A stretch of DNA of 62,484 nucleotides, the filler included, from Dugesia japonica (lineage: Eukaryota), in NCBI GenBank assembly GCA_001938525.1. It is 6 parts of 6 records of this genome, joined end to end, with 100 filler letters (N's around TTAATTAATTAA, not from the genome) between each part and the next. Parts side by side here need not be neighbours in the genome. Positions count along the whole stretch, not along the records: positions 53,580 to 62,484 come from MQRL01348731.1; 5 more parts are not named here. One strand, 5' to 3'. The number at the start of each line of letters is the position of its first letter. The stretch's first letter is position 1. The notes under the pieces were generated by a model. It searched no databases. It was not told the DNA's origin and worked only from the letters and a program-made list of their open reading frames with translations. This document shows positions 1 to 62,484 of the stretch, piece after piece. The translations under genes were made by a program, and so were the position numbers.

Positions 1-900
1 TATTGATTCAACTACAGATTTTTCGTCTTGTTTTGCCATGGCTGACAAGTTTGATGTTTTTACCTGTAATGACTACAACATACTTCTTAAACTTTGATTC
101 ATAATAAGCTATATCAATGATAATCTTGTCTAACGCTCCAACTTCGGTTCGAGGTAGTAAAAAGTCTTTTGTTTTGCCTGTATATGTTTTTCTTTCATTG
201 CGAATTAAGCCTTTTTAACTCATGTTCAATTGTACTGAACATATCTGGCCAAAAATAAGTTATTTGAATATAGTAATTTAATTTCTTCGTTCCCAAGTGA
301 CATAATTCTTCATAAATATGATTTACCTGCTGAAACAATTCTCTTCGTATTATTATCAACAAACAGCAATATATCTACTTCGACAAGGAGTTTATCAATA
401 AGAGTTTATTTAAATTTTTATTAACTTGGAAATTTTTATCTTTAATATATTCAATTATTTCTTTGGTAATTTGATTATTACTTTGAATTTTTATTATACT
501 TTCTTTACCGTAATTTCTACAATATTTATTCTTCTAATTCTAGATTTTTCATCTTTTGCATCATGATAAGTCGTCAAATATTGGGCTCATAAACTTTCTC
601 CTATTCTTGATAATCCATCAGCATTTCCATGATCAATGTCTTTACAAAATTGAAGATCAAAATCAAATTTTGCTAGGTTTGTAATCCACCTCTAGAACTG
701 TGAACTAATTGGTTTACTTGTTTTTTCATAAATACTTATGCCTTATGGTCAGTTTTGGCTATGAACATTTTCCCGTAAAGATAATGCTTCAAATGAATCA
801 TAAATTCGTGCAACACCAATAGTTCTTTTCTGGTTACACAATAACCCTTTTCATGATCATTCAAATTACGAGATACATAAGCAATAACAGTTTCTACACC
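1..900 (-). mobile_element. Ty3/Gypsy pol remnant (RNase H to integrase), pseudogenised
   Basis: ORF 736-921 gives VIAYVSRNLNDHEKGYCVTRKELL...HYLYGKMFIAKTDHKA (Gypsy RNase H). It continues past a stop as KPISSQF*RWITNLAKFDFDLQF...HGNADGLSR, then decayed integrase-like sequence. Confidence 0.85.
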
Positions 901-1692
901 AAAATAATATATAAAAAACAAATGAAAAGACTAATCAAAACATAGAATTTATTATTGATAAAACATGTATAATCACAGTAATTATGTACAGTTGTTTAAA
1001 TCTAGATCTTAATTGTAAATTAGATTTTAATAGCACAAATTAATTAGTTTAAATAATAAAATTAATTTCCTGTAAATGTGCTTCTTTTCATAATAATTAA
1101 GTTATATCAATAAGATAAATCATTAAGTTCAATTAAAATCATTAAATTAAGTAAAAATTATTAAGTTACAATTTGATAATATTATGTAAAGTTTAAATCA
1201 TTACAATAAAAATTGAAATAAATTATAATCAAATTAAAATAAAATCATTAATTTAAAATTATTAAAATATTAAAATTATTAAAGAAAGTCATTAAATTAA
1301 AATTTAATCTTAATAAATCTAACCTCTTTCAAAAAATTCCTTTGTCATATTTTCATAAAATTCCTAAGACACATCATTTTTTTTCATTCTAAAATATAAA
1401 TCAATAACAATAAATTAATTAAACTTATCATGTTAAAGCTTCTCGTCATGTTTGTTGAAATATTTTTCTTTGAATTCATTCTGTTTATATCTAAAATTAA
1501 AAAAAATCAATAAAATATATTAACAAATAAATATTCACTTATTTTATAGTAGATTTTTCAAGGTCATCTACCATTTTATTTATTTAGCACAGTTAAACAA
1601 ATATACATATCTATATATAATAATTTCCATATAATAATACTAATTAATTACCAGTCATTTTTAATTTAATACACTTAAACAAAAATTAATTT

Positions 1693-1978
1693 GAAGTCTG
1701 CCCGGTCGAAAGTTGCTATAGAAGTTACCTTGATCTACTTTCATTTCACCTTGACATACATTCATTTGACCTTGAAATAATACACTAATTAGAATTGTGT
1801 ATACTGTACCACTGATCTTGAAAATTTCGACCAATCAGATTCGAGTATACAATACCACTGATCTTGAAATAATTTGACTTTGAAAATTTTGACTAATCGA
1901 AATCGAGTATACTGTACTAGTCACCGTGAAATAATTTAACCTTGCTTTGCGAGTACAGTGCATTAGGAACTACCTTCT
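1693..1978. repeat. Terminal repeat block rich in (TG)ACCTTGA and GAGTATAC motifs, homologous to 44360-44652
   Basis: Both copies start AAGTCTGCCCG, contain repeated (T)GACCTTGA, CCAATCAGA and CGAGTATACT motifs, and end in a degenerate ...CTAC..CT terminus. Confidence 0.6.
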
Positions 1979-2854
1979 TAAAAATTAAAATTCAATAATG
2001 AATTCAAATAAATGAATAAACAAGTCCCAATTACAGAATATTCAGTTATATCTGTTTTGATTAGAATAAAAAAGCAAATACTGAAATTCTCCGCGGTATT
2101 TATACCAGGATAAAATACCGCAACGCTAAAATTAATAGAAAAGTTTTGAGAATTTTTATTATTAAAAGTAACGTTAACACAATAATAATTTTCTAAATTA
2201 TATTTTTGATTATAAAATTTTTGTAATAATATTTACGAAGATTTAAATTGAATAAAATTTATAATATTATTTTTTTATTGTTTATTTACCTAATTAAATG
2301 GAAACACCTTAATTTGAAATTTCTATAAAATTAGTAAAAGTAATATAAATTCAATTTACACATACAAAATTGTAAAATCAAGTAATACCCAAATTACATA
2401 ATTATAATAACACAATAGAATCAAATAGTTCAATAATATTGTCAAGCACAGAATATTGTTATTTTTGTACAGGATCATTATAAGGTCCATGAGAAATTGG
2501 TTTGTTTTGGATTGTCTAGTTTGATTTGAAAGTGACTGATTATTTGATCTGATTGTTCCCTGTCGAGATCATGATTGTTTGGAATTGAAAATGATTGACC
2601 ATTTGTTGTTATGTTTATGCTATATGTTAAGTGGATTTATTGTTATGCTTGGGTGACTGCTAGTGACTGAATGATTATTGTTTTATAGTGCATGTTGTGT
2701 AAACACAACATTTTTGCACATAAAATATTTAATAAACATAATGAAACAAGTACAGCAAAATACATCAAATGAATCATAGAAATCCATTAAACCTATCACA
2801 TTTGATAAATACAATGAACGAAATGCACCATATTCCAATAAAAACTCATTAATA

Positions 2855-3120
2855 TATAAACCCTTAGAAAATTAATATAAACCTTATAGATACCCTATAA
2901 AAACAATCAAAAATCCAATAAACTCTATACTTATTCTATAGACACAATATAGAAACCCTATGGAAACCTGTTAAACTCTATAAATACAATATAAATCCAT
3001 ATAAATTTCTATGGAAACACAATGAGACACTATAGAAACCCTAGAGAAACCCGAAAAATCTCTACAGAAACCTAACGAAACCTAAATTATCATAAAACCA
3101 TATAAATCATAGAAAATAAA
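2855..3120. repeat. Degenerate short-period tandem repeat (CTATAGAAACCC-like units)
   Basis: Recurrent aaaccc(t)ta(t)agaaa units with strong A/C strand bias. Confidence 0.55.
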
Positions 3121-3629
3121 GCTAGCTTGGAAAATAAAGTTTTTACTTTAGTTTCTAAATAAAACTAATTTTATTATGTAATAAACTGGTAAATTTTAAT
3201 TTATTATCACACAGTTCATGAGCAATACTAATGCAACTCATTGTATAACTAAGAACTCATTATTTAAAAAGAACTAAGAATCTTTTTTATAAGAATTGTA
3301 AATAAATAATAAATAAGTTCAATAAATTTAGAATTTTATATATTGTAACATTATATATTTTAAATTAAAACTTTGAAACGCCATTTAAATATATATTTCT
3401 GTATTACATGTTTNNNNNNNNNNNNNNNNNNNNNNNNNNNNNNNNNNNNNNNNNNNNNNNNNNNNNNNNNNNNNNNNNNNNNNNNNNNNNNNNNNNNNNN
3501 NNNNNNNNNNNNNNNNNNNNNNNNNNNNNNNNNNNNNNNNNNNNNNNNNNNNNNNNNNNNNNNNNNNNNNNNNNNNNNNNNNNNNNNNNNNNNNNNNNNN
3601 NNNNNNNNNNNNNNNNNNNNNNNNNNNNN

Positions 3630-4575
3630 AACATTTGAGCTTTGCTATGTCTAATATACATTTTTTGTTCAATGATGAATGGTACAAACAAGTTGATAGA
3701 TTTACTATTGGTTCAACTCTTGCGCCTACTTTATTTTCTTTGTTTTGGACCAATATTGAGGAAAAGACTAATTTGTTTATTGTAAATTAGCCACTAGTGT
3801 ATAAACGCCATGTAGATGATATATTTCTGATTTTTAATAACCAAGTAGATATTGACCCATTCCTAAACTATATGAATTCGTTGCATANNNNNNNNNNNNN
3901 NNCTACAGAAATGGAATGTAAATCTAAACTTTCTTTCCTTGACTTATTAATAGAAAGAAAGTCCAAACATTATGAAATAGAGATTTATCACAAACCAATG
4001 GACACAGGCTTGTATAGATCTCCTAGTAGTTTTTGTGATTCTCGTTATAAGTATAATATGATTAATAGATTGTTGTAAAGATCGTGGACTCTTTCCTCTT
4101 CATATTTAAAGTCTTGTGCTAATATTCAAAATAAAAATGGTTATTGTAAATCAATTGTGCAGAAATTAAATCGTGAAACAATTTATAAGATCTTATATAA
4201 AAATAATGAAATTAAAGATGTCAATAATAATGATAATAAAAATTTAATTGTGAAAATATTATCAAATACCCAAATAAGATAGATAAGTTTAATTACTTAT
4301 TAACTCTTCCGTATTCAGAAGGATTTAAACAATTTAAGAATGGGTTATTAAAATATAGAAATGACTCTTGGAATTTTAAAATTGTTTCGCAATCTTTTAA
4401 AATCATAAATATGTTTAGTAATAAGTCTAAAACACCAATTCAATAGTGTTCTGATCTTGTTTATAAATAAAAATGTAGTGGATGTAATTCCACGTATACA
4501 TTGGAGAGACTTTCCGCCATCTCTGTACACGAATTCAAGAACATCGTCGAGTTGGTAGTGGAAGTAATATATTAA
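3630..4575 (+). mobile_element. Penelope-like retroelement remnant (RT + GIY-YIG endonuclease)
   Basis: RT motifs FLFNDEWYKQVDRFTIGSTLAPTL, YKRHVDDIF, LSFLDLLI and IYHKPMDTGLY. GIY-YIG motif LVYK*KCSGCNSTYIGETFRHLCTRIQEH. Stops present. Confidence 0.9.
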
Positions 4576-4781
4576 GGTGAATTTTATTGAATGTGTTAAT
4601 ATTTAAATATTAACTTGTAAATATTTTTGAATTTAACGTCATAAGTTATTTTAAAAAATTTTTCATAAAAATAATTATGTGGGTTAACTTGTTTGAATAT
4701 TCTGAATAATCATCTTTTTTAACTTTTAAAAAACACCAAAACAATTTGTGATTAAATAAATATTTATGAAGACTTAATATA

Positions 4782-6011
4782 CAGGGTGCGCCAGCAAAAT
4801 CCGGACAAAGTGTGTTGTGATATCCGAATACATAAATTAATTAATCTAAATTTAATATAAATTTGTTTAAATAAACTAATCTGTGTTTTATTTAAAATTG
4901 TATACAAAAACCAAATATAATGCAAAATTTTGTCGAAGAGCGGCAATATTTGAATGGCTGCGTGCTGGAAGATCGCCCACTTGGAGTAGTCCGGAGAAGA
5001 TACTAGTAGTCCAGAGAAAAAGATTTATTCAAAAAAATGAAGTCAAAACCACTGAAAGCTATCCAAAGAGCTGAAGAACTAATTATGAACGATCCTGGGA
5101 CGTCACTTGAAGAATTAGCGACCATATTAGAATATAGTAAGTCTCCCATGCGTCGAATTGCTGAAGAAGACCTTGGATGCACATCCTATGTAATGAAAGA
5201 GAGGCAAATGTTGTCTGAGGCCACCAAGATCAAATGAATTGCCCGATGTAAATTTCTATTGTCTTCAATAAAACATAAAGCTAGTGGACGCCTAAAGTTT
5301 TATTTTCAGACGAGAAGATTTTTACCAAAAATGCCAATGTGAACAAAAGGAACGACCGGTAACTTGCCCACAATCCAAAAGATCTTCTTGTAGTAGGCCG
5401 TACAAAATTTCCAACAAGTTTACATGTTCTAAGCGTTGTTTCCAGTGAAGGTGATTGCATGCCACCATTTTTCTTTTCAAAAGGTGAAACAATTACAAAG
5501 GATGTCTATCTTCGGGTTTTAATATCGACAGTACATTTTTGNATAACAACTGTAGCTGCTGGAAGGTCATACGTGTTTCAACAGGATGGTGCACCAGCTC
5601 ATACACGCCTCTTAGTGCAAAAATGGTTATCAGAACATTTGAATATATTTTGATTCAAGAAAATATGCGTTCTAAATAGTCCAGATTTAAATCCTCTAGT
5701 CTATTTTGTCTGGGCGTTATTGAAAGGGTTGCTAATAAGTCTAGACATACCAATGTTGCATCCCTACAAGTAGCTATTAAGGCAGCATTGGCCGATTTGA
5801 ACAGGGAGCACCTAAAGAGAGCATGTTCGTGCTCACGAGAGCAAATAGAGGCTGTAATAGCTGCTAAAGGTAGCTATATTGAATGAAAATTCATTAAACG
5901 ATCTGATTAATTAAAATATTACCTTATTTGTTATTACTTGTTGCATTTTCTTAATAAATTTTGTGTTAGAATAATTAATTTGTTTTGTCCGGATTTTACT
6001 GCCGCACCCTG
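4782..6011 (+). mobile_element. Full-length maT (DD37D) Tc1/mariner element with defective transposase
   Basis: 28-bp TIRs CAGGGTGCGCCAGCAAAATCCGGACAAA (2 mismatches) with TA on both sides. Motifs FSDEKIFT, MPPFFF, FQQDGAPAH and SPDLNPL(V)Y. There are 37 residues between the second D and the mutated third D (GAC>GTC). Confidence 0.92.
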
Positions 6012-6030
6012 TATTGTTAACCAAAATAAT

Positions 6031-6032
<2 letters not shown>

Positions 6033-6095
<63 letters not shown>
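6033..6095. repeat. (AAT)n microsatellite running into a gap
   Basis: Direct reading. Confidence 0.95.
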
Positions 6096-6687
6096 NNNNN
6101 NNNNNNNNNNNNNNNNNNNNNNNNNNNNNNNNNNNNNNNNNNNNNNNNNNNNNNNNNNNNNNNNNNNNNNNNNNNNNNNNNNNNATAATCTTATATGATA
6201 TAAATTCATTTATATACTAATTCAGATGGCATCAGTTTTCCATTTACATTTTAATATTTTTGAAAACCAATTTTGTTAATTTTCCTCTTTTCAAGCGCTT
6301 TTCGAACTGAATTTTGACTTAAGTTACTTTTATTATATTTCTTTTTGCAGTTCTACTGTCATTCAGTTTCATCTTTTCCAAATTGCTTTATTTCTTCTGG
6401 ATAAGGACTCAGTATTTAATTTATTTTTATTCAAGATTTTTCTTTATAATTTTACAATGCCTTTTATTTACATGATCATACTAAACATTGTGAATAATTT
6501 TGCTTCAGTGAATTCATTTAGTTTGTGAATCAGATATCAGTTGGGATGTTATATTATATAACTCGATTACAAAATTTATTTTTTCTATTCTTATATTCAT
6601 AGTTCTTGATTGTATTCGTAACTCTGCTGAAAATGTTTTTATTTTGAATGCATTGGTGTTTTACTACATAACTATTATTTTTCTTAG

Positions 6688-7266
6688 AGTATTCCATATT
6701 TAATGATTATGATGAAAGAAAACTGTTTCATTTCTGAACTCATTTTGACCAATAATAACTTAACTTACAAATGTGCAGAAATACTTGCTCTTAGTCTTAG
6801 CGAAAATCTTCAAATTTCCCGTTTGGATTTAAGTCAAAACACCTTAGATGATAGATCAGCAAATTTTATTGGGGAATTAATTATGGTATTTTATTGACAT
6901 TTAAAATTAATTTGTAATTTTAATATATTCAAGAATATCTCCAAATTAGAATATCTGAATCTCTCTAAAAATAAATTTAGTTTCGGCTGTTTACAGCCTT
7001 TAGGAGCCGCACTTGCTCAAGCTCGAAATTTAATAGAATTTGATCTAAGTTGGAATCATATCTCAGGAAATGAGATGAAGCATTTTTGCTCCGGTTTAAG
7101 TGTAAGCATTAAATGTTTTATTAATTTATTTGATTAGCTATTTAAAGGAAAATACTTCTTTAAAAGTTTTAAATATGGGATGGAACGGATTGGGTTCTAT
7201 ATCTGGAATGCAAGACATAGGGAAAATGCTCAAAATTAATACAACTCTTGATGTATTGGATCTGTC
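6688..7266 (+). CDS. Three internal exons of an RNI-like leucine-rich repeat protein, LRRC74-like
   Basis: Exons 6688-6885, 6934-7101 and 7148-7266; GT-AG introns of 48 and 46 bp; frame preserved. Joined peptide ...ISRLDLSQNTL...|NISKLEYLNLSKNKF...LIEFDLSWNHISG...GLS|ENTSLKVLNMGWNGLG...TLDVLDLS has 28-aa RNI-type repeats. Confidence 0.85.
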
Positions 7267-7389
7267 GTAAGTCTAGTTTAAGAAAAATGTTTAGATTGTT
7301 CATAGTATGCTATATATAAATTCTGTGAAAAAATAACTGATTAATTACTACATAATTGGCATTTTCTCACCATTTAATATTAATAATAG

Positions 7390-8830
7390 AATTCTCCCCG
7401 GACAATACTATTAGTTAAATTGAAAACTTCAAAATTTTCAATAATTCTAAAAATGTTTTTAATTTTTTCCACATTTCTTTCGATCATCTTGCCTTTTGAA
7501 CTTTTCAGCAGTTATCGTCTTTCATGAATTTGTTTTATCACCTCATATGGACCTACATATCTTTCTTTGTCTTTTGATCTGTTTTCTGCCTTGATTAGGA
7601 CCTCGTCTCTAACTTGAAAATGTCTCTTTGTTGGTGTCAACTCTTCAGATTCNNNNNNNNNNNNNNNNNNNNNNNNNNNNNNNNNNNNNNNNNNNNNNNN
7701 NNNNNNNNTCACTTCTGCTGGACTTATCCCCAAAGTCTTCTGACTTGTTGCATGCAGTGTACATTCGATTTCTGGTACTATCTCTGCTCAATTTTTATTC
7801 TTTTTATCTTTTAATGTTCCATTGATGTAATCTCTGATTGTTCTGAAATGGTATTCTACTATTACATTTCTATTATGATGATATGGACTTGAAAAGCAAA
7901 TCTTCATATTCATTGAATCTGTCATCTCTTTAAAGGATTTCGATTCGAAAGTCTTCCCACAATTTACATTTNTCTCTTTCAGAGCACCAAATCTCAGTAT
8001 CCATTTATTCATAATCGTTTTCTTTATTGATTATTGATCTTGTTGAACTAGGGTTGTTAAACATATGTATTTGCTAAATTAATCTATTATGGCACATATA
8101 TATCTTTTCCTTCTTACGATTTCTTGGAATGGTTCATATAGTTTCATGAAGTTATAGTTTCTTCCTTTGTTGTAACTGTTGTTACTTTGTTCATTCGGCA
8201 CGCTGTACATTCTTTAATTACTCTTGAGACAGTTTCTCTTAATTATTTCATATCATATTCATTTTTAAAATAATTTATCATTTTTTCCTTACCTGCGTGA
8301 ACCAATAAATTATGCATTTCTTTTACGGTTTGAATTTTCTTCTCTGATGGAATCAATATTTTGCTGTTTTTCGTATTTATCATATCTTCTATTAATCGAA
8401 ACTTCTTGCATGTTTTATTTTTTATATAATTCTTTATCTGGTCAATTTCTAATACATTACTTTGCCATTTACATGTATCTAAACCTGGTATACTATTAAT
8501 TTTTCTCGTTTTCATTTTTCCTTGGATTCTCATCTTCTGTTAAGCTTTGTACACCAAAATTCATTCGCGACAGCATATCTGCATTCGTATGTTTCGCGCC
8601 CTTTCTAAATTCCAATATCATATTTTAGCTACTAAGAAAATTCATCCAAGTCTGAAATTGCGGAGTAATTGGCTTGTTTGTCTTTTCATGTAAATAATAT
8701 TTTAAATGGTTACAAAAATAGTAAATAGCCAATAATTATTTTCTTGTTATACAATATTCTTTCTCATGAGCTGACATTGCATATGATTCATATGTGGTGA
8801 CTTGTTGCAGTCATCTTTCATCTATTTGCG
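7390..8830 (-). mobile_element. Ty3/Gypsy pol remnant (RNase H, integrase, C-terminal tail), within or next to an LRR gene intron
   Basis: MSAHEKEYCITRK*LLAIYYFCNHLKYYL, KPITPQFQTWMNFLS, KHTNADMLSR, HNLLVHAGKEK (zinc finger), CGKTFES...SSPYHHNRN (rve) and ERYVGPYEV. Confidence 0.9.
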
Positions 8831-8930
8831 NNNNNNNNNNNNNNNNNNNNNNNNNNNNNNNNNNNNNNNNNNNNTTAATTAATTAANNNNNNNNNNNNNN
8901 NNNNNNNNNNNNNNNNNNNNNNNNNNNNNN
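8831..8930. other. Artificial contig-joining spacer (44N-TTAATTAATTAA-44N)
   Basis: Exactly 100 bp. The palindromic core has stop codons in all six frames. Identical copies at 17808, 29310, 44113 and 53480. Confidence 0.95.
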
Positions 8931-10239
8931 AGAAGAGTGCTACACTAATTTGAAAATAAAAAGAATTACCGAGAAATTTTAACTGTTGGATGGTCAGGGA
9001 ATCGATATAATTGAATACATGCGATTACAAATGAAGACGCCAATACCAACGATGGATAAAGGAAAGTATATGAGAAGGCAGTACCAATAAAGGAGTTGGT
9101 TGGAGTCATTGATAAATTAATTTTGTTTTCATATCGGTAAAGTTACAGAGCAAGTATACAAATTCTTAAAGGAAAATTTTCGGGATGATATCAAAACAGA
9201 ATGAAGTTATTGATAAAATAGTTAATTTATGTGAGAAACTCTGTAGATAACAAAATAGTTTTTCAATTTATAGATGTGATGAGTTACGATAAATTTTTAA
9301 CATTCAACTTTTCGCCAGAATCGATTTAACCAATTAAATTACATATTTTTATAATCAACTTGTAATCACAAATATATAATCTGAACATTTTTAAGTGTCG
9401 CGTAGTCNTTTTTTGTAAAGATAACTAAGAACTTAGACATTGATTATCAGTAATAACCTGAATTACTAAGAAATTGTACCAAGACATGTAATAGGCATAT
9501 TGAATTGTATTTAATGTTACGACTGGTAAATATATCTCCTGTTTACAATGGTAATGCAGTTATAAAACCGAACCAACTGAAACTACACCAATGATGTAAT
9601 AGAGTTTTAATTGTTTTCCTTTCAATGAATGATTACAAGCCATTGAGATATAACAAAGAAATCTTCAATTAAGAGATATGGTTGGTATTTACAGAGGTTT
9701 CCACATAAATTACCTACTCCAAGACATCGATTTCATTCGGTATGACAACGCAGGACAATTATTAACGACGCAACTTGCGAATAGTGAAAATTCTGTGAAC
9801 GGCACTAAACGAGGTTATGGTGTATTTTGTCAAAGATAATTATATCGCCCTTTCGATTGTCGAAATCGAAATACTAACTACTTTTTGAGCGTCTCATGAA
9901 ATTTAGATTGATTTTAGAGTAATTGATCAATCTTCACTTTTGGTCTTTGTTTTTATAAAATTCCCAATGCTGGTGTGATTTCTTTGACATTTTGTGCTCG
10001 TTTCAACATATATAATTTATTCTTCCAATCTTCTTACAGTTTTCTTGGTTGCATTCCTACTTCAAGATCAATTCCTACTAATATCTATCTATATATAGGA
10101 CTTTCCTGATTCGTATTTTGATATGATTTTATTCATTGTTTCATCAGATAGTTCTTTCATCTATCATCTTCACTCAATATATCGTACAGCTCAATCAATA
10201 ATGCAAGCCAAATGCTGTCACAAGGCCAATCGAATGAAG

Positions 10240-10560
10240 AAATGGTAAATACTAAAGAAGGCAGTTAAAAGACTGATCAGAACGAGTTAAAAACACAACT
10301 TGTTGTTATTATAAATCGTGATAATTCCGTATGATGATCGAATCATTGAGTGAGACTGGAATTGGTGCAAAGTATTAAAAGAAATGGAAATGACGAGGAA
10401 AAGATTAACAAAAATACCAGAAGAAACAGTGAGAAAATGATAGATTTGTGGTATCAATATGCACGTGAAATTGGATTGTTATTATGAAATAACTGGTTTT
10501 GTCTCGATGAAACCGGTTTCAATTTACCCACAAATCAGTAAACTGGATACTTTATTCACA
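10240..10560 (+). mobile_element. Tc1/IS630-like transposase fragment
   Basis: CKVLKEMEMTRKRLTKIPEE...YQYAREI...CLDETGFNL (first catalytic D motif); frameshifted. Confidence 0.7.
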
Positions 10561-10716
10561 TTTCTTTGACANNNNNNNNNNNNNNNNNNNNNNNNNNNNN
10601 NNNNNNNNNNNNNNNNNNNNNNNNNNNNNNNNNNNNNNNNNNNNNNNNNNNNNNNNNNNNNNNNNNNNNNNNNNNNNNNNNNNNNNNNNNNNNNNNNNNN
10701 NNNNNNNNNNNNNNNN

Positions 10717-11960
10717 ATTTTTTTATTTGACAAAATAATTTTTTTATTTGACAAAATAATTTTTTTATTTGACAAAATAATTTTTTATTTGTCAAAATTA
10801 ATTTTTTTATTTGACAAAATTATTTTTTACTTTTCCAAAATTATGTTTTATTTGACAAAATTATTTATTATTTGACAAAATAATTTTTTTATTTGACAAA
10901 ATAATTTTTTTATTTGACAAAATATTTTTATTTGACAAAATAATTTTTTGATTTGACAAAATTATTTTTTTATTTGACAAAATATTTTTATTTAACAAAA
11001 TAATTTTTGATTTGACAAAATATTTTTATTTGACAAAATTATATTTGTATTTGACAAAATTATTTTTTTATTTGACAAAATTATTTTTTACTTTTCCAAA
11101 ATTATGTTTTATTTGACAAAATTATTTATTATTTGACAAAATTATTTATTATTTGACAAAATTATTTTTTTATTTGACAAAATTATTTTTTTTTGACAAA
11201 TTAATTTTTTATTTGATTAAATAATTTTTGATTTGACAAAATAATTTTTTAATTTGACAAAATAATTTTTGATTTGACAAAATAATTTTTTAATTTGACA
11301 AAATAATTTTTGATTTGACAAAATTAATTTTTTATTTGACAAAATAATTTTTTAATTTGACAAAATAATTTTTGATTTGACAAAATTAATTTTTTTGGAC
11401 AAAATAATTTTTTAATTTGACTAAATATTTTTATTTAACAAAATAATTTTCATTTTTTTAAAATAAAAAAATATTTTGTCAAATAAAAAGAAATTTTGTC
11501 AAATAAAATAATTAATTTATCAAAAAAATTATTTTTTATTTGACAAAATTTCTTTTTATTTGACAAAATATTTTTTATTTGATGAAATTATTTGACAAAA
11601 TTAATTTTTTTGGACAAAATAATTTTTTAATTTGACAAAATTATTTTTTTTGACATAATTATTTTTTTATTTGACAAAAATTATTTTTACTTTTCCAAAA
11701 TAATTTTTTATTTGACAAAATTATTTTTTTATTTGACAAAATATTTTTATTTAACAAAATAATTTTTTAATTTGACAAAATATTTTTATTTAACAAAATA
11801 ATTTTCATTTTTTAAAAATAAAAAAATATTTTGTCAAATAAAAAGAAATTTTGTCAAATAAAATAATTAATTTATCAAAAAAATTATTTTTTATTTGACA
11901 AAATTTCTTTTTATTTGACAAAATATTTTTTATTTGATGAAATTATTTGACAAAAATATT
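10717..11960. repeat. Minisatellite array, ~20-21 bp unit TTTGACAAAATAATTTTTTTA, with internal inversions
   Basis: Dozens of tandem units; inverted TTTTGTCAAA units at ~11461-11520 and ~11816-11880. Confidence 0.95.
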
Positions 11961-12439
11961 TATATTTGATTTCTATGAGAAACTGTATTCTTCCTGATTA
12001 ATTCAGAATATACAATCCTAAAAACAAGAATAAAACTTTTAATTCAAACGCAATCTGACAAAGAAAAGATCAATTGAAAAATATTTCCTCTATCATAAAG
12101 TTATTGCGACGGCATATTAAAAAAGGAATTTCAAAAGATCCATTCACTGAGTACAAGTGTATGTTTTAAAATTCCAAGAATTAGAAGTTAATACTAAAAA
12201 TCTTTGATTTAAAAAACTGAAAATTCTTTACAAATGATAAATTTCGTCAAAACATTCAGAAATTTGGCCAATATGTTATTCTTTTATAATAAATTTATTT
12301 TAATAATTCGTTTACAATACGATTAAATCAAGATTTTGAATAATTATAACACTTTAATTTATCTAATATGAATGATTACTTTAAAAATAAACAAAAATAA
12401 ATTGTGTTTATTATTTTTATTAAACTAAAAATAACTTAC

Positions 12440-13110
12440 TTTTGACAAAGGCAAATCATCTTCTGATTTATCATCAATAGCATCTGCTGATTTATCAGGA
12501 CTTTTCACACTTTTCATCATCACATCATTAATTTCAATAGCTACATATGCTCTGCGATTTAATAAATTATTTCCAACTATATCTCTTTGAATTCCATTAT
12601 CGATGTGTTCTTCTTTTCCATTAGTAGCTTCTGATTCATTAGTATCAGTATTTATTACAACCTTTTTTTCTCCTTTTTTATATTTCCTGACTTCTTCCAA
12701 TTTATTTAGTTCTTTATTATCACTTTTAACTTCTTTATCTATCAATACTATAGCCTTTCGTTTTTTGTATTTTGGCTTTTCTTTGGAAGAAATAGATGAT
12801 TTTTCTGAAATATTTGATGGACTATTAATTTCTTCCACAAACTAAATAATTGAGCTAAGTTTATTTTTAGGGATTTATTTCAATTACTTTTTCGATTTCA
12901 ACTTTTCTTTTCTTTTTAGGTTCTATATAGTGTGATAAGAGTCGTTGATTATCAACTAAAAGTTCCATTGAAGGTTTTGATAATCTTCCAGACGGACGCC
13001 TGGCCTAAAAAAAATAAAAATCAAATTAAACAACAAAAAATATTTTTTTAAAAATAAATTTGTTTACCGGAATTAAATTTTCTGATTCTACATTCATAAC
13101 AACAATAGAT
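12440..13110 (-). CDS. Three internal exons of an uncharacterised K/E/S-rich, probably nuclear protein
   Basis: Exons 13110-13068, 13004-12888 and 12841-12440; GT-AG introns of 63 and 46 bp; continuous frame: SIVVMNVESENLIP|ARRPSGRLSKPSMELL...EPKKKRKVEIEK|FVEEINSPS...DDLPLSK, followed by a GTAAGT donor. Confidence 0.75.
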
Positions 13111-14005
13111 CTGCGCAATAAATAAATACAGAAAAATTAAATTTGTAGATATTTTTAAAATATAGCAAAATAAAATACAATTTAAACAAAATTAAGTTGT
13201 TATTTCAAAGTTACTACGTAGATAGAACTCATTAGCATTAGGGATGACAAATTACAATAATTGAAGTTTTATTAAAATACTGAAAATTTATAATGACTCC
13301 AAAATTTTTCATTATTCGTTATTGAAAATCCAATCCAATCAATCGAATCAATCCAACATGAAAAGTTTAATAGTTAATTAAATCTTTCAAAATTTTAAAT
13401 AAAGTTGCTGTTTCAAATTAAATAAAAATTAGGTGTGATTTCAGATTTTGCAAAATATATATACAAATGAACTTTTGGTTGGTTACCTATTAGCTATTTC
13501 TTTGTTATTATCCGATACACTCATTCTAATAAATATGAAACAATTTATAAGTAAAAAACATTATTACTCATTATACAATTAATTATATTAAATTGAATCA
13601 AAATACATAACTATAACTAAATGTTTCCAAAACAATTGAATTACAGTCCAAAAATTACAATTTTAAAATTAACTAGAATTACTATTACAATATGGATGAA
13701 ATGACCTCATTCAATTAAATTAAAAANNNNNNNNNNNNNNNNNNNNNNNNNNNNNNNNNNNNNNNNNNNNNNNNNNNNNNNNNNNNNNNNNNNNNNNNNN
13801 NNNNNNNNNNNNNNNNNNNNNNNNNNNNNNNNNNNNNNNNNNNNNNNNNNNNNNNNNNNNNNNNNNNNNNNNNNNNNNNNNNNNNNNNNNNNNNNNNNNN
13901 NNNNNNNNNNNNNNNNNNNNNNNNNNNNNNNNNNNNNNNNNNNNNNNNNNNNNNNNNNNNNNNNNNNNNNNNNNNNNNNNNNNNNNNNNNNNNNNNNNNN
14001 NNNNN

Positions 14006-14302
14006 AAAAGATTTTACACTTAATAACTAATTAAAGTATGTATTTTAAAAAATATTATGTTAGTGTACGATTGAACATTAGATTTGTTATTTTAATTCAA
14101 ATCATTGTGCTGCAAATACTTTAGATATTATTTTTAATAGTATTTTATTGTTGGTTTGAAAAAGCTAATCAAGTTAGGACTAAGCAGCAAATTTTTGTTA
14201 ATTGGCAGAATTGAATTGATAAACGGATTGAGGTACATACTGCCCGTCAATCTATTTTAGGAGATAAGTCGTAACATGGTAAATGTATCTGGAGTTGGAC
14301 TT
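14006..14302 (+). rRNA. rrnS: Mitochondrial 12S rRNA 3' part, nuclear copy (NUMT)
   Basis: Conserved SSU 3' motifs GGTACATACTGCCCGTCA and GAGATAAGTCGTAACATGGTAA with the very short helix 44 typical of animal mt 12S. Confidence 0.8.
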
Positions 14303-14369
14303 ATAAATATGGCCGAATAAATGTGTTAAATTTAGAACTTAATAATAGTAGTAAGATTTCTCTTTTATT
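14303..14369 (+). tRNA. trnL1: Mitochondrial tRNA-Leu(UAG) pseudogene within the NUMT
   Basis: TGGCCGA D-arm start; anticodon arm TTAAA-TTTAGAA-CTTAA with TAG at 14333-14335; lies directly after the 12S end. Confidence 0.6.
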
Positions 14370-14499
14370 CCTAAGTATTAATTTAACTTATAAAAAAATA
14401 GGTTTGTTTTAAATGGTTCTATAGTTTTGTTCAAGGTCAATAAATACTAAATTAATAATTTTAGTAAAATAAAAATGAAGAATAAATTACTAAGAAAAT

Positions 14500-14890
14500 T
14501 TAATTTAAAATATAAATCGTAAATAATTTTGAACTTTAAAATGAGTAACTTGCTGTTACTAAAAAGGTCGTTTTGTAAAAATAAAAATAGGGAGTGTTAG
14601 GTAAATCTTCCATTGGTAATTCATTTTCCAAATCAGAACTAGTATTTTGGGACATAATTTATTTTACTACTACAACTCTGCTATTTATAAATAATTATCA
14701 TAGAAAAGAACTGATTGAAACTTAGTACTGAATTAACTCAATTTCTATTGGCTAAAAATATTAAATAATATTTATTTCTTTATAGGCATGTAAAACCTAC
14801 ATTAATTAAAAAAACTTTAAAAGTAGTTATATTACTTATCAACTCAGAATTAATTTTTACAACAAAGAAATTAGTAACTCAAATGTTTTT
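14500..14890 (+). rRNA. rrnL: Mitochondrial 16S rRNA 5' part, degenerate NUMT
   Basis: ATAGGCATGTAAAACCTACATTAATTAAAAAAACTTTAAAAG resembles the mt-LSU GTAGGCCTAAAAGCAGCCA..AAGAAAGCGTTCAAG motif; position follows rrnS and tRNAs. Confidence 0.5.
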
Positions 14891-15125
14891 CGAGTGAATT
14901 TGTGCTAATTTTTGCGGGCTACAAAAAAATAATTTAGAAAAGTAATAAGATAGTCAGTATTGGCTAGAATCTATTCTTTCAAAAATTTAATTTATTTCAT
15001 TTATTACTTTGTCTGTAATTACTGAGGATATTTGTTAAATAATAATAAAAATTAATTGTAATAACTGATCCTGTTCGATTTTTAGTATAGGTACAGTTAT
15101 TTTACTCAAAATCTAGTTTAAAATA

Positions 15126-15196
15126 AGCGGTTCTCAAATTCGAACCTCTTGTTTTCAAATAAAAAGGCGATGCATTACAAAACTTATGAACCACCG
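15126..15196 (-). pseudogene. tRNA-like or SINE head remnant
   Basis: Minus strand reads CGGTGGTTCATAAG...GAGGTTCGAATTTGAGAACCG, with a B box (GGTTCGAAT), an A-box-like start and complementary CGGT/ACCG ends. Confidence 0.35.
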
Positions 15197-15399
15197 TCCG
15201 AATATCTTTACAGGTTAGTAAGTATTATGAGTACGTCCAAAAAATAAATTATATTAATTTAATGTTATTGTTAAATAAAAGTTTATTTAATAATTTTTTT
15301 ATTTATTTGATATATTGATTATTTATTATATATGTTATTTATAATAAATTACTGTTACTTACACGCCAATTAATAATTATAAATTTGGAACCAGATAAA

Positions 15400-15640
15400 T
15401 CTTTGTTAGTCCTTCAGCGATAAAGAATCTAACATGTTCCTTAATTCTTGTTCGGATGGTTCTGATTGTTTTACCTATTTTCTTTTGTTAAGCATAGATA
15501 TTATAACTGTTTCTACTGTTAATATTGTATCAGTTACGTTATTTTCACCATCAAATTTCATTAAATTAAAAGCTTTGTGTAAAATTAAATTACACAAATC
15601 TTTGATAATATTTCTTTAAAAATTATGAAAAAAATGTGTA
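15400..15640 (-). mobile_element. Penelope-like GIY-YIG fragment
   Basis: Minus strand IGKTIRTIRTRIKEH; shares TTAATTCTTGTTCGGATGGTTCTG with the copy at ~45410. Confidence 0.6.
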
Positions 15641-15649
15641 ATTTGAAAC

Positions 15650-16210
15650 TTTCCCTGTATTCAAAATGCTTTCCACTTCTTTAGCCATTCTATTCTCATT
15701 AACTTTGAACCGTGAGAAAATTTAATTTCTACTTGTCGATCTGATGTTAACTTCATTATTTGCTATAATACTTCGTAAAAGAATTCATTCTTCTTTCTTT
15801 TGTGTGGTTCTTCAAGAGTTAACATCCACTCGCCCATTTTGAAAATTATCTGTCCACTCTTTTCATTCTCAAATTTGGCCATTTTATTAATTGCACCATT
15901 TAAATTTTGTCTAAGTGTTTCTAGATTAACTGTTCTATTTTTTCGCTTTTGTATGCAAATTTATCTGCCTTTCAGCCTTACTACTTTCATCTGACTATTT
16001 TATTTTGTCGTATGAGCCCATCTGAAAAGGTTGTGAAGCAACTTGACCAGATTTTTCTATTCCGGGAAAGAAATCAAATGGTTTCCTTCCAAGATGCAAT
16101 CAATTATCTGCATAAAAATGCTTAGTTCGTCCCGTATGAACTTAATTTGTATATAATACAATCTATAGACATAAGCAATTGCATCTTGGACTTTAGACCA
16201 CCAACACAAA
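15650..16210 (-). mobile_element. Probable Gypsy integrase C-terminal remnant
   Basis: LGRKPFDFF...IFKMGEWMLTL pattern resembles post-rve tails; heavily decayed. Confidence 0.35.
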
Positions 16211-16739
16211 TGATTTGAGTTGGTGGTATCTATGGAGAGCTAATCAAGTGCTTTATTTTAATGGAATACATTTCGAAACGCTTGAAATGCTTAGTCTGAG
16301 CATGCACAAGATTACGTACAGTTTACGGGAACTATATAAATGTTCAGATGTAGCAGTAATTGGAACAGATAAAATCTACCTTATGCTGAAACAAATGCTC
16401 TTATCAAAACCTCGAGGTCTAGAAAGGATCTCATTTTCAGAATGTTCGCTGCATTCACTTTTCGTGATTCAAGTTCAATGTTTTTATGAAATAGACACAA
16501 TTTCACATCGGCGAACCTTAATAATGAAATCCGTAATTAACAATTGTGTTTAAGTTTTGGTCAAAACATTATAGACCTCTAGATATTGAGTTAAGCGTTT
16601 TTTAATATCTCGCTGAAATCAAAGAACTAGTTCAATATTCAGTTCATTTTATAAACAATGATTGCCAAATTGTCGCCCTTATTTAAGTCATTGACGGATG
16701 ATTTTAGCTGCGAACGCAACTGGTCAAGACTTCTCTTCA

Positions 16740-17070
16740 TTATGATCACCTTTCTTTGTCTATCTTTAGTTCTACAATATCTAACTCAGCATAATCCTTG
16801 AAATCTTCTTCTTCTATTATATGCGCCATCTCCGTTATCTGAATATATTCTTGTATCAATGATATTCTAAAATTCTCACCTTCAACTACACTTGGCCAAA
16901 GTTTGTTCCAGCAGACATTGAGCGTTGAATGCTTAATCTTGGTATATAATATTCTAAGATGCTTAATACAATCTAAGATTGTCAACATTTTTAAAGCATT
17001 CATAATTGGAAGAAAGTCATCATCTTTTATTTGTTCTAAAATATATGTGATGGTTTTCTAAATGTATAGT
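16740..17070 (-). mobile_element. pogo/Tigger transposase C-terminal fragment
   Basis: LTILDCIKHL...IKHSTLNVCWNKLWPSVV...EEDFKD...DIVEL resembles the Tigger1/TIGD C-terminus. Confidence 0.7.
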
Positions 17071-17106
17071 ACTGTTGGGGTCCTATTTGAGTTGGATGTT
17101 AAAAAA

Positions 17107-17740
17107 TGTTGTGACTGGGCGATCAGTCCTCAGTGGAACCCCGCAATTAATTTCCCCAATATTCTTTGATTGGGCTTTCGGAATGGAGCCGTTGACTCTC
17201 GACCCGTAGTCAGAGTACAGACACGCATTTCTTTAGTTCGAATTCACTAAATCGATTTTATTTTAATAATTAAGACAACTAACAGAACACATCAAGAATA
17301 TTTATTTAAAAAAAATTTTCATGAAGTCTGAGTGTATCCCTATCTGGCAGACAAGTCATCCGTAAGTTCAAATGCAACCTTGTCATGTTCATCGTTCCAC
17401 GGGTCCAATGCATCGAGACTCTATTTCGCTGTCATTTCGGCGATGTACTGCGCTAAGAAATTAACCTTATTGTACAATTGATTGGCTGAGTTCAAGTTTC
17501 TTTATTAAACGGTTTTTTTTGCGAGATTTTGCGCAACAAAGTTCACTCACATCCTTTGGCATAAAGCCGTTCTAGTAGAAATTGTTGCAAGAGTTTGTGG
17601 GATCGTCGAAGACTTCAAGACTTCAGATCCTAGTCGGATCTGAGGCACTAATATAATTAATAGGTGATAAGGAATCAAGATACGGTGAAAGATCGTATGT
17701 CCGTTTAAGTCCTAGTAGATGTGCCATCCATACTGTGACA
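17107..17740 (-). mobile_element. Putative solo LTR
   Basis: GC-richer non-coding island bounded on the minus strand by TGTCAC...CACAACA, with AATAAA signals. No TSD found. Confidence 0.4.
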
Positions 17741-17807
17741 CTACAAAATAGATAAGAGTTAGATTCAAGATAACTAAACGGTAGCTCGATAAGATAGCTA
17801 ATACAAT

Positions 17808-17907
17808 NNNNNNNNNNNNNNNNNNNNNNNNNNNNNNNNNNNNNNNNNNNNTTAATTAATTAANNNNNNNNNNNNNNNNNNNNNNNNNNNNNNNNNNNNN
17901 NNNNNNN
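17808..17907. other. Artificial contig-joining spacer
   Basis: 44N-TTAATTAATTAA-44N. Confidence 0.95.
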
Positions 17908-18186
17908 ATGTAATGTATAGGCAGTTTTTATTTCTTTATCAAATTGTACAAAAATAAAATTAAAAAAATTAAAAATGGCTGCATTTATCTTATTTTTGAA
18001 ATTTCTTTGTTTAATAATTTTTTATGATGATGTGACATGAAAATGTTTTATATACCAAATTAACTGTCATAAAATTGCGCGTCGTATAAAATAATGATTG
18101 GTGCGATATCATGTTTCTACTTAACCCTATGTCGAANNNNNNNNNNNNNNNNNNNNNNNNNNNNNNNNNNNNNNNNNNNNNNNNNN

Positions 18187-19137
18187 ATGTAATGTATAGG
18201 CAGTTTTTATTTCTTTATCAAATTGTACAAAAATAAAATTAAAAAAATTAAAAATGGCTGTATTTATCTTGTTTTTGAAATTTCTTTGTTTAATAATTTT
18301 TTATGATGATGTGACATGAAAATGTTTTATATACCAAATTGACTGTCATAAAATTGCGCGTCGTATAAAATAATGATTGGTGCGATATCATGTTTCTACT
18401 TAACCCTATGTCGAAAAAACAAACTTCCTTTGTTCCCGTTTTTCGACTGGAAGGAAGCATTTTAGGATACAAGTTCATGAGACATTCCTATCTTACTTTA
18501 TTTTTCTCTATCTATGTTAAAAATTTCGTTGCAATTAGACGTCAGCGGGGGGAGGGGGTTTTGAATATGCACTCTGTACTATGGGGTCATGCTGACATAC
18601 CTTTTGTGGCGAATTGAAGCATTTTTCGATACAGGTATTTTAGATGATGTATAGGTAGTTTTTAATTTTAGGAAGATTGCCACAAATTTCGAGTCAATAT
18701 NTTTCAAAATGGTGGTGGTTTACAATTTAAATATTTAATAACCTTTGAAGGGTCTGTCCGACAAAAATATTAAATGAATAACATAGCGCGGCTTCACTTT
18801 TCGCGTCCACCGATACCAAATTTGCGACTGTCCAATAGATATTGTAGACAATACGAACAAAAAACAAATAACCTATTGCGTAATCAAAATAATTAAGTTT
18901 TTTGAATGCGTTTTTAATGGGGAAGAAATTATTTTACGATACAATTTCATTACACATTCCTATGTTATTTTTTCATTCTCCACCCGATGGTGCTATTCAA
19001 GAAAAAAAATCAAAAAAAATAAATCAAAAAAAAATCTTAAAAAAATCAAAAAAAAAATCCCCGGAAAATAAATTTCCCCACGGGGGTTGGGGGTATGCAC
19101 TCTGCACCATGGGGTCATGCTGACATGTATCACTACT
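18187..19137 (-). mobile_element. Terminal region of a Polinton-type element (AGTAGT terminus)
   Basis: Ends ...ATCACTACT (minus strand AGTAGTGATACATGTCAGC). The motif TATGCACTCTG.AC.ATGGGGTCATGCTGACAT occurs at ~18567 and ~19094. Confidence 0.5.
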
Positions 19138-19332
19138 ATTGTTCGTGGTAATGTAGATTTGAATGCAACCAAAAAGAAAACATTGAAGAAACATAAAAAA
19201 ACTTTATTAACTCTTTTAAACACAAAAAATAGAAAATCAATGAGACGAGTAATAAACAATCAAGGAGGTGGCTTTATAGCAGCATTGCTACCAATTGCAA
19301 TGGCTGCCTTAGGCTTAGCTCATTTCAAATAA
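19138..19332 (+). pseudogene. Polinton/adintovirus small basic core protein (adenovirus pX-like), 5'-truncated
   Basis: IVRGNVDLNATKKKTLKKHKKTLLTLLNTKNRKSMRRVINNQGGGFIAALLPIAMAALG: basic tract, then a GG-F adenain-type cleavage site and a hydrophobic tail like adenoviral pX. Confidence 0.7.
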
Positions 19333-19694
19333 ATAATGGTTGACTTTATAACAGCAGTATTAATAATTAACTCAAATGAACAATGGATGGATTGCAATCA
19401 TTATCTAACTTTGACCTGATATTTGCATCAGATTGTTGTAATGGAGCGAAAAATGAAGATAATATGAATGGATTTAAAAAATTCAGCAGGTCTTCAAAGC
19501 GTAAAAAAGTTGATGAAAGCAGCTCAAAAAACGCAAAGAAAGGCGAAAAAGTGGTTGATGTTGAAAATATTTCCAACATGAGCATATAAAGCATATAGTA
19601 TTGATAATTTATGGTAAAATGTATCTAATGGGAATGATTCCATATTCAAAGAATAATAAATTTTACAAGTATATTTTTGTTATTTATCTTTGTT

Positions 19695-19918
19695 AGTAGG
19701 TAGATAGTGCAGCACTGGCACAGTGCATTTAATTGGGCAATAAAAAGAGTACCCCCTCCAATAAAATTTGCTTCAATTTTTGTGCTTCAATTTTTTCAAA
19801 TTGGTCTTTGATTTTTCAAATTGGTCTTCAATTGTTTCATTTGTTAACAACCTTTTTTTTGGTTGTTTTAAAAACCTTAACTAAATGCGTTCGTCCAGTG
19901 TTGCACTATTTACCTACT
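19695..19918. mobile_element. 224-bp MITE with Polinton-like termini
   Basis: Left AGTAGGTAGATAGTGCAGCACTGG; right (reverse complement) AGTAGGTAAATAGTGCAACACTGG. A third related end starts at 19942. Confidence 0.7.
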
Positions 19919-20191
19919 ATGCATTTTTATGTAAAAATAATAGTAGGAAGATAGTGCAGCTCTGTCTTACTCGATTCTTACTATCAAACCATCTTTTGAT
20001 GTATAAATGTTTGCTCATTTCGAATAACATGGTTACAAATTATATTTATAATTACATTTTAATTTTAAATTAACTATTGTAATTATTTTATTGAGTTGTG
20101 TATGCTAAGAGCTAATGGTAGTGACTATTGTGTATGTTTAGATACTCTCCCCAAAAAATATTAGCATTTGAAATCCAGATGATTTACATTT

Positions 20192-20500
20192 CCCCATTAA
20201 ATTAGCTTGGAAAAGGTTTTCCTATTAAATTAGCTTGGAAAAGATTTTTCCATTAAATTAGCTTCGAAAAGATTTTCCAATTAAATAAGCTTAGGGAAAA
20301 ATTTCCAATAAATAAACTGGGTTTAAAATTTTTCCATTAAAATAGCTTATAAAAAGTTTTCCCATTAAATAAACTGAGGTTATCCAAGTAATAATAAACA
20401 GATGGCTCACATCTACCTACTATTCATTAAAAAAGTTTGTGAGGACACTGAATTCTCATTAAATTAGCTTTGGAAAGATTTTCACATTAAAAAAGTTGGG
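20192..20500. repeat. ~28-bp tandem repeat CCATTAAATTAGCTTGGAAAAGRTTTT
   Basis: About 7 units at 20192-20380 and 2 more at ~20455-20500. Confidence 0.8.
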
Positions 20501-20789
20501 GTTAATTTTTAAAAAACAATCGAATCTTACTTATAAAAATAAACAATCTTCTTCTCTTAATAATAGAAATTTTATTAGTAATAAAGAAACAAAATTGATA
20601 TTTAATAACTTATATTTTAAGAAATCTTTTAACAGAAAAATAAATTTATTTTTAATAAAATTAATAAAAATTTAAATAAAAATTACAGTTAAAATAATTC
20701 GACTACAGACAATTAGGACGAATGAGGTCAACTTTTATTGGTTTTAGATGGTTTTTGTTAAGAATTTCCTCAATGAGATCAAATGAGAT

Positions 20790-21330
20790 TGATTTTTGGT
20801 TGGTTCAGGTGAATTCGGTCGAATATTTCGTTGGGAATCGTTGATTTGGGTAATTTTTTGGGTATTTGGTCGAATATTTTCTCGAGAATGGTTAAGTTGG
20901 TTAATTTTTGGGTGATTCGGTCAATTATTTACTTGATTTAGGCCATATTGGTCAATTATGTTCTCGGGTTTGTTTAATTTGGGTAATTTAGTTGAATTAT
21001 TTCCTCGAGAATAATTAATTTTGGTTCGTTTTGGACGATTTAGTCAATTATTTATTCGGTTTAGGTAATATTAGTCAATTATTTACTGTGGAATTGATAA
21101 ATTTTGGGTTATTGGGTTGAATTTTTCCTCGAGATTTGTAGTTTTTGGGTGATTAGGTCAAATACGTTTTTGGGCTTGTCAATTTGGGTAAAATAGTGTG
21201 AAATCGGTCAAATCTTTACTCGTGAATGGTCAGTTTCGGCAGTTTTTGGATAATCTTTGTCCATTATTTACTCACAAGGGATCAGTTTTAGGTGCATTTG
21301 AGTTATAATTTCCTCGAACTGGTCAGTTTG
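20790..21330. repeat. Degenerate G/T-rich tandem repeat (GGTCAATTATTT.CTCG core)
   Basis: Recurrent ttcggtcgaatattt / ttagtcaattattt / cctcgaga units with ~20-40 bp period. Confidence 0.65.
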
Positions 21331-24049
21331 AATTTTATAATTTGAAAATCATGTTAAAAATAAATAAATAAATAAAAAAATTCTGATGATGCTTAACGGA
21401 CACAAATAACAAATTTTTTTTATAATTTTGAACCAAATTTATTGATCCCCGTAGAGAAATTTATGCTGATTACGAATATAAATGATAGAACTTTGTCAAA
21501 GCAAATTACTTTGAAAAAAGTTAAAAGTTGTTACTTCTTAATAATTAATTAAAAATAAAAAGTATCTCAAATGTAATTATAAATCAGTCTATTCAATAGA
21601 GAATTTTACATTAATTCTAAATATGTAAACTTAAATTCAACAAATATTATAGATAAAAATTTTTATTGATAAACTAGTACTTTATTTGGGTGTCCCCGAA
21701 GAATTTAAAATAGTCTAATAATTTATTCGATTTAATCTATTTTTGGATGGTTTGACTACTTTAAATGATAATTTAATTTTCATTGATCTTTCCTCTCACT
21801 TATAGAATTTCTCACTGTTTGCTGGTCTTCAGTGATCAGTGCTCTGCACACTGTAAACTAGATTTCAGTGTCCTGATCACAGTGCACTGGATTTCAGTCA
21901 TCACTGTTCTGCTCATTATGCAATGGTTTTCGCACTCTTTGCTAGTCTTCGCTCTTCACTAGTGGTAAATATACTGTTTAACTAGTATTTAATTATTTAA
22001 CCTGTTCTATATTTTTTACTTTTAATTTTGAAATTAAATTAGATTTAGTGTACATATTTTTAATAAACTGTTCTATTTTTATATTAAAAATCTAATTAAA
22101 ATTTAATTTATCATATGAAATTTTTATAAAAATTGATTCATTATCAAATTATGATAATTGATAATCTTCTTCATTGAAATAATTTCTAAACATTCATTGA
22201 AAATAATCCATATAATTGATTGAATAAATTAATTATCCTAAATTGATAATTTTCAATGTGTAATTTGATTAAAACTTTGCTTCTGCTGGTAAATTGAATT
22301 ATGTTTTGAACAAATTTTTAAAAGTAATTTTGAAAATAAATTAAAAAATTTCATTGATAAATTAAAATTATAATAACAAATTCATTCAGTATTGAAAATT
22401 TTGAATAAATTTTTTAATGGTAATTTGAAAATATATTAGATTTCATGGATATGTTTTTATGAATAAATTTTAAATTTTTACGGTTAAATTAAAATTATAA
22501 TATAAAATGTTTATTAAGTATTGATGAAATTTTGAAATAATTTTAAATCAAATTAGATTTTGCGTGNATTTTTTAAATAATGTTTAATTTATAATGGAAA
22601 ATTTTTATTAAGCATTAGATAATTTGAAATATTTATTGAAAATAACTAAAATAATTGAATGAATAAATAGTTTTCAAATAATTATGAGAAAAGGATATAA
22701 AACATTAATTTTAAGTGTAAAATACACTCACTTTAGACTTTTTAAAATAATAAATGAAATTTAGGGTTTTACAATTATAAAGAGGAAAAAACGTTTACAA
22801 TTTTTCATTTTCAATTAGGATATTACAATAAATAAGGACAATTGTGAATCAAATTACTTACACAAATAGTTATTGATTTGATTATAACTTTAATTTGAAT
22901 AAAATTTCTTTGAAGATTTAACTAATTGATTTTAAAAGTTTTTTAAATGAATAAATTAATTGATTCGAAAAGTTAATAATAGGTTTAATTGGTTAGAATT
23001 TTATTGAATGAAAGAATAAATTTATATTACAAGTTGATGATTAATAGGTTAATCTATTTTCAAAGGAATTTTCTATATTAAGATGAAACTATGTGAAACT
23101 ATATGTATTATTTAATGGTTACCTTAATCTAAGTATCAAACATAATGTTTAATATACCTACAGAAAGTCACTTGATTCAATGGTTTTTATGATGTTAAAG
23201 TCATTTATTGTTTAAAGTGTTAATGTTTCTCTCATAATTTCTCTATTTTGCCCTGTTTTTATCTGATTTACTATAATTTCCCATATTTTTCCGATTTGCC
23301 CAATTTTCCTAGCATATTGAAGTATTGCGATTTAGATTTATTATTACTTTACCGATATTATCACTTTATTGCATTGATATTTTCTTCTGGTATGATATTG
23401 AGAATGAAATTTAGAGATAGTGAGTTTGAGGGTGCAATAGCTTGGATCCAGCGTCCTCAATATTAATAATTAAACAAGAATAAATAATTAAAACTATTGA
23501 GAAAACATATTTTTTACATTTTAAGTGTGCATGTATAAATTTGACCAATGAAAAAAAATTTATAAAGAATTTTTATTATTAAATAATGAGAAATACTGTT
23601 TTCTCTATGATTACACAAAATTTTAATAACTTTCAAATAGAATCTATTGCTTTTTCAATTTATTTTTAATGAAGAAAAATACAGATTTGTGAATATTGAT
23701 AAATAAAATATTTTTAATAAAAACCGAATAATAATGGTCAAATAATTTAGAGGAATCATTACTTACAAACAATAAGTATCATCCAGAATAGGCTTCTGGG
23801 CTTTTGGTGTTAGAACTTGCTATGTATCATGTTATTTTCTCCTTTAAACTGATGTTTCCTTGTGGGTGACTCTACTGAAAGCTTTAGTAATCTTTGTCTA
23901 GGGTATGACATAAAACTTAAATAACTTGGGCCAATCCTGGTGNCTTTGCCCTTTTCCCGGATCCAGCTGGTCTTTGTGGTAACCCGTATTATAGATTTGG
24001 GTCCTTATCTGGTTCTTTGATATTCTAATTAGTTAAATCAACGTTGAAT

Positions 24050-24514
24050 TAATTATTATGATTACATTCTGAACGAGAATTGAGATCAAACTTTGAAGAA
24101 GATTACTACTACTACATTTATATTAAATGTGAGCAATTTACATTTTGTACCATTACACATACACTAGAGATCAAATATTTATTGTTCCAAAATCAATCGA
24201 CTGAAACAAACAGCTTATTTCAGAGCATCGTGACACGATACTCCTCCGGTATGATGACGTTGTCGGGGTACACTCCTTATCGTGTAGATGGTTTATCACT
24301 AGGCGCAGGAGCTCATCTGATTGCTTTGTCAGCTCTTTCCTGAGCTCGAGTACTTCTCGGATTTGCGAAACTGCATCCTGTATCCCTGTTCGTTAGCCAT
24401 GATTTGTGTGAGCCGACGTTCCCCTGCTATAATGCATCGAGACGCCACGTGCGTTCGCTGGTTAGCTGTCTGATTGGCCACTCTTATTCTCGAATTACCA
24501 TCTCTCTTTGTTAC
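24050..24514 (-). mobile_element. Putative LTR (solo or truncated)
   Basis: GC-rich island starting TGTAAC on the minus strand, followed in order by CCAAT, TATA-like and AATAAA motifs. Confidence 0.45.
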
Positions 24515-26145
24515 AGCTTGTGCTTTAACAATTAAAACGTTAAATTATAAAGTTATCAAAATTGCCAAAATTCTAAATGCCCAAAATAATAAGCCGAATT
24601 AAACAAAGTATCAATAATTTCTCATCATGGGGTTAGCAAAACCAAATTCATTCAAGATTAAATTAAAACTTAGAAACATTATGAATATAAATATTAACAA
24701 CAATATTATTCATAATAAGAATAATGATAACAACAATAACATAATAATAATGATAATACTAATAATGATTATAATATCCAATATCTATCATTTCTTTGCT
24801 TCATGATTTCTAACTATTACTTACTTGATAATGTTATAAATATTATAATAATACATTTATATTTTTATGGAATTCTTTTAAATTCCAAATATTATGTTAA
24901 TAACTTTATATTTATTGAATACTATTATAACATTTATATTGATATATAATATAATATATCACCAAACTTAACTTTTAACCAGCGTTCCAGCCCATTATGT
25001 TTATTAATGAGTGTTAAATTAATAAAATAATTAAAACCTTTGATAACAAATATATTGATTAGTTCTAGTTATGCAATCATGTATTTCATTGGATATAATT
25101 AAGGAAATGGTACCCAAATTATTTCTCTGCTCCATTGGCTGTGCAAGGAAATCTGAATGTTGTTAATTGGTAATTGAAATGAGTCAGTGTGTATCAAGTG
25201 GTTTTATTTATTTGTAGGTGAAATTGTTGGCTATTTTGGAGTTGATTTGTAAATTAGCTATTTAGACGGAGTTTAGATTTAGTTTTATGAATTTTAATTC
25301 TTACTTTTTTATTACAATTAACCAAATCGGATAAACTATGTATGTGAAATGTAAATAAATGACTAGTCTAAGTAGGCAGTACAATTTGGATAATTTTGAT
25401 TTTGAACATAATTTTGTGTAAAGTATTGTAATTATACAGAAATCTGTTTTACAATATATCAATGGACTAAAGATTAGTACGCATCGAGTAAGAACAATGA
25501 CAACTCTGTTATTTCTTTACTAGAAGCATACCTCGTATTGTTCGCTCGACACGCGTTTGGTAGTTTATGTTCGGTAGAATATTAAATGTTTATAGAACAA
25601 TTTTAACTATTCACTGCATAATTGATTCTCCAAAACGTATTTGATTAAAAAGGATACAAAACTTTTCAATAAATCTTTTACTGATCGTAATTATTCGCAT
25701 ATCGGTAGATAGATCTTTTAAAGACGAATAGTTTTTGCATTTATTTCATATTTTTCATAGTTGTCTCTTAAATGGAAAAATATAAAAAATTAACCACTTC
25801 ATTTGAAAATCCAAGGAAACCTGAGAGTTTTTCTTTAAACGTCTTTTTACGTTGAATTTTATAATTAACATTAAGACAATCTACTTATAAATTATTATTA
25901 ACAGACTATTTTTTGTGGCAAAGGGGGCAAAGTGTAGCTCTTTCAAGATATGTTATGGTTACATATTCAATCTAGTAAAATTAAATTCACTCTTATATTA
26001 CTTATTTTAATTTACTTTAAACTGATTATTTTAACTATTCATGCAAATAATTTGGTTCAGAATCTTCAACCAATATAGTTTGATTGTTTCTTGTTATAAA
26101 ATAGACATTAAATGATTTTCGATTATGTATTTGCTGATTAAATAT

Positions 26146-26260
26146 AATTCATTGAAAGAAAAGCTTCGATCAAAAAAAATTTTGATCGAAGCTTTTATTT
26201 CAATGAATTCTGAAAAACGATCAATGGTTACGTCCAAGAATTATTATCACAATAATTGTA
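26146..26260. repeat. Fold-back palindrome of the PLE terminal-repeat family
   Basis: 30-bp arms AATTCATTGAAA(G/T)AAAAGCTTCGATCAAAA, 29/30 complementary (26146-26209), followed by the family tail ATCAATGGTTACGTCCAAGAATTATT. Confidence 0.75.
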
Positions 26261-27278
26261 ATTAAATAAACTATTTATTATAAATTTTAGGAATAATTCT
26301 ATATCCTGAACTTAAATAAAATTATGTCGATCCCAAATATTTGGTAGGTTTTTAATTGTTAAAAGACGTTTTAATAATATTTCTTAAGAATTGTTTCATG
26401 GTTTCATCAAAAAACGTGAAAATCTTTTCATATAATAAACCTATATTTAATTTCACAAATAATCACACTTACTTCTGTCTTCGACTAATTCGGCTTAATT
26501 GAAAGTTTTAAAATTTTTTCAATATTATTGAAATTATTAATAAATTAAAAACTATTGTAGGAATATTGGTTTTTTTCACTTGTAAAATACTGGAAAACAT
26601 TTGAAAAGAGAAAATATAGAGAATTTCAGACGAAATTTCACTCGTATAGATTTCAATAGAAAATAACTTAAAAATGTAAAATTTCTCCAAGGACACTGTG
26701 GCAGTTATAATTGATCACTTAGGACCCATTAACTCAAAAAATAGATACATAAATATTGAATTTTTGAAAAATATTACCACAACAACACTGATAAGTGGTG
26801 AACTATTAAAAATGTCCCCGAAGTAAAACAATTTTTTTCTGAAAATTTTGCAAGGCATGATGATATTAAAATATGTTATTAGAAATAGAAAAAAAACATT
26901 TTTTTTTTGAGAAAATAGCTCTTTTCTAATCATCGAAATTGATAAAGTTATTTATTACGGAGAATTTCTATTCAGAAAATATTAATTCAAAAATGTTAAT
27001 TAAATTGTTAATTTCATGTAATTAGAGTTTTTTATTATTATCAAATTTACAATTTTTATTGAAAATAAAAATGTTAAAATATCTAGCTGAATATTTTATT
27101 TATTCACAAAGTTATAAATAAAGATTTTTCTTAAATTCATTTGGATAAATTTCAGTATTAATTAACAATTTATTAATTATTTCATTAATTTATCCAAAAG
27201 AGTCAATCAGTATAAATAGCTCTTTTTCATATTTTTTATATTTTACTAGACTTCATATAATAAATTCATTTTATAAGA

Positions 27279-27279
<1 letters not shown>

Positions 27280-27339
<60 letters not shown>

Positions 27340-27389
27340 NNNNNNNNNNNNNNNNNNNNNNNNNNNNNNNNNNNNNNNNNNNNNNNNNN

Positions 27390-27445
<56 letters not shown>
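27280..27445. repeat. (AAT)n microsatellite spanning a gap
   Basis: Direct reading. Confidence 0.95.
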
Positions 27446-27446
<1 letters not shown>

Positions 27447-27592
27447 TGTCAGAGATTATTGATGCATGTAAATATTTTGATTCTAATTGCTATTTTTATT
27501 TTATTAAAAATTGCTTTATTTTAAAAAAGTTGTTTTAATATTAAAAATTTTTGGTCGTGGTAAAAAAAATGGTCGCGTGCAAGTTTAATTAA

Positions 27593-27837
27593 CCCGTTAA
27601 CGCCCAATTTAATTATAAATTTTTATGTGACGCAGTGCAGAGAGATAAATTTTTACAGAGGTTTCGAAGCGAATAACACCAACACTAAAATACGTCTGAT
27701 AAAAGCAATACATGCAAAGTGTAGGCATATTATTGTTTATTACTTTTATTCTAAAATTAGAATGGAATAAGGTTTAGGTAGAGTACTAGAAAAATCATAA
27801 AGCGTGTCCTCAAAAGAGGACGCTGGATGCTAATGAG
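27593..27837. mobile_element. piggyBac-type MITE
   Basis: TTAA on both sides; ends CCCGTTAACGCCCA and (reverse complement) CTCATTAGCATCCA; subterminal hairpin GTCCTC-AAAA-GAGGAC. Confidence 0.5.
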
Positions 27838-27959
27838 TTAAAGATCTATTATAGTGATAAAAACGAGTTTAATCCAGATTTGGAAAATTGATATTTATTG
27901 TGAATTTAAAGATTTATAATTTATTGGCGATTTATAGATACGAGTAAACAACTGGTTGA

Positions 27960-28080
27960 AGTAATCTTCGATAAATTTCAAAGTAAACCGAGTATACAAG
28001 TTAGTATTTTTGGAGTTACAATGTATTGTTTGTTAGATACCAGAGCTCGTATTAATAATATGAATAAAAATGTTGATTTA
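27960..28080 (+). mobile_element. Gypsy aspartic protease fragment
   Basis: KPSIQVSIFGVTMYCLLDTRARINNM (LLDTGA-like). Confidence 0.65.
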
Positions 28081-28169
28081 TTGCAAATTATTACCTTTTG
28101 TTGATCATAATTGGTCTAGATTCTATTAACAGTCTAAAATAAATACAATAATTGACTGATACTATCGGC

Positions 28170-29200
28170 TGTTAATAAAATAATACATGTTATTTATCTA
28201 CTCTATCCATTGACATACTGTAACACATTGGTTTTACTTTATTACTGATGGATTGAAAAAAGAAATGGAATCAGAATATAGAATATCATTGTTGAAGAAA
28301 AAAGTTACATATGAAACAGTAGCGCGTAAAATTCCAAATTTCAAATAATAGATTTAATAAACCAAGATTCAATGGAAATTTAAATCAAAGTAAAAATTAT
28401 GAGTAGAAATATGATTCCAATATATATCGAAGAAACACCGGAAATTTTATGAGAGAAAATTATAAACCAAATTTTCAGACTTTCAGAGTGAGAAAATGTT
28501 GGGCATGTAGAGAAGAAGGTCACATACGCTCACAATGTCCTACTGTTAAATGTTCGCCTTGTAAGAATCTAGGACATCTCCGATTTTAATGTCATGATAT
28601 TAATCCTTTTAGATCAGAAAGAAGACAAATGTACAACAAGCCATGAAGATTTCAAATAAATGCCTATGATGATGATGATGATGCCTGACCCAGTGATGGA
28701 TTAGATCAAGGAGATTTTTCGGGAAATACCAAAGCTCTGATGCGGGAGTATACAATTGGAGCTATAAATTTAGGTTAGATAATAATGTTTTGAGCACTAA
28801 TGTATGTGATATGAATACTTGTGAATGTTAGTTTGATGTAAATAATAAAAATTATAAAAAATTGAATGACTTAGTTTGCTTTAATGAATGTAAATATTTG
28901 TCGATTGATGATTTATTTAACAAAACTATAGAATATAAAAATGAAAATTTTTTTGGATAATATTTTAATTCCTACTGGTGTTTCAGTTTTAAATAAGGAT
29001 TTAAATAATGCAAATTAAATAAATAATTATGAAGATAAGATTGTGTACAATAAAATTTCAGGAAGACCCTGTTTAAAGTTAAAGCTAAATAACGAATTAA
29101 ATGTTGATTGTCTACTTGATACTGGTGCTAAAATTAATGTGATTGACCGTGCAATATTTTTAAACTTAAATATTACTAAAAATAAAAGTGAATATATTAA
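28170..29200 (+). mobile_element. Gypsy gag (two CCHC knuckles) and protease remnant
   Basis: CWACREEGHIRSQC-PTVK-CSPCKNLGHLRF*C at ~28490-28595; GRPCLKLKLNNELNVDCLLDTGAKINVI at ~29060-29145. Confidence 0.85.
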
Positions 29201-29309
29201 TGTTAAATAGTAACATTAAAACATTAAAAAAGTAACATTAACATAAAATAAGTAACGTCATTTAAAATAAAACTTTATTGTTATATATTTTGACGGATTA
29301 ACCGTCATC

Positions 29310-29409
29310 NNNNNNNNNNNNNNNNNNNNNNNNNNNNNNNNNNNNNNNNNNNNTTAATTAATTAANNNNNNNNNNNNNNNNNNNNNNNNNNNNNNNNNNN
29401 NNNNNNNNN
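29310..29409. other. Artificial contig-joining spacer
   Basis: 44N-TTAATTAATTAA-44N. Confidence 0.95.
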
Positions 29410-29559
29410 TATATCATAATTTAACCTATGATAAATGAAATCATAGGTTCAGATTTGATATATATATATATATATATATATATTTCGATGAATCAAAAGT
29501 GATTCAGTTTATTTTGATATTTAATAAATATTTGTAGTAAATTGTTGTTGTATCTTAAC

Positions 29560-30380
29560 CTAACAGTCACAAATATTTATATCTTTCAACATTGATTGTT
29601 TCCTTCCTTTCTAATAATTCAGAGTAATGGTATCCCCTTTGTGAAATAGAAATAATGACCATATACTTATTTTCCATCGTAGATCTGACAGGAGTCTGAG
29701 AAGGACCATAACCACTAACAACAGTTTATTCGGTTAACCAAGTACCAACTTTATTAGCTGCTTTAACTCTTCTCCAATAAAAAACTTTTCGTCAAAAGCC
29801 TACAAAGCCTTTTTTGTCATAAATCAATTAATTAATTACGTCGATCATCACAAAGAGCTTTGTTGCCATATGTAAGAGCATGATGTACCCATTTCGTGTG
29901 ATACCATAGAACCTCTAAATCTTCTTGAACTAAACGTTGAACCATCGAACGTGTTATTTGCAAATATTAGGATATTTCGTCAATAGTCATATTTCCATAT
30001 TCTCCTATACACCTTTAACATTATTAATATTAAGTAAACGTTCCTCGCTTTTTCTTCTTCCACTTCCTTTCTGGCGCTGAAATATGTGTCTTTCTCTAGT
30101 GCGAAATTGTCTCATAAGTTTTCTAATTTGAATAACACTTATATATTCCTGTGGTCATGCTTTATGAAGGATCTCATAAAACTCACAAGGCTTCATGTTA
30201 TTACATCTAAGAGTTTCAATTAAGAAATACATTTGATCTTTTGTGCATTCTATAATAATCTGAAATTATTTTATGAAACAAATTTAAAGTTACGCTTACT
30301 TATTCAATTAAATAAACACAATTTTAATTTGAAATATTTATAAATATTTAAAAACCATCATTTATTTCGAGAAAGCCTAT
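29560..30380 (-). mobile_element. mariner remnant, same family as 46096-47277
   Basis: Colinear with the second copy (shared CACAAGGCTTCATGTT, AGGATATTTCGTCAATAGTCATATT, GTCTGAGAAGGACCATA); 3'-truncated. Confidence 0.8.
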
Positions 30381-30780
30381 ATTATTATATTATTAGCGTT
30401 TGTGTTTGCTAGGGAATATTTTGAGAATAATCTTTGAGGGGTTAATAATACCTGGAGTTAATAAAAAATATGTAAATGGATAGATTATTCGTCATTAAAA
30501 TTTCTGAAAAATCACAACAAAATTTAATTTAATTTTATATAGAAATAAAGAAAATTATGTTAAATTATTTCGATTATCGGAACATAGTTTAATGTACTTC
30601 TTACATCATATAAATAAGACATGGAATTTGGAAAAATAATGATTTATATGAAGTGGATATTTCATACAAGCCAGCGAAATTCCAATGAAGAACATGTAAA
30701 TAAAAGCATTAATGATAATTATTTCTATTAAAAGAGAATGTTGAAAAGATTTTATATATTTCTAAAAAAGAAAAACAAAC

Positions 30781-33700
30781 TTCGGTAATGTGTTTCTCAG
30801 TGATTTTTTGAAATGACATATAAAAGTTCATTTTCTCGCAGTTTCTAAACAAAGCTCCCATTAATCCATCAGGGGGATTGTCAACTTTATAGGCTAATTT
30901 CAATGAAAATTCCAAATACTGATCTAATAGTTGATAATCATTTGGTTTCTAAATAAATACATAAAAAATAAAATCATTATTAAAGAAAACAAAATAGGCC
31001 AAAAAGAATTAATGTTTAGAAACATTTGTACATCGTCCATTAGTTATTTCAGAAAAGTTATTTATTATTTATTTATTCAAACAAAATGCATTTAATATAA
31101 AAGCTTAGATCAAAATTTAGGTTTTAATTATTGATATTGGATAACAAATCGATATTTCGACCTTGTCTTCGTCAGGAAAATCAAACAAAATGTTTCATAT
31201 TTCATATTATAAGAAAATAAATAATTATAAAGAATTTAAACCAATAGAAATAAGGTAAAATAATTATAATTATACAATTGGTAATATTTACCATATATTT
31301 ATTTAATTAAATATATTTATTTAATTTAAATACTACCAAGGAAAAATTATAAAATAAACCGAAGAAAATCTTATATAATATAATAAATACTACTGAAGAA
31401 ATATTCTTATATAAAAATTTAATACCACCGCGGAAATTCTTAAATAAATCTATTAAAAAATACTAACGGCATTAAATTCTTATATAATACTAAATTCAAA
31501 TTTGAAAAATAAATTTCTTATTTATTATCATTATTTTGCATTTAAAATTATTATTATTATTTCAAATTTATTATTATGTATGTATAATACTTTATGTATA
31601 ATTTATTATGTATTTATAATTGTGTATGAATGTAGAATTTATCATTTTGATTTATTAATTATTAAATAAAAAATATATTTATGAAATTAAAAAAATTATA
31701 TTTACATCAAATTAATTTAGAATATTTAAACAAGGGAAAAAACCCAATATAAATTTAAATAATTTTTGAAAAAAAGAATTAAAATAAAAGAGTGCGAAAT
31801 TTAAAATTTGAAATAATTTAGTAAAATATTGAAAAATTTCGAATTAAGAAAACGAACAAAAATTAAGTAATCGTACAAAAATTTTTTTCGTAGGTTTTTA
31901 ACATTAGAAAATCATAACTGGCTTAGGTAATCACACAAAAATTCATCGCCGCCTATTGACATTACAAATTCATAACTCACTTTTTTGAGCTACTATCCTA
32001 CTACTAAGGTTAAATGTTATTTGAAAATCCATTTTTTTAATTACATGTGCTTCACATGAAATATCAAAAAGTGAGCACCTTCGATAAATCCTTCTGTTCG
32101 CGTTCAATAATGGAGAAAAGTCTTTAAACCGACAGGGATATTTGCGCAGTGTACAGTGAAGATGCAATAAATAAAAGAATATCTCGTCAACGGTTTTGCC
32201 ATTTCAACCTGAAGCTGAAGGAGCTTTTGGGGCGATCAATATAATTCAATGATGACAATTTAAAAGATTCCAGCCAAAACACATTCGAATTGATTTGGCA
32301 GATGGATTCTTGTCATATGACCGTATACTGTAATCTTCAGTCGATGGAAAAATTTAAGAAATTCGATGCATTAAGTGAAAGTAACAAAAGTCAACGTACG
32401 ACGATGCCTTCTGGTTTGCTTGCGCGACATCAACCGACACATGGTTACAAGAAAAGGTTTTTTAACCACATCATTTGGTGAAATTGACAAGGCGTCATCC
32501 ATTACGAGATACTTGAACGCAACTAGACAGTCAACACGGAACTATATATTTTGCAAAAACAGTAGTTCAACACGCCATTTCAACAAAAAAGCCATAATCG
32601 CAATTTGGTGTTCTCTTGCAACATGATAATGCCCACCCTCATATCAACCACATCATGAAAATGCTATTCAAGCCACTGGTTAGGAAATCATGTCAAATTT
32701 CGAATATGTTTGGACGAATTCTTCGATTTAAAACAGATTAATTTATATAGCAGAGGCATTGAAAAACTTGTAGAACGCAGTCGACAATTTGTAAATAGTG
32801 TAGGAGAATATATTTTTGACTAATTTGTTATTTCTTTTTTAAATTATATTCATATTAATTGGGAAAAACCCATACAATTTATATTAACATATAATATATT
32901 CCAATAAATTTTACATTTGTTTATAAATTTATAAAATCAAATTTATTCTACAATGTTTAAAAATGTTAAGATAAAATTTTATAAGTGCTTAATGTTTTTA
33001 ATACAAATTAGCTGATATTTATAACTTTAAAAATTGAGATCATTAGCTCCCAAAACATTTAATCTTTTTACTCATTCTCTCCTTTCAGTTATATTTAACG
33101 AATAATTTTCACAAAAAATTGATACTTGTCGTCGACATATAACGAAAACTATTCCTGATTCTTCCGTAACAATTTTAAATATTAACAACATTTTCACGGC
33201 TTGACCATTCAACTTCCTTTTCATTGAAATTATCTACTAGTGGCCTAAGTAGATTTATCATTCTCAGGGCATTCAAATCACTTCGACTTTACGATTCTTC
33301 ATAACTGATATCTGATGGATTATATGATATTTTATCAGTGACCATCTCATAACTTTCACAAATTTTTTATTACATTAATTAATTATGTCTTTATATTTTA
33401 AAGAAAACTAGACAAGGATAAGCAATCGTGAAACTAGATACAACGANTAACACAATGAGACTATAAATATTAAAAAGTATCACAATAAATAAATGCAAAT
33501 CGAAATCACATTAAATTGATTGCGGGTGATAACATGAATCCGAAATTTAAAGTGTTAATATTTAGTTTTATTATGTATTTTAAATAAAAAAAATGTAATA
33601 AATAATTTTTCATTTTAAGTATAATGAAAAGAAAGATTTTTTGAATAATTTTATAACAGATGATTTATTAAATAATTACAAAAAATATATAAAAATTCAT

Positions 33701-36700
33701 TAATTTACATAAATTAAGACTTGATCTTACATTTTCTTCGGAAGACATTGTAAAATAACGACAGAAATCCGTTTGTACAATATTGGTCGTTAAAAGATGA
33801 GCCAAAACAACGATCATTATGGTAGATGAAAATAAAAATGCGAATACAATAGACCTGAAGGTAAAATAGATACATATCAAAATGATTTCTTAATAAAATT
33901 TCGGAAAATAATACTATTAAAATTACACCTAATTCTGTTTTTAAGAATTTGATTTTACACGATTCAAAAAAATTATTTATTTCTTATTCTATAAGCGATG
34001 CAAAAAGTTTCATAAAAATAATTTTTACAAAGAACATGTATATATTACCTTTTATCTCGTTTCTTGGCATAAAAAATCAATTCCCAGAAAATATGACGAT
34101 CTTTCTAATATTATATTATCATATGGTTCAGTTTTGATTATTTTTTCATTATATTAATGGTGCAGAAAAGTTATGAGAAAAATTTATATCAAAATTATTT
34201 TATTTATTAACAAAAAATAATTAATCATTTATGTAGATGCTATCATTTTCAATAACTTTTTGCTAACGAATGAATCCCACCCGAATAAAATTTGACTTCT
34301 TTTTCAATAAAATACTTAGAAGTCCAATTTCATGTTTTCTAAACTTTTATAATTTTTTACCTCTGAAAAAGTGTTCGACAGAATTGAAAAAGTAATAATC
34401 TGATGGTGCTATGTCGGGACTATATGGTGGATGTTGCAAAACTTAATGAAGAATAACCCCTTTTCTATTAATCAATTCATGAAATTTCTTTGCCAAAACC
34501 GATTTTGAATTATCTAATTGCCCACAATAGAATTCATTGTTATTCGTTTGTCTTGATTCCAATAACTCCCAATGCACTGGTCGTTTAAAATCCCACCAAA
34601 CAGACAGTAATGATTTTTTTGATGAAAATTTGAATTGCAAAGTGTAATCCACAAAGATTTTTGATTTTTACTCAATTTGTATAGCATTCAAATACTTATA
34701 CGAAAAGACTTCTCGATTTGATATAAATTGTCTCTTATAGTTTATCTATTGGCTGACATCTTATGGATTAACTCTTCAAAACTTTGCCTAGGATCTGATT
34801 CAACTAATTGTCTAAAAATATGATTGTCCTCAAGACTTCTATTGCTATTTCGAAATGTTTCATACCAACGATAACATTGGTCATATTTAAATATATATTT
34901 AAACATAAAATCAATTTTTGTTAAATTTGTAAAAAAAAATTTTAATTCTTCAATAATAACATAACAAAATGAATAACTTTTTTCTCATTACTTTTCTGCA
35001 CCCTTAATAAATGGTTGCAATATTTATTTTTTTCGTTATTTTTGGCTTTGTTTGATGAATAAAATATAATTTATTTATTAAACAGTTATTTTTTATTCTA
35101 TTTTTTTTATTTATTCCAATTTTTTTCTATAATTAGCTATTTTTAAAATAGTTTACCTAAAAACGATAAGTTCGTATATTTAAAGTTGTTTAATAATATT
35201 TCATGAAATGGTTTCCTTACTACGTAGTTGCTACAGAAAAAAATAGTAATAAACAATAAATATTGAATTGATTCAGTAATTATTTACAATTTAATAAATT
35301 ACTAATCTTTGAATCCATTAGTTATTTATATAGAATTACTAAACCAAATATATTCTGATGTGTTCAATTTTTATCATCTAAAACCCACAATAAATTGGTT
35401 CTAATTATAGAGGTTTTTATTAAAATTATAAATGTGCAATTATTAAAAGCAATCTAAATTGATCCAATAATTATTTCAATAGATAGAATTAATAAATATA
35501 AATTTACGTCATTAGACAATTGGCCCCAACTCCTCGATTAAAACAGCCAGCATCTTCATCCGGACGTTCACCGCAATTACCATACAAAAGCCCCAAAAAG
35601 TTGAATATTATAATCAACACTATTGCGACAGATAAGCCAATATAAACATAATATCGCTTTGTTTCATAGACTTTTGTTTGTTGAAAAGTTTTGTAATTAT
35701 TGGAATCATTTTTTGTTGGTGAAGGAATATTTTGATTAACTGTATCTACTAACACTAAACTTTGATCGATTAGATTAACAAAAATCTTTTTCACGCTTTC
35801 CGAAAAGGATTTATTATTGATCATGTCTTTAATTGCTATAAAGGAATAATAAAATTACTTTTACAAAAATAATTGTCAATGTAAATAAAGTGTGATTAAA
35901 GGAAATTCACGTCAAAATTAAAATTTATTTTTAGATTTTTAAATTAATTTTCTTTTTTCCTAGGTAAAAAATTATACCAAAGTTTATATACCAAAATTAA
36001 TACTGGAAAATAAACGACTTTACCTTGTAATATTTAAAACCAATGTTCTTTTTTATTAATTTTGTAATGTTTGAAATGTAATTGAATTTTAAATCGAAAA
36101 TAATTGTTCTACAAAATAAGTTCGTCCAAAATAAAATAATATTTCGAACATTAATAAAGTACAGTGGAACCTCTGAAAAGTGATCACCCTATATTGGTGA
36201 CCACCTCCATGAAAGTGACCACTTTTTTGATTATGTTTGTAAAATACGGGAAGTCTTAGACTTTAAGGTCAAAATTTGGCAAAAAACGTAACCACTGATA
36301 AAAATATTTTTAATGATTTTTACTTAATTTTGAAAATATTGAAATTAAAAAAGATTTAAATTGATAAATAAAATGTGGAAAAGTTTGCTTTAATAACTAT
36401 TTTCCGCGTAATTAAAATTACGTGGAAGTGGTAACAACACTACTAATCTTAATCAATCTCTGTATGCTGGAATTTTTAAAATTTTAAAGACAATTACAAA
36501 AAATCTATTACAGGAAGGCTTATGTTTTCAGAGAATTACAATATGAACATAAATCTATAACGATATTAGACGCAATAATATGGTTGAAGCAATATTAATT
36601 TTTTTTTGGTTTTGGATAACAATTTAATATTTGGACTTTGTCTTCTTCAGGAATTGACTTTCAATTCCTGAATGAAAAATTAATGAATTCATTTAAATGT

Positions 36701-39700
36701 ATTTAAATGAATGAATTTAAATGAATTCTGAAAAAAAATCAATGGTTATGTCCAACAATTATTCTTGAATTAATAATGAATTAAATGATTTCATATATAA
36801 TCTGCAAACGTGCTATGGTGAAGGACTAGATAGTTCCGAATCTGATTATGGTGCAATTCATATGCACAAGAATTATATCTATAAAATTATGTATGATTTA
36901 AAAGAATACTCTACTGATTACTAAATTAGTCAGTTAATAGAGATATATTAGGTAGTAAATATCCTGATCTAGTCAGCAAAGCCACCGAAAGAAAATATTC
37001 TTAGATATTTGTTCAAATAAATATTTTAATATTCGTTTTAATGATTTTTTAAAATGATTTTAGCATAACATCAAAAAAGTGACCACCGTCACTTTTGAGA
37101 GGTTCCACTGTATAAGTAAAATTCAGTTGTAATATTCAGATTATATTAAAAGAACATTATTACAATAAATTTAAATCATTCTAATTTGTATATAGTAATA
37201 ATCTTTATTAAATAAAGAAATTAGTCAAAAATTTTTAATAATTTTATCAAGTTCATTTTGATCTTAGGAGTGCATATTAAACACTAGTTTTAGTATTAAA
37301 CTCGCTTAAAATAACCAATCCAAAAATTAAACAATTGTAAAAAGTACAGAATTTAACACTCGATAAAATATAAAAACTGTGCAAATAAACATTTGACTTG
37401 GTCTGTTGAAATTTAAAGAAAATGTCAGATATTAAAAAAAAATAAACATTTATATTTTACAGAATTAGCTGTTGAAAAACTGAAATAAATTTTTATATTG
37501 AAAATGAAAAAAAAATTAACAAATATCTAATATTGTTGAAAGATTTTCATAGACATTATCTTCTCTAGAAATTCATTTAAATGAAATATTTTTTATGAAT
37601 AAATAAGTCTTATCTGATCAAAATTATTTTATAAATTTTTCTGCAAATAATTTTAATTTTTTACTTATTTCTTGAGTTGATTCAAAATTTTCAAAAAAGC
37701 ATTATTTCAGTTAAGATAATTTAAAATATTTTCAAATATAGATCGAGATAATTAAGATAAATACACGTGATATTAAAATTAATAAAATACCAATATGCAA
37801 GTAAAACTTTACTAATAACAAGAAGAATTCTACATTATCAATATTTAATAAATTTAAATTTATTCACTTCTGAGGTAAATAGTAACATCTTACTTCAAAT
37901 TTTTAATTTCACATTATTAATTTTGCAAATAACTTTTACTGTTTTAATTACATAAAAATTATATTATTCAATCGTAATCAAAAAAATAGTTGAATATTTA
38001 CGTTCATAAATATTCATTTATAAATATTCCCCGATTTACACAAAAGATTCACTTCTCAGAATACCACGTAAATCAAAGTCGAAGTATTTAATATATAGAA
38101 TCCTGTATATCATATATCAGGTATAGATTAGAAACACATTCATTTCATGACTGACTGAAAATATAGACAGTTAAAAATTTGACCAATTTTTTTAAGCGAA
38201 CTAGTTTCTTCACGTACTGTTTATTGCTGGGTTTATTGAAATTACAAGGAGACCTGGACAAAAATCCAAAAATATCTACAGAAATTAATAAGAGATTCGG
38301 GATTTATTATTATATTGCATTCGGATATTTGTACTCCAGAACAAAGCGTGTAAATGAATACCTTAAAAATTATTTGGAAAAAATTATGTTCTTCATAACT
38401 TTTTTGCAACCATATTACACCATTTTTGGATCGAAAAATAACTGAGGTTAAAGTCTGAGTTCACTACGATAACATTACAAATAACTGCTTTATAATAAAC
38501 CTGGTTCGCCTGTATCTAAACAACAACTAAACCCTAACCAGGAAATGCTATTTTTTGTGGTAAGTTATGAAGGTTAGTGTATACACAGACTTGAAATCTG
38601 GAGAAAGTTACAACAGAAATTTACAGTTTTAAAATTAGCAATGCTAAATGATGTTAAGGAAAACATTGATTAAAATTTCACTGAAAATATTGAAATATTT
38701 GAATATTTCATTTGAAAATGTGTTATTTTAAAAATCATATAAAACAATACCACATTATTGAAGTAACCTCTAAATTGAAACAATTTTATATTGATTTTTA
38801 TATTTATATTGAAACGATTATTAAATTATAATCAATATTATGTAACATGACTATTATTATTATTGATAATAATAAAACTGATAATTTCAGAAATTAATAT
38901 AAAAGGATTTACTTTTTGTTAGATAAGTTTGAAATGCTCATCGGATAATTAATGTCAAAACTCATTTCCATAAGATTTATTAACAAAAAAAAACTATATC
39001 CAACACTATTTATTTATTCCAACAAATTAAAATTCCATATTTTAATTGATAATCGTTTTTCTAATATTTAAATTTTAAACAAAATTTTTACTTTATAATT
39101 GAATCGTCATTTAAAATTTAAAAAAAAATGCTCAATCGTTATTTAAATTCTCATCCAAAATTTAAATATTTTTAAATAAAAAGATTTAAAGAAAAATGAT
39201 CTCCAACCACACAAAAATTTCAACTCGCTTTTCAAAACATACTCACAATTTTTATACTAATTAAACATTAAAGTAACTATAAAAAATAAAATATACTAAA
39301 TAACTAGTAGCTAACCAACACTAACAGTTTTTAACAAAGTGAACTAATGGTTACAATTTTTTTTTTGAGAGATCACTTTAAGACAGATTCTATTGTTTAT
39401 TATCGGACAGTTGTACAGCATATTTTAATCGAATTTCGTAAAACAATTTAAAATTAATTTTATTAATTTTTTTTACAGCACAATACGAAAAAAAATGATA
39501 AAAAAGTATTTATNTAATATTTATATTTACATTACACATATCAGTTTATGAAAAATATATTTTTGAATATTTATAACACTAATGAAATACTAAGTGAATT
39601 CAACAGATAAGAAATGATAGGTTCACACATCAAAAGTACTGTGGCACAAACATTAAGTGAATGGATTCAAATATATTGGTGTGTTATCGAAGATTTGTGG

Positions 39701-40774
39701 ATTTTCATTTTAAATAAAGATACCGATAGTGTGATTTCACTAAAAGAAATACGATTTTTATTTTTATTTTCAAAATTCACTAAATAATCCAAATGGAAGA
39801 TAATAATTTATTTCTGAAAAAATATAAATGATTATTATAATTATTTGTTCGGATGCTGACATTTCGTTCTCAATATAAACAACGGAAAAGAAAGTATTGA
39901 TTATAAATAAAAATCTTAAAAATAAGTGACAATTTCGTGTTTTGCTTGGTGAAAAAATTAATATTTGTGAATATTTGAGAAAAAAATTAAGAAAATAATT
40001 ATCTTAATAATAATGAATCTTCATGTACAATATTTACTAGCTAGAATAACACTTATATGGCCAAGAATCCAATTAAAATTCACCAGTTTCATTGTAATTT
40101 GTCTTAAAATTACTAATTGTATTTTCAAAAAAATCTTCGTATATTTTTCATTCACAAGCCTTTGAATCACATTCATTTTGAAATCAAGAATATGTAAATG
40201 ACAACAAACGGAACTTCATATACTTTTTCAATCACTTTTAATTGGTATTTATCAATGATTATGATTATTGATTTGAAGGTTATTTTTATACTAAACATGT
40301 TAAAAAAACATCTTCAGAAAGGTATTTAAAAATATTTCAATACAAAACAACACAATTTTAGAATAATAATAGATTTATAAATTTACTTTGACTTACATTT
40401 TATTTCATTATCTAAAATGAGTTTCAAATCAACAGTGCCATTATTCTTCATATTGATAATCTAAAATTATTAATTAATTAATTTGATAATGTACAGATGA
40501 ATTTAATAATTAGAAATAACCTTGTTTAATCCTTCTTGAAAATCAGAACTGTTTAACTTGATTAGCAAATCTATGGTTTGATTGATTCTGTTCTAAAATA
40601 TAAAAAATATAATTTATTATAAAATTAAATTAGAAATAAGTAGAAATATTTAATTCAACAACTTTATAATCAAAGATAATAAAGAAACAAATACACAAAA
40701 TCAGTAAATAAAAACTTAAATTTTTTTGTTAAATATCAATATTTTTTTCAATTGCATTTATTATAATAATAATA

Positions 40775-40822
<48 letters not shown>

Positions 40823-43502
40823 ATTATTACTAAATTTCTAATTTGTTTTAAAAAAAAGTTTAGTGTATAGGTTATAACTCACTTCTTCAACATTTTTAAT
40901 AGTTAGACCGTCAACCTTCTTTTTAGCTTCTGAACATGCAGTTGTATCGCACTTAGTTAGTTTTTTTAATATATTGTTTTTTATTGTGATTAGTTCTTGA
41001 TTGAGATCATTTAACTGTGGGTTAAGACCTCTTAGAAATTTCTGATCAGCAATGATTTCATTTTTATCGANAGCTACAAGTAAAAAAAATATCAAAAATA
41101 ATAAAATATTAAATAGGAAAATTTTTACAATTGCAATTATTGCGATAATAATTTTTAGACTTAACCATTGATCGTATTTGACATTTCATTAAATTAAAAG
41201 ATTTGATCAAAATATTTTATTTTTTTTAATATGTATTTTATTTATTTTAGTTCTTGATAGTATTTCTAATTTTCGACTTTGTCTTCGTCAGGATTTGACT
41301 TTCAAAAAATATATAATTTTTATCGAGATTTAAAAATTTACCAGAAAAAATATGGTTCGAGTTATGGTTTTGGTTTGGATTAAGGGTTGATTACATTATT
41401 ATCCTTGATTTTCTATAATGTTGATGGCAGTGAATTTGGTGCAAAATCGCATTTTTCTCAATTTGGCGTGGATTAAAAATGCACCCAAAATATATAAAGA
41501 TTTTGTTTTTAAAAGAAGTTATAAATGGTTTGTGGTTTACTTTATCTTTATATGTTTACATCAATGTAAAAAAATCTGCTAAAATAGAATTTTTTGTCAA
41601 ATAAATCACATCCTTGTTTTTTGCAATATTATAAAATAATTTTATCACAAAAATTTCGAATCCTTTTAGACAGAACCTAAAACTGTCCATTTTTAACAGA
41701 AATAAGATATATATAAGACGTTACTTGTGCATTTATAACTAATTGTTTGAAACAAAACTTTAGCCTAAGTAAATACATAAAGAAAAAATCACAAATTGAT
41801 TTTAAAATTTTACGAAGAACAAATAAGTTAACAAATATTGTTAGCAAAATTGAATTTGGAAGAAATTCTAAGGAGAAAATTTGAAGTTTTACTATAGTTT
41901 TAATAATTGACATCTAGAATTTTCATATCTATATTTTATATTTATTATTTTTCTAGTTGTTTTTTTTAATATAGATTTTTTTGGTTTTTTTTTTAAATAT
42001 ATGTTTTTAAAATTCATCTATTAAATAATATCACCTAACAAACAGAATACAATATTTTATAATGAAAGTAAGGTTATAACATATAATTAATACAAAATTT
42101 ATATTATATTATATTATATATATATATATAGACCGATGAAAGAAAATTTGAATATACAATTACTTAGATTTTGGTAACGCAAGTTTAGATAAAGCAGTTT
42201 TTAAATGTTTAAAAATTATAACAAGCATTATTAGAATTTATATTTATGAAATATCAATTCTCGGCAAAAAGTATTATTTCACTAAATCAATTAATTTAAA
42301 ATAAAATAAATAAATAAAATAAATTCAAATTAAAACATAAAAAAATTCTAATTTATACAAACAATTTAAGAATAAAATGAAGAATAAAAACTAATGTCAA
42401 TTTGATAAATGCCTAATGAATATGATCAAATTAAAGTTGTCAAATATCTCGTTCAATTAATAATCTAAATTGTAAACAAATTAATCTTGACTAAATTTGA
42501 TGAGAATTAAAAATTTGAGAAAATATTTTTTAGGTTAAAAACGAAGAATCACATTATTGCGACAATTAATGAAATGTTTTCAAAATGGAATTGGGCATAG
42601 ATAAATTTTTAACATAAAAATTATTAAATTGCCTTTTAATTTTAGTGTATATTACTGGTACTTATAACTGGTTTCGATGATAAATCACATCCCATTACAG
42701 TACAACGCCCTATGTAAAATATAGAAATAAGAAATGGTCGCATTTGAATGTGAAAATTTGATTCGTATGGTACAAAAAATTTATCCAATTTCATTAAAAT
42801 TACAATAAAAAATCCTGGTTCTAGAATAAATTTTTAGGCAAATAAAAATCACTTGACTTCAATAATAGAAGATGAAAATAAAAGATCTTGATAAAATAAT
42901 TACTAAAAACTCAATTTGTATTTAAAAAATAGATGACATTTTCTGAATTTTTTTAATTTTTAGGGAAAACATGTGAAATATTTTTCAGTTTTTTGAGAGA
43001 AATATTTGAAAATCTCTGTAAGAAAATATTAAAAACCCAAGATAATAAAATATTTATTGGGTACTAAACAATTAATTAATTTTATCAACTTTGTTTTAGT
43101 AATAGAAATTTTCGAATAAAAGTTTAAATGTAGTTATGAAAAGAACTACTAGTGATTCAAGAATTTTAATAAAATTTTTAATTTTAAACAACTATCATCA
43201 TTCAGATAGTAAAAATGTATTTTGAGAATATTTGAATTGTTTTTAATATGAAACAATAGCTATTTCTAGTAGTTGTATCAAAATATAATATTATTAAGCA
43301 TGACTCATTTCGAATAGCGACTGCGGAAACCAATTTGTTGGTTGATATATATACAATAAAAATATGTACAATAATTAAATTGAATTTAATGAAAAGAAAT
43401 AATATAAATTATAAATACCTTGTTTTACCATTTTTGATTGTTCAATAATATTTATCACTTCGGACACATTCATTAGATTATCGAAAAACTTTCTGATAGC
43501 AT
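30781..43502 (-). CDS. Prominin-family membrane glycoprotein, seven internal exons
   Basis: Exons 43502-43419, 41073-40883, 40592-40521, 40460-40397, 35835-35508, 33854-33731 and 30948-30781, all GT-AG with matching phases (1,0,0,1,2,0). Peptide includes RYYVYIGLSVAIVLIIIFNFLGLLYGNCG...GCFNRGVGANCLMT|SIVFAFLFSS...QTDFCRY, the prominin TM - Cys-rich loop - TM signature. Confidence 0.88.
31133..31176 (-). ncRNA. Minimal hammerhead ribozyme in a Penelope-type terminal repeat
   Basis: Minus strand CUGACGA-A-GAC-AAG-GUC-GAAA, then UAUCG...CAAUA-UC forming an imperfect stem III and an AUC cleavage triplet. Confidence 0.7.
31860..32896 (+). mobile_element. mariner element, decayed
   Basis: SEHLR*ILLFAFN...DICAVYSEDAI (N-terminal HTH), LLQHDNAHPH and C-terminal YSRGIEKLVERSRQFVNSVGEYIFD*. 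Left boundary approximate. Confidence 0.8.
34154..35007 (-). mobile_element. mariner element with internal deletions, in a prominin intron
   Basis: 29-bp TIRs TTAA(T/G)GGTGCAGAAAAGT(T/A)ATGAGAAAAA with TA TSD; motifs LLSVWWDFK, FYCGQLD and HPPYSPDIAPSDYYFF. Confidence 0.9.
36162..37110. mobile_element. Non-autonomous pogo/Tigger-type TIR element
   Basis: 22-bp TIRs CAGTGGAACCTCT(G/C)AAAAGTGA with TA TSD; subterminal AAAGTGACCAC repeats; contains a nested PLE terminal-repeat remnant at ~36590-36780. Confidence 0.85.
41125..41305 (-). ncRNA. PLE terminal-repeat copy with an intact hammerhead core
   Basis: Minus strand CUGACGA-A-GAC-AAA-GUC-GAAA at 41291-41271, plus family motifs TTAACCATTGATCG and TTTGATCAAAA. 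Stem III is degenerate. Confidence 0.6.
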
Positions 43503-44112
43503 CTATAATTAATTCAAATACACGAATTTATATTTCAGTTAAAAATAGATATAATATCAAATATTCTCAAATAAACAAATGAAATATTTTCAGTTTTTTC
43601 ATATAGACAATTTTCAGCATATCAAATTTTAATCCACCAATGGATTATGAAAGTATTTTTCAAAAATATTTCAGGACTGAAAAGTTGAACAATATATATT
43701 AATAAAATTTATAATATTATTTTTAAAATTTTTAAACCTAGAAAAATCAAAAAATCTAATTTTTTTTATCAAGTATTTTTTCAAATTTTAAATTTCAAAA
43801 ATAATTCCAAAATAATTTGATAATATATAATATAATATATATTGAGATTTTTTTCAAAAAATCCAAATTTTATTGGAGTTTTGAGTAATTAAATACAGAA
43901 AAGCGAAAAATATAAATATTTTTTTTAAATTTGAATTGAAAATTAAAATTCATGAAAGTAAACTAAAATGATTTTCAAATTCTGTCCGTTTTTGATTAAT
44001 AATTCTGATAAATTAAATAAATATTAATTGAAATCAATATGGAAATTTGAAATATTAATTTTCTTATCTTGATTTTCATCAGATATAATTACTAGAAATT
44101 ATATTGATTTCT

Positions 44113-44212
44113 NNNNNNNNNNNNNNNNNNNNNNNNNNNNNNNNNNNNNNNNNNNNTTAATTAATTAANNNNNNNNNNNNNNNNNNNNNNNNNNNNNNNN
44201 NNNNNNNNNNNN
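44113..44212. other. Artificial contig-joining spacer
   Basis: 44N-TTAATTAATTAA-44N. Confidence 0.95.
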
Positions 44213-44359
44213 TTCATCAAAAAAAAATAATTTAAATCAATAATTTAAAACCAAAATAAAGATTAACAAAAAATGAAATTTAAAATAATTAAATTAAAAC
44301 AAAAAAAATTAATACAATGAAACAAAAAATATTAAACCTGTCTGGGACATTTTAATATT

Positions 44360-44652
44360 AAGTCTGCCCGAATGATAGTTGACATTGACCTACAAATGGT
44401 TGTCATGAAAATGACCTTGACTAACTTTCAGTTAACCTTGAGCTACATACATTCAACCTGGAAATATTCCATTAATCTGAATCGAGTATACTAGATCACT
44501 TTGACCTTGAGTATTCAACCTTGAACTATTTCACCCAATCAGAATGAAGTATACTAGATCACGGTCAATCATGATCTTATACTAGATCATTGACCTTGAA
44601 CAAATTTGACCTTGACGGGGGGTCCGATCCAATGCGCTACTATCTATCTACT
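44360..44652 (-). mobile_element. Polinton-type terminus with TGACCTTGA-rich subterminal repeats
   Basis: Ends GCGCTACTATCTATCTACT (minus strand AGTAGATAGATAGTAGCGC); homologous to 1693-1978. Confidence 0.6.
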
Positions 44653-45309
44653 TATAATTTTGCAGCAGCACATTGGGATAAAAATTTTTATTTTATTTTA
44701 TTTCTTTTATTAAAATCAATCGAACAATCTTCCATTTAAGAAAATGTTTCAAAATATATATTGGACACAAACCAAAATAAGGACTTCATTTAACTACAAT
44801 CTTTTACAAGAATTACAGATTACTAACAAAATATTATTTAATATTATGTTATTCTTCCAACAACAACAGAATCCTATTCGTCAATGTAAAATAGGTTTGT
44901 CCTGGTTCACCTCAGAATTTATGGAAATTAGTTGTAAGTCTCATGGAGATAATACTGTCCGTTTACTTTGTGATTGATTTTTCAGTTTTAAGTTTGGTAT
45001 GAATTTATTTTTAAAAGTTAATACTAAAATTTTCTTTGAATTTCTATTTGTAACGAATAATTAAACTATCTACAGCAGTGGTTTCCAAAGTGGAGCTTGA
45101 GGTTCACTTAGGAAAATTTGAAAATGAATTGATTTTAAAGTTTAATGTTTTTTTATAACCTCTCATTTGTTACTAAAGTTGTGTAAGCCTCAAATATAAT
45201 AACTTTCACGTCATGTTACATAGTAGCTTTGTAGATAGACAACATAGACAAATTATTTCTTAAAAGTCTACTTTATTTGTGCGTGGTATCTTCCAAAAGG
45301 TTAAAATTA

Positions 45310-45800
45310 CACTGTGTTTTCCATGTTATATGATATTGTTCAAGTGAAATTTTATTTTTATGTTGAAAGGGTTTGAAGACTTCACTTTCTTTTACTTGGA
45401 ATGTTTTTTAATTCTTGTTCGGATGGTTCTGCATGTTTTATCTCTAAATCTATTTTTACAAGCGGTAAATGTTATTACATGTTATTACATTTTTCTTATA
45501 AAAATGCATTTTACCACAATTTTATTGGTCTTGGTTTCTGTAATTGGATGCTCAAATTGCTTACGTTTAAAATATTACTTTGGGATGATGTTTGATGTTT
45601 GATTTTTCATAATATTTTGCCTGATTTGGCTATATTTCTCTTTAATAAAATGTAATTTAATTACTGTGGATATTTAAGGTTTGATTTTATTGAATTTTTT
45701 ATTTGAAGATAAAAACATTTTGATATAATTTGATTTCAATAAACTCGTAACTATTCTTTAACTGAGCCATAATGAAACTTAAGTGTTTTTAATAAAGTTT
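45310..45800 (-). mobile_element. Penelope-like 3' fragment (GIY-YIG), possibly nested in a hAT-type element starting CAGTGGTTTCCAAAGT at 45076
   Basis: Minus strand DKTCRTIRTRIKKH; colinear with 60600-61000 (shared CTTGGTTTCTGTAATTGGATGCT). Confidence 0.7.
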
Positions 45801-46095
45801 GTACAGTGAAGTTGAATGGGTGTCAGAGGCGCTATTTTGTGATCTTTGAAAACAANNNNNNNNNNNNAAAAATATAAATAAAAAACAACATTTTGATCAA
45901 AGCTTTTTAATTTATTGAAACTTTAATAATGGAAAACAAGTTTATAAACTAAAATTATGAAATTTCACGATATTATATCAAATTGTTTTAAATATTAGTA
46001 AATGTAGGCTATATCTAAAAATGTGAACATTTTAAAATAATTAAAATTAAACGTATTTGTTTAATTAATTCAAAAGATAAACATAACAATAAATC

Positions 46096-47277
46096 TGTAT
46101 TATAAAAAAATAATCGCTATAAATATTTTTATACCTCAATGACTTTCTTTATTGTTTCAATATGTGCATCCCATGCTTCACCCATAGAAATAATTGTGAA
46201 TTTTGGTAGCTCACCTTTTAGAAATGTTATCATTTAATCAATGTGTTTAAAATATGTACGACCTTTATTCATTCTTTTAAAAAGATAATTGTCACAAATA
46301 CTTACATCTGGTGAATAGGCAGGTTGACGAAGAAGTTTTACGTTTTTAGAATTCAATAGTGTAGTGAGTAATATGTGATCAAGCGATGTCATGAATAAGA
46401 TACCTATTTTGTTAGAGAAAACTTCGATCTCCTTTTTAAAAGAAATTGGATATATCTCTCAGCATTGATATTTTTATTACGTTCTAATATTTCAAATAAA
46501 TAGTAACCCCTTTGTGAAATAGTAATAATGGTCAGGTACTTCTTTACTATCGTTGATCTGACAGACGTCTGAGAAGGACCATATCCACTAGCAACAGCTT
46601 CTTAAGTTAACGATGTACCAATTTTGTTAGCTGTTTAAATTCTTAGGCAATAAAAAATACTTTTCATCAACAGTTACAAGATTTGGTCTACACAGAAACT
46701 TTTGTAAGAAATCAATTAATTCATTAAATCAATCAATACATAGATTTAAGCCTTGTTTCCATCTGTAAGAACATAAGGTACTCATTTATGTGATACTATA
46801 GAACCTCTAGATCTTCTTGAATTACACATTGAACCATCAAACCGGTAATTTGCAAATAATAGGATATTTCGTCAATAGTCATATTACCACATTCTTTCAT
46901 ACACTTTTTAATATTATCAATGTTAAGTAAACTTTGCTTGCTTTTCCTTCTTCCACTTCTTTTCTGGCTCTGAAATTTTGTCTTTCTCTAGTACAAAATT
47001 GTCTCATATGTCTTCTTATTTGAATAACACTTATATATTCCTGTGACCATGCTTTATGAAAGATCTCATAAACCTCACAAGGCTTCATGTTGTTACGTCT
47101 AAGTGTTTCAATTAAGAAATAAATTTATCTTTTGTGCATTCCATAATAATTTGAAATTAATTTATAAAACATAGATTTAAAGTTACACTTACTTATTTAA
47201 TTAATTGAACACAATTTTAAATTAATATTTATAAATATTTAAAATTTATAAACGATTATTTTTTCAATGTAACCTGT
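46096..47277 (-). mobile_element. Near full-length mariner element, defective
   Basis: MKPCEVYEIF N-terminus, VTVDEKYFY, LIHDIA*SH and QPAYSPDVSICDNYLF. Right TIR (reverse complement) TA-CAGGTTACATTGAAAAATAATCG; degenerate left TIR AAAAAATAATCGCTATAAA. Confidence 0.85.
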
Positions 47278-47374
47278 ATNNNNNNNNNNNNNNNNNNNNN
47301 NNNNNNNNNNNNNNNNNNNNNNNNNNNNNNNNNNNNNNNNNNNNNNNNNNNNNNNNNNNNNNNNNNNNNNNNNN

Positions 47375-49133
47375 ATAGATAGTGGCGGACTGAGCCACCT
47401 TGTGTTCAAATCTTCCTATGGTGTGTAAAAATTATTACATAACTGGCTCCGACTTTTCTAATGTAAATAGGCGACGACACAGATTTGGGTGTGTGAAAAA
47501 AATATGAGTAGTGAAAATTTTGGTTGTTTTAAAAAAATTGTAAATTTTGAATAGAATTAAGAAATTAAAGACCGATAGTAAGANNNNNNNNNNNNNNNNN
47601 NNNNNNNNNNNNNNNNNNNNNNNNNNNNNNNNNTTTTTTTAATTGCTTTGTAATTGTATTCAATCTTATTAAATTGTAAATTTATCTGTAAAATTTTTTA
47701 TTATATTTTCGAAACCTTGTACATTTAATTGAACTTAATAAATCTTTTATAAATAGTTCTATTTATTATGTTCAATGAAAATTTAGGAAATTCTGAGGTA
47801 TGTATGCCCCACAGTGTGCATTGCGTAATTATAACATAGTGGCTCAATATTTAGGCTTTATAGGCGACGAGTAAATTTATGTGTAGAAATTATGATTATT
47901 TGTAAATCGGCTTGAGATATATAAATTTATTTAATCATTAAAATTCTAACTAATTGTTCATGAACCTATTATTATTAATAAAATATTATACCAACATGAA
48001 TTAATTAATTAATTACGCATCCACAAGATTTTTAACCATGTTTTTAAACTTTTCTTAGTTAAAATATATTTGTTGATTTTAGGTGATGTTTTTCTTGATC
48101 AGTGAAAGTTTCTCCATAGATGAATGTATGTTTCGCTACGATTTAAGAAGAAAAATATTCAAAACTTGTCGAAGATTTTCAGGTTTATTCAATTTTCCTC
48201 AGACACAGACAGAATTTGATGATTTTTAATTAGGTGATTCGTGATTAACATAAAATTCTCTATCAATCAGATACCTTAATTTTTAAAATTTGAGTAACGT
48301 TCTTATATTTTTCCGAAAAAATTTACCAAATTCGGGCGGACAGCCGTATATTAAGAAGCACTTTTCTGAGAAAATAATTTTATTTTTTTAGTCAGTATTT
48401 CTTCCAGAGTTAAATTATACCAAATTTGAAGATGTGTGTTTTGTACGCTGAGAAAATTGAGCTATAATATTCAAAATTTGAGATTTTTTTGAAAAAACCT
48501 CATTTATTTCAACCAAGATAAACTTTGGTGATTTTTAACTATAACCATGATGATCAGCAAAACTTTCTCTATTGAATAGACATGTTGTTTTTATGTAAAG
48601 CTGAGAAATAAGTTTTTTGAAAAAATTATTATTTTTTGAAAATTGATCTCCATCGATTGATGTAAATATCTCGACAAAAGCTTTTTTTAAAATTTTTAAA
48701 ACGTAGGATTTTCACCAGGATTCCTATAAAAATTTGATTTAAAAAATTTNAACATATAAACAAATTTGGTTATTCACTTAAATTACCCTAAAATTTCACT
48801 AAAACATTTTTCTCAACTAAAAATCTTGAAAAATATTATTGCTGAAAAAGCCTTGAAAATATTATGGCTTAAAAAGCTTAAAATTTGAAAGATTTCTGTA
48901 AAATATTCAAAAATGCAAACAAAAATTTTCATCAAACGTAAAATTAGCTCGCCACTTAAAAAGCTTGAAAAATTCTTTCTCATTTAACAATATCGCAGAC
49001 AATTACGTAATGCACACAAATGTGTACCGCCGCTTATATGGGTTGAAAATTTGAAACTCTTTATGTAATAATTTTTACCGTAAAGGGGAGACGTTGCACA
49101 CTTGGTGAGCTAGTGCGCTACTATCAATTCACT
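47375..49133. mobile_element. Non-autonomous TIR element with Polinton-like GATAGT termini and a nested insertion
   Basis: Left GATAGTGGCGGACT...GTAAAAATTATTACATAA; right (reverse complement) AGTGAATTGATAGTAGCGCACT...GTAAAAATTATTACATAA. The left tip is lost in a gap. Confidence 0.6.
47810..49024. mobile_element. Non-coding CAC...GTG element (Transib/Chapaev-like termini)
   Basis: Left CACAGTGTGCATTGCGTAATT; right (reverse complement) CACATTTGTGTGCATTACGTAATT. Confidence 0.55.
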
Positions 49134-49663
49134 TACATTTATTACTGTGTTTACTGGAGGATATTGATATTTCATAGGCAGTGTTTAAATTAAACACGTT
49201 ATTGTGTATATATTGGATATTTAAAAATACATCATGTTGATTTATAGTTTTTTAATAAATGTATACCATATTTCCGGATAGAAGTAGTATTTATTTTAAA
49301 AATAAAGTTATTTCACTAATAGTTGTTTTATTATAAAATGATTGTTGTTAGCAGTATTTATTACAACCGACATAAAAATTATGGATCAGACGTAATGTTT
49401 TCTTCAAAGCGAATCTCAATGTACGATTGAATCTCTCTACATGTGCCGCCTTATATTGAGAGAATGCAGATTAATGGTTAATTTTTAGATTCATTTATCA
49501 TTCGTTTTTTTCCATTATTTAATTAAACTTTTTTAGTTACTTACAATATTCCTAACATATTTAGACCTAAATTTTAAATTACTTTTAAGTTAATTAGCTA
49601 AATTTTAAGTTAANNNNNNNNNNNNNNNNNNNNNNNNNNNNNNNNNNNNNNNNNNNNNNNNNN

Positions 49664-49820
49664 TTTCATTAAAATAAGAAAAAGCTTCGATCAAAATAAA
49701 ATTTATTTGAACCTTTTTACAAAAAAATTTTATTTTGATCAAAGCTTTTTCTTATTTTAATGAAATCTCAAATGCAATCAATGGTTAAGTCGAATAATTA
49801 TTCTCACAATAATTGTAATT
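49664..49820. repeat. Second fold-back palindrome of the PLE terminal-repeat family
   Basis: ~40-bp arms TTTCATTAAAATAAGAAAAGCTTCGATCAAAATAAAATTT (49664-49765), followed by ATCAATGGTTAAGTC. Confidence 0.75.
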
Positions 49821-50229
49821 ATAAATTTTTCTATTTTATAAAATCCTATTTTATCAATCATAAGTATAATTTCTTTTAATTTTTAATTATAGTCTTAATA
49901 ACTTTGAAATTGTTAAATATATTTAATAATTTAACCACAAATAACGCATTTGGATAGATAATGCAGCATTACACTTTGCCTGGACGGTTCTCTCCATGGT
50001 CAGTCACTTTTGGCTAACAAACGTATTTTCACCTGGCCAACTTACCTGGACTAATTTTACGAAACAAAAAAGATTAAATTAATTTATTCAATAAAAACTA
50101 TTAATGTTATACAGTTTAAAAATGAATTATAAATAACGAAAATAGAACAATTAAATAAAAATTTCATGGAAAAGGGCTTTAATATATTAAAACTCTACTT
50201 ATAAGAAAATATTTACCATTTCAATTTCT

Positions 50230-50646
50230 GTTGGTGGATAATGTTAAAAGGATTACATTTAATCAAAGATTGATAAAACATATGGATTAATGAGACAAAA
50301 GTATTTTCGAAGTGATATCATTGCAACTCAAGTAAATATTGAATTCATTGATGTTAAGAAGACAATAATTAACTATCATCAGCAATTGNNNNNNNNNNNN
50401 NNNNNNNNNNNNNNNNNNNNNNNNNNNNNNNNNNNNNNNNNNNNNNNNNNNNNNNNNNNNNNNNNNNNNNNNNNNNNNNNNNNNNNNNNNNNNNNNNNNN
50501 NNNNNNNNNNNNNNNNNNNNNNNNNNNNNNNNNNNNGTATAAGCAATATTTAAATTAATGTTCGTGATGATTCTGGAAAATTAATCACTTTTTCCAAAGA
50601 CTTCAAAACTCATTTAACTTTACATAGTCATAAATGCCTAATTTAG
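50230..50646 (+). pseudogene. Polinton minor capsid (penton) remnant
   Basis: C-terminus ISNI*INVRDDSGKLITFSKDFKTHLTLHSHK matches the IxIxIRDxxGxxIxF...LTLH penton end. Left boundary approximate. Confidence 0.7.
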
Positions 50647-50669
50647 TTCGGTCACTAGTAAAGTTGGGT

Positions 50670-50895
50670 AGGAGAATCACATTACTTTGTAGGAAAGTAG
50701 TATGGATCTAGTTGGTTACAAAAATCTGGTAGATTTACACGTTTTACTCTTAAACGAATTGGGTCAATTTGTATAAAAACAGCTCAGGATCTTATATCAA
50801 ATAATGCAGACGCTTTGTCTTCATTAATATTAAATGCATTTAATGAACTAAATAAGGCAGTATCTTATTTACCTTCTGTAGTATTAAACATGTAA
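50670..50895 (+). pseudogene. Polinton small virion protein remnant (pVI/cement-like, amphipathic)
   Basis: HYFVGK*YGSSWLQKSGRFTRFTLKRIGSICIKTAQDLI resembles the FxGxQxGxG...LKxxG...TAxD ORF found between penton and MCP. Confidence 0.55.
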
Positions 50896-51039
50896 TGAAA
50901 TNNNNNNNNNNNNNNNNNNNNNNNNNNNNNNNNNNNNNNNNNNNNNNNNNNNNNNNNNNNNNNNNNNNNNNNNNNNNNNNNNNNNNNNNNNNNNNNNNNN
51001 NNNNNNNNNNNNNNNNNNNNNCGAATAAAAGGATATAAA

Positions 51040-52000
51040 ACCATATTTGAAAATTGATTTCTGGAAATACTGAATTTTGTATTTTTGGTCGTCTTTCCTC
51101 CTAAGCAGTTATTGAATGTATGAATCAATGTATGAATCGAGAAGTAATGTAGAGTTTTTATAAATGGATTGGAAACAGAATATTGGGATTTGAATGATAC
51201 TTTACTTTATATGCAATTAAAGTGGTTGAAAAATTTGTGATTTTGTTGAAAATTTAAATGAAGTACCCAGTTTAACTTGTTATTTGAAAATTTAATTCTT
51301 TCATTAAATAATGTCAAAGTAGAAGGTAGTAAAGTAACTTATTTTCGAAAAGCCTTCGTGGAAAATTTACTATATCCTTAAAATCATTGTCTCTTTGTGA
51401 TTTCTTGCAAATTTAATATCATTTAGTAACTGAAATATTTTCTTCCTGCTGTTAATGTCGTCCACTGTTCAATGACAAGAACATGTCCAAAAAAGTTTCA
51501 AGAATATGTAAATGATGAACCCAGATTTATATTTTAAAATGCAAAATTAATGTTTAGACATAAGAGCAAATCTTCTGTATTAATTGGTCACTAAATTGGA
51601 TTAAATACTCAAAATAAATTTTATCCAATAAAAATCCAAGAAATTGTAGTTTATGCAATTTGTAAAGATAGTACATAACTTAATGAAGAACAAATCTTTA
51701 GTGATCACCGACTACCCAACTCTATTCTATTAACATTTCAAGGTAGAAATCATTTTAATGATGATTTTAAAACTACTAGTCAAACAAATATTCATTCTTT
51801 ACATTTCTTTACATGCAACNNNNNNNNNNNNNNNNNNNNNNNNNNNNNNNNNNNNNNNNNNNNNNNNNNNNNNNNNNNNNNNNNNNNNNNNNNNNNNNNN
51901 NNNNNNNNNNNNNNNNNNNNNNNNNNNNNNNNNNNNNNNNNNNNNNNNNNNNNNNNNNNNNNNNNNNNNNTTTAAGAAGTATGACTTGATAATCGTTGTT
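51040..52000 (+). pseudogene. Polinton major capsid protein remnant
   Basis: FGRLSS*AVIE, NGLETEYWDLNDTLLYMQL, LILSLNNVKVEGSKVTYFRKAFVENLLY, NAKLMFRH...VLIGH*IGLNTQNKFYPI and QIFSDHRLPNSILLTFQGRNHFN occur in MCP order, with frameshifts and stops. Confidence 0.8.
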
Positions 52001-52009
52001 CTATTCAGA

Positions 52010-52200
52010 TTATTGAAATTAGATTAAAATTGCTCGAATCAGAGTTTTTTAGTGTATGCTCATTGGATGAGTTTACATTCATACCAGTTAATAAATATAC
52101 AATNNNNNNNNNNNNNNNNNNNNNNNNNNNNNNNNNNNNNNNNATAGCAGTTTACAAAAAGGCTGTAAATATACTGGTATTTGAACCTTATTGATATTAT
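52010..52200 (+). pseudogene. Polinton adenain-like cysteine protease remnant
   Basis: EFFSVCSLDE (FxGVxxxD-like), then after an N gap IAVYKKAVNILVFEPY* (HWxA...YFDSYG-like). The catalytic His would fall in the gap. Confidence 0.5.
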
Positions 52201-53191
52201 TTCGTTGATATCGCATTTACCCCAAATGTCAAAACCAATTGTGTACGATAACAACAATATTGTTATATTTTATATTACACACATACACGTACAAACATTT
52301 ATTTAATTTCTAATTTATTTATTAAGCTTTTTGTCTGTTTTATTTATTTGTTAAGCTTTATATTTATATTTTTACAAATTTGTTAATAAATTTAATTAAT
52401 GAATAAACTTTGAAAATAATGAATATAATTGTTCATTCCACAGATAACAGATTAGATCTTGTTTAATTTGTTATAATTATAAATCATTATTTGTAATTCA
52501 GTTAATTTTCACCAGTTCTATAATAATTAATAAAATGTTCTTGTTTACTTGGTTACATTCTTTCTGTCATTGTAATTAAACAATAATATTTATGTAATTA
52601 TTGACTCTATTATTTCTACAAAAACAAATTACATAAATAATAATTATTAAAGACAATTTTTCCTTCATAAAATTACTTGACAACATTTAAACCAAAATTA
52701 ATTATTTAAATATTTTAAATAAAAAAAATATGAAAAATATATTTTTAAAGATATTTTAAATATTATTTCAAAAAAAAATTTTTGTTTTTATTGAAAGCAA
52801 AATTTAAAAAAAACATTTGTTAATTTTTGTTAGAATAATTAATGAGTAAAAAAACTTTGAGTTTATTTATTTAAATTACAATAACTATTATCTTAAGACC
52901 TAAGTGCTTTCAAATGATAGCCGGAATTAAATTAGGAAATATATTTTAAAATAGTTTATGGAAAATAAATTATCAAAACAGAGTAAATTCCAATTTTGAC
53001 ATCAATAATTATCGGTGTTATCTGTATCATATCTATTTCCACATTTTTCACTTAAATTACTCATTTGAGAATATGATTAGTAATTAACACAAAATTTAAT
53101 CAATTAGGTATAACGAATATTGATATGATTTATTGATAATAGATAAATAAAACAATGAAATAACTAAATTGGATGTTGATAAAATCTTTTA

Positions 53192-53479
53192 GAAGTTTTA
53201 TTCCATTAATGGTAGTAAACATCCAAATATACTACCATGATCAAAAATACCCGGTCACACACTAATGCTATAAATGTAATTCTTATTTTTAATAGTTGCT
53301 ACATATATGTTTTACTACATCACCAAATTTCAGCTAAAAAAACCGTAATATGAAAAAGCTACAGTAATTTATGTAAATTAATTTTAATGTTATCTGTGTA
53401 GGATGGATGATAAAATTGAACAAAGAATTTGTATTAAATTTTAAAAAAATTAATATTAAAAAACGAAATTAAACGTACC
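53192..53479 (+). mobile_element. mariner 5' end, truncated by the contig end
   Basis: MDDKIEQRICIKF N-terminal motif preceded by a TIR-like segment. Confidence 0.65.
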
Positions 53480-53579
53480 NNNNNNNNNNNNNNNNNNNNN
53501 NNNNNNNNNNNNNNNNNNNNNNNTTAATTAATTAANNNNNNNNNNNNNNNNNNNNNNNNNNNNNNNNNNNNNNNNNNNN
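53480..53579. other. Artificial contig-joining spacer
   Basis: 44N-TTAATTAATTAA-44N. Confidence 0.95.
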
Positions 53580-53884
53580 AATACAATACAATAAGGCCTT
53601 TGTAAAATTTTATAATTATAATGATATCTCAATTCCACAAAACTCAAAACCAACTGATCTCGAATATTTAAAAATCATTTTAAAAAGTTTAATTTAATTT
53701 GTGTCTATATTAACTTTAAATATTCATTTATATTTAATAATGGTTTACAATTTCAAAATAAACAAGAAATGTTTTTTTAATAAAGAAGTAATTAAAATAT
53801 TTAATTAAAATCATCGATTAAAACAAAAGTTAAAAATAAGTTCTGAATTTAATTAATAATTTGAATATAGAAAATTTGTTATAG

Positions 53885-54695
53885 AAATTTACGCACGACA
53901 ATAACCAGCATTTGTGGTTTTATTAAATTTTGGAATCTCATAATGGATGGTTCTTTGAAATCCTACCATACTAACAATAAAGTATTTTCTCAGAGGAAGT
54001 TCAGTTTTACAAATAGGTAAATGTGTTTGTCTTGATGATAGCCATGATTTTGTCTAATTTGGATTACTGAATAAAATCAATTTTATACTTCAGCAAGAAC
54101 TTGTTGGAGAAATAAACATTAGCTCAACCTGAATAAAAGAGCTCTAAAAATTGTTACACCTTAAATTTTGTTTTAAATTAAAAGTTAATCTGGTACCCAA
54201 ATTTCTTTTTTCTGCACTTTGTTAAGTTACTTTAAACAATTTTGTTTTGTTGACTGTGAAATTTTAAGCTTTGTAGCTAGCTCGTNNNNNNNNNNNNNNN
54301 NNNNNNNNNNNNNNNNNNNNNNNNNNNNNNNNNNNNNNNNNNNNNNNNNNCACGTGATAAACTGTTGAGAACACTGAAATAACTATTTCTAAATTTTTGA
54401 ACCAACGTTGACTTCTTCTGATATTCAAGGCAGCAAGATAGACAGTTCTTTTGGTGTTTGTCAAATCGATGCCATTTTTAAAAATTCGAAAGTCAAAAAG
54501 CATCAAATGTTTAATTTGAGCACTATCTAAACATTGGTCTAATTTTTACAAAATTCATTGAACTTCTTTTAGAATTTAACAACAAACTCTGAAATATAAG
54601 TACGTTTAATATAAAATTGATTATCATAAATAATTAACAAAATAATTAATATGTAAAAAATTAGAAACGGACGAGATTACCTATGAGTACTAATT
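53885..54695 (-). mobile_element. mariner remnant
   Basis: LNIRRSQRWFKN (HTH) and NPN*TKSWLSSRQ...KTELP...IHYEIPKFNKTTNAGY. Confidence 0.65.
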
Positions 54696-56599
54696 AATAA
54701 AACTGATTTNNNNNNNNNNNNNNNNNNNNNNNNNNNNNNNNNNNNNNNNNNNNNNNNNNNNNNNNNNNNNNNNNNNNNNNNNNNNNNNNNNNNNNNNNNN
54801 NNNNNNNNNNNNNNNNNNNNNNNNNNNNNNNNNNTATTTGTTTAAAAAGCAAATGTATAACGTAGATAACGTATGTAGTTTCATTAAAACTGAACTATTT
54901 TCACGTGTTGTTAGACTAAGTGCAGGAACTGCTCCAAAAATGCATAAACACTGATTCAAATAATGTTTCATTCATCCAAAAATCTAAATTAATTATGCTA
55001 ATTACACAGTTTCTGTTGATATAAGTTTTTAAATATACAATTTTTAATTTTAATATTTTCCATTTAGCATTTATTTGTGTTCTAATTTTCATTCCAATTT
55101 TCATTTTATCGAATATTGGCTTTATAAACTACATAATAAGTTAGTTTAATTTACTTTATTATTGAATTGAATTTATTATTATTTAATATTGAGTACAGTT
55201 ATTCACTCTCTGCCAGGGGTGCACAACATACATGCAACTTTATTACTTGCGACGACTGATCCAAGTTCATGAAAAATCCAAAATATATTTTTTTATATAA
55301 ATATGATTCTATACAAACAATATTTCACAGATGCATAACGATCTACTGTTATGTCCAGTAACATAAATTAATTTTATTGAAAAGTCGTTAAAACATTGAA
55401 AAAATTAAGAATTTTATTTTAAAAAAATTAAGAATTTTAGCCGTCTTATATTCAGTATAATCGCATTAATCTTTAAAATAATGTAAATGTATTGAAATAA
55501 TACATTTGTAAATGTTGTTTTAAATATTTTTCAAGAAATTTATTAATTAAATAATCAAATATATTTCAGAATCAAGGCCTGTAAATTCCAATTCAAGACG
55601 GTCAACAAGAGGTAAAGTATTTTATTGCTTAATTCAATTCATTGAATAATCTCTTGGCTAAAATCAGTCAAAGTTAGATAAAAGTTAGATTCTGGAGAAT
55701 GTGCAATGAATTTTTATAGTAAAATAATTCCTTCCCTATTAAAAACGCATTAAAAAATTAATAATTTTGATTACGTAACCGATTACATAATTAGTTTCCA
55801 AACTATTTACACAATTTTTCGTTTGTATTGTCTATAAACATTTTTAGGACAGTCGCAAATTTATTATCAGTAGACAAGCAATATGGGATTGTATCAAGGA
55901 AAACTTTCCATCCATGCACTTTTTTCAAGATATATTCCTTGAGCAGTGTGTATTTAAGGATATTATTCTGTGACTATTTGGATAATATTGAATATGTTAT
56001 AAGGAATCTTCACATCCAAAAAGATTATAGGCCTAGTCCTGTTATTTATCAGCCTAATGTCAATGCGGTCAGTTCTACTGACAAATTCACAATCATGATC
56101 GACAATGACTTTATAGCTGGTGCTGAATCTAACAAAGCTAAAAACAGATCTTACTCATCATTGTATCTTCTAATGCAAAATAAAGAAGAAGAATCACAAT
56201 GACACAGAACATGTGCTTCAGTGTCGAGATGAAAAGAATATTTCCTGCAGGATTTAAAAGAAATATCAGGATCAGAACAAACAAGACAAAAGGGTGTTTG
56301 TTCTTGCCTTAAAAATGAAACTCCAGGTTTACATAATAATAGATACATAAAAAGTGGCTTTGTTGAGCAAGGAGAGGCACCAATTGCAGTTGAGAGCCTT
56401 CCTGACCTTATCAGACTGTNNNNNNNNNNNNNNNNNNNNNNNNNNNNNNNNNNNNNNNNNNNNNNNNNNNNNNNNNNNNNNNNNNNNNNNNNNNNNNNNN
56501 NNNNNNNNNNNNNNNNNNNNNNNNNNNNCTGTATACAAATACCAAATTCGTTCAGTTTGAACTAAATTTGTATAAAATACAATATATGAAGCTGAGCAA

Positions 56600-58130
56600 T
56601 TGCATCATGAACCTTACACCACCAACAGATACAATTTAAGTTAGTGGAGGCTATGGAAAGCTAATCCAGTTCTTATCTATGAGACACAGTTCGAATCGCT
56701 AGGAATGCTTAGTTGCAGCATGGACAAGATCATTGCTAGCCTATTTTGAACGACTGAATTGTACGGAATAATCGTTCCTTGCAGACGTGAGCCCGATCCC
56801 TCCAGTTTACGGGAACTATATAAACAGTCACAACTAGCCGTGGTTGGAAGAAATAAAAATCTTACGAATGCTGGACCAAATGCTTTTATATATACCTCGC
56901 AGTTTAATAAGAATAAAATTTTCATAATATTTGCTGCAGTCAAACTTTCCTAACGGAATGTTAAAGTTCCTGAACTCGAATGTGAAAATATAAGAAATAT
57001 AAGTTTGATACTCGTGGATTTTCTGCCAAGAATACAGTAGAGTTAGAAATATTTTCCAGATCCCTAGCAGCTTTATCAAACATTTCCATTGGTGTTTAAA
57101 ATTGTTCACGATTAAAATCGACCCCAAGATAGCGATAAGAGTCTTTATTCAACAGTTTTGGGACAGTCTCTTCTTTACTAAACATTTGAGCAAGCTCACC
57201 ATTTATAGGCCAAGGTAAATATGCGCACTTGCTTGGCCGAAAATCTAGATTTGACCGATCTGCGAATGTCACAGCGACATCAACCATATCCTGAAGGCTA
57301 GACTTGGAAAAGGCTACACATGCTAAATCATCTGCATATACCAAACAATATATAGAATGTCCAGTAGACAGAAGACAGTCTTGTCTAACTCTACTTATGT
57401 TGTTATATTAGTATAAATTTTTTGCAGATTTAATAGCTAGAGCAGTCAAAATATAGAGTCTGATTAATCTAGTAGACTTTTCACTGACACTCATTCGAGA
57501 CAACAGACTTACATTGAGCTCAATCGTTATAATACCGAAGGCATTAGCTATATCTAAAATTGCGATATGTAAGTAAACTTGACATATCTGTTTTTCTCAT
57601 CAAGTAGACATCGAAGTAAAAAATTGTGCCTAGAACAGTCTTCTGATTCACCAGCACCTTTCTGGATACCATGTAAAAATGTCGACTTCTTAGCCCAATT
57701 CAAAAGTTGAGATGCAAGACGTACCACAATAGCTTTTACAGACAGTCAAACAAGGCTATTCGTCTCCAAGACAAGGCAAGATGATAAGAACCAATCTTGC
57801 TAGGATTTGGTATCATTAAAGTTGAATACACTTTCCAACTGTCTAGTGTAATGCTGAAATCAATAATCTTTTTAAAATGACTGTAAATTATTTAAAATTT
57901 GAATCAACAAACCTTAGATTCTGATACGTAATATTCTTTATACTGGGAGAAGAAACATAAAGACTGAAAAGTATATTTTGGATTACAACGATTTCAGAGC
58001 AAACAAATTCAAAACTATCACTTCTAGTTTCCAATATTGGACATAAATTCCAGTTAGACAATGGTCTAACCTCGACTTTAGATTGAAAATAGGCTTCAAG
58101 GTCTTCATGAAAAGGAGAACAGACAGCTGT
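56600..58130 (-). mobile_element. Non-LTR retrotransposon RT remnant, RLE-type (R2/NeSL/Utopia-like)
   Basis: WRRIAL, IQKG, HNFLL, LDIANAFG, VRQDCLLS, YADDL, FRPSKC and YRYLG motifs in order. Boundaries approximate. Confidence 0.8.
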
Positions 58131-58639
58131 AGCCTAATTTGTATAAACATTTTACATCAGTTGGAAATCAAAATAAGACATAAAATTATTACAAAACATA
58201 ATAAATGATTATAATAATTCAATTCATTCTAGTATAAAAATACTCCTAAAGAAAATAGTGATAATCCTGAAAAACAGAAATAATGGATTAACGTAACCAT
58301 GGAAATAATAATTTAAAAGAGAAGCAAAAATTTAAAATCAGAGATTGAGTAAAAAATTAAATATAAATACATATTTGAAAAGGATTTACTGCAAAATAGA
58401 CTACTGAAATATTTGTAATTACTAAAGTATACAAAACTAAGTCAATAACTTCTGGAATAAAAATTTAACCCGAGAAAAGATTCTAGGAAGATTTTATGAT
58501 AAAGAACTTCAAAAAACTATTCTCTTATTACAAATTCTTTTGAAAGGAAATGTCTAATGGAAAAACTTTACCAATTTTTACTAAGAAAAGTGTCGCATGA
58601 TTATTCAACCATCCAGATGAGTAGAAATAATAAATCAAT

Positions 58640-59400
58640 TTGAGCTCCGCTCCAGAATTTATTTGCAAATGAACCTTTCTAAATGATATGAATAGATGTA
58701 AAGGGATTGTATAAATCAATTATTAATGGGTTTAAGTATATTCTGGGAATGATTGAATATTTTTAAAACATGTTTGTCTTATACCATGAAAAAGAATAGA
58801 TTCAAATCAAATTATTGAAGACCAATGGCTAAATTGGTTTACAACATTCAAGATTCCAAAACCAATTCCTCTTGATTGTGGAACGAATTTTATATCTTAT
58901 CAGTTGAGACAATTGTGTACTTTATTAGAAATAAAAAAGTCATTTACTTTACCTTATTATCAGCATTTAGACGGTTTCATGTAGAAAACAAGACCAAAAA
59001 AATGCATGATACGCGCAGTAACGGAAGACAAGGATATAAAGGATTGGAGCAAACTTATACTGACAGTTGAATATGATTAGAGATTCGCAACTCATAAAAC
59101 GATAAAATATTCATCGTATTAAATTAAATTTGGTCGTAAACCAAGGTTAAAATTTAGCAATATTTCTAAAGACAATGATGCCAAGGCACTTATTTATGAT
59201 TAGTTTATATTTAATATACAAAGTGAATTAAAATTGGTACACGAAAAAGTTAAAAAGAATGTAAAAACAATATACGATAGAAGAGCAGAAAAGTATGAAA
59301 GAACAAGATTCAATGGAAAACTAAATGTGGGAACTTTTGATAATGGTGAGTAACAAACACAAAGAAGAATATTCGGACTCTTCATTATTATTTCAATTTA
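58640..59400 (+). mobile_element. Gypsy integrase remnant
   Basis: APLQNLFANEPF*MI*IDVKG...GFKYILGMIEYF, WFTTFKIPKPIPLDCGTNF and FTLPYYQHLDG. Confidence 0.8.
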
Positions 59401-60199
59401 AAACAAATAATAATTTATAAGAGAAGAAAAAATTTAAAATTAGAGATTTAGTGAGAATCTTTAAATATAAATAAAAAAATATAAATTTTCACTTAAAGAG
59501 TGAAGAAAGTCAGCAAGTAATGCAGAACTATTATAATAAGATCAAACGCATTCACCAAGTCGACAAAAAGTACAAGTATTCAGAGCGGGAGAGGAAGAAA
59601 CAAACACGTCAGTAAGAAAAGATATCCAACTCCCTCTTCTAGAAATTCAAATTCTAAATATAATTGGTCAGTAAAGATATATTATTTTATTATAATAAAA
59701 AAAATAAATATATGTAAAAGAATTAATTCGAATAAGTTGTGGTTTAAATATTGGATGCATAGAGCTGGGGTGTTTATTATTAATACAACTTGGAAATTAT
59801 CTGTTTCCTTCTATAATAGTAAAATTGTTTAATTTAATAGTAAATATTTTAAATTTATTTCAGAATACCATTTACCAAGGCGAATAAATCCGAATCCATG
59901 GTGGACAACTAAAAGTAAAGTATTTTATTGCTTAATTCAATGGATATAATAATATCATGATTAAAAAACATTCAAAGGTAGATAATAGTTATATCCTGGA
60001 GCGCTAGAACACCTCCCGCCAACTATGTTTCATTATTTTTACAAGTTTCAGTGTTATAATATTTTAGACTTTTTATTATTGAACAAATTTAAAAAAAAAC
60101 TATTTTCAATTTTAACTTTATTGATCAAAATCGGCATGATACGTTTTCAATTTTGTTAAAGAATTGTTTTGGTCAAATGAAATCGTATCGTGTCATATT

Positions 60200-61420
60200 T
60201 GGTACCACTAAACCTCTAAATTGATTGCATTTGAAATTTTATTAAATTAAAAGCTTCGATAAAAATGTTGTTTTTTTACATTTTATTTCTTTTTTGGTAG
60301 TTATTAAAATTTTAAATTCTTGTTTACTTCAGGAATTTAATTTTTTGATTGAATGCATTTTTGGTTGTTTGCATAAAAATTGTTTGCATAAAAATTGTTT
60401 TCATTTTATTGAAATTTTATTGAATAATTTTTATTTAATTTAAATTAAATTTTTTTAAGCTTAATTTAATTATTATAATTATTATAAACTACATTGATTT
60501 TGGGTTTATCATCTTTGATCAATATTTCTTAATGTTATTTTCTATGGAGTGTAAAAATGTGGTTTGTTCCTAATGTTTTCAATGTTATATGATGTTTTCC
60601 TGGTAAACGTTTTTTGTCTGTGTTGAAGATTTCACTTTATTAATGTTTAAGATTTTCCGTAACTCTTGTTTAGATTGTTCTGCATGTTTCTTCTATATGC
60701 GTGTTTTTACTTCACGTTGCTTCATAAGTGATCCTTTTCTCATTACATATATTTCTACCATCACAAATGTACCCCAAAGGCTTTATCTTGGTTTCTGTAA
60801 TTGGATGCTTAAAAGTGCTTGCGTTTTGAATAAAAGTATTAGATTATGTTTGAGTTTATGTTTTGCATGATTTGGCTACATTTTACGTTAATAGAAAATA
60901 TAATTTGATTTAATTATTGTATTTGTTTTTAGTTTGATTTGTTTAAATTATGTTTTCAAGTCTAAATATTTAGATATAATTTAGAAATGAAATTGACTTC
61001 CTTCATGTTGATAAAAAATAAATTCTTAAATAATAGCTACCCAAATAAAAATATATCTAGTTCATTAGTTACAGATTTCAAACACATTCTTTAAATGTTT
61101 CTTTCACCTTAGTGTGTATAATATTTTCAGTAATGAATACTTCAATTGATCTATGAAATAAAGTTGCAATTAAGAGAAAATGTTTTCGATGATTCAATAG
61201 ACATCTTTTTTGGAATAGTAATTGAAAAGTATTTTATCTATCTTTTCTTAAAGAAAAGTTAATTTTTTTATCTACCAGTTCTCTTAGGATATTTTACTAA
61301 TTAAATTCTTTCTAAGCATTTGCATTGCATTTCTTATTACTTGTGACTAATAAGTGACCTCAAAATTACCGATTGCTTACTAATATTGGGAGCCATGGTG
61401 AGACCGTTTGTGATTCAAAC
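60200..61420 (-). mobile_element. Penelope-like element: RT to GIY-YIG plus downstream terminal repeat
   Basis: NGLTMAPNIS (RT), HIEETCRTI*TRVTE (GIY-YIG) and DDKPKIN (C-terminus), followed by the AAAAGCTTCGAT terminal-repeat family with a decayed hammerhead at ~60311-60333. Confidence 0.7.
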
Positions 61421-61658
61421 TCGCGTGTTATTGAACTACATCTTAACAGGACCTGATTATATAAATTTATGTAGATATAAATTACTTTTAAATCAGGAAT
61501 ATGAAATTCCAAATGTTAAATTTTTCTATTTTTCATTTAGAAATGATAATCATACATTCGATTTGGATTGGTTTACTAACTTTTATATATAGTATGTTTT
61601 TTATTAATTTAGTTTTAATAATTTTAATTAAAAATTCGTTTCATATTTCATAAATGTA

Positions 61659-61932
61659 AGTAGATAGAAATGAGGAATTTAGCGCAAAACATTTAACAGT
61701 TGCCATAACAACCGATACAAATTTCTTACGTAACGATAACAGAACTATTTTATAAACGTCACATAATAATTTCATATTGATTACGCAATGGTTGTGTAAC
61801 TATAATGAAATTGTTCCCTATTGAATGCTAAATAATATCGTAATGATCTTGCAATGATCACGATACGATAAAGCAAGGCTAATCAAATGACAACCGCTAC
61901 CCGCCGCATTAGACTCCCTCTTTCTATCGACT
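61659..61932. mobile_element. 274-bp MITE with AGT...ACT termini and a 6-bp TSD
   Basis: Left AGTAGATAGAAATGAGGAATTTAGCGC; right (reverse complement) AGTCGATAGAAAGAGGGAGTCTAATGC; flanks AATGTA and GATGTA. Confidence 0.7.
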
Positions 61933-62484
61933 GATGTAACACCTTGTTAGTTATATTCAAGCTTTGTTTGATGATATATATGATGAATAGGATATCATTT
62001 TGCTTTTATTTTTTACATATTTTACAAAATGAAATCTTTGAATTTGGTTATTGTAATGTTAGATATTAGGTTTGGAATAAAACAATGGAATGTCAACCGA
62101 TAATGTTGGTTCGTGAAAAAATATGTTGTTAGAAAGCGTTGTATAGTCAATATTAAATTGTTTAAATTATAGAATTCTAAGATTATATGAGATTGGAGCA
62201 CATAGGAATATCCCCCATTAACTAGGCCGACATTTTTACAACAGTTAAAAAATTGATAAAATATATACACAGAAATTTCAATATGTTATTCTTAATCGAA
62301 TATTATAAATATACATATGGGGTGCGAAAGAAATTCGACAATAAAATAATTTTACAGTGAAATTAATTTTGATATTAATTTTAAGATTAATTTTTCTATA
62401 GTAATTCCAACAACCTTTAAATATAAAAATATGAAATAATTTCGTATCTTATTTAAAAAATGACCATTTATATATATATATATA

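Follow-up and report, generated by a model that had tools for sequence, protein, structure and literature searches.

The window, a stretch of 62,484 nucleotides of Dugesia japonica DNA, contains a 274-bp non-coding element with inverted ends and a putative 6-bp target-site duplication. A sequence-only reading took it for a miniature satellite mobilised by Polinton machinery. Is it a member of such an amplified family, and how did so short an element acquire Polinton-type ends?

A short element in a 6-bp duplication

The element occupies positions 61659–61932 (contig coordinates G000:C348731:8080-8353), in surrounding DNA with a GC content of about 27%. It starts with AGTAGATAG, and the opposite strand starts with AGTCGATAG. 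The features of the locus are as follows.

61653–61658, plus strand: left copy of the target-site duplication, AATGTA (from the sequence and a single AATGTA at the likely empty paralog L229)
61659–61932, no strand: 274-bp non-coding Polinton remnant, probably two outer ends head to head (from the end pattern and the profile of copies)
61659–61710, plus strand: left terminal inverted repeat, with a core of ~27 bp and weak similarity to ~50 bp (from arm comparison)
61720–61860, no strand: subterminal array, now decayed, of near-palindromes (TTACGTAA at 61726–61733 and relatives; from motif and profile comparison)
61881–61932, minus strand: right terminal inverted repeat (from arm comparison)
61933–61938, plus strand: right duplication copy, GATGTA, which reads AATGTA in the sister copy (from the sister copy and a run X5 contig)
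61214–62310, no strand: host low-copy duplicated region, a passive carrier of the element to other contigs (from flank sharing)

The inverted arms are identical at 17 of 25 ungapped positions, with weak similarity out to ~50 bp. By itself, this match is at chance level, ranking 10 among 83 inverted pairs in 2 kb. Strand folding gives z = -1.82, and 9 of 200 shuffles fold equally well. Since neither statistic separates the element from chance, we rejected both as sole proof of it. A 23-nt pattern built from the element ends, by comparison, has 258 matches in the genome versus none for the reversed control; a shorter 12-nt end pattern has 1004 versus 472, an excess of only about twofold. It is therefore the end family (258 versus 0) that establishes the element as real, with the length, ends and flanks originally described for it. 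No ORF of 50 aa or more lies within the element, and one 52-aa stop-to-stop frame straddles its left edge.

The flanks AATGTA (left) and GATGTA (right) are identical at five of six positions. The sister copy L002, which is 96% identical, has AATGTA at its right flank, and at 61933 a contig of run X5 likewise has A. The original duplication is AATGTA on both sides. In addition, paralog L229 has the left flank, a single AATGTA, and then 16 of 24 right-flank bases (background 5e-5, for a short match at a site chosen by eye); judged from this alignment, L229 is likely the empty paralogous site. Run contigs reach across the left junction in X7 and across the right one in X5. Those of the four runs compared show no joint that skips the element; their coverage has holes, so that this proves nothing. 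The relatives described below also have duplications at 6 bp and not at 4, 5, 7 or 8 bp, and the 6-bp target duplication proposed at the outset is thus borne out by the sister copy, the likely empty site and the relatives.

Elsewhere in the window, positions 57096–57745 (minus strand) contain fragments that, by eye, resemble a decayed non-LTR reverse transcriptase.

The ends lead into Polinton genes

The genome contains at least 97 matches to pPolB genes (91 of 7453 candidates scored), and one contig, C529426 (L113), carries a DJR capsid, an rve integrase, an A32 ATPase and pPolB together. Ends of the window type, or related to it, are found on several contigs with such genes. L104 begins with the end type of the window element and aligns colinearly with pPolB contigs across most of 3.9 kb; its encoded protein is 63% identical to the C529426 capsid, and its capsid match by itself is below the Pfam cut-off. 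L316 shares both its end and its motif array with the window element, and the C-terminus of pPolB lies 832–1577 bp inward (52–64% aa). L054 and L108 represent one insertion, whose end leads into pPolB pieces. The pPolB contigs L132 and L133 carry related ends, starting with the full (AGT)2 motif. Since several contigs continue from this terminus into genes for Polinton polymerase or capsid, the Polinton link holds: on these sequence comparisons, the ends of the window element are Polinton ends, as had been proposed.

Of 39 pPolB loci scanned, not one had both ends, so that the complete parent and its own duplication were not seen, and no such end was found on the integrase-bearing contig. The assembly is fragmented into 648,594 contigs; open ends may therefore hide closed elements. 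In L062, an ORF that follows the end seemed capsid-like by eye but was rejected, as it matches neither Pfam nor local Polinton ORFs.

Several further features of these Polintons were observed. Motifs like TTACGTAA are abundant in the subterminal array of the window end type (L316, L006, L017, L179, L291 and window positions 61720–61860), with nine in 400 bp of L316 versus none in 858 bp of flank; they resemble PAR/C/EBP bZIP sites. The long ends of the closest group (L038, L045–L047, L053, L056, L095, L102, L105, L110 and L111) carry an inverted copy of terminal bases 12–31 about 380–440 bp inside, repeated at ~840 bp in two of them, which could fold back onto the end. In L113 (G000:C529426), positions 3130–4497 contain a Polinton integrase ORF in which a phospholipase A2-like domain (PF08398) precedes rve.

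Probably two ends head to head, inserted once

When the profile of element copies is compared with long Polinton-type ends, positions 1–~200 match on one strand and ~110–270 match on the other, indicating a head-to-head join of two outer Polinton ends. The arms likely join within the 61720–61860 array; the copy is too old for the exact junction to be located.

Closed relatives exist, with lengths of 174 bp (L059; duplication GTTAAT), 267 bp (L184; TTCAAA), 385 bp (AAGAAA) and 683 bp (GAAATG/GAAATT), the last two being the only closed loci among the 30 nearest. They are not colinear with the window element, and their lengths and junctions differ. In L184, the join falls on a 16-bp near-palindrome that occurs in each arm; among its 29 best relatives, of which 19 are long enough to reveal closure, none is closed. 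Other AGTAG end types are present in further elements of 267–282 bp (L204, L190, L205 and L203); L204 is flanked by a perfect CCCGGA duplication, and the pPolB contig L131 also carries its end.

Genome searches with the window element gave three other matches and three more contigs. The copies include L002, with the right flank, and L004 and three identical contigs (L154–L157), with flanks. Every copy found shares its flanks, indicating a single old insertion copied along with host DNA. A search with the most diverged paralog gave no copy with new flanks, besides one 60-bp interior match. The searches were word-based with only the best candidates scored, and diverged independent insertions could escape them. 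The element is 66–71% identical to its paralogs and the flanks are 76–83% identical. The lower conservation of the element gives no sign of constraint, and the insertion predates the host duplication. The many colinear ~270-bp copies at independent sites, with distinct duplications, that an amplified MITE-sized satellite entails were not found in these searches, and the proposal is not supported for this element.

One paralog (L157, 1102–1330) has acquired a different repeat, of ~230 bp, at the element's right tip. On C607396, a pPolB fragment is present downstream of the paralogous copy, but it starts past an assembly branch point within another repeat, and we did not accept it as a link.

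A related family that likely moved as a miniature

A loose two-ended pattern (259–289 bp) is not enriched in the genome (47 matches versus 64 in the control). When 46 rows of this pattern were re-read, six had long matching arms, with four perfect 6-bp duplications, one with one mismatch and one with two; the other 40, which lack such arms, had no perfect duplication and four with one mismatch.

A search with one of these six, L219 (G000:C583246:2927-3210), the seed of a family that we term family B, gave 1369 first-look candidates, of which the best 40 were scored. Family B, whose other members are among L232–L288, comprises 56 loci, 41 of them closed, at 31 independent sites (three closures, L277, L288 and L268, being doubtful), and its members are mostly 260–330 bp long. 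Duplications of 6 bp are perfect at 12 of the 31 sites and within one mismatch at 21, compared with six, three, zero and one within one mismatch for lengths of 4, 5, 7 and 8 bp, respectively. A cross-pair control gave one perfect and 16 within one mismatch among 930. The interior is a one-directional tandem, and interior markers are present at 25, 25 and 30 of the 31 sites in one common orientation. Since a common interior at independent sites could hardly be repeated by independent deletions, family B likely moved as a miniature. The copies are 68–90% alike (pairwise median 82%), giving no sign of present activity. The predicted ~270-bp copies with distinct 6-bp duplications were found in this related family and not for the window element.

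The ~36-bp end of family B adjoins the C-terminus of pPolB at L288, L271 and L128, with flanks that are all different, and its first 30 bases have the AGTAG start and a CGAGAACAG block in common with the window end group. The shared ends and the duplication length suggest that family B was likely spread in trans by Polinton integrase acting on ~36-bp ends. Just outside the family-B-type Polinton end of L128 (G000:C601344), positions 1665–3141 contain a disrupted gene that resembles viral fusion glycoproteins (PF24664, E 4e-14).

Cut-and-paste MITEs are short non-coding elements with inverted ends and fixed-length duplications at many sites. Family B is like them in all these respects, its colinear copies with a shared interior lying at independent sites with distinct duplications, but the match of its ends is to Polintons rather than to a small transposase element. 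Unlike MITEs, the window element is unamplified.

Origin of the window element

We consider it probable that the window element, two outer Polinton ends head to head, was inserted once, long ago, and was thereafter a passenger of host duplication, and that family B moved separately as a miniature. Alternatively, the element could belong to an old family of MITEs that Polinton proteins mobilised in trans, its other insertions having diverged past our search. This view gains from family B, which shows that such families exist in this genome, from the age of the element (~70% identity to paralogs) and from the word-based search. However, two diverged versions of the query recovered only copies that share flanks, and the two closed loci among the 30 nearest ends (385 and 683 bp) are non-colinear; we regard this alternative as unlikely. 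The short two-ended forms might also have arisen as fold-back artefacts of the assembly or library where repeats are palindromic, given a short-read assembly, a join on a palindrome in L184, and a whole stretch that no single run contig spans. This is highly improbable, as the same short form is present in paralogs diverged to ~70%, the flanks are direct and not inverted repeats, and run contigs cover each junction.

Among other cut-and-paste elements, a hAT group and IS3EU are candidates with 6-bp duplications. That the AGTAG ends and the duplication come from another such superfamily, with the adjacent Polinton genes present by coincidence or nesting, is very doubtful. Although a complete autonomous element with both ends was not seen, three end types lead inward to pPolB or capsid at independent sites, and L132 and L133 begin with the published (AGT)2 Maverick motif (PMC8097293). 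Ginger1 and Ginger2 have TGT ends and 4-bp duplications (PMC2836005), as against AGT ends and 6 bp in the window element.

In the head-to-head account that we prefer, the 6-bp duplication would have been made by a Polinton integrase of retroviral type, and the interior may have been lost through a join between short palindromes of the kind that make up the subterminal arrays. Within inverted arms, a palindrome is equivalent to a direct repeat, so that the head-to-head form would result either from deletion following integration or from a template switch in the course of replication. We lean slightly towards loss of the interior after a full-length Polinton had integrated at the site. Loss during replication, followed by integration of the defective short genome in trans, is nearly as likely. 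After insertion, the window element would have been copied solely as a passenger of duplicated host DNA, whereas family B would have spread by Polinton integrase acting in trans on short ends.

The elements had also been expected to define minimal cis requirements for replication. This does not follow, since integrase and host gap repair need no Polinton polymerase: MITE-like spread is possible via excision, insertion and host gap repair, and the elements therefore bound the needs of integration and not those of replication.

Comparison with known Polintons

Polinton ends carry an (AG)3 or (AGT)2 motif; for Mavericks, (AGT)2 is described together with 6-bp duplications (PMC8097293), and Polintons are described as being 15–25 kb long (PMC6431247). 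The window element resembles them in its AG-first ends (AG...CT), short AGT repeat, 6-bp duplication, and ends common to local pPolB/capsid elements (PMC8097293, PMC6431247, PMC3014272). It differs in being 274 bp long, without the pPolB and integrase genes of an autonomous Polinton or any ORF inside, and in its AGTAGA start, which matches (AGT)2 at five of six positions.

Non-autonomous Polintons are on record. Polinton-1N1_DR appears in its source by name alone (PMC9341505), Polinton-N1A_NV has a capsid gene (PMC11296320), Tlr1 is still gene-bearing (PMC5499653), and mobile insect polintons lack polB and keep other genes (bioRxiv 10.1101/2025.02.07.637071). They are alike in missing part or all of the machinery, so that they would need a helper. 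However, N1A_NV, Tlr1 and the insect elements carry genes, and the accessible text of these sources describes none as an amplified family of less than 400 bp. The TIR-only remnants of C. elegans, single 744-bp TIRs tied to rearrangements (bioRxiv 10.1101/2024.01.15.575659), are likewise geneless Polinton ends left behind, but the window element has two ends joined within one 6-bp duplication. The available portion of a lizard survey notes no non-autonomous Polinton copies (PMC3014272), and that of a flatworm genome preprint reports Maverick expansion with no mention of MITEs (10.64898/2025.12.11.693146). A MITE-sized amplified Polinton family was not found in the literature searched; one may be on record in Repbase, Dfam or the founding Polinton papers.

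Implications

There has been little direct evidence on Polinton integration and copying so far. Taken by itself, the window element, being a fossil, contributes little. Family B, which is MITE-sized and has both Polinton ends and 6-bp duplications, suggests that the integrase acts in trans on short ends, and its conserved terminal bases show which end positions matter. Short AGTAG-ended repeats in such genomes should count as Polinton-derived.

More speculatively, the one-off head-to-head miniatures, the window element among them, could be fossil copy-back defective genomes, formed by a template switch of the polymerase at a near-end palindrome and integrated by a helper integrase; together with family B, they would make up a full satellite life cycle. 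We consider this reading possible but not probable. If it is true, the genome records the path of a virus-like element from a defective genome to an amplified MITE that needs only a ~36-bp end.
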